Source of the DNA: Vitrella brassicaformis CCMP3155 | Taxonomy: Eukaryota; Protista; Chromerida | Reading direction: 5' to 3' | Length of the DNA stretch: 64,000 bases | Assembly (NCBI GenBank): GCA_001179505.1 | Contig: CDMY01000947.1 | Location: 62,001-126,000 of the forward strand | Shown: piece by piece, positions 1 to 64,000 of the stretch | Position numbering within the stretch: position 1 is the stretch's first letter | Layout: each line of letters starts with the position of its first letter | Position numbers and translations under genes: made by a program | The notes under the pieces: generated by a model | The model's input: only the letters and a program-made list of their open reading frames with translations | The model's database searches: none | Told to the model about the DNA's origin: nothing

Positions 1-191
1 AAAGACTTCACTCGGCCAGTGAGCTACGCAGAGCCAAACAAAAGGCCAAACGTGAAAACACGGAGGGAGAATTTTCAAGCTCGCCTTTTCGGCTTAGCTC
101 GCAGACGTGAGCGCCGGTCGTGAACCCCGCTGCTCCCGAGGGAGAGGGAAGAGCATACTGTTGGAGTTTGGCCAGCCAGCGATTGGCAGCG

Positions 192-3100
192 ATGGCGGCG
201 CATTATTCCTCTCATTCCCATCCGACGTGCTTCCTGCTGCTGATGATTGTGTGCTCGTCATTCCAGTGGATGCTGGGACAGGTCTGGCTGGCTGCCGGCG
301 CACACACAACAGCCTCAAAGCACGCCTGCCTGCACGGCTGCCTAGATCTGTGACCTCTATCTCTGATTGATCTGCTTGTGTGTTTGTGTGGCTGCTGCAG
401 GCGGCCTTGGAGTTTCAGGCGTTTCGGTTGCTGCAGTACCAGGCGTCTGGCGAGATGTTTGGCAGCTGGAGATCGGCACTCAACGGAATGGCACATCGAA
501 TAGGTCAGACACTCAAACAAACAGCCCAGGCAGGCGGCAGGCAGTCTCCTGTGTGCGACCTGCATTGGCCCTTGATCGATCTGTGTGTGTGTGTGTGTGT
601 GTGTCCCCTACCCCTACACAACAGGTACTGGTAGGAGTATAAATGGTTCGTTAAGTCGTGAGTTGATGCGTAAGATCGTGGTGCTGCGGCTGGCGGAGCT
701 GACTCACCAGTTCCTCGAGGAGTTCCTGGACCAGGTGCAGGCCAGCGGACTCGTCATCCTGCTGCCCCCGCCTGACCAGGAAAGCCAACCACCGCACCCT
801 TGCCCCTCTACCTCCCTCACGCACACCCATCCATGTGTGTGTGGGCGGTTGTCAACCAGGTGACGGCCGAGCAGGTGATGGAGTTCAAGGTGATCGAGCA
901 GTTCCTGGTGCGTCAGCAGATCCCCATGGCCGTCTACTTCGTGTACGAGACTCCGGAGCTGCTGGCGCTCTACGACGAGCTGCCGGCCAGTGAAGGCGGC
1001 GGGAGGGCCGCCGGACCTCAACACACCAATTGGCTCAAGGACCAGATACAGCTCGTGGTACGCATGGGATGGGTGGACCAACACACACGCAGAGCAGAGC
1101 AGAGCAGGGGTGGGTCGGTCCATTGCTTGCCCCTGTGTGTGTGTGTGTTTGTTTGTTTGTTTGTGTAGGCCAAGTTGGGCGAGGCGACGCCGATCAAGCC
1201 GCTGGAGGGGGAGAACCTCTATGTGAGCGGACAAAGCAGGGAACCAAACATCACTCACTCACCAGATTGCTGGATGGGTGGATAAATGCTGTCTGTGTCC
1301 CTCACACATGCAGGGTTTCCTTCACGGCCAGTCCAATGTGACCAGGTCGACATGGCAGACCAACCTCCCCACCATCGCCATCGTGGCCTCATACGACGCA
1401 TTCGGGGGCGCACCGGTGAGGAAACTGACACACCAACGAACCAATCCCTCACCATCACACGGCCACGGCCCCTTGTGTCATGTAGAGTCTTGCGATGGGT
1501 GCCGACGGCAACGGCAGCGGCCTGATCGCCGCCCTCGAGCTGGCTCGTCTGTTCCGGAAGCTGTACGACACGCTCAAGCAGGGCCCTTACAACCTGCTGT
1601 TCCTCCTGACCAGCGGCAGCGTGTCCAACTTCAGGGGGAGCGACTTCTGGCTGAGCAAGAGCGACGCCCGCACACTGGACTTGATCGAGATCGCCATATG
1701 CCTTGACAGCATTGGGGACGGGGAGGGGCTGAGGCTGCATGTGTCGAGGCAGCCCAAGGATGAGAAGGTCAAGAAATTCGTCGAGGTGAGATGGATGACA
1801 TATATCCAGGGGAGGGGGGAAGAATGAATTGATGTAAGGTTCTCTCTCTGTGTTGTGTACGGGTGTCGGTGTGTGAACATTCAGCGGATGAGGGCTGTGG
1901 CTGAGCGGATGAAGATCGACTTCGATCTCAAGACCAAAAAGATCAAGTACCCGGCAACAGCAACAGCGACACGTGCCTGTTCTGTCTGTGTGTGATCTGC
2001 AACTCTCTCTGGGCGTCCTTTCGTTCCTTGTCTGGTTGGTCAGAATCAACGATCCTGTGGTGCCATGGCAACATGAACAGTTCGCACGGTGAGGGAGGGA
2101 GGGAGGGAGGGAGGGCGGGCGGGAGGGAGGGAGCGACCTGAACGCCAGCAAGACTAGCATTCCTATTTGCCTGTTGGTGCGTGGCGTGCATATGTCGGTC
2201 GGTTGCTCAGATACAAGGTGGCGAGCGGCACCTTGTCCCATGTCAGGGGTGAGACATACCCAGCAACAGCACACCCATCTGAACCCGTGTGCATGATACC
2301 GTATTGTGCCTTCAGAGCCGGCACCAATCTTCATACGCAGCTCGCTCTTCGACCAAGAGTGAGCTGCCACGCACCGACACACACACACGAACAAGGGGCA
2401 ACTTGTGTCTTCTCCGTGGTCGGTTTTGTTGCCTCAGCTTCTCGGACGCGGCGAGGGCACGTCTGATGCACCGCATCCGGTTTGTGGCGGAGACGCTCGC
2501 ACTGCACATATACGGCATAGACGACACCGACATTGAGGTCGACTAATCACCACAGAGAACACGCCTTCTCACAAACCATGTGGCTGCCTGTCTGTCTGTC
2601 TGTCTGTGCGTGTGTGGTGTAGGTGTTTGAGGGCACCTTGTCTGTGAATGAGGACTACATCAGGTCGTGGCAGCGGCTGCTGTCCACCACGCCCAGGTTC
2701 TACCCCTTGCTCAAACCCAAATCACCCTTCATGCTGCAGCTCGAAGAGGTAAGTACTAACAACTTTGAGGATCGGCAGCTGCAATCCTTCATGTCTGCGT
2801 CTGGATGGTGTGTTGTGTGTGTTGTGTGTGTGTGTGTGTGTAGGCGCTAGGGGGTTACCTGAAGGAGGTGCAGCGGCAGGCCTTCATCGCGCCCAGCGAA
2901 GTCAACACCTACTACACGGTACGCCCCTCTTCTCTCTCCAAACCACATCATGATGTAGTGTCTGTCTAAGGGTGTTTGGCGTTGCCGATTGTCTGCAGGA
3001 CTTCCCTGTGAGCATCAAGGCGCATCGGACAAAACCCGTGTGGTTCGATTTCCTCTACTTGGTGCTCAACCTCATCTACCTCATGGGCCTTTACGTCGTC

Positions 3101-3317
3101 CTCAAAGGGCCAAAGAACATCGACTGGGCCAAACTACTCGGTCTGTGAGCTGCCTGCACTCAACCGCCCACCCATATCCACCCCTCCACCACTCCACCGA
3201 TCCATCGGCTGTGTGTTTGGTGCAGACGTGAGCTCGTTGCCGAAGAATCTGCCATCCCTTGGCGGCACTGGCAGCGGAGGCAAGACGGCCGGCTCCAAGA
3301 AGAGCAAACATGCATAG
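192..3317 (+). CDS. NCLN: Nicalin (M28-like, NOMO/TMEM147 complex subunit); multi-exon
   Basis: Signal-like N-terminus MAAHYSSHSHPTCFLLLMIVC. Exons read EFQAFRLLQYQ, LPTIAIVASYDAFG, GADGNGSGLIAALELARLFRKLY...YNLLFLLTSG...AICLDSIG (nicalin-like motifs). C-terminal hydrophobic exon near 2990-3110; stop TAG 3315-3317. Confidence 0.85.
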
Positions 3318-3482
3318 GTGTACTACGTGATGCGATGCCGCGTGTGCGTGAGTGAATGTCGGCATATGGATGGATACATGTGTTGGTTCGACGCAATGGG
3401 CGGAACATACACACATGTGTCTGGTGTGCACCATGATGGGCGGGCTTTTCTTGGTTGGCCAGAGGAGAGGGGGGGGGGGGGG

Positions 3483-3782
3483 NNNNNNNNNNNNNNNNNN
3501 NNNNNNNNNNNNNNNNNNNNNNNNNNNNNNNNNNNNNNNNNNNNNNNNNNNNNNNNNNNNNNNNNNNNNNNNNNNNNNNNNNNNNNNNNNNNNNNNNNNN
3601 NNNNNNNNNNNNNNNNNNNNNNNNNNNNNNNNNNNNNNNNNNNNNNNNNNNNNNNNNNNNNNNNNNNNNNNNNNNNNNNNNNNNNNNNNNNNNNNNNNNN
3701 NNNNNNNNNNNNNNNNNNNNNNNNNNNNNNNNNNNNNNNNNNNNNNNNNNNNNNNNNNNNNNNNNNNNNNNNNNNNNNNNNN
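3483..3782. other. Assembly gap (300 N) flanked by G runs
   Basis: 300 N directly in sequence. Confidence 1.
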
Positions 3783-4331
3783 GGGGGGGGAGCGGGCAAT
3801 GGTGGTCAATGGTTGGTGCCGGGGGTTGCTGGTGATGGGTGACTGACAGACACACAAGTGGTGTGACGGGACGGACAAGGCGGGCAGCCCTGAGTGGGCA
3901 GATGTAGGCAATGAGACATTTCCTCTTTCTGTCAGTCAGTTGTATCGAATCTGGTTGTCGTTGTATGTATGTCAACGCATCCGTACGGTACACACGCACA
4001 CACAAAGCCTCCTCTTCTTATGCTATGTGGACAACATATTGTTTGACAGAAAAAATTCGAAATTCAGAAAACGCCAATCGCATCGGTCCATCGAGCAGAG
4101 CATCACCCAGCAGCCGTCAGCCATGAACCAACACGCATATCAGTCGCATGCAGCCACGAACCACACCGCACTGCACCCCACACGACCCCTCCGTCCCCTT
4201 GGTCCGTCTCTCTCTCCGTCCGCTGCTATCTATCTACTGGCTAGAGCTCCGTGTTTGGCACTTGGTGGCACCAATGGGATGTTCCGTCCGTGTGTCTCTA
4301 TCTATCTGTGTGTGTCTCTGTGTGTGTCTTG

Positions 4332-5696
4332 TCACTCGGCCATGAACAAGGGGTCGGGCCAGATGGCCTCGCTGTCTCCAGGCAGCTCCTCGGGCATCGA
4401 TATGCCAATCCCCTGCTCCCACCACGTGGGGGGCAGGTCATTATCTCCATCCTCATCCCCCGGCAGGCCGCACCCCATACCCAAGCCCATACCGCCCATC
4501 GTCGACAGTATCAGGCTGCTGTCGCTGCAGTCGATCATCCCATCCTCTGCATCGCGGCAAACCTCTGCCTCCGTCCAGGCCGTGTTGCTCGGCCTCTCCA
4601 CCTCGTGGCCCCACTCAGACGAGCACCCAGGGGCCTCCTCCTTGTGCTGATGCTCCAGCTCGTCGGGCTCTGAGTCTGAGTCCGAGTCAACACCGAAACG
4701 AGCACTCCAGTAAGCTGACACATCAACACACACACACACACACACATGTCAAGAAATTCCTCCTTGGCCATCTCACCCGGCAATCCATTCACTCACCGTG
4801 GTGTGCCGTATCGTCCGCCCTCTCCCTCCGTGAGTTGTAGAAGAAGAAGCTCGTGCGGTTGAAGTTCATCATCCCCGCGTCCTCGCGCCGTGTCGGCGCC
4901 GCGTCTTCCTCCTTCTCCTCCTTTGGCAGCTTCTTCTTGGCTTTGGCCTTTGGTTTCGGCTTGGCCTTGGCTTTGGCTTTTTTGGGGGCCGGGGGCTGTT
5001 TGCGGGAGGGCGGCGGGGGGCGGCTGTCGGTGTGCGATGTGGTGGAGGCCTCTCTGTCTTGGGGTCTGCGACGCATCCGCCTGGAGAGCCGCAGGGCTCT
5101 GCCATCGTCCAGCGTGACATCCTCCAACTCTGCACGAGTCCACAAACACAAGGAGAGCAGACCAATAATAAATAATAACAGACCAATAATAATAATATAT
5201 ACAGCCACGGGTCTGAGGTGCGGCTCTTTGGTTCATATGAGCGTGTCTCTTTGCTGCCTACTGACCATTCTCATCAGTTGGATGTTTTCGCTTTTGGCCA
5301 CGGCGGCTTTTGTTTTTGTCCTTGGTCTCACAGCCCGGCCTCCACTCCTCTGTTCCATCTGCACACACGTGACACACATGACCGATGGATGCATCCAATG
5401 CAATGGCTGGAGGTCGCTCGCCCCTTGCCCTCTATTGTTACCGCTCTTCTTCTTCGAGCGGGTCCTTTTGGCCTTTCCTTTCGATGCACTCAGCTCCTCG
5501 GCGGCCTCTCTCTCTTCCTCCCAGTCTGCAGATGCCTTCTGCACAGACAGGTGGCCCATGTCAACTGCATCCATCCACAAAAAGCGAAATGCACACAACG
5601 AAATGTATACGTGTTTCATATGGATGAGACTCCTGGCCTCCTCGGACCCTTTCCTTCATCCTCGCTCAACGTACCGTCCATTTTCGTGTCGTCCAT
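4332..5696 (-). CDS. Hypothetical low-complexity Lys/acidic-rich protein; multi-exon
   Basis: MDDTKMD|VDMGHLSVQKAS... Exons are joined by GT-AG introns (e.g. 4713-4796); KAKAKAKPKPK and DSDSDSEPDE tracts; no recognised domain. Confidence 0.55.
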
Positions 5697-6250
5697 GGTC
5701 GCAGTCGAACACACATGAGCCGGGGCGCTCACTTGAGCCTGACATGCATCGCCACTGCCGCCCTCCCAGACCTTGCGGCCCGCCACAATAGCTACATTCG
5801 CCGAGGCGCTTGGCGCTCCAACTTGCTATGGCATTCCCGAGAAGGGCGTGGGCGGCGGATAATAACCGTGAAGGTAGTGGTAGAAGGCCGCTGCAGTGCC
5901 CTCAGCCGCACAGCGCGACAAGACAGACGGCGCGTTGGCGCCACGAGGGGGGAGGGGTGGGGGAACGGGCATGCTGTGTGAAAAGGTAGCAAGAACGACC
6001 AGAAAGCTTAAAGGTGCAACAGAGGGAACCTTAAGAGAGCAACAGTGTCCGGTCGTCAGAAATGCGAGCTAGTAGATTGTCTCAGATCTGTGGTAGTTTG
6101 TGGAGTGTTCTGCGTGTGTGGGCCCTCTCTGTGAGCCTGCCTGTCCATCGCTCTATCGTGTATAGTCAGCCCATGCCCTTCTGAAGGCTTCCCGCCCACC
6201 ACCCATTGCCATCGTATCGACATCGCCCGGTCCGCACCCGGCAAAGGACC

Positions 6251-8389
6251 ATGCCGAGCGCTGCTAGTTTTGAAGATAAGGCCGCCGACGCGCACCTTGC
6301 CCCGCCGTGCCCAGCCAATGCCGAAGAAGGCAGCATCCCAGCCGAGTCCGTCGCTGACACCGCCGTGGCGCGGCAAGTGGCGCGGCTGACCATTTTCGAC
6401 TGGGATGACACCCTCTTCGCCACCACGGCCATCATGACGGGGCCGCTCTCGGTGAGAAATGGGCAGATCTGCCGTCTGCACTCCATGGGGGAGGGGTTTG
6501 CACTGGGGGGTGGGTGTGGTGGGATGGATGGATGTGTTCTGTGGTGTGTGCAGCACGGTGGTGAGGAGAGCGAGATTCGCAAGGCCCTGAAGGGGTTTTT
6601 CAAGAAGGCGGGCCAGCAGATGGCGGCCCTGGACGCGGCGGCCAGCAAGGCCATGGAGAAGGCCGTGGCCGAGGGGAAGGTCATAGTCATCACCAACGGC
6701 GAGACGGTACGTCCCTGCATGACGCGCCATCCGAACAGAGAGAGACACACACACAGAGAGACACCATCCATCCATCCATCCATCCATCCATCCATTGTGT
6801 GCACTGTTGCGTTGTGGGTATCAGGCGTGGGTGAGGTTGTCGTCCGGCTTCATGCCGCTGCTGCAGAAGGTCATGGAGGACAACACCGTCCAAGTAGTGT
6901 CGTCGCGCGAGGCCTTCTCCAAAAACTACCCGGACCGATCGGACCTGTGGAAGGTCGGACCACCACATCCACACCCCACCACACCACACACAGAGGGGGA
7001 GGGGGAGAGAGGGAGTATGTCCATTGTGTGGTGTGTATTGTTGGGTGTGGTGTGTGGGGTGCAGATATACACGTTTGCGCGCGAGATCGGCAAGGTGCGG
7101 CCCCTGGACATGGCCATCACCATTGGCGACGCCCCACATGACATGGACGCCCTCAAGAAATACAGGTACGTACCTACCTTCACACACACACATGGCATGG
7201 ACGAGCCGAACATGTGCAAACACCTGACCTGCACCCTCTCTGTGCGTGTGTGTGTGTGTGTCTTTGTGTGTGTTCTGTTTGTGTGTGTGTGTGTGTCAGG
7301 GGCAAGGGGTCAGGGGCGATGGCCAAGCGGTTTGTCCGGTTCACGGGGCTGCCAGAGCCGCCGACGTTGACCAAGGTCAGAATACAAGACAACACAACAC
7401 ACACACGAACAGAGACACACGCCGCACTTCAAGGCAGTGCACTCATTGGGTACATATGTGTGTGTGTGTGTGTGTGTGTGTGGAATGGCCATCAGGAGTT
7501 GGACACGTTGAGTTCGCTGTACGACGAGATCATCCACCCGGCCACCAAGCGCAAAAACTGGGACATGGACGATATTCTAGAAGTAGCCACACACAACACA
7601 CCGCACCAGAACACAACCCCACACCGTGCATCTCCCTCCAATTTAATGCAGCTATCGCTCCCGGAGGATTTCGAGTACCTCCCGATGGACGGCATCATCA
7701 ACCCACCCTCACCGCCACCCCCACCGGCCAACGGCACTCCCCCAGGCACCCCCGTCGCATCCACACACACACCCAAGCGCGGCCGCTCACCCTCTCCCCG
7801 CCTCCGCCGCCACAACAACAACAACAACAACAACAAAAACCGCATGCGGCCCGCATCGCCGCCCCCACGCAAGAATGGCGGGGGCAAGCGCAAGGTGGGC
7901 GACAAGGCCAGTAGTGCCAGTAGTGCCGATGAGGACGACGAGGGTCCGTGCCCGATGGACCTGTCAGAGGACATCGAAGGCGTGGACGAGGTGGCCAAGG
8001 GTCGGAGCAAGAAGGCCAAGAGCAAGGGAAAAGGTACGGGTAGCGGGATGGTCAAGACACGTGAGGTGGAGGCGGACGAGGTGGTAGTGGCCGGGGATGA
8101 GGAGGAGGGAGAGGGAGAGGGGGGCCGCGAGCGCGACGCCACGCCCCAGCGGCAGCTCAAGAAGCTCCGCCGGCTCACCCAGCAGCGGGCCGGCGTGATG
8201 CGCATGAGCATGGGGGGTGGTGATGGTGCCGACGACGGCCCCAAGACGCCCCAGTTCGGCGCGGCCACCCCCTCTGCCGGCGCACGGGCGTCGTGCCGCA
8301 CGCCGTCGCCGTCGAAGCGGGGCAAGACGCGGCTGAGCGATCCCCCCGCCACACCGCGGTACGACTTCCGCCACAAGCGGTCGTCCTAG
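6251..8389 (+). CDS. HAD-superfamily phosphatase-like protein (FDWDDTLF type) with long disordered C-terminus; multi-exon
   Basis: Motif I IFDWDDTLF, motif II VIVITNGET, motif IV ITIGDAPHD; C-terminal Pro/Asn/acidic low-complexity tail; stop 8387-8389. Confidence 0.75.
7814..7834 (+). repeat. (AAC)7 coding microsatellite, poly-Asn
   Basis: aacaacaac... in the final exon of the HAD gene. Confidence 0.95.
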
Positions 8390-10596
8390 ATAGCGAATCT
8401 CGATAGTACACCATTATGATTGATATGATAGAGGCAGGGAGGCAAGGAGGGAGGGAGGGGATGGAGGGGAGGAGGGGAAGTCTGTGCATATGTGTGTGCT
8501 CGTGTGTGTGGCGCGTTGTGATGTTGAAGGCAGCTACCTGAATGAATGAAAGGATGGATGGATGGATGAGTGCAGGCAGCTGCTAGGCAGGCGGGCGGGC
8601 CGAATCTCACACGACACAGATATGATAAGAGAGGAGGCGCTGCCCTGCGCTGCTCTGCTGCTTTTCACTCGCTCACCTTCCCAAGGTATAGCCGTCTGGC
8701 CGTCTGGCCGTCTCTTTGTCCTCTGCCGGAGCTGTCCAAGGCTCATGCGTGATGGCATGCAATGGAATGACGTCTCCCCGCTTACTTTTCCCCCCTTAAA
8801 GATTTTCTTTTTCTGTGATGGCTTCTTTTGCACATCTAGCTGCATTGGCTGTGTTGTGCTGTGTTGTGTTGTGTTGCGGAGGAGAGAGACATGACAGGTA
8901 CACAGAGAGAGAGGGAGGGGAGAGGAGGGGGGGGGGGCGAGAGAGAGATATAGACGAACAGGGCTGACTGGCCTGCCTCCCCCGCCCGAGCGACCGCACA
9001 CACAGACTGACTGGCAAGACAGACAGACACAGTCTAGCGATGGATATGGAACTGTGTCTCGTCCACCCAACGTGTGCTTACTCATTCGTAGTTGACCGCC
9101 TGGATGCCCATCTTTCTGTATGTCTGTGGATGCGTGTGTGTGTTTGTGTGTCTGTGTCTGTGGTGTGTGCTGTGTGTGCCTCCCTCGCGATGCCGGATAT
9201 GCGTGGTCACATTGGGAGGGGAAGAGCCGGTGGGGTGGCGGGCGGGACAAGAGAGCGCTAGACATCGAGAGAGAGGTTGCAGACATGGGATATATAAGGG
9301 GGGAGCGAAAGGCGGACAGAACAGCTTAGCTTCTCTTGTGAACGTGTAGAAGCGTGTGGTGTGGCTGGGCTGACGTGTTGATACTAGCTATGGTTGGCCG
9401 ATCGCACACTTGTTGACATGGATGGATGGATGGATGGCCTGACTGACCGTTATGATGGATGGTGCACATGGCATGGCATGGTTTGGCTGGGAGGGACACT
9501 GACACAGTCAAGACAGGTCAAATCCTCTGCCGCCGCGGGAAACCATGTCAGTCAGTCAGTCAGTCAATCCAACCGCCCACCACCAACCATTCAGTCAATC
9601 AACCACAGAGATCCGAGCAGCGAGTCTCATTTTGTAATGAGTGTATTCTGTGCGATCCCACACTTTGTATCAGACAGGGCCAAAGCGGGTCGCACAGTGA
9701 TCTGACAGACGAGTGGCTCATGATGCACCCGTCGATCCCTGCCACCTCTACAACAGCGCGCACCATCAGTTTTGGAGACTGATGTGGTGCTGTTGCGGTG
9801 GGGGCAGCGAAGGAATGGGTGCACCATGCGCAGCACTCAGTGAGTGAATGAATGAGTGAGTGGGTCCAGCCAGGGAAAGAATCGACTACGGTAAGCGCGA
9901 AAAGAAAGGGGCCAGTCAGCCGACCAATCGCAACCAACCAACCAATACCGCACCCTCTCTCCTTGCCAGGAGTCACTACCGTCACTCTCACACCCATCCC
10001 CTCACACACACACACACATGCAATCCAGGCAGGCACTCATCTGTCTGTGTATACGTGGCTACCAATGACTGGCAAAAAAGGACCGCCGCCGACCCACGGG
10101 ACGGACCGCGAAAAAGGCGTGCGTGCGTGCGTCCATGTGCGGATGCAGGAGGCAGGGGCAACCTGGGCATATCGATGTTTGCAGGTCGCCCCCATTCACT
10201 CACTCACACACAGACACAAACACACACAGGGAGGCAGGCAGGCAGGCAGGAAAGACTTGACAGAAAAGTCATGAGAGGGGGGGAGGGAGATGGAGATGAA
10301 GATACCAAGACCCTTCCCGCCCCTGGTTAAATACAGGAGTGAGCACTGAGCACACCCCACCCCACCCCGACGCACCCCACCCCACCAACACTCAATCAGC
10401 CTCTCACTCAACCACTCGCGGCGCACAACAGGAGGTTGTGTGCATCAGGCAGGTCGCCCCGCTCACTCAGGCGTTCCTGCCCGCCCGGCCCTTAGACTTG
10501 TTCTTACGACCACCTGCACCCACACACACATATCCACACATCCATCCATCCATCTATCGACGACCGTCAGCCATCCATGCAGCCACCCGTTTCTCA

Positions 10597-13348
10597 TCAC
10601 TGACCTCTGTTTCGCTTCTTGCGTGAGCCAGTGGTGCTCTGCGGCGGCAGCTGGAACTCCCCGTCGGCCGGCGTGAGCACCGGCGGCAGCGGGCCGCCTC
10701 TGCGGTCGTTGGTCCAGGCGAATGGCGTGGCGGGGGAGGGGGTGCGGGTGGTCTCGGAGCCGCCCTCATGCTGTGTGTTGCCGCCGTCCTCAGCCGTGCC
10801 CGCAGAAGTAGGCTCCTGCACACACATGGACACAGACGGATGGATGGATGGATGTGCTGTTGTCTGTCTGTGTGCTCTGTAGAACTAACTCACCGATGCC
10901 TGGTAGGCAGAGAAGAACTTGGGCAGCAGCTTGTTGCAGCCTTGCAACGGGCTCTCCCCCTCCCCCTCCTCGCCACGGCCAAACTCCCCCTCATGCACAC
11001 TCCGCGACCCCCAGTTCTTCATCCACAGTGACGGTGTGGCATCGTCCTCCTCGCCACCCTCTAACTCCTGGTCGCTCTCCTCTGCGATGTCGGCCAGCTG
11101 CTGGTTGTGGGCGGGGGCGCGCACACCCGGGCCGACAGGTGGCGAGCCGCCGATGGTCTCGCGGGCGCCGCGGTAGTTGCGCTTGAAGACCTTCTTCCGC
11201 AGGAGGTCGGCCAATGTGGGCCGCTGGGAGGGGTCTGCATACACAGAGAGACAACAGATGGAGGTGCGTGGGTTGGTGGGGTGGGGGTTCTCTGGTCGGG
11301 GGATGTGATGTGTGGCTGACCGACCAGGGTGCAGGAGTCGTTTGATGAGTGTCCTGAGCGACGGCTTGATGGCGGGCGGGAGCGCGTCGACCATCTCGTG
11401 GATGCAGCGGGCCTCCTGCATCACCTGGGCGCCCAGCAGCCCGTCCAACTCCCACATGAAGGTGCCTGCACCACACCACACACAGACCCAGACAATGAGA
11501 TGAGATTGAACACCCCATCCCCATATGTGGTCTCTCTGAGGTCGCGCTACCCGAGCACATCTCGAGTAGGACACAGCCGAGCGACCAGACGTCAGCGGGT
11601 TTGCCGTATCGAGAGGAGGACAGCATCTCGGGGGCCATGTAGCACTCGGTCCCTGCCTGAGTCATGGCGCTCTTCTGACCGCCTGCAGTGCACATGGACG
11701 CACACAGTCACACATTACTCCACGCCATGCGGGTCGTTCATGTGTGTGCAGAGTGTACCTTTCTTGTTTGCGATGCTCTGCCGCTGGGTGGGGCGGGACA
11801 AACCAAAATCACCTATGGCCACACACACAGTGCGTCACATCACACCACATGCCGAGTGCGTCATCCACCATTGGTGATCGCTCGCTTCGCTCACCGAGCC
11901 GAATGTCGCCGTTCTCGGTCAGGAAAATGTTCTGGCTCTTGATATCTCTGCATGCACCAACACACACACAAACACAAGGATATGACGCCGTTTCTGTGTG
12001 TGTGTGTGTGTTGTCCTGCTGGTGCCTGTCAGACTGACCTGTGTATGACGTTGCGCTCGTGCAGGTAGTACACCGCCTGACACACCTGGTGAAACCACTT
12101 CAGTATCTGATTGATGGCCATCACACACCCACACCACAGACACACACCAAGCCCTGTCAACATGTGTGTGTGTGTGTGTGTGTGGTGTCAGCCAGTCAGC
12201 CTACGCTGTCCTCGCAGAATCCGCCGTGCTCGTTCTCGATCTTCTGCTTCATGTCCCCCTCAGGGCAGTACTCCATCACTATCACAAAGGTGAAGTGCGG
12301 CTCGAACGACCCGTACGTGTAACTCGTGTGAATGAAGTCCTCCTCGTAGGCAACCTGTGCATGACATGACATGAGACACACACATACAGAGGGGGCGTGT
12401 GTGTGTGTGTGTGTGTGTGGGAGGGGGGAAGGGGTGTTTGTGCGGTGAAAGCGGTGCGGTGACCGTACGATGTATTTGTGTCTGAGTGAGATGAGTCGTT
12501 TGGCCTCGTTGGTGTAGGTGTCGGCCTCGGTGATGTCCTCGACAGGGATGCGCTTGATGACGAACAGGTGGCCGTCGCTCTCGCGCTCCGTCAGCCACAC
12601 CGTACCGTACCCACCCCCACCCAACTGATCGACCAAACACACCACACACATCACATGCAGACAGACAGACAGACAGACATACAAACGTCGATATGCCCTC
12701 ACTGCATGGGCCATTTGTACAAAGACACGAGCGTACCTGATGAATCATCTTATAAGCCCCCGTGCACATCCTGCACTTGCACTGCCGCGCACACGCACAC
12801 ATGAGCTTCCACAAGTAGATGCACCCCAGGAAACAAAGACCCCCCAGCAAAACCAACGCAGCCACGTTGTCACTCGTCAGCGGAAAGGTCAGCGTCGTCA
12901 CCTCCCTCTCCCTCTCCCTCTCTCTCTCCCCCTCTCTGTCGCTCCACTCCCCCGATGTCGTCTGCGTCTCGCTGTCACCCTTGACGATTCCTGGGTCATG
13001 GTCAGTCCTCCTCCTATATACCCCACACAGGCGGTCGAAGGTCCGTGTTGCCTCTGGGGGGTCGCTCCGCCGCTCGTGCAACGCCGGGTGTGTCACGGTG
13101 GTGTCGTTGTCAGCATGCGAGGGCTGCGGAGCGCACGAGTCGCCGTCGCACTGCTGCTGGGAGGGGGGGAGGGGCGCCGAAGGCTCTGGGGATGCGTCTG
13201 TGTCAGAACACTCGACATCTGTGGTGTCGACGGCGGCCGACTGACTGTTGAGGTGGAACACCACCTGCTCCGCCAGCTTGTTTGCCTTGCAGAGCGGCAG
13301 GTGGCTGCATAGGAGGGTGAGGGCGGCAGAGTGGATCATAAACGCCAT
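10597..13348 (-). CDS. NIMA-related (NEK) Ser/Thr kinase with N-terminal signal-like peptide and transmembrane helix; multi-exon
   Basis: Spliced motifs YKMIHQ|LGGGGYGTV, VIKRI, HR|DIKSQNIFL, G|DFGLS, GTECYMAPE, DVWSLGC, DPSQRPT; TM NVAALVLLGGLCFLGCIYLW upstream. Confidence 0.88.
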
Positions 13349-13490
13349 TCTATCGAAGCACAGCGACAAGGGGATGTACGTCGCGCCTCAGAGAGGCAAG
13401 TGAGGGAGACAAGTCGCTAAGCCCGCAAGAAAAACTCTTCCGTGAAACCGCTCCCTCCCTAGAGAAGGGAACAAGAACGACAGAGGTGTG

Positions 13491-13520
13491 GGATGGATGG
13501 ATGGATGGATGGATGGATGG
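13491..13520. repeat. (GGAT)n microsatellite (representative of many in the window)
   Basis: ggatggatggat... seen directly. Confidence 0.95.
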
Positions 13521-13765
13521 ACACGCACCCGTCCACAGTTGATTCATTCGTGCACTCTCTTGATATTCTCACTCACTCAAGCGATCGTTATTTGGTATAC
13601 ACGCGTCCATCCATGGCCGGCCATGAACGACTTCATCACGCCACGCACACATGCTATCTTGACGGCGTTGACGCAAGCATGGACACGTCCGTGTGCACTG
13701 CACACACATTCATCCATACGATCGTACGAGCCGCAGCCGCGCGGCCTCTTCCCTGCTGGTGGTGG

Positions 13766-15591
13766 TCACTGTGTGGGTGAGGCTGCCGCCTCCTCCGTCT
13801 CGCCCAGCCACTTGACGCGCCGGCCCTCAGACCACAGCGCCAACCGAGAGGAACCGTTCTTCAGATAATAGCGGCCCTGCGCGCACACACACACACACAC
13901 GTGCATACAAAGGGCCGACTGGTGCTGCTGGTACGTGTGTGAAGGCCGACGTACCTGGCCATCCTGCTTGCCGTCCTTCCAGTATCCCTCGTATCGCCGG
14001 CCGTCCGCCCACACGAAGATGCCAAAGCCCTCCTGTGCATCGACAGACGGGCCGAGACACGCATGTGGTTTCTGGAGTGTTGTCTGGCAGCTGTCACTGA
14101 CCTTTTTGTCCTGCGAGTAGGATCCCTCGTAGCTGCGCCCGTCGGCCCAGAGGTACAAGCCGGTGCCGTGCATGACGCTGCCCTTCCACTCGCCCTGACG
14201 CCATCACACAGAGAGGGCGAAATGGTGTGTATAGACGCGGTGTTTGGGGCCGTCCCATAGGCACCTACCTTGAAGTGCCTGCCGTCTTTGCCCTGATAGA
14301 CGCCGTAGCCGTTGATCTTGTTGGCGCGCCACTGGCCCTTGTAGGAGCTGCCGTCGGCCCAGTGGTACACGCCATAGCCATTCTGCCAACCAACACACAG
14401 ACACCGACACACCGAGACACATGGAGAGTGGCACATTGCGTCAATCAGTCAATGCGACGATTGTGTGACCTTCTTTCCTCCGTGGAATTCGCCTTTACAC
14501 ATGCATGGAAAAATCGCATCGACATAGGTATGGGTACAGGTCATTTGTGTAGGGTTCTTTTGGTCTTGGCATCTCTGTGTATGGGTCGTGTTTTACCCTC
14601 GTAGACGGAGCCCTCGCCCCATGTCTCCACGCCATAGCCCTCCTGCACACATCCATCCATCCATCCATCCATGGGGGTGTGTGTGTGTGTGTGTGTCTCC
14701 TCCCTCCCTCCGTCTCTCTCTCTCTTTGTCGTGTCGTCTTGCCTGGACGTCCTGCTTCCACTGGCCCATGTAGCAGGTGGTGCTCTTGTGGTAGTACAGA
14801 CCGCTGCCGGACGCCTATATGCACAAACAGACCAGTACACACACACACGTATAGGAAACACGACACACACCCGTCTCCCCTCCCTGCCTGCCTCTTGACC
14901 CGTGTGTCTCTCTTATCCCTACTGACCACGTTGTTTTCCCATTGGCCGATATAGACGTCCTTATCCCAGTGGAGGAACTTGCCCATTCCGTTGGCCTTGT
15001 CCTCGGCCCACTCGCCCTCAAACTCAGCCCCGTCAGCCCACACCATCCGCCCAAACCCGTGCCTCTGGTTGCCGCGCCACTGGCCCTCGTACGTCGCCCC
15101 CGTCGCGAACCGGTGCTCGGGGTGGCTCTCGACCACCGACGAGTTCTTGTTGTCCATCGCTCGCAGCTCCGCCACCTCTCTCTCAAAGTAGTTCACCTGT
15201 CCACAATCACGTGTGACACACATAAATTAAATCACTGCAGAGGAGTCTTCCTGCTTCTTCTTTTTTTATCGTCACATACCGTCATGCCGGCCGTGGCCTC
15301 TGCCCTTGAGACCACCTGCTGCTGACTCATGGCCGCCCTGCTATCGGGCGAAATGCCTCCTGCCATGGGGGACACGCCGCCCGCCGCCATCGGTGAGGCG
15401 TCGGCAGGGTGCAGTGTGGCGGCGTGCTGCGATTCCGGGAAGAGCTGGGCGGTCCCCTCGCCGCCCGTGGGCATGCCGGGCGGCTGCAGGAGGTTGGAAG
15501 CGCCCGGCACGTACTCGCCTGAGCTGTCGGCTTCGTTTTTCTTGGCCGTTTCTCTGTCACAGCCACACGGGGAAGAGCTGCACACGCCCAT
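13766..15591 (-). CDS. MORN-repeat protein with probable N-terminal acylation; multi-exon
   Basis: Repeated YxGxWxxxxxxGxG units (YEGQWRGNQRHGFG, FEGEWAEDKANGMG, YKGQWRANKINGYG, YEGYWKDGKQDGQG); starts MGVCSSSPCGC. Confidence 0.9.
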
Positions 15592-15889
15592 GACTGGTGA
15601 AGCTGCCAGCAGCGATACGAAAGAGGGCTATTTGCAATGCGGATCGAAGAGTCCCGACGAGTCGGCTCTCTGGGTTCGCGGGGTCAAAGGGTAAGCGAGC
15701 TCAGCCCGCAGAACTCGTTGGGCTCCTTTCTCAAATCCACCCATTCTGATCCCCTGCGGCGTGCGAAGAGCGGCAGTTTCGAGAAACCGCCTCCCCCCTT
15801 ACTTCAGAGCCACCGCGATGCTCGCACTGTGAGCACCAGTTGATGGTGGAAAGCACCCCCCTCGTCGTCTGAAAGCAGCGCGGATCAGC
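15592..15889. promoter_or_regulatory. Putative bidirectional promoter (MORN / RRM-like gene)
   Basis: About 300 bp between divergent ATGs; inference only. Confidence 0.5.
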
Positions 15890-18800
15890 ATGTCCAACCC
15901 AGGCAATGACAGCAGAAGCAGCCAATCCGTCAGCCCTCGGGACGCCAAATCAGCAGAGCGCCCTGACGGAAAGCGCCAGAATGGCAAAAGGGGTGAGAGG
16001 AGAGGCACACACACACCACAGACGACTGACTAGAGGGGGAGGGGAGTGGTGCACAAGCAGGGGTGGGGTGGCTGACCCACACATGACTGCTGCTATCTTG
16101 CTGTTTGTGAATTCTGCAGTGTGGACGTGGCCGGAGAATATAAGTGTTCGGGCGGCGGGCGATGAGGTCTGTGCCCGGCTGGGCGTGTTTGTCCGCTACA
16201 CACCACAGAAATGGTCAGACCAACGCTAACGCACACAACCACACACACATACTCACGCTTTGGTGCGTGTGGTTGTGGTGTGTGCAATGGCAATGTCTGT
16301 CTGTGGTCCACAGGGGTGACGATGAGCTGCGCGAGTTTTTGGAGAAGTACTTCGCCGCCATCTCGCCGCAGACCGGTGTGCCCGTGCCCAAGATATGTGC
16401 CTCCTGGTGAGCATAGCGGCCCTGCAGTGCACACACACACACACACACACATGGCACACGATCTCTCACACACAGGGGAGGGGATGGTCCTTGAGGTGTG
16501 TATGTCTGTGGCGTGTCGTGTGCGATTTTGTGTGTGTCCTGCAGGTGCACCAAGTACAACCCGATAGGCACTGTCGGCTGTTTCGACGAGCAGGCCCGCA
16601 ACTATTTGCTCTCTGTCGGAGAGATCCCCATCAAGGTCTGCGAGCAGCAACCAGACCGATGGATGGATGTGTACCGTCCTCTGCCCGTGTGTGTGTGTGT
16701 TTGTGCGTCAGGATATCGAGGACATTGTGGACCGTGACAAAGATTCCTCGATCGCCCGCCTCGGCGACAACAACGGCGACAGCATGCAGTTCGCCCCCTA
16801 CAGGGGCCAGTCACGGTGGGCGAGGGAGAGCCAGCTGAGGAAGGGAGGGATCTTGGTCACCACTCGTGTGTCATGGTGCCTAGTGTGGTGGGTGCGTTCT
16901 GCAGGGAGAGCAAGGTGTGTTTGTTCGAGAGCTCCAACTGTGCCGAGGCCCTTCGCACTGACTCGGAGCAGCTCTACACCTACCTCGAGTATTGCCGCGT
17001 CAATGGTCAGTCAAGACACCATTTCCATTCCACACACACGTGCCCCATGCCATGTGTGTGGTGTGTGTGTGTGTGTTGGGTGGGTGCAGTGACGTGGCCG
17101 ATTGGGAGGTCTGTCGATGACGTGTCTGACGAGCTCCTCAGGAGCACACTCGTTGTCAGGGTCAAGAACACCCCCAAGAAATGGTATGCTCCGCCAGGCC
17201 CGTCCGTCCCCACCCAACCGCACGCACCCGCACTCTCCCCCTCCCTCCCTCTTTGTCTGTTGGTGTATATCAGGGACGCCGATTCCCTGCGCATATACCT
17301 CCGCGACTACTTCTACCGCTTCCTGTGCGAGAGCGGCCTCCCCCCACCCATCATCGCGTCGGTCGCCACACCCAAACCCACCACCACCCCCACAGACACA
17401 CCCAACAGTGAGACCAGCACCGCCGCTAACACAACAACCGCCACAACAGCCCTGATAGCGTGTCACGACGACAAGTCCCGCGACCGACTGCTGTCGTTCA
17501 AGCACATCCCTCTGCCGAGCGAGTGGGAAGACGCCAACAGGGCTGACGGGATGGGGGCGTTTCTGCGAGTGGAGGGGTGGGTGGAGGGGAGTGGGGCGGG
17601 GGGCAAGGTGGCCAAGGACTGGCGCGACCTCATGCCGCCCAGGTTCGCCGTGCCGGCCATGGTGCGAGGTACGTATGTGAGCCATGCAGTCGTGGTCTGG
17701 TGTGCGCAGACGGCTCTCGATATGGCCTATGTTGTGTGTGTGCTGTGTGCTGTGCGTGTCAGCCCCCGTGTTTGCGATTGACTCCAAGGTGACTTTGGCC
17801 AGACTGGACACGGTGAACAAACAGCGGCTGTGCGTGACGATCAAGAACATTCCCGATACGTGGTACTCACGGCACACGGCGGAGGAAGACAGGAACCAAA
17901 GGCAAGCCCATTGTTGTTGTGTGTGTGTCGTTGGTGTGTGTGGTGGTCAGGAATGCGTATCAGGTGGACCGTTTCATGGAGGACTACTTCACTCAGCTGC
18001 GCAGACAGTACGGCTTCGTCCCGCCACGCATCCGCCAGACCGTCAAAGAAAGTCAGTGAGGGACAGACACCATGAGCATCAAACACACACACAGAGGTGT
18101 GTCTGTGCCTGTGTGAACAAACAGGTCCTGTTCGTGCGTCGACACTGTGCGAGGACGAAGTCTCGCGGCACCGTCTGCTGGCCCTGCGGGTGCTGTATCT
18201 GCCAGACGAGGAGTTGCGACACCGCAATCGGAAGTTCCCCCCCTTCATAGTCATAGAGCCCTACACCGACCCGGACACCGTCCAGGCCACGTGAGCTGCC
18301 TCCACGCACCCACCCCCACACACAAACCGTCATTGTCTGAGCGTCTGTGTGTGTGTGTGTTGATGCGTGTGTGCAGGCCGCCGTCACAGCGCGAGGAGGG
18401 CGAGCTCAGCCAGCGGCACAGTGGCAACGGTGCCGGCTCGTCTCAAGAGAGTTACGCGTGCAGACACTCCAGGGAGGAGGGCGAGGAGCAGGAGCACCGA
18501 GAGATCGCCAAGCTCATCGACAACGGCAATGGCACTGAGCAGACGGCAAAGGCGCTGGCAGACAAAGACGAAGACAAAGACGACAACAAGAAGAGCGGCT
18601 CATCGCCAAAAGGTCAGCTGAATGCATGTGTGTGTGTGTGAGAGAGAGAGAGAGTGTCTGTGTGTGTGGACGTGACATGTGGATGTGTTGTGGGTGTGTG
18701 TGTGTGGGTCAGTGTCTTCTAACGGTGATCGTGTGTTGGTGTGGCCGAAGAAAGTGGCCGTGAGGGACGTCTCCGACACGCACATTCGCGACCGGCTCTG

Positions 18801-19301
18801 CGCCATTCTCGTCAACAAACCGCTCGGCTGGTCAGCCAGCCACACTCACCCCGCCACCCACACAACTGGCTGCTCTCTCTCTCTCTCTGTGCGTGTTAAC
18901 AGGGATTACTTGAGTGTCAAGCAGCTCCTGAAGTCCTCCCTGCCCACGGACATCGAAATCGCATCCGTGCAAGCCTACCGGTGAGCCTTTATCACACACC
19001 CNNNNNNNNNNNNNNNNNNNNNNNNNNNNNNNNNNNNNNNNNNNNNNNNNNNNNNNNNNNNNNNNNNNNNNNNNNNNNNNNNNNNNNNNNNNNNNNNNNN
19101 NNNNNNNNNNNNNNNNNNNNNNNNNNNNNNNNNNNNNNNNNNNNNNNNNNNNNNNNNNNNNNNNNNNNNNNNNNNNNNNNNNNNNNNNNNNNNNNNNNNN
19201 NNNNNNNNNNNNNNNNNNNNNNNNNNNNNNNNNNNNNNNNNNNNNNNNNNNNNNNNNNNNNNNNNNNNNNNNNNNNNNNNNNNNNNNNNNNNNNNNNNNN
19301 N

Positions 19302-19332
<31 letters not shown>

Positions 19333-21043
19333 ACACACCACTTCACCCAGGCGCATCGTGTGTGTGTGTGGGTGGATACAGTGACAAGTCTTTCGCCGTT
19401 CTGGCGTGTCACGACGAGGCGTCACGGGAGAAGCTGCTCAAGCTGGGCCGCATCCCGCTGTCCTCCGAGACCGCCGGGGCCAACGAGCGCCACGGACTCG
19501 CTACCCACGCAGAGTTCCGACCCTACTCCAGAGACCATGTTTCATCGCTCGCAGCCCCCAACAAGTCCGTGAGCATGCAGACACCAGCTTGATTCACTGG
19601 TGGATGGATGGATGGATGTGTGTGGGCTGCTTCAGGTACACCCCGAACGAGCACGACGACCGAGACCAGAGGTGGTATGAGCGGCTCCGACCCCAGCAGC
19701 AGCAGCACCAGCAGCAGCAGCGGCCCTCGTCAGGCCGCGGAGGCTCCGGCAGGCTCTTCTCGCCCCCCTCCCCGCCGTCCCCTTTGGCCCGACGTCGTGG
19801 GTCCTCGCGGCGGTCGCTGTCACGCAGCGGCTCATCGCGCTCTCCATCTCGGTTGAGGTCGAGGTCTCGATCGCTGAGGCGGTCTCGGTCGCGGTCCCGG
19901 ACGCCCCCCAAGCGCAGGGACACTCGGGGCAGAGGAGACCGCCGGAGCGTCACACCCCTCTCCGGTGAGTACACCAGGGAGAACAGCACAGCTCGCGGAC
20001 AGCTTGGTGTGGTGGGGTGTTCAGACCGCCGCGCCGTGGCCGTATCGGGCAAAGGTGGCAGTGGTGGGGGTGGGGGTGATGGCAACTCGCCCGGCTTCAT
20101 CGGTGCCAAGGAGGCGGAGCAGCCCTACGAGGAGCAGCTGGTGGCGTATTTGCGGACTAGGCAGGGCCCGATACGGCTGGTCGAGCTGGACAACGCTGTC
20201 CCGCGCCCGCCCAACACCAAGGTGGACCTATACACCTTCGTCAGGTCCAAACCACACACCTTCAAGCTCGGCGGAGGTCGGTGGGCGGCACACACGTCCC
20301 CCCAACCCACACACACACACTTCACACACTCGTGTGTGTGTGATGCATGTTGTGTGGCTGCAGCGGGGACGATTGAGCTGGCCGCCACGAAAGGCAGCAG
20401 CAACAAGGAAAACGCCCCCAAGCAGCCCCGCAAGCGCACCGCCGACAGCGGGAAGCCCATCGACAGCGGCCACACGGCCAAGAGGGGCAGGGGCGAGGGG
20501 AGGGAGACCGACCAGAACCACAGCAACGGCAACCAAGATTGCGTCGCCAAGGCACAGCCAAATAGTGTGTTGGCCAACGGCTACGGTAGGGAGAGCGGTC
20601 GTGTTGGCGAGTTGGAGCGAGAGGTGGCCGAGTGGAAGAAGCTGGCCGACGATAGACAGGTGGGCTGGGTGGCTGGCTGGCTGGGCTGAGGAGAGGAGAG
20701 TGGTCATGGGATGGGCGGGATGTGGCTGTCTGTCTGTGTGTGCAGAAGGACATAGTGAAGCTGACGGTCAAGGTTGAGTACCTCGAGCAGCAGTAAGGAC
20801 ACAACACAACACAACACAAGACATCACAACAAACAGACCCCCGGCTCCCCTGCCACCCAAGTAGTCAATGTGTGTCCACTATTGCACTGCAGGTTAGAGA
20901 AGAAGGAGAACAAGATCCACGAGCTCATCGCCAAAGGCGCGTCGGCGTCTGGCGGCGCAGTGGCTGCTGCTGTCTGCAATGGCGTGGCCGACGTCAACGC
21001 ACCTGCACCCAGCTACACGCCGCCCAAGACCGAGACGACCTGA
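15890..21043 (+). CDS. Protein with four divergent RRM-like repeats, RS domain, winged-helix-like segment and C-terminal coiled coil; multi-exon
   Basis: Four repeats of the form VxVKNxPxxW|...helix...A(L/V)(I/L)ACHDxxSRxxLLxLxxIPL; RS tract RSRSRSLRRSRSRSRTPP; YEEQLVAYLRTRQGPIRLVEL segment; stop 21041-21043. Confidence 0.7.
19002..19301. other. Assembly gap (300 N), intronic, followed by poly-C
   Basis: 300 N; lies between donor TAC CG|gtgag and acceptor tacag|T GAC AAG. Confidence 1.
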
Positions 21044-22248
21044 TAGATACCAGCGACACTGACACCGCCGACACACACACCGACGGACGTACGCCAACCC
21101 ACACGCGGCAATGGCAGCCCACACACGCGGAGAGCACCGCTCTCTCTTTCTCTCTGTGTCTGTGTTTGTGTGTGGTTGTCAGATCCATCCATCCATCCGT
21201 TCAGCGGCGCAAGTGATGCATGACTGTGCTCTACTCAAGCCTTCTTCTTTCAGATGTGCTATAGCCGAGCCTGACGGACCGATAGCTAGACAGACGCCCT
21301 CACACACAAGGAGAGGTCGTTCGCTGCAGAGAGAGAGAGAGAGAGAGGCTGCAGAGAGAGAGAGAGAGGTTGGGGAAGTGTGAAGGAGGTTGGAACAACA
21401 TGTTTATATTTGTCCCCACGCGGCACAGTGAGGTGTGGTGTGGCGGGGTGTGGCGAGGTTGGGTTGGGTGTGCAGGCTTGACTTAAGGCGGCTTTTAGAT
21501 GACATAGGACGGATGCGGACACAGGCGTGGCTGGCTGATGTAACATAATGCACATATGTAGTCAGAGGCATGCTGGCTGTTGGTTGAGACATCCGATCCA
21601 CAGCCGTCCATTCGGCCGTCTGTCCATTTCGCACACTCCCTGTCCTGTCTCCAGCCGCTGTGCGTGTGGGCGGCAACAGACGCGCGCGTACACACGTCTG
21701 CCATTGCCCACAAAACAGACGACGCAGACAAAGCAGACAGCTCGGCGCAAAGTACAATCAGACCAGTATCAACCACACGACACACGACATGTCTTTCCTG
21801 TCTGTCTGTCTGTCTGTCTCTTCCTTGCCCGGCTGGCTGACAGAGCTGGCCCCAGGCCCCCCCTTGCGGATGCCATCTGCCACGTAACCCGACCATGTCG
21901 ATGGTTGACATGGTCGAGAAGCGTCGCAGGTGTGCTCGAGAGGGTCTGACCAGGGGCTGCCCTCCATCCGCACACTCATTCGACCACACAACGCATGGAA
22001 TGGGGGGGAGAGAGAGAGAAAGAGAGAGATAAGAGTGCTGTCGGTGGCCACGGTTTGTCCAAGCGTCTGCGCCTCCTCAAGCGACTGTGTCTCATGAAGC
22101 TGTACCTTATGCATGTGCCACAGCTGCTCGAGGTCACGCAAACGAACGGAACACACGGTGGGTGGCCACGCGAGCAGTGGACACGAATACATCTCACTCA
22201 TGCACGACGACTGTACACCATCACGTGCTATACATACGTACGCCTATC

Positions 22249-24474
22249 TCATGCAGTCGCCTCTTTCGGCCGCACATCCACATCCTCGAGCGTCCGCACT
22301 ATCAGCTGGTTGGGGGGCGGGTCGCTGACACATACGACACACACACACACACACACATCATGGCTTGAGAGCGCGTCACTTGTGTGTGTGTGTGCGCGCG
22401 TGTGTGTGTGTGCTGCCGCTGCCTTACTCTTTGAAGCCTTCCTCCCACTGGTAGGACACCGATATGGCCAGCCGCGTCCCGTCGGCAGAGAACGACAGGC
22501 TCGACACACTGACACACACACACAGAGACGGCGCACACACATCACATCCNNNNNNNNNNNNNNNNNNNNNNNNNNNNNNNNNNNNNNNNNNNNNNNNNNN
22601 NNNNNNNNNNNNNNNNNNNNNNNNNNNNNNNNNNNNNNNNNNNNNNNNNNNNNNNNNNNNNNNNNNNNNNNNNNNNNNNNNNNNNNNNNNNNNNNNNNNN
22701 NNNNNNNNNNNNNNNNNNNNNNNNNNNNNNNNNNNNNNNNNNNNNNNNNNNNNNNNNNNNNNNNNNNNNNNNNNNNNNNNNNNNNNNNNNNNNNNNNNNN
22801 NNNNNNNNNNNNNNNNNNNNNNNNNNNNNNNNNNNNNNNNNNNNNNNNNGGGGGAAGGGGCCTCCGAGTCCTTACGATGATTTGAGGTCCGGTATCTTCC
22901 ATAGCCTCTTCTTGACCCGCCCGTCCCACACCGACACCATGCCGTCGCCACCACCAGACGCAAAAGTGCCGTGGCTGCAGCATATGCATCACCGACAAGC
23001 AGCGAACGATACACACAGACAGATGAGCCCATCCATCCAACCATATGTTCGTGTGATTGATGCCGCCCGCATATAATTGCATTTACATGCCGTGGAAGGC
23101 GAGAGCATGGACGGGGTAGACCGTCTCGACGTTGTCCACTGTTTTGCGGTGGCATTTGAATGCATATTCGTTGGCCTGGGACTCGGCGCTCTGGTCGAAG
23201 TAGTGCCACGCAATGCGACCCTCAGTCGACGACAGGGCATACCCTGCACCACACACAAACGAGACGAGACAAGACAAGACAAGAATGCACTAGGTGTCTT
23301 GACACACAGCTACCTTTGCCATCGGGGAAGCACCGCAGACACCTGAACTGAAACTTCAGAGGCTGGCTGCACACACACAGTCGGAGAGGAGAGGGACAGG
23401 ACAGGGGCGAGCCCGTGCCATTGTCTGTCTGTCTGTCTGTCTGTATCTCCGTGTGTCATGCCGTTGTGCTCCCTCGACTCACTCTCGTGTGGTTTGTGGC
23501 TGTGCGAGGTTTCTGCTGTCGTAGATGAGCAGCTGCTTCTTGGAGGTGCCCACCACCACACGGTCGTCCGTCACATCCAACACATACACCTGCACACCAC
23601 ACCACGGCACAGCACAGCACACTACCCATCGTCGAACGCACACCACACCACACCTGCACACACGCCCTCCGTTTGGTGTGGTGTGTGTCTGTAGTCTTGC
23701 CTTGCCGTCAACTTGCATGTCCGCGGTGCACGTCTTTGTCCTGACAATACACACACGCACACACGTGAGCCTTTCTCGCGCCATCTTGCGTGCAGAAGGA
23801 CCATCCATCGCCCTCTCCCTCCCTGTCTGTCCGACTCACGAACTAACTCCCCGCCCCTACCGTACCGTGTGTCCCATGCCTTGACGGTGCCGTCCCACGA
23901 CCCCGAGAGCACCAGCCCGGTGCTCTTCTGGTGACGCAACACGCGCACCGCCTCCCTGTGATGGCCGATCACACTCTCCTCCCCGGCCACGAAGTCGTAG
24001 CCCAACACCTTGGTCGACAAACCGCCGGACACGCACTTCTGCACACACACATACACACACATGGAGGGAGAGAGGGTGAGAGGGGGATGCCGCGTGAGCA
24101 TCTGCATGTGACTCGGCCGGCACATGGGTGTCAATAAGCTGACCTGTGAGTCGGTGAGGAAGGTGCAGTCGAGCACAGCGTGCTTGTGCTCGTGCACGCC
24201 CTTAAGCTGGTCAGCTGCAGTGTCGTAGATCCGCACCTTCTGCACACACCACACCACACGACACATGCATCCCTCTGCAGCGATTGTTGATCTCTCTCTC
24301 TCTCCCCTGCCACGTATCGTATACACACGCACACGTGCTGTGCTCACATACCGCGTCCCAGGAGGACACGAGGAGGGAGTAGTCGCCGGGAACCGGCGCG
24401 AAGGTCACGTTGGTGACGGCATCTTGCGGAGGCTGGGAGATCTCCACTGACGCCGACTGGCTGCTGTCAGCCAT
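22249..24474 (-). CDS. BUB3: Mitotic checkpoint WD40 protein BUB3; multi-exon
   Basis: ISQPPQDAVTNVTF...LLVSSWD, SGSWDGTVKAWD, YALSSTEGRIA...EYAFKCHR...VYPVHALAFH, VSSLSFSADGTRLAISVSY. Confidence 0.9.
22550..22849. other. Assembly gap (300 N), within a BUB3 intron
   Basis: 300 N. Confidence 1.
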
Positions 24475-24752
24475 CTCTCCGCCTACCTAACGCATGCACC
24501 TCTGAATGGTGCCGTCTTCCTTCCTGCTCAAAAGCAGCAGCGATTTTAGGCAGTACCCTAGGCGTCCAGAAAGGCATGCTCTGAGTCAGATCTGACAGAC
24601 TCACGGCAGCGTGACGAGAAGGGACGGCTGGTGAGGATATCACATCAGAAGCCATAGAGCTGATTACACGAGCATCTTTGTGCGCCATGTCTGTCTGTGC
24701 GGACCGGATCTGCAGATCAGATCTCTTTGCGCTTGCAGAAGGTGTGACTCAT
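24475..24752. promoter_or_regulatory. Putative bidirectional promoter (BUB3 / PLAA)
   Basis: 278 bp between divergent ATGs; inference only. Confidence 0.5.
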
Positions 24753-27700
24753 ATGGATGTGGAGGAGCTGAAGGACTTCGTGCTGAGCCAGCAGCTGGTC
24801 GGCCACCAGAAGGCCGTCCGCTGCGTGTGTGTCCTCCGCGACGGGCGGCTGGTGACGGGCGACCTCGACGGCAATGTCATCCTCTGGCGGCGCGCTGAGG
24901 TCGACCACCGGTTCCACCACGAGCGGAGCTTCACGCACCACACCAACTTTGTGTACGCCGTGTGCGGGAGCGAGATCACGGCGGGGGGCGGGGTGTTCTT
25001 CTACACGGGGGGCTATGACAAGCGCGTCTGCCGGGTGTCCGTCGACGGCACCGTCGTGAATCAGTACAAGGTGGGTGGTGGGGTCACTGCGGGGAGGTGG
25101 GGGGCTGGCTGGCTGGTGAGAATGTGTGTGTGTGTGTGTGTATGTGTGTAGGGTCACGACAAGGCCGTCAACTCACTGGTGGAGTTTGGGGGCGGCACGA
25201 GGCTGGTCTCCGGCAGCTGGGACGGTACGGCCAAGGTCTGGAACGTCGAGACCGAGGCGTGCGAGTACACCATGCCCGGACACACACACGCCGGTCAGTC
25301 ATCTCACATGCACACACACACACACTCACACAGTGACACCTCTGCTGGACTCCTTCTCTCTGTCTGTCTGTCTGTCTGTGTCAGTGTGTGTGGCGATCCT
25401 CCCAAATGGCGAGATGGTCACGGGCTCGCAGGACAAGGCCATCCGGTTCTGGCAGGACGGCAGGCTCGTTCGCACCATTGAAGGCTAGTAGCTAAGCTTT
25501 CGCGAGGACGCCCTATGGCGACACACACTCACTGCAAGTGTGTGTGGCGATCCACCAGGTGCTCACGAGGACATAGTGCGCGCCTTTACGGTGATCAAGC
25601 AGGACCCCTCGGCCGCCCACGCGCTGCCCTTTGCCTTTCTGTCGGCGTCAAATGACTGCCACATCAAGGCCTGGGGCCTCGACGGCACGCAGCTCGGCGA
25701 CTACGTCGACCACACCGCCTTCATATTCGGTAGGTACTCTGCAGTGAGTGGAAAACAGGGAGAGATGTGTGTGTCTGTGTGTCTGTCATGTGTTGGCTGG
25801 CATGTTTGGTTCGTTCGTGTAGATGTGAAGGCGTCATCGGTGCATGTGGGTCGGGTGTTCTCTGGTGGTGACGACAAGCTGCTGAAGGTTTGGGATGTGC
25901 GGCTCACTGGCGAGCCGGCACAGCAGTCCATCCTGCACGCCGGCACCGTCTGGCAGGTCAGAGAGAAGCCACCCCACCCACGCCCCTCCACCTCTCTGTA
26001 AGGGTGTGTGTTGAGTGTGTGACGTGACAGGTGTGTGAGCTGCCTAATGGGGATGTGGTGTCGTGTTGTGAGGACGGTGTGGTCCGTGTGTGGACCACCC
26101 ACACACACAGGATGGCCTCGGAGGACGAGAGGGAGCTCCAGAAGAAACTCGCACACGACGTCCGTACGCTACGCACATTTCCATACTGTGGCACATAATA
26201 CACTCACNNNNNNNNNNNNNNNNNNNNNNNNNNNNNNNNNNNNNNNNNNNNNNNNNNNNNNNNNNNNNNNNNNNNNNNNNNNNNNNNNNNNNNNNNNNNN
26301 NNNNNNNNNNNNNNNNNNNNNNNNNNNNNNNNNNNNNNNNNNNNNNNNNNNNNNNNNNNNNNNNNNNNNNNNNNNNNNNNNNNNNNNNNNNNNNNNNNNN
26401 NNNNNNNNNNNNNNNNNNNNNNNNNNNNNNNNNNNNNNNNNNNNNNNNNNNNNNNNNNNNNNNNNNNNNNNNNNNNNNNNNNNNNNNNNNNNNNNNNNNN
26501 NNNNNNNCGACAGACACAGACACATACACACACACACAATGAGTGGTTTGTGTGCAGTCGGCTGCCGAAGAAATGGAGAAGCGCGCCACCCCTGCTGAGT
26601 TCGGGGACCTTCGGGACGTCTCAGAGATCAACGTGCGTGCGTGCGTGAAGAGAGAGCCAAACAGAGAGAGGGATGAGCTCATTTCAAAGACCCCCCATCC
26701 ACCCATCCATCCATCCATCCATCTGTTGGTGGCACGACACGTGTGTTGCAGAGTGTCCGCGGCAGCCGTGTTGGCCAGACGGGGCTGTTCAAGGTGAGGC
26801 AGCAGCACGTCATTCAGCAAATGGCATGTGTGTCGTGTGTTTCCTTGTGCACTGCTGCAGGAGGGCAATCTGGTGGTGGCGTATCAGTGGACGGGCAGCA
26901 AGTGGGAGAGGATCGGGGAGGTCGTCGGCAAGGACAAGGACCAACAGCCGCAGTAAGCCAGCACAGCAAGGAGGGAGGGAGGGAGGCTCACACGCAGGCG
27001 ACCTCTATCTGACTCCAACCACATCTGTCTGTCTGTCTGTCTGTCTGTCTGAGCAGAGGTGCAGGTGGATCGACCATCTCAGTGGGCGACAGAATGTACG
27101 AGGGCGACCAGGTGGCCACACGACAAACATCCACCCATTGCACCGTGTGTATGTCTTGGTGTCTCTGAATGAGTGTGTCGCAGTATTTCCCAGCGGGTCA
27201 GTACGACGCCATCTGGCCAGTGGAGATCGGCAGCGGCGGCAGCAAGGCCAGGCTGCCCTTCAGGATAGGCGACAACCCTCTCGTCGTTGCAGAGAAATTC
27301 ATGTCAGTCAGTACCCACCCCACCGACACACGAGACACCAACACACACACACACACCTGTAACTCTCCTTCCATGGTCTCTATGCAGAGCTCGCGAGGGT
27401 CTGGGGAAGCAGGCCGTCGAGCAGGTGGCGAGCTTCATCCGGCAGCATGCGGCCACGTTGCAGCCTGCACCCAGGGCGCCTCCCACACAGACGCAGCCGA
27501 CGTCGGCAGCGCCCCCATCGGCAGCAGCAGCCTCATCTGCTGCCCCGACGTCACAGGCGCACAAGCCGATGAGCAACGGGACTAAACCGGCGTCTAAACA
27601 CACGAAGCACTTTCCCATCCAGCAGGGGTGAGAGCGGAGGAGGGAGGGGGGCTAGAAGGAGTGGAGACAGGCCATGATGTGTGTGTGTGTGTGTGTGTTC

Positions 27701-29099
27701 AGGCTGATCTTCAAGACGAGCAACGTCGATGCTATGCACAAGAAGCTCGTCGAGTTCGACGAACAGCTGCCCGAGGGCCATGAGGTGGGCGCGGCGCATT
27801 TCACACCCACCACACCGACCACACCCCTTGAATCACCGTGTGTGTGTGTGTGCTGTCGTGTGGTGTGGTGTGCTGTGCTGTGGTGTCTTCTGGTGCACTC
27901 ACTCAGGGCAAGATGACGGACATCGAGAAGGTTTACTTGCGCGAGGCGATGGCCCGGTTCAAGCACGCCAAGTTCCTGGACCAGGAGTTCCGCAACTGCG
28001 AGATGGACCTCTTCTTCAAAAAGTTCCCACACTGGCCGCTGGACAAGGTAGGTACAGTACAAACAAACGTCTGTGTGTGTGTGTGAGGGTTACCCCATCG
28101 GGGGAATGTCTGTCTCCATCTCTCTCCCTCTGTGTGTGTGTGTGTGTGTGTGTGCGGACGGCAGCATTTCCCGGTTATGGATCTTTGGCGTGCGTATTCG
28201 CTGCACCCGCAGAGCACCGACATGCACAAGGGATCGGACGAAGGGTCAGTGGAGTGCCTGGACGTTCGAAGACACACACCTATCTGTCTCTGTGTTGTGT
28301 GTGTGTGTGTGTGGTGGCTGCAGTTGGCACCTGATAGTTCACGCGATGAAGACGGCCAAGGCGGACCCCAACGGCAACGCGGGCGTGTTTGCGCTGCGGT
28401 ACATGGCCAACCTCTTCCACTTCCCCACTAACAAATACGTCATGATGAGGAGGCGACAGCAGGTGACTTGGCACACACATGCGTCACACACAGACGTATA
28501 CACATCTCTCTCTGTGAGTGCGTGTGTGTGGATGTGTGTGGGTGCAGGTGTTGGATGGCCTGGCCGACGCCGAGTTGGCTGCGTCGACCAACAAGAACGT
28601 GCGGATCGCCTTCGCCACCATCCTCTGCAACTACGCCGAGCTCTTCCAGGAGAGGCCTGACCCAGAGGGCGAACAACAGGTGACTGATATATCAGCGACC
28701 ATACACACACATCGATTGTCTCTCCATTCTGCATATTCTGTGTGGCCCCCTCTCCCTCCCTCCCTCCCTCTCTCTGTCTGGGTGCACGCAGCTGGTGTCC
28801 CTCATCGGCGAACACCTTAGCAATGAAACCGACCCTGAGAGCTTCTACAGGTCAGTGAGTGCAGCCGTCACCCGACACACCGTGATATGACACACGCAGT
28901 CTGTCTGATGTCCTCTCTGGCGTGCAGGTCGTGTGTGGCGTTGGGCAGCTGTCTGGTCAAGGACGCCTCTCTCGGCCCGTGGTGTCGCGACCTTGAGATC
29001 GGCGTCTCCCTGACGCAGAAGTCCTCGCCCTTCCCGGCCAGCGAGCAGCGGTGCCGTGACATTGCTGCAGATATCCTCAAGCTAATCCCGCCACCATGA
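24753..29099 (+). CDS. PLAA: PLAA/Doa1/Ufd3 homolog (WD40 + PFU + PUL); multi-exon
   Basis: LVGHQKAVRCV, LVSGSWDGTAKVW, LSASNDCHIKAW; PFU-like YDAIWPVEIG...LPFRIGDNPLVVAEKF; PUL-like KHFPIQQ...WPLDK...FPVMDLWR...ALRYMANLF. Confidence 0.9.
26208..26507. other. Assembly gap (300 N), probably intronic in PLAA
   Basis: 300 N. Confidence 1.
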
Positions 29100-31351
29100 G
29101 TCCCAGACAGACGGGCACATAAGTGTGCCGGTAGATGGGCAGTCTGTGTCTGTTGGAGTTGGTGTGTGTCGTGGGAAGGAGTGGGGCGAGATGGAATGAC
29201 GAGATGATAGTGTGTGTTGCCGTGCCGTGTCGGACAGTCTCTGTCTCGGCATGTATTACTTACAAGTGCTTGTGTGACCTGACTGACACCGGTGCATTCA
29301 TTAATGTGTGAAGCGTTTTTCCGGTCGGTGAGTGACATTCTCTCTCTCATCATCCAAGTGTGCAGTGAGCGCATGTGATGGATGTGTCGCATGCATCAGC
29401 CGTTGAATACGCACTGTCTGGGCACGTGAGTAAGCAAGGACGGTAGGCACGCCTGGCGGACAGATGGAGAGGAGGGAGAGGCGGCCAGGTCAGGTCAGAC
29501 CAGACCAGCCCCACGCCGCCCTGTCTACCGTCCGTCCAACCAACAGATTGTCTGTCTTGTCTTGTCTTTAAAAGCTACACGCATCATCCATCCATCGTAT
29601 AGACCACCATATATAGATATACTCCATAGACATGGATATGGATATGGATATAAGGTATGGACAGGCAGGCAGGCAATCGAGACATTCATTTGTCCATCCA
29701 GCCATTCGTCAGCAGGCAGCCCACACAAATATGCATGCACCAGACAGACAGACAGACAGACGGACGGACCCTCACACACGGGCAGGCATAGCTAGAGAGA
29801 AAGGGAAGGGACTCGTTCGTTGGTTGGTTGGTTGATCAATCGACCGTTATCATATCTATCATGAGTATAGATAGCTACGACGTTGACAGCATACGAATGA
29901 GCACACACACATTCTCATACACACACGCGCACACATACACACATCGACAGACAGACAGGTGGGCAGGCAGGCAGGCAGGCAGAGGCGCGCAGAGCAGACA
30001 GACAGGCCGTACATCCGTACGCAGCGCCCGCCCGCAGCCCTCCCTCCCGACACCATACCGCGTAGCCTGTCCAATGAATCAATGATATCGACACATGACA
30101 CACCACACCACACCACGTGCAATGAGTGAGTGAGTGAATGAATGGATGAAGGGATCAATCAGTCGATGAAGGGGATGAGTGGATAATATCAGTGATACGG
30201 CACGGCGAGGCAGGCAGGCAGGCATCATCAGCCCACACACAATAGGGTGGTGGGGGAATTGCCCAGCAAGGAGCCAGCCAGCCATCCAGGTAGCCAGCCA
30301 TCCATCATCCATCAGAAGGACAAGAGCAACAAGACAGAACCAGACAAGACAGACAAGACAGCAAAACCACACTCTCACTCACAAAGCAGATCTCACACAC
30401 ACTCTCTCTGGCACTCAGACAGCTTTCACGCACTGACATACACGGACGCATGGCATGGCATGGCATGTGTTGTTGTGGTGGATGGCTGGCTGCTATACAA
30501 CCACGGCACAGGCACACACTGACACAGACAGACAGACAGACAGACACACAGTCAGTCAGTCAGTCAGCCAGTAAGGGTGAAAGCACGTCATGCTTCCAAT
30601 GGTGATCCATCCATCCATCCATCCAGATCTCTCTCTCTCTCTCTCCCTCTCCCTCTCTGTGTGCAAGCCAAGCCAAGCCCCTCCATCGGTTCTGTCCACC
30701 GTCCTAAAGAAAAATGCACATGCATCTAATCCTCCTACCGCCACACACACAAGTAATCCAGTACGCAAGGAAGCAAAGCCAAACCACACAAAGCAATGAC
30801 AGCCAGACACAGAGAGAGAGAGAACAAGGTAAAGAAAAAAGAAGTGGGCGGTGTGGTCCTTTTCGGCTTCGGTGATGGGGGGGAGGGGAAAAATGAATGC
30901 CTTTCATGCCACGGGGGGCCACGGTCACAATGAATGGTCACACACACTCCCCCTCTCGCTCACAGCACACGGGCTCACACAGGCGCACACAGGCTCCACA
31001 GGCCGGCACAGGCAGGCACTTGATGATTGTGGTGATCATCGAAATGTTGGAAAATCAGCACGCAGGTGGCGGCAATACGTCAGGAAAACCCTGCCTGCCC
31101 TGCACACTTCTGAAGCGATCCTTCACTCTCCCTCCCTCCCTCCCTCCCCCCTCTTACTGCCCCTCTCGTACCACTCTTTCACAGACCTTTACAGCAGCTG
31201 GCCGGCCTCTCACACAGGCAGGAACACAGGCAGGCAGACAGGCAGACAGGCCAGCACATGCACAGTGAGTGAGTAGTCACTGAATGACATGTATGTCAAG
31301 TGAAAATAGTCGATCCATCACGGCACGAAGAGAGAGAGAGACCAGACCCCA

Positions 31352-32564
31352 TTATGCGGTCGCCTGCTGCTGCTGCAATCTGATGGGGCCATACTTCTCC
31401 TGAGCCAAACAACACAACACACACCAACAGGCAGGCAGCGATGGGTGTGGCGTCGCCGGCTCATCTCTTTCTCTCTCCCTCCCTCCCTCCCTCCCTCTCT
31501 TTACTGACTTCGTAGAGTGCGATGATGAGTGAGCATTTGCCGCGGACCATCGAGTCGGCAAACACCTTGCCCATTTGTCGGATCTCTCGCTCCGCCTCCT
31601 CACGACCCGCTCTCTGCACCAGCAGCCGATCCTTCAACTCGCGAATCTCAGTCTCGAAACACTGACCCATGTACCACAACATCATGTCATGCACCACACA
31701 ACACAAGACGACACACAGGCAGGCCAGTCCATCGCTGAGTGAGTGCGTGGCGCCCATGCCCATTCCTGCTTACGTAGACGGCCCTCTCGAAGCCGAGGGT
31801 GAAAATGGTGTTCTGGAGCGACGGCTGCATGTCGTCACGGTAACTCTGGTCCATACATAAACCATCACACGCACAATATATGACAAAACAACGGTCACGC
31901 ACACTCGTGCAGGTGGTCCATCCATCCATTGTGTGCCACGAAAGATGCCGGCCTTATAGGTAGGCACCTTGTAGAGCAACGACGCGAGATTCCTCAGGCT
32001 GAAGAGGATCTGCTCCTGACACGCCTGGACCGAACCGACAAACACGCAACACGCCCAAAGCGCCATGACTCGTTAGTCGCTGGTTGTCCAGCACACAGCT
32101 GTGTGGGTGACCGGCTGACTGACCTCGATGGTGTGTTTGAGTATGTCGTCGAGGAATGCAGCCAGCGACGCGTAGTCCCTCTGGTCGCTCTCCTCGTCCC
32201 TGTCCGTCGCCACCTCACTCTCGCTCAACGGAGCGGCGCCACCACCTGATGCAACCAACGTACGCCACACACCGACACACGCTGGTGTGTTGATCACTCG
32301 TCTGACGTGACTGATGCATGGCTCTCTCTTACTTGACGACTCTGCGCATGAGGGCCCTCCGCTGTCCTCCTTTCTCGCGACGTGTTGGTCGTCCCTCAGG
32401 CCGCCCCCCTTGTGTGTGTGCGTGTCCAGGGAGGTCACCGCGTGTTGGTGGTGATGCATCGGGGCGCTCTCGTCGGACATGCTGTCGTCATGGCTGCTGA
32501 GCGGCAGCAAACTCACCAGCGACGGGCTGGCGTGGTGATGGTGGCCGTACTGGCTCGCGAACAT
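31352..32564 (-). CDS. Hypothetical protein with His-rich N-terminus and C-terminal coiled coil; multi-exon
   Basis: Exons DYASLAAFLDDILKHTIE, ACQEQILFSLRNLASLLYKVP, FETEIRELKDRLLVQRAGREEAEREIRQM; start uncertain. Confidence 0.55.
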
Positions 32565-32974
32565 GGCTGTGCGCTCGTGTGGGGTGGTTCGGTGGTGCGG
32601 CGCTATTGAGAGAGCATTGAGAGCCGATGGCGGATGAAGGGCCGCGGGGAAAGGGAAGGCTGCGCTGGCGGTTGTCCGTCCGACTGCCTCGCACACGCAA
32701 ATGGCGACCGTCGCTGACGGGCAGCAGTGCCAGTGACACACGCGATATATAAATGCGTCACGAGTCGTTCGCCTCCCAGCCACAGGGAATACGCGTCACC
32801 AGGGCGTGGTGTTGGCAGCTGCGCCAGGCTCCCTCACGTGTCCTCCTTGCGCTTGCTGCTCTCACGATCCATCGCCAAAAGCGCGCAGGGGAGGAAGGGA
32901 AAAGAAGCGAAGAGAACCGAGGCATACGAAGCAGACGCTCCCTCAGTGGTGTCAGGCAAGATCCCGAGAAGGCC

Positions 32975-35166
32975 ATGTTTTCCAAGATCTTTGGGAGAGG
33001 CCGCAAGGCCACAGATCAGGTCAGGATGATGATAAAGGGCACGCAGCACATACGAGCATCATCACTGAGCCAGACACAGACCGTTTCCCTGCTTCGTGTT
33101 GCGACCTGCAGGCCACAGCAGAGGACACCGAGACGAAGGCGTCTGAGGCTGCCGCTGCCGTGCCTCCCACTCCCCCGTCGGTTGCCGAGGCGCAGCCCAC
33201 CCCCGAGAGCGCTCCTGATGCGACCGAGAGCGCCCTGCAGCGGGACGAGGGTGACGCGGGCATCCCTGCGACGTCTCCTGAGACCGAGGAGGCCGGCGCG
33301 ACCGATGAGGCTGCTGCACAGCCACAGTCGACCCGTGCGGCCGAGGCTGAGGAGCCGCCCGCAGAGGACAAGCAAGGTGAGGTGGCCACCCCAGCACCAC
33401 CACCGCCAGCACCAGCAGCAGAGCCACCACCAGCTGCAGCTGCAGCCGTCGAGAAAGCCGCGGAGGAGAAACAGGAAGAGGTGGCAGAGGTGACTGCTAC
33501 CGTCGAGCAGCCGCCCGCTGATGAGGGCGAGGCGAAGGAGGAAACGCCCGCTGAGGCCGGGGCCGAGGTCGAGGAGGAGGCGCCGAAGGAGAAAGACAAG
33601 GAGGAGGAGGAAGAGGAGGAGGAGGAGCCGGCCCCTGCTGCTGCCGCTGGTGGTGCTGCTGCTGCGATGCTCGCTGCTGAGGCCGAGGGTGGGACACCCA
33701 AGCCGATGGAGGGGCGTGTGCTGACCGAGGACGAGTTTAAGCGCGGCGAGACCATGAGAACCATCGACAACCTCCAGACGGAGATACAGGTGCGTGCTGT
33801 GATGCGGACCGTCATGGAAGGGGGGCCCTGAATGGCTCTGGTTGTGTGTGTGGCTGGGTGCGTGTGTCAGGCGTTGCACACCGAGTTGGAAGAGGAGAAC
33901 CGTCTGCACGAGCAGCGCAACCAAACCTGCGACCAGCTCAAGACCATCGTCAAGACACTCATGGAAATGCGCAACCAGGTAAGGTACACACACACGCTAC
34001 ACAAGCCACCGACCCACCGGGCCACTCACTCTCTCACTCACTGGTCTTTGTTACCCGCCATCTGTCTGAAGGTTGACGAGGGCAACAAGGACGTGGCCAT
34101 TCCCGACCTCGATGAGCTCTTCAAGGATATCGACCTCACCGTCGGCACCGACACAACCACCATGACCCACCAGACCGACAGGAGCGCCATGCACAGGCAG
34201 AGACGCAGAAGACCAAACCGCATGAGGGGCGGCGGCGGCAGTGGTCGGCACGAGAGGGCAGGTGGTGAGGAGGACGAGTACTACGAGGAGGCGGCGCCCG
34301 AGGCCGCCCCCCCCGACGAGGAGCCATCACACGAGGCCAACGGACCTGAGGCAGCAGGCGGCGCATCGGGCCGAGCCGGCGCCAACCGACAGCGACAGAG
34401 AAGACGTAGGAGCGGAAGTAAAGGTACCTACCCACGGCAGCCAACCAACCCTGCAGCACTATCACCTCACTCAACTGACCGTGTCTGTCTCATCCTTCCT
34501 TTCATTCTTCTCTCCTATCAGGTCAGCAGGGTGGCGCCGAGGGTGCTGCTGCGGAGGTCTCCCCGGCGAGCGGCTCTCGCATCGGCCCCGGCGTCAAGAT
34601 CACCCCACAGGGCGCCGCACCAGCCGGCGGTGGTGGCGGCAAGCAGCGAGGAGGCGGGCAGCGCAACGGCCCCCCTTCTGCGCTCTTCTCCCGGGCCATG
34701 GTGCAGGCCAATGCCAACGCCGAGGCCAGGCAGGGTGGTGGTGGTGGTGGTGGTGGGAGACGGCCGCTGGTGGTCGTGGACGAAGGGGAGGGGGGGAGAG
34801 GGGGCCGCAAGGGAAGTGGTGCTGGTGGTGGGGGTGGAGGTGGAGGCAAGGCTGATGTGCACCCTGAGGCTGAGTCGATCCGACAGCAGATGAGGGACGC
34901 CACCAACGAGGACGGGCTCAAGGAAGCCATCAGACGGGTGAGTGCAGTCTAGCGCGACACAGTACTTAGTGATGAATGGATGGATGAATGGATGAATGGA
35001 TGGATGGCGTGTTGTCTTGTTATGTGTGTGTATGTATGTGTGTGTCGATCAGGCAAAGGAGCTGAAGCTCGACCATGAGGTCAAGTTGGCCGAGAGGAAG
35101 CTGCAGAAGTTCCAGGAAGGCGGAGCGGGAGGGGGGGCTGCATCTGCTGCAGGGGAGGCGCCCTGA
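32975..35166 (+). CDS. Hypothetical Ala/Glu-rich acidic protein with central coiled coil; multi-exon
   Basis: MFSKIFGRGRK...; TMRTIDNLQTEIQ|ALHTELEEENRLHEQRNQ; C-terminal SIRQQMRDATNEDGLKEAIRR|AKELKLDHEVKLAERKLQK; stop 35164-35166. Confidence 0.7.
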
Positions 35167-36137
35167 TGCGCCGTGGAGCATTCCATGCATTATGTGTGGT
35201 GTGTGTACACATACACATACATAACTGAGACAGGTTTTCAATCCTCGGGTCGGTGGGGGCTGTGATGCTTGGCTGATGCCTTAATTGCTACGTCCTTGTG
35301 TGAGGTGTGCGTTTCGTGTTTTCACTCGTCTGCCTCACGTGGATGGGGGTCAGTCGGCAGCAATGGATGAGCATGCCATTGACGCCAGCTCGCACCCAGC
35401 CGCGTAAGGTGGACGTGTGAAGACTGTCGGGTCACGCCCAGTCCATCACAATGGAGACAGTGTGCGCCTCCACTGGTCGTCTCTCCCTCTCCCTCTCCCT
35501 CCCTCCCTCCCTCCCTCCTGTTGCTGACTTACTTGCTCTTTGTGTTGAGTGCGCTGTCTGTATGTGTGTGGGTGTGTGTGTGCGTCAGTGAGCCGATTTG
35601 AATTCGTGTCATGTGATGTGTGTGTGTGTGTATGTGTGTGGTGTATGTGAATGCATCATTCGGTCAGACTAGTGATTTCAAAGCACACACGGTATTGATA
35701 TATCTAGTGTCTGCCTTCGGTCGGCCGAGCCATTGATTGCTGGGGGATGAACGGGAGAATGAATGAATGAATGAATGGTGTGTGGTGAAGTGGGTGGGCG
35801 GGAGGGGTGGGTGGGGCGGGAGGGAGGGTGAGAGGGGGCCAGGGAGGCTTAGTTGTTCCCTGCCTGCTCCCTCTCGTTAAGGTCGGTTGATATCGAGTGT
35901 CTCCATCTGCCAGGGGAATGGGGCCTTGACAATACAGTGACATTTTTGCCGCAACAATTGGGGGAAGAATCGCCTGTCTGCCTGTCTGTCAGTCTCTGTG
36001 TGCGTGTGTGTGAGAGGTCAACTGACTGCCGTTCGCTGGCATCAACGAAATTGATGATGAGTGTTGGCAGATGGCCACGACAAGTCTCGGTCCGCACACG
36101 AGCACAGACACCCATGGCCACAACACAAACATCCATC

Positions 36138-38649
36138 TCAATCGATGGAGATTAGTGGAGATAGTGCCCGAGACCTTTGTGAGAATAAGACAGACAGATA
36201 CAAAATGTAGGCAACGATGCTTGCTTCCTCTGCGTGGAGGAGCAAGCACACCGCACTACCCACTCCTCCTCCACCTCGCGACTCTTGGCCGTCAGGGCCT
36301 CCTCCAGCTGGGCACTCCTGGATCGCTCCGCCTGTGTGAATGGACACACAGACACACAGACGAGTGCCGATTGTGTGAGTGAGCCTGTATGTTCATGTGT
36401 GATTACCTGTAGTTCTCTGTCTCTCTGGTTGAGGAGCTTCTGGGTGGTACCCAACATGTGGCTGGTGCGTGCCAGCTGCTCCTGCATCGCCTCAAGCGCT
36501 GATACAAGAACACACATTTCATCGGATAAAGCCTCATACAGTGCGGGCGCGTGTGTGTATAGCTCACCCTGCCTGTCAGCATCACCACCGATGGAGTCGT
36601 CATCGCCACCGAAGTTCCCCCAGCCGTCATCAACATCGTGATGATGCACCGGTGGCGGCGTGGGAACGACTCCCTCACCCCCTCCCTGGCCATTATTGTG
36701 TATGCAGCGGCTGCTGCTGCTGCTGCTCGACGCCGCCTCGGAGCTGCTGCTGCTGCTTCTGCTGCTGCTGGTCCTCGAGGGCGGTGTCATGAAGCGGGGC
36801 CGGGGGAGCGTGAGGGGGCTGAGTAGTATCGCGTAGGGTGGGCGCACCCGGTGGCGAGGCGTCTCGGGGGTGGGGAGGCGAGACCAGCGGGGGGTTCAAT
36901 GGGGGCGTCGACAGGGGCGTCGACAGGGGCGACACCCACCCCTGCTGCATTGGCCTCAGCGGGTACTCCCCCTGGGGTGACAGGGGCCGGGGCAGCCCCC
37001 GATGGAGCCCCGGTGGTCTCAGTCGGGTGGGCCACTGGCGGGGCGAAGGCAGCAGCGACCGCGACAGCGGCAGCAGCTCTCCCTGCAGCTGCTGGTGCTG
37101 CTCCTGCGGCCCCCCAGCTGGCCCATCCTCCTCGTCGCACCCGAAGTCGCCCCAGCCGTCATCGACCTCCTCATGACGCATCGGGGGCGGCGAGACCTCC
37201 TCCTCGGCGACGTCCCCGCCGCCCATGAGCTTGAGTTCGGGGTCGACCTTCATCTCGGGGCGGCGCCGCTCCATCGGCGGGCCGAGATCCTCGTCGTCAT
37301 ACTTGCCAGCACGCTTCGACAACAACTTGATGCGCTCCATACGAGCCAACTGAGAGACCACAAACCCATGCACCACGATGGATCGGCCGCCGGTTGTGTT
37401 GCCGGGGCTGGGCTGGGTCTGCTCACTTACTTACCGTGAAATCCCAGACGACCTCCTTGGCGTGTATGCGGAGCATCACGTCCTCCGTGTTGGTGTCGGC
37501 CGTGGCCGCTGCTGCTGCTGGGGCCGATGGAGCCGCTTCCTGCAGCAACAGCGGCCCGCCTTCAGCTGTGCAATGGTCTGTATGCAACAAACAGGCGGAC
37601 AAAAGGAGAAAGTGATATTTGCTCCGTCATGTTACACACGTATTTGTTACACACGGACCGTATCGATGATCTGCTCGATATGCAGGCGGTCATCGTGTTG
37701 TCTTGTGGTCCGCTCGGAGAAGCTGTCGAGTTGCTTGCAGAGGTCCCTCAGGCACTTGACCAGCCGTTTGGCGGGAAAATGCCTCATCTGCTCGTAGAGG
37801 CACTTAGCTGCACACCAAGCATCCCGCTCGGCGTCGACTGTCGTTGATCCCTGGCCCTGAAAGCAAAAAATAGGCACACATACGCGCATCAAACGTGGGC
37901 ACACCTCAGTCGCTCACCGCGTCGACTCGAATGCGTTGTGCCGCGCCTTGTGCAGTGGCAGGGTCGTGGCGAAGGCGGTCCAGGAGAACCGCATCGAGGC
38001 GGCGAAGGGCCTCTCTCCTCAGACCGACGTTGTGTGCCTAGAAAGAGACACACAATCGTGGATTTGTATTTGTTTGTCCGTTCAAAACCTACGTGGATGT
38101 CGCCATGAACAAGGTATGCGTCCATCAACTTCCTCATGGTGTCCAGCACACCGATGGCGATCAGCCAACACGATTGTCGGCTGAGGGCCCTCGTTGGACA
38201 GCAGGTCGGCCAGTGTGACTGAAGGTGGACACGCACAGATGGGGTCGTTGCACACACGTGTGTGTAACACATCTGCCGGCTGGCTCGCTTACCGTCGATG
38301 AACTCCAGGCAGCGGCACGGCTATAGAAATTCGTGCGACGGTACTCGCCCCACGACAGGTCATGCTGCTGATGATACTGATGCGGCTGATGCTGATACGG
38401 TCCCAGCTGCTCGCCTGCCCCCGCCCCTCCACCTTCTCAACACAATACACACAGACAGGGAGGGACAAGAGTACCAACCACCTGCTGCAAGGAACGATGT
38501 GCAGTGTGTGTTGGCTGCGACTGACCTGCTGCATGATTGTGCTGGCGGTAGTGGCGATCGCCCCAATCGTGTGCGTCGTGACCGTAGTCCTATGACTGCT
38601 CGGTCTTGACAAAGGCCTGCGGCTGCTCGTGCATCGCTCCACTGGTCGA
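36138..38649 (-). pseudogene. Divergent kinase-like C-lobe exons plus low-complexity/coiled-coil tail; probably the 3' part of the adjacent disrupted kinase locus
   Basis: LEFID|VTLADLL, then in another frame LVHGDIH|AHNV, RVDA|GQG, ERDAWCAAKCLYEQM. Downstream exons carry two DDGWG(D/N)FG motifs and a coiled coil. Boundaries uncertain. Confidence 0.45.
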
Positions 38650-38774
38650 CTGAACCAATGCAGACAGACACACCGACGTATGCCAACACACATGCTGGCA
38701 AGTCTGTGTGGCGTACGTGCTGTTCATCTGCCAGCGCGACCTTACCCTCCTCGTCCTGTAGGTCATCCTTTCCT

Positions 38775-39879
38775 ACCATTTGGCCTGTTGTTTGGATCGA
38801 AACTCAGCAGCTGCTTGATTAATGGAAGCACGCTGTCAGAACACGCTGGTGGTGGTTGCGAGAAATTGGACTTCTGTATCAGATACAAAATGGGAGGGGT
38901 TCAGAAGCCGTGAGAGATTGAATACTCTGTTACCTGCTGGCTCACGTATCAATTATCTCGTTATCCCGCAGCCCGCCAGGGATATCAAACGGCCGGTAGC
39001 CGCAGAAGATAATACCTTTATGGACACACAGAAGACAGATGGATACGCCATATAAAGGTGTGCGTATGGTTTCATCACTTACAGCACAATGCCCATGGAC
39101 CACGTGTCTGTCTTCTGTGTAAACTCCCCCATGAAGCACTCCGGTGCCTGGATCACAGATGAAGAAGCAGATAAAAGTATACAGGCCACCGGCGCTCACC
39201 ATATATGGCCGCGTGCCAGGCAACCCCTCCTGCGCCCATCGAAGATGGCCAGGTCAAAATCAAGCAGCCTAGCCTCGATCTCGCCTCTTTTGAACACAAA
39301 TTATATCCCTTGATATCTCGATGGCACACCTAAAAGGGAAACAAAAGAATGTGCGCTCACTGTATCATTATGCATCCCAATTCACTCACGCCGCATGCGT
39401 GAAGGTGCCGGACTGCCGAAAGGACATCCCTCATGATACCCTTCACCCTTGCCTCCGGCACGGCCTGGGGGATGTAGTGGATCAGGTCGATCCCGCTGCA
39501 TTCTTCCATCAGGATAAACAGATGCTCGTCGTCTTCAATCAACCGCTCGATGTGCACAAGGGAAGGATGTGCACTGGCAAGGATGTTGGGTGATGGATGA
39601 TCTGGCGAGTGAACCGGGGCCGGCGGAGGCGTCCGACAAAAACAGCGAGCCTGCCCAAGCACACACGACTGAGATCTTTCAAATCTCTCTTGCCTCCCTG
39701 AGTTCATGTGTGTGCGGCTAGCAATGGATGTGCGCACGCACCTACCGCGACTGCAGGCGGCAGAGATAGTAGTCCTCATCTGAGCAGGAATATGCCGGTC
39801 CATGTCGGGACGACGGCGGCACGGCGGCGTTGTCGACGGTGCCTACACGGGCGCGTCTTCTTCGCTTCTTCCTGAACAT
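38775..39879 (-). pseudogene. CAMK-like protein kinase pseudogene (or mis-assembled gene) with several frameshifts
   Basis: AHPSLVHIERLIEDDEHLFILMEECSG, HLHACG|VCHRDIKG, RLLDFDLA (shifted frame), GTRPYM|APECFMGEFTQKTDTWSMGIV, CGYRPFD (shifted), LIKQLLSFDPNNRP; no glycine loop found. Confidence 0.75.
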
Positions 39880-40460
39880 CCCCTGATTAGAAAGGCCGCA
39901 TCCTCTGTTCCGTCGTCGTCGTGGATGATGCGGCGTCGGGCACGTCGTCTTGAGGCCTTAAGGTAGGCCAGACGACACGTCGTCTTCGCTTTCTCGGCTC
40001 CTTCTCTTTTCTCAGGGCAGGGGCGGCCGCGGAGCAGTTCGGCGTTGGATGGTTCGGCGTTGGGTGGTCGTGGTTGTTGTCCACCTTCATCGGTGTGCCA
40101 TCCCGAGCGACCAATACGAGGTCTTGCGCCTTCCAGAAGTCGCCTGTGAGCAGGGCGTCTGAGAAAAACAGAGAGCTGGCTGGGAACAAGCAGGGACGAG
40201 GAAAACCAAAAAGAAGGAACAAAAAAAAACGTCTTGTCTCAAGCTCGCGAATTTCGCGCGATTCTCGACGCGTGAGAGGAGAGAGGAGCAAAGGACAATG
40301 ACGAGGGGCTGGAGGACAAGCGGCGGAGCAACGCAGAGCTGCCATCTCCAGACTCATCAAATCAGCCCTCATCTGGACGGTTCATTCCATCTGCTGCTGC
40401 TGATCTGATCTCTCTTCGGCTGGTCCAGATCCACCATCTCATCGCATCCCACCTGTGCAA

Positions 40461-42140
40461 ATGAAGTGCGGAAGCCTCATCCTTCTTGCTGCTGCGGTGG
40501 GTGTGTCGGCTCAATATCCGTCGAGCTATGGTGACAGCTGCCCTTATGAGGCAAGGGAGGAGGTGCACTACCCGTGTCCTTACGGCTATGACGAGAGGGG
40601 CGGCACGTGCGTCAAGATGGGCTACACCACGCCATACACATACTGCCCACTGGTAAGGCCTCTCAGACCTCTTACACAGTTCCCTGCCTCAAACCGACAC
40701 TCTTTTGGCTACCCTCCCTGCTATTTTGTGTTCGTGTGTGTCGGGTGCAGGGCATGGAGAGCACAGATGATGGTTGTGTCAAGTACAAGTACGCCAAGAA
40801 GGTGCCCTACTGCAAGACGGGCAAGTTCTCCGGCCTCAAGTGCGTTGACAAGGACATCGTCGACGTGAAGGAGTACAAGTGCCCCTATGGCTTCGATCTG
40901 ACCGACGACAAGACCAAGTGCTACACCCCGACTTACCACGAGAAGCTCTCCAAGTGCCCGGAGGGCTATGGGTTTACTGACGACAAGCAGAAGTGCGTCA
41001 GGGAGGCATTTGATCAAGTGACGTACCATTGCCCAGAGGTGAGCAGGGAAGGAACACCGCAGGAGGAGCGCTGTTTGTGGTCACTCTGACGTCCATTCTT
41101 ATTATCCGTCTGTTGCAGCACACGGAGCTCACCGAGGAGGGCTGCAAGGCCATCACATATGATGACAAAAAACCCGTCTGCTCGGAGGGCTATGTAGATG
41201 GCGATAAGTGTGTCGTCGAGAAGTTCCTCCGCCCAAGCTACCGCTGCGGCGGGGACCTCTCCGTTCTCGATCCTATCAAAGACGAGTGCATCACCACCAT
41301 TACACAGCCGTGCGGCTTCGAGGCAGTGACAGACGGCAGAAATGTCAAGACGCAAAAGCACTGCAGCGAGACCAAGACAGTCAAGGCTATCGCCGAGTGT
41401 ACTGATGGGTATGAGCTGGATGGTGAGAAGGGCCTCTGCGTCGGCAAGACACACTCTGGTGTCGAGTATAAGTGCACTGACGGGTATGAGCTGACTGATG
41501 ACGAGACCAAATGCTTCGCCGTCGGATACGAGGAGAAGAAGGTCAGGTGTGTGGAAGGCTATGAGCTGACCGATGGCACGGATAAGTGCGTCAAGTATGA
41601 GTACGTCGATCTGGCATACTACTGCCCTGAGGTGAGCCTGGAAGACAAAACAGTCACGCGCCTCTCCCAGCTCATGCAAATCGTGCATGTCCCTCTCTTT
41701 GTGCGTTTCCATCTGTTCAGCACACGAAGCTGACGGACATGGGCTGCCAAACCGTCCACTACGCGAAGAAGCAGCCATACTGCAACGACGGCGTGCTCGA
41801 AGGCGGCAAGTGTGTGGTCGACAAGGTCTACGCTATCGACTACAAGTGCCCTGATGCGTATGAGCCGACTGAGGACAATTCCAAGTGCTTCAAGAAAACA
41901 TACGCCGACAAGAGGTGAGGAAAGCCCCGCTGTCGCGCCATCGATCCCGTCAAGCACGCAATGGTGTCTGTCTTCTTGTGCAGGTACTACTGCCCCTCTG
42001 GCTATTCGTATGACGCCGCTAATGAGCAGAAGTGTGTGACATACGATTACGCACCACTGCAGAAGGAGTGTTTTGGTGAAGGGAAGCTGGTCTATCTGCG
42101 AGAGTACGGCATTCATGTGTGCTGCAATGCTGCCGCCTAA
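40461..42140 (+). CDS. Secreted Cys-rich repeat protein resembling coccidian oocyst wall proteins (COWP/OWP-like); 5 exons
   Basis: Signal MKCGSLILLAAAVGVSA; many CPxGY/F-x(8-10)-C units (CPYGFDLTDDKTKC, CPEGYGFTDDKQKC, CTDGYELTDDETKC); introns 40653-40750, 41039-41118, 41632-41720, 41915-41983. Confidence 0.82.
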
Positions 42141-42649
42141 TAGATACACCGATGGATGGATGGTTCTGCCATCTGTGACAAGTAGACAAGGATAGTGTCC
42201 TGCCTGACTGTCTCGTTTTGGCCGGTGTGTGTTCGTTTCTCGCTGTGAATAGATGGCTGCCTCGTCTCTTCTGGGCGTTGTGCCTGTCGTGTGTTCATGG
42301 CCTCGGGCCTGGCTATTTTGATTCAATGCATGCCATTCATTCTCTTATACTTATTTGTACATCTATGCATTCTTCCTCATGCAGCTTGTGCATAGACAGC
42401 GGGCTGAGAGACATGTGCTTGCTGTGCGCTTGGAAATTCATGGTGCTCGTAGACGACATAGATGAAAGGAACGGGTCAGATCAGCCACGCCAAACGTCGC
42501 AGACCAATAGAAGTTTGGGCTAGAGATGGCCCGCGTCGTGGGGGCACGGCCCCTTTCTCCATGCCTTTCTCCCTTCGGTACCCTTCTCAATCGCAGTGAA
42601 GCCTAGTCGTCGTTCTCTGCAGCTTGATTGCCTCTCAAGGCATGCCCGG

Positions 42650-43351
42650 ATGGAGAGTGTGCCCACCCAATCGACATTCCCTCCGTGGGCGCTAAGAGTA
42701 CTTTGCATTGGCCTCCTCCTCACCCTGCTGAGCCTTCCCCCCCTCTCATCAGCCGTGGTGAACCGCAATCGCATCAGTGATGTGCACCAGCATCGCACAC
42801 AGCACCAGCAGCAGTGGGTGGCCCCCCACGCCGCGATGACCAGCGAGAGGAAGTACCTGCACACACAGCAGCATCGCAGCGGGGCCCGGCAGGCCGTCCT
42901 ATCCTTTGTCGAGGGCCTCAGGAAGGCCAAGACCACCTCCATGTTGACCATTATTGGGGGCGTGCTGGCGGGGCTGGTGGTCATATTGGTGGTGGCGTAT
43001 GCATGCTCGCCGGGACAGAGAGAAAAGCGAAAAAAGAAGAAACTCAAGAGCCTCGCAGCGGCGCAGGAACAGGCCGTAAGCTTGACAGGGAACAAGGGCA
43101 TTCGCGTGCACACCACTGCAATGTGGTTTGCAGTGGGGCCTGCTCTGCATGCGTCTGTGTTTGTCATCAATTAGGCGTTGTTGGCTGGGACGGATTGGCA
43201 ACAGTTTTTCGACACTGAGGGGCGAGCGTATTACTTCAACGAGGTGACGGGCCACACCCAGTGGGAGCATCCCGTCACCAAGTCTGTCATCCAAGTGTCG
43301 AAGGAGGACGCTGCCGCATTCAACGCTTCTGTGGCCTCTGGCACTGGCTGA
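42650..43351 (+). CDS. Type I membrane protein with cytoplasmic WW domain; 2 exons
   Basis: Signal-like LRVLCIGLLLTLLSLPPLSSA; TM MLTIIGGVLAGLVVILVVAYAC followed by REKRKKKKLK; intron 43076-43174; WW: TDWQQFFDTEGRAYYFNEVTGHTQWEHP. Confidence 0.8.
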
Positions 43352-43823
43352 CCATCCATCTATCTGGGTAAGACTGGGGGATTTGCATACAGTTTCCATG
43401 GCTGTTGCTGCCCTTGTTGTATGCTTGTGGCCTCTGCAGTTGTCTGCCTGGCAGAAGGGTCCTGTAGCAATATATAGCCTTTGCCTGTGCCTGGTCTATG
43501 TGTCCGTCCGTTTTTGCTGCAAATGAACATTGGACAAGGTATTCATGGCTTGAATGGCTTGCCTGTTTGGCAGTCCCCACACGTATGCACCACGGGGATC
43601 GACGCGTCACGAATGCACACACGTACTCATGGTCTCCATGCAACAAGCCACGCAAAATCCTTACGAACATGAACCGAAAAAGAACCGTGCAGCGCCATGC
43701 AAAGCCATGCAAAGGCCGTTTGACGCATTGCAAGGCTGGAAGATGGAGAACGATACACGTTCTCTCGTGCCAACGTAGAAGCACCGTCTAGTCTCTATGG
43801 TTTACCGAGAAAAAGGGCGGAGA

Positions 43824-46800
43824 TCACTCTCCCAGCATCTTCCTTCTCTCATCTGCTCCAAGGTCAGGAGACGTGGGGGACTTGGGAGGCATCACCGGTC
43901 TGCCTTGCGAATGCTGTGACCCCGTCATCTGCGAACCGCCCATGTTGGAGCCAGCCAAGCGGCCAGCAGCAGCCTTGGAAAGCTCCTTTACAAAGAACCC
44001 TGCGGTTGAGCCTCGCGGCCCCTGTCGCAGGTGAGCAAGGGTGGCAAGATCCACCGAGATAGACACCCGTCTCATGTTGGTCTCGGCCTTCATGATGACC
44101 TCCGAGCTGTCGGACGTGCCCGTATTAGATGTGTCTTGGCGCCCTGGCGGCTTCCTGTCGTCAGGTCCGCTGCCAGACAAACCCGACCCTTCAAGGCTTC
44201 TGCTGCTCCTCTCCATTTTGGGCGATGACTTGTGTGATGAGAGCACGCTGGATGAGCGTCGGGAGTCGCGGAGGTCCGCGTCTTCGATGATGGCGTCCAC
44301 ATCGATTTCGATGTTGGGGGGCTTCCGCTCCTGGATGGAGCAGCGTCGGTTGGAGTTGCGAGATGATGCTCGGTCGCTGCTGTGGAACGACTGTGCAAGA
44401 TCTGGCTGTTCCTCGTCGGGTGCGGCCTCACCATCGCCGGAAGCGTCATGCGGGGCGTCATTGTCTGCCATCTCATCCCACATGCCTGGGTCAAGGGAGA
44501 ATGTCTCGATATCTGTATCTTCTGCAGGGTTTCTTCTCACGTATACCTGATTCATCGTCTCCTTCACCCTGGTCTCCGCCATGTTGATCCGACTGCTCCA
44601 GTGATGACCCATGCCGTAACAAGTCGGCCTCCTGTTCGTCGCTGTCTGTGGAAGACAGGAACAGGGGAGGAGGGGCCGCGTCGTCGACCTCGTCGGCTTC
44701 TATCCGATAGGCGCTTCGTGCGCCCGTCAGCATTATGCTGCTGCGCCTCATTTGGTCAAGGATTGTGTCGGCGTCATCTGCATATGAATCCTCCACAGAA
44801 AGAATCTCCTCCGACCGCTGCCGGCTTTCTTCCGGCTGGCTGTCTTCGGGGTCGTGCTGTGGCTGTTGGCTCAGGTCAGGCATCTGCTGGTACACCATGG
44901 ACCCTCTCGGTGCGCGCGTTGGGGCGATGGACATGTTGAAATCAGAGGGCATCTGCTGGAAGGCAATGGAACCTCGAGGAGCTCGTGGAAGCACGACGGA
45001 CTCGTTGAGGTCCACCTTCTTGACTGCGAGGATGTTACCTTTTCCACTTGACGGAGATTTGCGAGCCAGCCGGACCCTCAGAGCGGCCTGAATCTTCTTT
45101 GCTGCTTCTTCTTCTTCTGCAAGCTGGTTCTGACTGGCCTCCCAGCTGCTGCCCAGCACCTTCGACGCAAGCACGGCGGACATTCGCCGGCGAGCTTGGT
45201 GGCCTCTGATGTGTTTCTGCACCGTGAGGATGGCGGCAGTGAGATCTTGTGTCTCGCTGTGCACAGGCGGGCCCTTGTCGGCGTCGGCGGTCTCCTCGGC
45301 CTCGGTCTCCTCAGCTTCAGCTTGCGGGGTTGATTGGTACGCGGGGGAAGGCTCGTCTTGCTGGCTGCACTCCTGTTGGGCCTCGCCCGGCATGTCTCCG
45401 CCTGCATCGCCCAACTCATGCCTTTCATCCCCGTCTTCGTCCAAAGTCTCCTCTTGAGTGTCTTGCTGGATGTCTTCCTCTCCTTTTTCGCCCTCCGATC
45501 TTTTGTGCAAGTCGACATCGCCTTGTGCCTGCTGTTCATGGTCATGCTCATCTTGGGCTTGCTCTTCAGAGGCCTCGGCGTTCACCTCCTCGTGTGTGTC
45601 GACATCCTCTCCCTTGCTCTCGATAGGCTGGTCCTCCTCGCCTTCGTCTGCTGGTCGATCGGCCGCTCGTGGGCTCCCAGCTATGCTGCTCGACACGTGT
45701 TGGATCAGATGAGGGACATACTCTTGCGCGGCGAAGCTGGCTTCCAATTCAGCGGCGGACGACGTGACAGGGACGGGAAGGGCGGCCGCTTCTTCCTGTG
45801 GCGCTTCTTGCGCCGCAGCAGTTTCTTCATCTTCAGCCGTGCGCGAAATATCCTCGTCGTGTCTGTCTTGGTCCGCCGGCATGGCTGACAGGCTTTTGGT
45901 GAGGTCGCCCACGTATGCACGGACAGCGGCGTCGGGAGTGATGGGTTCCTCGACCTCCTCATGATGTGCGCCGCCAATGGCTTCATGTTCCTCCACTGAA
46001 GTGATCTCAACCTCTGCGGCAGCTGGCTGGTCTTCCTCGTGCGCCGGTTGCACAGCTTCTTCATTCATGTCTCTTAATGGCTGCTCCGTCTCAGTCTTCT
46101 GAATGATTGGCGCTTGTTTGACTTCATCCGCTCGTTCCTTTTTGATGTCAGACGTGAGCCGTCTCGCCTGTCGGCCTCTCTCACACGCTTGCAAGCGAAT
46201 TGCTGCTTCTTCTCTCTTTCGCTTCAGTTCTGCGTAGCGTTGTTGTGCCGACCTTCGCCGCTGACGGGAGCAGAAAACACGACAGACGGGTTCTTACATA
46301 CACATAGACGTGTGTCGCTTCTCCTTTATGTACCTCATTCTTCTGTATAATGCGGGCGGCCCTGACTTGCCTCTCAAGCTCGCCTATCTCCGTCTGGAGC
46401 CAGAAGTGCTTGTCGTTCCACTCGCCCTCAGGTCGCGGCCTCAGCTCCAGGCGCTTCTTGCGCTGTCTCATCTGACGCTGGATCCTTCTCGCAGCATCGT
46501 CCCTCTTCACAGCCTCGTGCTGGTCTTTCTTAACTGCTTCGTCTTGCTTCATCTTTTCGATGGACCGTCTGGCCATCCGTCCGCGAGCGTGACGCTGCAC
46601 CTCGATCGCCGCTTTCTCCTGCCTCTCTTTGAGCAGACGGGCCGCCTCTCGCTTTCTGTCCTCCTCCTCTTTCCTCTTCGCCGCTTCGTCTTGTCTCTTG
46701 GCCTCCTCCTCTTTTCTCTTGGCTGCCTCCCTCGTGGCGATGGAGTCACGTCTCGCAGAGCGGCCGTTGGGCGCTTTCTGATCAGTCACAGCTGGTGCTG

Positions 46801-49323
46801 GCTTATGTGGCTCTTGTGTGCGTTTGAGAGGCGGCGATGCGGCACGCGGAGGGAGCGCGGCGCCGTGGAGCTTTTCGCCACGCTTTGGCATGACCGTCAC
46901 CGGTCGGTGCTTTGCCAGGGAATCTGGGTGCTTCCTGCATGCATGACACAGAAACGGAGTGCCCAGTTGCCGTCTGTGTTGCAATGGTGGTGTCTCACGC
47001 TTGCAGTGGAGACGCGTCATCATCCTTCTGCCGTGATCGCCAGGCCGTTTGTATCCGCGTTGCCGCCCACTTGCGAATGTATTTCAGCCGAGGGCTCGAG
47101 GTGTGATGATGGTCGGACGGCTCTGAAACACCAGTCACAGCCACCTCACAGAAAGGTATGTGTTTGCGCGTGTGCAAAGTCTCTTCATTCGCCGAATGCC
47201 TACTTGAGATGGGAGGAGGCCGAGGGGTCATGGTACTTGACTGCAAGGAAAAGAGCAGTGGATCGCAGATACTGTCGTTACTTCACACTAGGCCTACATG
47301 TGAAGCTGAAGATCCCGGCATTGTGGGAAGCTGCAGCCGGCCACCTGTGGCGTCTCTTTCTGACGCGTCTTGCGGTTCCTCCGCCACGACCGACAGCTCG
47401 TCACCCGGCCGTCTCCGTGTCGGTTCGTCAAGAGGCTGCAGGTCGTCTGGGGAGTAGAAGTTGATGCGACTGTTTGAAATAGGATAGGATGTGTGCATGT
47501 CTGGGCACCGCCACATGTCAATTCTACGTACCTATACGGCCTGTCGGGCAGCACGGGCAGTTCTCGGCCACTGGCCGCGATGACCTGCTCGTTCTCCTCT
47601 CCCCTGTGAGTCATGAGCGGCGTCTCACCCCTGCTTAGTGGCCGCAAGTCGCCCTCACTTATCTCGACGTCAACATCGAGCATCGGCGAGGGCGATGGTG
47701 GCGTGAGGGGCAACGCAGTGGGCGGCCGAATTGGAGAGGGAGAGGAAGCGGGACGGGCCTATCGACGGACAAGACATAGAGGGGTGTGGATGCAGGCGGG
47801 TGTAGATCGACGTGATGGTGTCACGCACCTGTGGCTGTCGCATTCCCGATAGCACAGCGTTTGTGATTTGTGGTGATGGCCGGTATGTCGAGCCCATGGC
47901 GTAGCGGTACCCACGCTTGCCCTTCAAACCCTGCGCGACCGACACATTCAACGACACAAACATCCCTGAACGGGCCCGGCCTTCCCTTTTTGTGCTTTCC
48001 CATCTCACCCTTTGTTTGGGCGAGGCCTTCGGCGGGGTAGTGGGCGAAACAGACTTTGGAGGCCGCCGAAGGCCTTCCCCTTCGTTCCAGGACGAACGGC
48101 AGCCAGGCAGATAGTCCGACGGCGATCGCAGCGGGGCTGTCTCTCTGCTGTCCCTCTGCTTCAGACCATACGCATGGAACAGCCTCCTCGCTCGCTCAAG
48201 CGGCACCTCAAGGGCCGCGTCATCTTCGTGACTTCTTGGCCGCTCCTTTCTTGGCATCTTCCTGCGTGGGTGCTGCTTGTTGCGTGTTGGGGAGCGGGTG
48301 CGCGGGGGCAGGTAAGGAGACGCTGCGGGGGGAGGGGACGACGCACGCTGTTCCATCTCGTCGAGGTTCTTGCCCAGTGCGACGGTGAGCGGGTGGTCCT
48401 CACCGAGTCCCTCCCTGGCCACGTGCCTTCCTTTCTCAAAGAAGAGCGTGGCCTCGCCGTACTGGCCCAGATACTCCTTCTCAACCCCCACATTGTGGTA
48501 GGCGATGGCCATGGTCGTGATGTCGTCCTGGGACGGGGGGATGGACTCCTGCTGCAGGGCTGCCAATCGGTGGCTGGCGATAGTGAGAGCGGTCGACGCG
48601 TGGCGGAGAGCCTTGTCGTGTCTGTGTGAGTGACCAGGCACAGATGATGCAGAAGTCTACCTCTGTCTTCTGTCACGTACTTGTGGAGTTTCGACAGTAT
48701 GGCAGATATGTTGAGATGGGTGCCGGCAAGTGTGCATACATCCGCAGACGACTGCTGCTGAAGGCGAATCGCCTGCCGGAAATACTCGAGACTTGACGAA
48801 TACTTCTTGGACGTTTTGTACAAGCAACCCTGCACATCAGACAGACACAATGCATGACCAAGGGCGTCTTCTGACATTAGTTATTTGGCAACTCACCAGA
48901 TTGTTGAAGGTAATGGCAAGCAGCTTGACGGCGGCGGCTGGGTCCATCGGTTCAGGAGGCGCCTTGGCATTCCACCAGAGGTCGCCCCCCTGCTTGATGA
49001 GGGCAACGGGCGGAGGGGGTGGGGGAGGGGCGCCTGCCTCCGCCAACAGCGTCTCAGCCTGCTTGAGCTTGTTAAAGGCGACATCAAGCTTGCCTGTATT
49101 GAGATGGAAGAAAGGACCACAAGGGGAAAAGAGGCCAGTGTGTGTGCTCGTGTTCGAGAGAACCTTTTCGCAGGAGCTCCATGCCCTTTCTGTTGCAGTC
49201 CAAAACAACACCCTCCAACTGCCAGTGAGGACGCACAAACGTCAGGGTGTCCATTCGTTCTCTGTCCATGATTGTGCGATTGCGCCGTACCTGCCCATTC
49301 GTAAGCCTGTCCCTTCGCCGCAT
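43824..49323 (-). CDS. Large TPR-repeat protein with about 7 IQ-like motifs and acidic low-complexity region; multi-exon
   Basis: TPR-like LAITFNNL|GCLYK...SLEYFRQAI, AGTHLNISAILSKL, AIAYHNVGVEKEYLG; IQ-like AATRIQTAWRSR, AAIEVQRHARGRMAR, VQKHIRGHQAR, AAKKIQAALRVRLAR. Confidence 0.72.
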
Positions 49324-49517
49324 GGTGTTCTCAGTGCAGCAAAACAGGGGGACGCCGCGATTCCAAAACATATTCCAAAACAAATACAACGCGAACTTGA
49401 AGGGACCGAAGGGAATTGAGCTTGCCGATGCGCATGCAGATCGCGGGGGGGGCGAGCTCGCGCCCCCGCCAAGCCGTCAACTTCAAACGTCAATTGGACA
49501 ACTTGAACTTCGACGCA
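49324..49517. promoter_or_regulatory. Putative compact bidirectional promoter (TPR-IQ / DLEC1)
   Basis: 100-200 bp between divergent starts; contains a TTCCAAAACA direct repeat and a GC-rich palindrome. Confidence 0.45.
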
Positions 49518-52500
49518 ATGGGAGCCAGCTTCGTGCGGCCAACGTATGATCACTACCCACAGCCAATGTACATGTATCCTCACCCAGTCCAGCCCATTCA
49601 TGTCCCGACGCTTGTGGTGAGTGCCAGCACCCTGCAGACCACGTGGGGTCTGTGCATGGACACGTCTGTGTGTGTGCGTGCGCTTGCTACAGATTATCCC
49701 CGTCTACGAACGCATCATGTGAGTGAGAAACGGCCGTGCACTGCAGAGGGGTGTTAGAAAGGCACAGAGAGCTTTCTTTGACAACGTGTGCCCAGATACA
49801 GGGAGGTGCCTGTCGTCCGCCGGCGAACCGTCTACCAGCCTAGAATCTTTTGAGAAGGAGATCATCAGGTGAGCGGACGGCCAAGAAGAGCACGGACATC
49901 GGCGTAGTGCCAACCACGTACATGCACTGCACTCTGTCTGTCTGTCTCTCTCTCTCTCTCCTCCCTCTCCCAGATACATTCCCAGATACGAGGTGGAATA
50001 CAGAGACTGGTTTGTCGAGATCGAATACTAGCTCAACATAGTACGCCGCCTGCCCCGTATCAAAAGGGACGGCCTACCATACACATGCGATGCCATGATC
50101 TGCCTTTTCAGATGGGCGCCGACAACGGAGAGATGGAGCCAGCTCGTGGGGATGCCCGTCGGCTGTTCCAGGATGCATTCAAGGAGCTGTACCAGCCGGA
50201 GGATGTGTCAGAGGAGCAGGCCGGTGCGGGCGGGGGAGAGGAAGAGGGGGAGGAAGCCGGGGAAGGGGATGAAGCAGAGGAGGCGGAACAGGACAAGGAG
50301 GAAACCAGGGTGGAGGTCGCCACTTCAGTGGAGGAGACCATGCTACAGGTGAGTCAGCCATGCATCCCCCATTGCACAGTTGCAGCAGATGGTGACCACT
50401 GTGTTGTCCTGACCTCAATCAGGCCGTTCGCGACGAGATGACCGGCACCATTCAGTCCCTGCGCGAGATGGAAGCCATGCTCCACGCCAAGAAGAAAGAA
50501 GCTGACCTAGCCGACCAAGAGACAGACGAGAGAGTGCGAGCAGAAGGTCTCAAGCTCAGAGCACAGTACCCAATCGGCGACGGCGAGTTCACTAGACTCC
50601 TGGATGTGGAGGGGGACAAGGTTGCGGAGAAGAGGCTAATCCTGCCATCAGACGTCATGAGGGACGAGCTGGAGAAGATAGAGATATCCCAGGGAGTTCT
50701 GTGGAAGCACGCCGACTGCCTGCAGAGGGCACGGCCCTCCGAGCCGACCTACCTCAAACCGACGGGATCGATCCTCATTCGCATGCAGGCCAGAAACATA
50801 CGGAAGACGTACGCGTGTAGAGAAGGGACACACACACACGCGCACACACGCATAACGGTCAGACAGATGTGTGTATATGGTTTATCAGCCTCACTGCCGA
50901 GCGGCGAGAGACACTGGCGGCCAACGTGCAAGAGAGGGAAAGACAGCGGGTAAAGATCAAGCCCACGATGCGTCCCGAGGACCTCAAGGCCAACCAGGAC
51001 ATCCTGCGACGGATGAACAAGCGCATCAGTTTCCTCCAGAACCCGCGATACAAGAAGGCCGACGGCCAAGGCAGGTGCCCATTCACCGTGCTGCCGAATG
51101 TTGTGGTAAGAGACACGGTGTCCACGATCACACCCAGTATGGATGGATGTATGTTTGTCATTCTCCAGACGTTCCGGTCTTTCGAGATAGGCGGCGTGTA
51201 TTCGATCCCAGTCAAGTTCATCAACACGTCGGCCGTCGGCAGGCGGCTGCGCGTCATGCCCTCGTCCATGCCCCACTTCACCATCACACCCATCACCTTG
51301 CTCAGACAGCTCAATACCAACACCAACACGCAGAGCTGCGAGGGTGTGGTCGCGCCCGGATTGACCGCTCAGGTCAGTTGACTGAACTCATCGATCCATT
51401 CGTCCAGCCATGCGTGTCCGTGCCTGGTTTGGATGTATGGGTGCAGATAGAGGTGCGTTTCTGCCCGACATCGATAAGGGACATCGACGACCAGCTGACC
51501 ATCCACACGGAGGAGGGGGAGTTTCCTTTGGTTGTCCGAGCAAGGAGACACCTGCCCTTACTCCGGTTCGCCGCAGCTGCTGCTGACGCTGCTGCTGCCG
51601 GCGGTGGTACCTCTGCCAGAGGCGGGTCGGAATGGAATGGCAGCGGCCTCATCGACTGCGGAAACACGCTGGCCGGCACAACGATCAACCACACGTGAGT
51701 GAAGAGATCCTGTTGCATGTCATCCACCTGTGTCTCTTTGTCTTTCTCCAGCTTGACATGCCGCAATTCTGGCGGCACAGCAGACTTCTGTCTCAAGATG
51801 GCGCATGAGATCGGTCAGGGAGATGAGGAAAACGATGATATGGACGAAGAGGCTGAGGGCGAAGATGCGGCGACTCCTCTGGAAGTTGGCGCATTCTCCG
51901 TCACGCCGAGGCGCTTCTCGGTCAAGCGGGACGAACAAGTGACGCTCCACACAACATTCAGGTGGATCAGTGCACAACGAAATCGATCCACCTACAGCAA
52001 CAATACCTGCTAACGTCTGTGAATGTGCGGCACCAGGGGCACTGAGGTCGGTCCATATGAGGAGGTGCTGTATGTAGTGAGTGACGACGGACAGCGGTGG
52101 CAGATTGACATAAGGGCACTGACCGAAGCAATGCGGGTCGAGCTCACACACATGGCCGAAAAACCATGCCTTGGTGAGTGAGAAGTTGGGCAAAGACAGA
52201 CGACAGACAGAGAGGCAGAGACATGACAGTGCTGTGTTCGGGACCGCGATCAGCTTCCTCATTCGCCTCTCATTGGCGCACGCTTGAAGAAGAGGAGGCC
52301 CTGCCAGATGCTGATGAGGGTGGCATGCCCGCCTCCGACGTGCTGGCATGGAGGTCGCTGCCCTGGCAACTGGACTTTCCAAACGTGCGGGTGAGCAGAG
52401 CCTTTCCAACGAGTGGCGTCCACATGTACGTGTCTCTGTCTCCTCAGGTTGGTGCGGCCGACTCCCACGAGATGACTCTTTTCAACGCCGCCTCCCTCCC

Positions 52501-55500
52501 CATATCCCTCAAATGGACGCTGCAATCGCCTCCCGAACACGTCGCGGCTTCCCTTATATCCCCCATGACACTCACCCTCCCAGTCTCCCTCCTCTCCGAG
52601 ATCCAGAAATGGCAGCAGTCGCCCTCCTTGCCATTTGAGATCCTGCCCATGAAGGTGACGCTGCAGCCGGGCGCCAGCCAGACCTTCACATTCAGCTACG
52701 CACCGGAGAGCGATGCCGATGATCGGTCAAGGCCGAAACCGGATCTCGCGGTGGCTCTTCTGCAAGCCGTTGGGATTACAGAGGAGTCTTTGCTGACGCT
52801 GAACGACCTGCTGCATCTGCAGAAGGAGGAGGGGAGATCTGTCGATGGCGGGATACCTCTGTGGGGAACCGATGCGCAAAGAGAAGACGACGGTGACGGT
52901 GATCGTGCCTTATTTGCCTCGTCTCTCACCCTTGTTCGCCTCTCTGGCTCCTCTGCCCGTCCGCTGCTGACCGTCTCGCCGCCCACAATCGAGTTCTTCC
53001 CGCCGGTTTTTCCCTTCATCACCCACACCGCCCACGTCTCCCTCTGCAATCCCTCTGCATACCCAGCAGAAGCCGCGTTCAAATCTGGCGCGATCATCCC
53101 CAACACGGCCGCACAGAGAGACGGCAAGGATGGCAAGCCGATCGTGATCATCCCAGGGCAGGCCACCGACACCCACCCGACACCGCATTTCTTCGCCATC
53201 ATATCGGTGTCGCCATCCCATCTGGTGATCCCGGGTAACGCTACGAGGGAGGTGTGTGTGAGCGTGGCTGCCTACGAGACAGGGGTCTTCTCTGGCGAGC
53301 TGGTGGCTGATGTGAGTGATGGTGGTCAGCCCTTGACTGTGGGTGTCCGAGTTGAGGTTGGGGGTCCTGTGGTTCGAGTCAAGGAGCCGTCAATGCTTAA
53401 CTTTGGCATTGTAGGCAAGCACAGCGAACAGCAAATCGTATTCTCACGGCCTCTGTCTTCTCAGGTGCCGGCTCGTTCGGCCCATCACTGCGCAGTCACT
53501 CTCGACAACCCCACTAAGCTCCCTGCCCTCGCCCGCATCGTGCCTCAGTGCCAAACGTCTCCACCGCCTTTGCCGCCTTTGCCATACACGTCTCATGCGG
53601 CAATTGTCGAGGCTTTTCACGGAGGCGAATGCCACGCTGCCGACGAAACAGACACGGATATCGAGACAGAAGCAGAGGAGGAACAGGGATACCCTGGTGT
53701 GTGTGGGGTGTGCGGATGTGTAGACCGGACAGGGAGAAGACACAAGGTACGTGCGGCAAGAGAGTGGGTTCCGTACGAGACCATCTCTTGTGTTGTGGTG
53801 TGTAGGGTGGTGGTGGTAACGAGCGCGTAAGGGTGTCTCCGTCTTGGGTGATCGTCCCGCCAGAAGGCGAGGCTGTGGTGAATGTCACGCTCATGACACA
53901 CCTCATCGGGCTGTATGCCTCCACTGTCAAGGTAGGGTCACCAGTAGGTTGCTGACGGGTCAGTCACGTGCGTATGTCATTGGTCCCCGTTCAGCTGGAC
54001 TGGTTTGGGATGTCGGATGACGAATCTGATCGCATTGTGCTCGATGTCTTTGCTGACGTACAGCTGCAAAAGTAAACAACCAAGCTCCCAGCCGCCATAC
54101 GCCACCACTCACCACTAGCGCCTCCTACCCATGTGTGCATGCAGGCTGACCAGTTCTCCCGCCTCCCTCTCCCTCCCCGTATGCTACCTCGACCAGCCAT
54201 CCAAACCCCTCACTTTCACACTCACCAACCACTCCGACCTCCCAGCATCCTTCCAATGGCAGTGCCCAGGCATCAACAAGGAGGGCCAATTCGACTGCGA
54301 CGACGTCCCCACCGATCCGAGCACTGACGGCCTGGCGGTGCAGATCGTGCCTGCCTCCGGGCAGGTGCGAGGACGGGAGAGCATCGAAGTGAAGGCCGTG
54401 GTCATGGGCAGAGTGGTGGGCCCGATGGTCGGGGGGCTTTGTCGCTGTCTTGTTGAAGGCCTCGTCAGGCCATTCTGGATGAAAGTAAGGACGACAAGAA
54501 GGACGGGCACAGCTGTTTAGACACACATCCGAAGATTCCTCTTCTGTTCGCCCGGTCAGGTGTCTTCCCCATGTCGTGGGCTAGAAGTCCATTATCGCAT
54601 TGTGCCCCTCCCCACATTCACAGCCCTCCTCAACGAGATCGCGCAGCAGTCGCAGGCAAGGGCAGCCAGCCAGGCGTCCAGAGTCACAACCAAGTCTAGA
54701 CGGACAACCGCCGGCACGAGACGCACGCCCTCACGCACCCCCTCGCCCACGCCCCCATCCAGTCGATCACCCAGCCCGACGAGCTATGCCTTATCGGCCG
54801 TGTCATTGGCCAACGAGAAGATTGGGGAAGGTGGCGTGGTGGGCGACGAGACGGCGAAGCTGGTTGACTTCGGTACCTTAGACATGCTGCCTGCCGAAGG
54901 CAGCGGTGAGCACAAGAAGACAATGGTGCTGGTCTTCACCAATCGCTCGGGCATCCCAGCTACACTCAAGGTACACACACATCTATGCGAGACTGAAAGC
55001 CCGGGAGAAGAAGAGAATTCCGCGTGTGTATGTCTCAGCTGAATATGCGAACATACTCGGCTCCGGGCGGCCCTCCGCCGCCCCTCGGCCAGCCTGCAAC
55101 GTCTCCCGTGTCTATCTCCCCCTTCTCGACCTCTAATGCTCCGTCAGCAGTGGCGCCGACACGAACGGGGGCGCCCTCACAGAGGAGTGGTGGCACATGG
55201 CGATCAACAGTGGCGGGGAGGGGAGCACCCAAACAGGCAACTGCTGGTGGGTGATGTGACAAGGCCGAAGAATGGACGACACGCAATGTGTCTTTGTGCC
55301 GCAGTGAAATTGTTGTCGAGCGGACACGAGATGTTCTCCTTCTCCTCACCTGAAGGGCGGGTGAGTCAGGCACACACAAGCGGAGCAGACACCGCAAGGG
55401 CCTCCTGCTTATTGTCCTGCTGATTATTGGTGCGTTTGTTGGTTATGTCAGCGTCACCGTGAGCACCAATACGCGGAGGATGAGCGCCGCAGCGCCCTGC

Positions 55501-58135
55501 AGGACGGCCGGGGCTTCGCCGTCAGACTCACACCGAACGACGCACTGCTGCAGCCCTTCGAGACGCTCCACGTGGTGGCCGACTGCTTTGCTGGTATAAC
55601 TGGACACACACAGATGCCTTCACAGGTCGCATTTATGCATTGTCTCTATGCTGTGCCTGCGCAGATATCCCTGGTGTTTTGTCTGACGACATTATGGTGT
55701 CTCTCGTGCGGCCGTCACGAGGCGCCTACAACGACAAGACAGAGGAGGGGTGGTGTATGCCAGTGAGGTCTGAGGCCATCGGCAAGCCGCTTCTCTTCGC
55801 CCCACAGCAAGTGAGCACACCACAAAGATAGAGAGAGAGAGAGAGAGAGACGGAGATGCGTACACACATGTCCGGTCGTTTGGCGTGGGCAGGTGGGCGT
55901 CAACCTGTCGTCTCTAATGCCTTCGCTCGACTGCGGCATAGTAGTGAAGCAGAACGACGTGCATGCGCCAGCCAAGAAGAAGAAAGCTGTTGCTGCCTCC
56001 GTGGAAAGCGATATTCCCGAGCTGGTGCATGATCCCTCTGCAGGACGCTCCACTTACACACTCAAAGTGAGCGAGACACATACAACACATATGTGTCCCA
56101 CTCCCGAATGCACACGCAGGTCCAGAACGCCTCCTGTCGGCCGATGAGCGTCGCGTGGCAGCTCTTTGACCTCCTCTCCTTCAACGACCCCTCCCTTCGC
56201 AGATCGCCCATCACCCTCTCCATCAACACCGACGGCGAAACTCCCTCTCTCACCTTCGAGGCCAACCCGCCAGACATGGAAGCACCACCCACACCGCTGC
56301 CCTTCTCCATCTACCCTGTCAGCCAGACTATCATGGCCAAGGCCACGGAGACATTCTACGTCTCATTCGACGGCACCAAATGCGCGGCTGGCAGCCATGG
56401 GGTCCGGGCGATCGCCAAGACCGAGTGGGCGGCTGTGAAGAAGAGGAGGCCGACAACGACCCAACAGGCGGCGATTGAGGTGGTCGACACAGAAGCCGGA
56501 GGAGAACGCCCCAACAATGGCGTGCGCGAGGTGCGCTCTCTGCCACCGATGCAAGACGGAAATGACGACTCTGATGACGAGCGAGACCACCATGAACAAA
56601 TGCAAATCGACGACGAAGAGCAAGAGCACGCAGCACAACCAAACAACCAGGATCAGCATCCTGACACGGCCACCAGCCCGGAGCCGCCCCCCTCTCTCCC
56701 CCTCCCCCCTCCCCCTCTGCTGTCGATCGACCTTCTGGCCAGCGTGGAGACACCTCGCCTGGTCATCGACAAGAAGCACGACAAGACCACCGGAGAGCCC
56801 ACAGTCAAGTTCCAGATATCAACCGTCGATATGCTCATGGCACTGCGGCGGAGGAAGAGGGGAATGTCAGGGAATGAAGACGTCACCATGGGTGCGGGTG
56901 AGGTGCTGATGAGTTTGTTAGAGGCTGTAAAGGACGGCGAGAGGCTGGACGGCAAGCATCCGCTGACCACGGCCGCACTTGTGACGAAGAGGTGGGTAGG
57001 GATGGAGGGTTGCATGGGTCCAAAGATTATGTGTCATCCCTTCGTTCGCAGGGAAGTGTCTCTGACGAATCCACTTACATGTCCCATCCACTGCCAGCTC
57101 CATGTTGAGGGAAGGTTTCGCCTCGAACACATCTCCATTGGCAGTGTGACGTCCTCATCCGTCAAACTGGAAGACAAACGGACCTCAAAAGTGAGCGACA
57201 AATCTTCACGTGCATGGCATGCATTATAACGTGTGTCTGTTCATGAAGCCGTTCCATTTGCCGGGCCATTCGTCAGTGCACGTCACTGTGGCTTTCCGCC
57301 CGGCCCCGATGCACCACTGGCACCCCCCCACCGACCAGTCAGCCGAGGTGCTCTTCAACGGCACGCTCAAGATACACTTCAACCCTTCCAAAGCCGCGAA
57401 ACAAGTATATAACACCACGAGCACACGCACAATGCACACACTATGCACGTGTGTCTCTGATCAGGTAATCGACCCCCAGACAGTCCGTCTCGTTGGCGTC
57501 GGTCGGCGGCCGTCGGTGTGTGTGCTGACCGAGGACCTCAGCAAGTCCATCCCTTTGTCCAACACGACCGTCGGCTACCGCGCCATGGGCGTTCCCCCGC
57601 CATCAGACCAAGATAAGGGGCGATACCCCTGGGGCAAAGCGGGTGAGTGTGTGGTCGACTTCGGTTTTGTTCATGTGGGCGGCAAAGTGGAGAAACGGAG
57701 GTGGGTAGAGCTGTACAACGCAAACTCTGTGCCCGCGGCATGGTAAACTGCTGATGGCTGGCTCAGCCTGGCTGGGAAAGCAAAACGATAAAGCGCCGAC
57801 AGCAATTGGGTGCGTGTGTCTTCAGGAGGTTGTTCCACGTGGCGAGACAGCACAAACAGATCATCAGCGAGGTCACCAAGACGCTCAAAGTAAGCACACG
57901 GGCAAGCGGGCAAGAGTACGGACAAACAACTGCGCGTCCGTGTGCGTAGGAGAGGGAGGATGAGGGCAGTCAAGACGACCCATCCGTGTTTGTGTTTTCG
58001 CTGACCGAGGGCGTGGTTATCGGTCCGACAAAGCCTCACTGGCCGCTGCCCCTCGGCCCTGCACTGCCAAAGGCCCAGCCACACCCGTCAGACAGCTTGC
58101 TGCTGCCCGCACATATCAACATCACATTCAAGTAG
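49518..58135 (+). CDS. DLEC1: DLEC1/CFAP81-like ciliary protein with multiple ASH/MSP-like beta-sandwich domains; multi-exon (alternative start 49428)
   Basis: ISFLQNPRY...FTVLPNVV|TFRSFEIGGVYSIPVKFIN...RRLRVMP...VAPGLTAQ|IEVRFCP...IDDQLTIHT...FPLVVRAR; LIDCGNTLAG; repeated F-x-N ASH-like starts; stop TAG 58133-58135. Confidence 0.72.
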
Positions 58136-58690
58136 GGGAAACGGGGAGGGAGGGAACCGAGGGACACACCATATGTGCGTGTGTGATATCAGGCCTGTCC
58201 GCAACGTCCTGTACAAGTGTCGCTACCGTGTGTTTGTTCATGGGGGTGTGAGTGTGGACTTTGTCTGCCGCGGGTGCGGCAGCTACGATGAGGAGGACGA
58301 TGCATACGACGCTGACGACGCATGACTGACAGACATGCACGCGTGCATGGACAAAGTATTTGTGGCTCTGTGTGTGCTTCATCGGTCAGTGCATTTGTCA
58401 ATCAACACGTGATGATGGAGATCACACAGGGAGAGGGAGAGGGAGAGCAACCCCCTCTCTAGCTCTCACAGGCACGAAAACACAGACAGACAGACAGACA
58501 GAGAGACAGAGAGACAGTGAAGGGCAAAGAGCCCCTCGGTGTGTGGATGTGTCTGCTGTGTGGCCTCCACGCGCATTCACAAAAATCGCAACCCCCACGC
58601 GTAATTGGGGTGCACCACTAGCAAGCTGCAGAAAACTGTGGGTGGCATCTACAAGTTGTAAACACGAAGTAAATTTGAGTCTCGGGAACA

Positions 58691-61600
58691 ATGATCTGCC
58701 ACCGGCATATCCTGCCGCTCTTCTATCTTCTTGTCGTCCATGCACAAGGTCGGTCAGGAGACCGTCCAGCCGAATTGAGGCCATTCTCCACAGCTCTTCC
58801 GTCTGTTCCTATTTGCAGGCCAAACGTTAACCAGCGTGTCTACCCTTCTCGCTGCTGCAGCCATTCAGGTGGCAGATTCGCTGATGCATCTATCCATCCG
58901 TTGGTCCATTCGCTGAATCTCTTTCCTGTTCGTTCGTCCATGCAGGGTGACGTACTGTCGGTTCTCTCTCACTTGCCGGCCGCAAACACCAGCCAGACAG
59001 CGTACACCGACTTCGAGTTGGCAGAGGCTCTGTTTCGCGCTGTTGAAGGCAAGGCGCCCCTTGCCACAGCCCGCCTGATCCTGCCTCACGTCGGCAACCT
59101 GAACGTCCTAGATGTGCATGGCAATTCTGTGCTCCACTACGCGGTCAAGTTCAATACGAGCGACATGATGCTCATCAGGCTACTGGTGGGGGCCGTGCCA
59201 TCGCAGCCTGATGGCAAACGTGTGGCCATCAATGGGCGCAACCACAGAGGAAGGACGGCAATGCTTGATGCAGTGGACCTCCCCTCGCACAAACCTCAGG
59301 CGCGAAGCGCTGACATGGTCCAAACACTTGCGGAACTTGGTACGGACACTCGTATACACTGGCACTCATGCACAAGCATTACACGTGCGTCACATTCAGG
59401 GGCGGACTTGGAGCTGGCAGGGCGCGGTCCTCTGACTGGCACTCTTGGGCATATCACCCCATTGATGTTTGCTGCGGACCAGGTGCGCTGCAACTTCCCG
59501 CCTGCGACGGCCTTCCATCTTTCCTTTCTTGCATGTCACGCAGCGCAACGAGGCGGCGTTTGTCCGTTTGCTCGGGCTGGGAGCGGACGTCAACGCGACA
59601 AGGCACGTCCAGGAAGAGCGCAACGGCAAAGTGATCGATAGGCAGCTTCAGCTGAGTGTCCTCATGTTCCTATCGAACTGTAATTGCAAGCCACACGAGA
59701 AGGACTGTCGGCAGCGCGACGAGCGCATGCTCGAGCTGGCGATCACGAAGCACGGAGCTCATGTGTCGTTCATCAGCCAAGACTACCTCAGAAGGACAGT
59801 GTTGCATTTTGCTGCAGAGCGGTGAGAGAATGATCACTCAAGCGAAAAGCCAACTGCGACATTCAGCCAGTGATCTTTCCCATTCGTCCTTTCTAGTGGC
59901 TGTCGTGTGGCTGTGGAGACGCTGTTGCGACATGGAGCCGATCCAAGTATCTCGTCCTCTGACGGACAGACCCCCGCAAATCTCGCGGCCAAAAAGGTGC
60001 GCAACACCGTGGATCTTGCGAATGAAGGCCGTGTTGCGCTCACTTACCGCCCCTGCCTGTCTGCAGGGCCATGCGGAGCTAGCTGCCCTTCTACGCCGGG
60101 CTGAGGGTAGGGAGCTGCGGCACATGAAATGATTCTCGTCTCGCTCTTGCCTTATCCTTTGCAGCGGAGGAGAAGGCCAAGATGCGGCCCTTCGCAATTG
60201 CCTTCGCCACAGCATGTGTCTTCTGGGCCTTGCTCGCATCCTGCGTCTGTGCGATCTTCTACAGACTGACCAGCACCCGCTGTCGTCGTCGCCTGTGGGG
60301 AGTCCTCTCCCATCCCCTCTGGCTGCTCTGGCGAGGCTGTTGTTCCGTCGGACAGCTCGTGACGTACGCCTGTTTGCTCTTCGTCGGGTCGACTCTGCAA
60401 GGGTGCCTGTGGTTCATGTCTCTCGTCGCCTCCCTGGCCCCAAGAGCAGCACAGCACGAACGCCCTGCAGACATCAACCTCGAGGACACATTCAACAGTC
60501 AGCTGAGAAAGGGTACGTATGGCTGGCCTGTCTTTCTTTCTTTCTTTCTTTTCTTGCTTTCTTCCGTGTGTGTGTGTGTGTGTGTGTTAGAGTGTGGTGA
60601 CTCTCAGAACAAGCGTTCCACAAAGAAGCATCGGCGATCGTCGGCGTCCGTCAGAGCGAGAGCTGGTAATGATGATGGTAGGATCGTCGCAGAGCTGGCC
60701 GAGGACGAAACCGAATGCTCCGAATGCACACATGCCAAGTAGGTGAAGAGAAATGGACGAGAATTGTGGACGGCAAAGTGAATGTCCTGTCTCTGTCTGC
60801 CTGCCCGTCTGTCTGTATGTCTGCCTGTGTGCGTGCCTGCAGGTAAAGCTGCTTCAGAAGCTCCAGAAGCGCGAGACAGCTCTCGAGGAGGCGCTCAAGG
60901 GACGACAGAGGTACACACACGATCACAGTCGCTCGGCTGCGTGGACGGATGGAGGCATGGGTGGGCGGATGGGTCTCTCCTTGCTCCTACTTGCCGCTCT
61001 TTTCAGTGCCGAGAAGAAGGGCGAGAGGCTGAGTGCTGCTCTGGAGCGATACAAGGCGGAACTCCACGACCTCAACCACAAGTACACAGGCCGAGTGACG
61101 GCGTGCACACGGATATGCGCTCATTCTTCCTGTGTTTGTGTGTGTAGGTCGTCGATTGAGAAGGAGGCCGTCGCTGCTCTAAAGGATGACCAACAAAGGC
61201 AACACGCACATATATGCAGAGATCGTCCATATATCCACGAACCGGTGTACACGATGCTTCTCTCTCCGTACGTCTCACTGATCAGGCTGAAGGATGAGAA
61301 TGCGCGTGCAGACAACACCATCAAGTCCCTTACGAAAGAAAGAAACAGGTGCGTCACTCAGGATACCTGCGCGCCAGGTGTGTGCTGCGAAGCGTTCTTC
61401 CTTATTTCTTTGCAGATTGGCGACGGACCTGACCAGTATGCAGCGCGAAAAGGACGAGGGCGTCGGCAAACTCCAACAGTACTGAAGAGACACAGGCAGC
61501 GATATCGACATGCACGGTTTTGTCTCTGCCCATGCAGGCTCGAGAAGGCTCAGAACGGCGTGACTCAAGAAGGTCTGGTCAACACACGAGCCGTCAGGTA

Positions 61601-62011
61601 CGTAGGCCTCTGCATGGATGGATGGATGGATGTCTCGTTGTCAATGGTCTTTTGCCCAGTGTGTGTGAGGACCGTGTGCGCGTGGCGGCCACCGAGCGCG
61701 AGGTGCGTGCCATCTCCCAGCAGGCGGCCAGCGGCATCGACCAGCTGTACCGACTCCACAAGGCGTGCCTCGCCAAGCTGTCCGACCTCGAGCAAGACAA
61801 CACCAACACCGACACCACCAAGAGCAGCAGCAAATGTGCGGTGTGTTCTGAGCACAGCCCGTCGGTTGTGTTCAGTCCCTGCAGCCACGCTGTGTGCGGC
61901 TTCTGCTGGGCGAAGGGGGGCAGACAGCAGACCACAGACAGCCCGCCCAAGTGCCCCAAGTGCTGCGCAGACATTGCTTCGCACGCGCTCGTCGAGACGA
62001 AAGAGGGCTGA
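58691..62011 (+). CDS. Signal peptide + ankyrin repeats + TM + coiled coil + C3HC4 RING (receptor-like E3 ligase); multi-exon
   Basis: Signal MICHRHILPLFYLLVVHA; ankyrin GNSVLHYAV, ITPLMFAAD, RTVLHFAAER, GQTPANLAAKK|GH. Intron 60107-60164 joins in frame to EEKAKMRPFAIAF (TM). RING CAVC-x11-CSH-x2-CGFC-x15-CPKC. Confidence 0.72.
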
Positions 62012-62847
62012 CGGAATGCCGTGTGTCTCTTGTATGGCTGCATGGGTGACGTGCGTGTTGTTTGTCGTGTTGTGTACAGAATGCGGAGTAAGTGATAGGT
62101 GCAGTCTTGCACTCGGACAAGCTTCATGCGGACGGGGGAAACGTCTTCGTGTCAGAGGCTCATGGCTGACAGCGTCGGTATGCATTCGATGAATTACCAA
62201 TGGTACTGCAACCGATGAATCGCATCATGCTGGATGAGACCGTGGCTTAACTCTGGCCCTCGTCGAGCTTACATGTATGTGTGTGCCTGGGTGCAGCGGG
62301 TGGGGCATCCTTGTCTTCTCAGTGCGTGCATCTATCATATGGGAGAGGTCATTGCCTTGTCAAGTCCATCGCGTCAGTCAAGTGAGAGGACACACACAGA
62401 TAAATTGGCTGACAGCAATCCGTCCCACTCCAAATCATCTGTCATCTCATGTACAGCTCTCTCGCAGTCAGCCATCCATCCATCCATCCAGCCATCCCCT
62501 GTGCATCGTCACCGCGCTCACTGGCCAGATCTAGCCGCCCTTCCGCAACGGACACCACTCATGAGCTCGCCAACTCATCAAGGGCACCTGCCGCGTCCGG
62601 CAGCCCAACCAGCCAGCAAAGCACGTGGAAACGCACGGCTGGCATACATCAGAGAGTTTTTCCAATCAATCAGCAAGCACTCGTTGTCGCCCCACTGTCT
62701 ACACTCCCCACGTGTGTTCCACTCCTGCCCGATCTATGCCGACGGACGCAGTGGTCGCGCATGTCAGCAAGCAACGACCAGAACCAGAACACACGAAGAG
62801 GATGCACCTCAGCAGAGCAAGCGCCATCGGTAGGGTAGCAACAGCTA

Positions 62848-63267
62848 TCAATACTCGTCGAAAAAATCCCTCAAGCTCTGCAATACAACACACACATCAG
62901 AAGCACAGACATACAGACCGGCCACGCCCCCCACGGCACGGCACCCTCTCCACTCCCTCACCTTTCCGAATGCCAGTGCAATGCCGCCCGTGAAGAGCGC
63001 CGCCCCGAGGATCCCAAACACCTGTGTGTCCGACAGCTTCGCCAGCAGCTCCGTGTTCTCCACCAGATCACTCACAGACATGTCCGTCACCGTCTGCGGC
63101 GTCGAGACGACAGGCTGCCGCAGAATGTTGCTGCTGCGTGACCGAGCCGAGGCAAGCGAGCGGCCGGTGCTGCCAGAGCCGTGGTGCGGGTTGATGACGG
63201 GCTGGAAGGCCGTTGCGTGCGCGATGAAGATCAGCGCGATGACGCAGATGGACAGGAGCTTCTGCAT
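62848..63267 (-). CDS. psaM: Nucleus-encoded photosystem I subunit M (PsaM)-like protein with bipartite plastid-targeting presequence; 2 exons
   Basis: Signal MQKLLSICVIALIFIAHATA-F, Ser/Arg-rich transit-like region, then LSDTQVFGILGAALFTGGIALAFGK|SLRDFFDEY matching the PsaM pattern xSDxQ(V/I)FxAL..AL..G..A..LG..L; intron 62878-62961. Confidence 0.7.
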   Translation of the reverse strand: MQKLLSICVIALIFIAHATAFQPVINPHHGSGSTGRSLASARSRSSNILRQPVVSTPQTVTDMSVSDLVENTELLAKLSDTQVFGILGAALFTGGIALAFGKVREWRGCRAVGGVAGLYVCASDVCVVLQSLRDFFDEY

Positions 63268-63436
63268 GGTGGGAGATCTGGGGCAGAGGGTGGCCTGGCA
63301 AGTGCGTTGGCGCTTTCAGCGGCTTTGAGAGAGTGCGGTTTCCGGACTGCGAGCTTGTGTGCAGATCTGATTGGCCGGCGATCCTTCTCAGAGTTTGAGT
63401 TTGACACACAAGTCGGCGACACCCGGAGCAGCCACG
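63268..63436. promoter_or_regulatory. Putative bidirectional promoter (psaM / GDI)
   Basis: 169 bp between divergent ATGs; inference only. Confidence 0.5.
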
Positions 63437-64000
63437 ATGGACGAAACATATGACGTAAGCAGTGCGAGCGGGACGAGAAAATGGACCGAGAGAGATGCAA
63501 AATGGATGGGGCAGAGAGGATGGGATGTCAAGGATAGATGGATCATGCATACGTGTGCTGTCCTCACCTGTTGCAACGTCGGAAATGCCTACATGCGCAT
63601 TTCCGTGTGTGTGTGTCTGTGCGCAGGTGATAGTGTGCGGGACCGGTCTGAAGGAGTGCATTTTGAGCGGCCTCCTCTCTGTCCATGGTCAGCCAACACA
63701 GATAGATCCGCCCCACAGCAAAGTCACACACACCGGCGCCGTTAAGGAATGCACCCGGGAAAGCCATGCCACCTCTCCGGGCGGCCGTGTGTGTGTGCCA
63801 CAGGCAAGAAGGTTTTGCACGTCGACCGCAACCCCTACTATGGCGGCGACTCGGCCTCACTCAACCTCACCAACCTATACGAGAAATTCAGGGCCGGTGC
63901 GCCATATGCGCAGAACACAAGACCATACACAATGGATCACCATACATGTGGGTGCATGCGTGTGTTATGTGTCTGTGCAGGTGAGAAGCCGCCGCCCGAC
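63437..64000 (+). CDS. GDI: Rab GDP-dissociation inhibitor, 5' part (truncated by window end); multi-exon
   Basis: MDETYD|[20 protein letters not shown]...[28 protein letters not shown]. Confidence 0.95.

What the first reader, a model, noticed from the sequence alone, without database searches (positions are those of the whole stretch)
58691..62011. Receptor-like E3 ligase: signal peptide, ankyrin ectodomain, TM, coiled coil and RING in one gene
Seen: the ORF track suggests separate ankyrin (stop 60132) and TM/RING (ATG 60182) ORFs only 49 nt apart. A canonical 58-nt GT-AG intron (60107-60164, pyrimidine-rich acceptor) removes the ankyrin stop and joins GAG G|CG GAG GAG AAG GCC AAG ATG in frame. 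Later junctions (donor 60517 with acceptor 60592 or 60607; intron 60666-60842) give ...PSEREL|VKLLQKLQKRE and lead on to a C3HC4 RING. Established: ankyrin repeats are almost always intracellular, and membrane RING ligases with sensing ectodomains are known with PA domains (RNF43/ZNRF3/GRAIL). Inference: a luminal or extracellular ankyrin sensor coupled to ubiquitination, an architecture I do not recognise. A second hydrophobic stretch (about 60350-60440) leaves the topology uncertain.
Basis: partly seen in the sequence, partly recalled or inferred. Interest (0 to 1): 0.8.

Follow-up and report, generated by a model that had tools for sequence, protein, structure and literature searches.

The report
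Ankyrin membrane gene beside RING gene
In the alga Vitrella brassicaformis, a gene for a membrane protein with a signal-peptide-like start and ankyrin repeats lies 45 bases upstream of a coiled-coil RING ubiquitin-ligase gene. The sequence does not show that the two are spliced into one receptor-like ligase.

Summary
The window is Vitrella brassicaformis CCMP3155, contig CDMY01000947.1.

- **Ankyrin to membrane joint:** the 58-nt intron 60107-60164 is real. The public gene model (453 aa) uses it. That model has a signal-peptide-like start, 6-7 ankyrin repeats, one strong membrane helix and one marginal one.
- **Membrane to RING joint:** this is not supported. The public annotation ends gene 1 at 60669 and starts a 251-aa coiled-coil/C3HC4 RING gene at 60715.
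  - It reads 60608-60665 in the frame with the worst codon usage.
  - It skips the strongest donor in the region (60739).
  - At least five GT-AG paths give a fused frame, and none stands out.
- **Topology:** charge distribution puts the inter-helix loop in the cytosol. If the second helix spans the membrane, a fused RING would sit on the ankyrin side.
- **Homologues and RNA:** no homologues were found in any searchable collection.

Most likely there are two polypeptides (about 0.5).

An earlier, unchecked scan note (s1-231172) reports the same architecture elsewhere in this genome.

The parts
58691..58748 (+). Exon 1: start codon and signal-peptide-like segment MICHRHILPLFYLLVVHAQ(G)
   Evidence: It matches the N-terminus of public model P0001 exactly. 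The hydrophobic core ILPLFYLLVV scores KD11 2.25. Stop codons lie just upstream in the same frame.
58819..58868 (+). Exon 2 (GQTLTSVSTLLAAAAIQ), flanked by introns 58749-58818 and 58869-58945
   Evidence: The phases fit. The acceptors score 14.3 and 12.1 bits, within the top 1-2.5% of all AG sites. P0001 uses the same exon.
58946..60106 (+). Ankyrin-repeat exons E3-E7 (58946-59339, 59400-59482, 59544-59821, 59897-59996, 60067-60106), giving 6-7 repeats
   Evidence: Pfam Ank_2 scores 52 bits against a cut-off of 27.3 on P0001. Atlas structural matches to ankyrin solenoids cover residues 17-320. Exon junctions restore the repeat consensus.
60107..60164 (+).
   Evidence: It is used in public model P0001 (...RRAEAEEKAKMRPF...). 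Its size matches the gene's other introns (58-96 nt).
60165..60516 (+). Membrane exon E8: TM1 at 60191-60262, an R-rich loop, a marginal TM2 at 60356-60439, and tandem donors at 60513 and 60517
   Evidence: KD19 is 2.26 for TM1 and at most 1.7 for TM2. Summed dG is -1.5 and +2.0 kcal/mol. Net charges are loop +6 and after TM2 -1. An exhaustive search found no homologue.
60608..60669 (+). Disputed exon. In frame 1 (annotation) it reads EQAFHKEASAIVGVRQSESW and stops at TAA 60667-60669. In frame 0 (reader) it reads TSVPQRSIGDRRRPSEREL and ends at 60665.
   Evidence: P0001's C-terminus. Codon log-odds are +2.6 to +4.2 in frame 1 and -3.9 to -5.0 in frame 0.
60715..60738 (+). Annotated 8-codon first exon of the RING gene (MLRMHTCQ), followed by intron 60739-60842
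   Evidence: P0004. Donor 60739 scores 11.5 bits and acceptor 60842 scores 15.2 bits, the strongest pair in the region. Codon score for the exon is poor, -2.7 to -2.9.
60843..61597 (+). Coiled-coil exons E10-E15 (60843-60910, 61007-61081, 61148-61198, 61286-61348, 61416-61478, 61538-61597)
   Evidence: The phases fit. The true frame scores best in every exon with an independently trained codon model. AlphaFold predicts helices 2-122 (block-mean pLDDT 79-97) and 132-184. Hydrophobic period is 3.45-3.5, matched by 1 of 300 shuffles.
61660..62011 (+). Last exon E16, with the C3HC4 RING at 61835-61963 and stop codon TGA at 62009-62011
   Evidence: Pfam zf-C3HC4_3 27.3 bits. Best match among solved structures is the BRCA1 RING, E 7.8e-5. 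Ligand spacing was read directly from the sequence.

Best explanation
The locus most likely makes two polypeptides, as the public Vitrella annotation has it.

**Product 1 (453 aa; 470 aa if ankyrin repeat 5 is kept whole)**
- It enters the secretory pathway through a cleavable-looking signal peptide.
- It displays a solenoid of 6-7 ankyrin repeats on the luminal or extracellular side.
- It is held by one strong membrane helix, followed by a basic cytosolic loop and a second, marginal hydrophobic helix.
- Inferred role: a membrane-anchored protein-binding module.

**Product 2 (251 aa as annotated, of which 243 aa come from confident exons)**
- It is a soluble protein with a roughly 170-residue coiled coil and a C-terminal C3HC4 RING.
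- Inferred role: an ordinary dimeric cytosolic ubiquitin ligase of the coiled-coil-plus-RING type.

**What is shown and what is inferred**
- Shown: the exons, phases, domains and hydrophobic segments, and that the 58-nt intron joins the ankyrin part to the membrane part.
- Inferred: the two-product outcome and all functions.

The two reading frames are 45 nt apart on one strand, and in the same frame on the mRNA defined by the strongest splice signals. They are therefore probably co-transcribed, or descend from a fused gene. A minor fused isoform is possible.
For: - The public models P0001 and P0004 sit at 58691-60669 and 60715-62011. They came from Augustus with strand-specific RNA-seq intron hints (PMC4501334).
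- They contain a GC-AG intron and a weak acceptor. An ab initio run would hardly choose these, which suggests read support. This is my inference.
- Splice scores come from a matrix trained on the neighbouring gene. Donor 60513 scores 4.1 against 2.4 for 60517. Donor 60739 scores 11.5 against 4.8 for 60666. Acceptor 60842 scores 15.2.
- Codon log-odds for 60608-60665 favour the annotated frame by 6.5-9 bits.
- Charges are +6 for the loop and -1 after the second helix. This fits a luminal tail, not a cytosolic RING, after that helix.
- Vitrella genes are very closely packed, with a median 92 bp between genes.
Against: - A 45-nt gap leaves no room for a 3' UTR, a promoter and a 5' UTR.
- The annotated 8-codon first exon of the RING gene has a poor codon score.
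- Exons E10-E13 have no in-frame ATG, so the RING frame needs an upstream coding exon.
- Ankyrin-plus-RING chains are common in eukaryotes. Unchecked earlier scan notes say they are common in this genome.
- No RNA evidence was seen directly.
Confidence: 0.5

Rival explanations
1. One 714-aa type I protein has a cleaved signal peptide, a luminal or extracellular ankyrin sensor, a single membrane helix, and a cytosolic coiled coil and RING. Ligand binding outside would control ubiquitination inside.
For: - An open 715-codon path exists with GT-AG introns.
- The N-terminus looks like a signal peptide, and there is a +6 cluster after the first helix.
- The gap between the annotated genes is only 45 nt.
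- The second helix is only marginal, at +2.0 kcal/mol.
- PSEREL|VKLLQ reads as one continuous helix.
Against: - It needs donor 60517 (C|GTATGG, 2.4 bits), which overlaps the better donor 60513.
- It ignores donor 60739 (11.5 bits).
- Its frame for 60608-60665 scores -3.9 to -5.0, lower than the true frame of any other exon tested with the same model.
- The annotation splits the locus.
- It also needs the second hydrophobic stretch not to span the membrane.
Confidence: 0.1
2. One fused chain that is entirely cytosolic. The N-terminal hydrophobic segment does not act as a signal peptide, and the two helices form a membrane hairpin. The result would be a membrane-tethered ankyrin-RING ligase that works like the plant XBAT or animal MIB ligases.
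For: - Ankyrin and RING domains normally work in the cytosol.
- AlphaFold draws two long helices, 307-361 and 369-414, with a short break between them (low confidence).
- Several fused splice paths exist; the best-scoring is 60513-60607 plus 60640-60842.
Against: - It would place the +6 loop in the lumen, against the positive-inside rule.
- The N-terminus has the shape of a classical signal peptide.
Confidence: 0.12
3. A decaying fusion. An ancestral ankyrin-membrane-coiled-coil-RING gene was interrupted by the GAT-repeat stretch GTAATGATGATGGTAGG, which carries four stops. The downstream RING frame is now silent or poorly translated.
For: - On the mRNA defined by the annotated introns, both reading frames are in the same frame. 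Only W***W*DRRRAGRGRNR separates them.
- The stop cluster lies in a short triplet repeat.
Against: - The RING exons keep strong codon bias, all eight metal ligands and intact phases across seven introns.
- The shared frame has a one-in-three chance of arising by accident.
Confidence: 0.1
4. A fused protein imported past the ER into the space around the complex plastid. A ubiquitin system works there (the ERAD-derived import machinery of red-lineage plastids), so both the ankyrin and RING domains would lie in a cytosol-like compartment.
For: - The leader looks like a signal peptide and is followed by a stretch rich in Ser, Thr and Ala.
- From my own knowledge, not tested here: Vitrella has a four-membrane plastid, and plastid-associated RING ligases with signal peptides are known in diatoms.
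Against: - The 26 residues after the predicted cleavage site contain no Lys or Arg and have net charge -1. That is unlike a transit peptide.
- There is no sequence similarity to any known component.
Confidence: 0.04

Closest known systems
PA-TM-RING ligases (GRAIL/RNF128, RNF13, RNF43/ZNRF3 class)
   Different: - The ectodomain here is ankyrin, not PA.
- The RING is C3HC4, not RING-H2.
- There is a long coiled coil and a second hydrophobic segment.
- A single chain is not shown.
- The review of the 49 human transmembrane RING proteins never mentions ankyrin.
Ankyrin-RING ligases (plant XB3/XBAT, animal MIB1/2)
   Same: N-terminal ankyrin repeats as the substrate-binding part, and a C-terminal C3HC4-type RING of the zf-C3HC4_3 kind.
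   Different: - Those proteins are soluble and cytosolic, with no signal peptide or membrane helix.
- The XB3/XBAT31 RING model scores only 15.5 bits against a cut-off of 50.
- Here the two domains may lie on separate chains.
Coiled-coil plus C-terminal RING ligases (BRE1-like, RNF8-like)
   Same: P0004 alone has a long helical coiled coil followed by a terminal C3HC4 RING. Language-model look-alikes include BRE1-type clusters at 0.90-0.91. Matches to solved structures are BRCA1, RNF8 and TRIM25 RINGs.
   Different: No BRE1 domain hit was found in Pfam. The protein is much shorter than BRE1 and has no detectable orthologues.
Secreted ankyrin proteins of protists and periplasmic ankyrin proteins of bacteria
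   Same: These combine a signal peptide with ankyrin repeats. The predicted secretome of Plasmodiophora brassicae is rich in ankyrin and RING domains (PMC8595600). The only other hit to P0001, P0003 (from an ENA assembly, source organism not given), has a hydrophobic signal-peptide-like N-terminus followed by ankyrin repeats.
   Different: Those proteins are soluble and released. This one carries a strong membrane helix after the repeats.

Membership tests
Ankyrin repeat proteins (Pfam clan Ank) | Repeated 33-residue helix-loop-helix units that pass the Pfam threshold | tested here: met
   Ank_2 52 bits (cut-off 27.3), Ank 42.4 bits and Ank_5 43.5 bits on P0001. Atlas structural matches to ankyrin solenoids reach TM 0.76 by target.
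RING finger, C3HC4 type | Eight zinc ligands with spacing C-x2-C-x9-39-C-x1-3-H-x2-3-C-x2-C-x4-48-C-x2-C | tested here: met
   The spacing read from exon 16 is x2, x11, x1, x2, x2, x15, x2. zf-C3HC4_3 scores 27.3 bits against 27.0 on the exon, but 25.2 on the whole of P0004.
RING finger, C3HC4 type | E2-dependent ubiquitin ligase activity | not testable with these tools
   This needs an in vitro autoubiquitination assay.
PA-TM-RING receptor-like ligases | PA domain in the ectodomain | tested here: not met
   No PA hit in the Pfam scans of the exons or of P0001; only ankyrin families were found.
PA-TM-RING receptor-like ligases | Ectodomain, single membrane helix and RING on one polypeptide | tested here: inconclusive
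   The annotation has two genes. Fused paths exist, but none is best supported. A second hydrophobic stretch scores +2.0 kcal/mol.
PA-TM-RING receptor-like ligases | Cleavable N-terminal signal peptide | tested here: inconclusive
   The n/h/c regions and VHA|Q are present. No trained signal-peptide predictor was available.
XB3/XBAT ankyrin-RING ligases | Family-specific RING (PF24921) on the same soluble chain as the ankyrin repeats | tested here: not met
   PF24921 scores 15.5 bits against a cut-off of 50. Membrane helices are present, and a single chain is not shown.
MUL1 / plant SP1 two-helix organelle RING ligases | GIDE domain between two membrane helices, then a C-terminal zf-C3HC4_3 RING | tested here: not met
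   No GIDE hit. The only link is an SP1 cluster appearing as a weak structural neighbour, TM 0.36.
Plastid-envelope (ERAD-derived) RING ligases | Bipartite leader: signal peptide followed by a basic transit-peptide-like stretch | tested here: not met
   Residues 20-45 have net charge -1 and contain no Lys or Arg.

The most novel reading that the evidence does not exclude
A single type I polypeptide in a chromerid alga places an ankyrin solenoid in the lumen or outside the cell and a coiled-coil RING ligase in the cytosol. This would be a receptor-like E3 with an ectodomain type not known in any transmembrane RING family. The tandem donors at 60513 and 60517 might act as a splice switch between an ankyrin-only form and a ligase-bearing form.
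Probability: 0.1. Interest if true: 0.75.

Novelty: new member of a known kind. Interest (0 to 1): 0.3.

Why it matters
- **If the fused reading were right:** it would be the first transmembrane RING ligase with an ankyrin ectodomain, and a rare case of ankyrin repeats working outside the cytosol in a eukaryote.
- **As the evidence stands:** the locus shows how easily a fused frame can be assembled in an intron-rich genome. Five or more GT-AG paths exist here.
- **What is still unusual without the RING:** the annotated 453-aa protein (signal-peptide-like start, ankyrin repeats, membrane helix) has an uncommon layout. A cheap topology test would be worthwhile.
- **A further open question:** two reading frames 45 nt apart, in the same frame on the best-supported mRNA, could mean co-transcription or recent gene fission in Vitrella.

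Tried and rejected
**Searches that gave nothing**
- Homologues to test the architecture were all blank apart from the proteins themselves:
  - the membrane exon against 1.84 billion representatives;
  - P0001 whole;
  - P0001:300-433, looking for transcript-derived fragments;
  - the RING exon;
  - two metagenome scans;
  - tblastn for paralogues within the window;
  - a look-up of earlier findings by sequence.
- Single-sequence AlphaFold of P0001 was too poor to use (pLDDT 45).

**Splice paths rejected because they hit a stop**
- Donor 60517 with the acceptor at 60590.
- Direct joins from 60513 or 60517 to 60843.
- The frame-2 path 60591-60738 (AAG then TAA).
- Donor 60245 within the coiled-coil part.

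**Other points**
- The plastid-compartment idea was kept only as a weak rival, because the stretch after the signal peptide lacks basic residues.
- A dynamic-programming exon finder without splice scores over-split the neighbouring gene. It was replaced by an iteratively trained version. That training set is self-derived, so its bit scores are rough.
Exons were searched by reference and the public models by their ids. The script only walked codons over exon coordinates to score the paths.
Full report
**Where this is.** The window is Vitrella brassicaformis CCMP3155, contig CDMY01000947.1 of assembly GCA_001179505.1. Window position equals locus L001 position plus 52690. An earlier scan note had named the organism, and the protein look-ups confirmed it.

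**Checking the observation.**
- The ORF list shows the ankyrin-frame ORF ending at 60132 and the next ORF starting at ATG 60182.
- I derived a gene model by hand from the sequence and the three-frame translation. I then checked it by phase bookkeeping.
- The model has 16 exons and GT-AG introns of 58-96 nt. The exceptions are one 177-nt intron and one GC-AG intron. It totals exactly 2145 nt, or 715 codons.
- The 58-nt intron 60107-60164 removes the stop at 60130-60132 and joins ...LLRRAE to AEEKAKMRPF....
- The exon junctions inside the ankyrin part restore the repeat consensus each time, for example ...TLAEL|G|ADLELAG and ...FAADQ|RNEAAFVRLLGLGADVN.
- The last exon carries a perfect C3HC4 RING. 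Pfam zf-C3HC4_3 scores 27.3 bits against a cut-off of 27.0. The best match among solved structures is the BRCA1 RING.
It runs into TGA after three codons.

**What the public annotation says.**
- An exhaustive HMMER search with the membrane exon found one real hit, the 453-aa public model P0001.
The ankyrin-to-membrane joint is therefore confirmed.
- P0001 then uses donor 60513, not 60517, with acceptor 60607. It reads 60608-60666 in frame 1 and stops at TAA 60667-60669.
- A second public gene, P0004 (251 aa), starts at ATG 60715 with an 8-codon exon (MLRMHTCQ). It uses intron 60739-60842 and then my exons 10-16, including the GC-AG intron.
- The gap from stop to start is 45 nt.
- The annotation came from Augustus with strand-specific RNA-seq intron hints.
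- P0001 also uses a poor acceptor at 59947, and P0004 a GC donor. I infer, but cannot show, that read hints shaped these models.

**Is the membrane-to-RING joint real?** No RNA tool was open, so I scored the alternatives.
- *Splice sites.* I built splice-site matrices from 39 introns of the upstream gene, inferred with an iterated exon finder. These scores are rough.

| Site | Role | Score (bits) |
|---|---|---|
| Donor 60513 (AGG\|GTACGT) | annotation | 4.1 |
| Donor 60517 (TAC\|GTATGG) | reader | 2.4 |
| Donor 60666 | reader | 4.8 |
| Donor 60739 (CAA\|GTAGGT) | annotation | 11.5 (top 0.3% of all GT) |
| Acceptor 60842 | both | 15.2 |
| Acceptor 60607 | both | 2.0 |

- *Codon usage.* With a model trained only on the upstream gene, the true frame scores best in 11 of 13 confident exons. 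With the larger training set the values are +4.2 and -4.9.
- *Number of possible paths.* At least five GT-AG paths give an open frame from exon 8 into exon 10. Their totals lie between 30 and 41 bits. The mere existence of a fused path is therefore weak evidence.
- *The best-supported mRNA.* The introns with the best signals (60513-60607 and 60739-60842) give an mRNA on which the two frames are in register. They are separated by TAA TGA TGA TGG TAG and 11 further codons.

**Points against two independent genes.**
- 45 nt cannot hold two UTRs and a promoter.
- Exons 10-13 have no ATG.
- The 8-codon exon has a poor codon score.

Vitrella genes are very tightly packed, with a median 92 bp between genes including UTRs. 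That softens the spacing argument but does not remove it.

**Topology.**
- The N-terminus has the shape of a signal peptide: MICHRH, then an 11-residue hydrophobic core, then VHA|Q. It is too short to register as a membrane helix.
- TM1 (residues 327-350) is strong, with KD19 of 2.26 and summed dG of -1.5 kcal/mol.
- TM2 (residues 382-409) is marginal, with KD19 at most 1.7 and dG of +2.0. The scale values were recalled from memory, so this is a rough estimate.
- The loop between the helices has net charge +6. The 15 residues before TM1 have +2, and those after TM2 have -1.
- By the positive-inside rule the loop is cytosolic. If TM2 spans the membrane, whatever follows it lies on the ankyrin side.
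I put that at about 0.1.

**Domains and relatives.**
- P0001 passes the Pfam ankyrin thresholds, and its Atlas model matches ankyrin solenoids.
- P0004 is predicted as a 120-residue helix (block-mean pLDDT 79-97) plus a 50-residue helix. Its hydrophobic period is 3.45-3.5, matched by 1 of 300 shuffles.
- Its look-alikes are generic proteins with a coiled coil and a terminal RING, including BRE1-like clusters.
- Neither protein has a detectable homologue in any searchable collection. The architecture could not be tested by comparison.

**Comparison with what is known.**
- The proposed layout works like the PA-TM-RING ligases, which have a signal peptide, a luminal binding domain, a membrane helix and a cytosolic RING (PMC4021871).
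- It fails membership on the PA domain and the RING-H2 type. The single-chain feature is unproven.
- It resembles XBAT and MIB ligases in pairing ankyrin with RING, but the family-specific RING model fails (15.5 bits against 50).
- Signal peptide plus ankyrin is known in predicted protist secretomes (PMC8595600). The only other hit, P0003, also has a hydrophobic signal-peptide-like start before its ankyrin repeats.

**Earlier scan notes.** These are unchecked. One reports the same SP-ANK-TM-CC-RING layout in two paralogues elsewhere in this genome (s1-231172). Others report many ankyrin/RING gene pairs. This modestly raises the prior for fusion, but I could not reach those loci.

**Verdict.**
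- Junction reads across 60513-60842 would settle it.

Exons were searched by reference and the public models by id.

Noticed in passing
window 59822-59947: Public model P0001 uses acceptor 59947 (PWM -6.0 bits) instead of 59896 (+2.5 bits). This drops 17 in-frame codons (GCRVAVETLLRHGADPS) that form the second helix of ankyrin repeat 5. It is either an alternative isoform or an annotation slip.
   Followed up: partly
window 61199-61285: A GC-AG intron (AAG|GCAACA ... GATCAG|G, 87 nt) is used in public model P0004. The 87 nt are also open in frame, so retaining the intron would insert 29 residues without a stop.
   Followed up: partly
window 60664-60681 and 60843-60846: The stop TAA 60667-60669 lies inside the candidate donor GTAATG. 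Because exon 10 begins GTAAAG, frame 1 ends in Trp-stop whether or not that donor is spliced. A run TAA TGA TGA TGG TAG sits in a GAT-type triplet repeat.
   Followed up: partly
window 60517-60607: This intron is built of a (CTTT)n run followed by a (GT)n run just before the acceptor. That fits the earlier scan notes on polar, U/G-rich 3' intron ends in Vitrella.
   Followed up: no
window 59670-59720: A Cys cluster, NCNCKPHEKDC (CxCx6C), lies in an insertion within ankyrin repeat 4. It could bind metal or form disulfides, which would fit a luminal location. Three N-x-S/T sequons (N50, N106, N212) lie in the ankyrin part, against roughly 1-2 expected by chance (my rough estimate, not computed).
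   Followed up: partly
window 58691-58945: The stretch containing the first two introns is open in frame 2 even when unspliced (65 codons without a stop). A retained-intron transcript would keep the frame. An in-frame ATG at 58940 lies inside the acceptor of intron 2.
   Followed up: partly
window about 44000-58325, + strand: The upstream gene is a very large, intron-rich protein with HYDIN/CFAP65/DLEC1-type Ig-like domains, a ciliary protein type. It ends at 58325, 365 nt before this gene's ATG.
   Followed up: partly
protein P0002 (not in the window): The only other hit to the membrane exon is a 966-aa protein made of about 18 copies of a Cys/Leu/Ser-rich unit. This is a low-complexity match, not a relative.
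   Followed up: no
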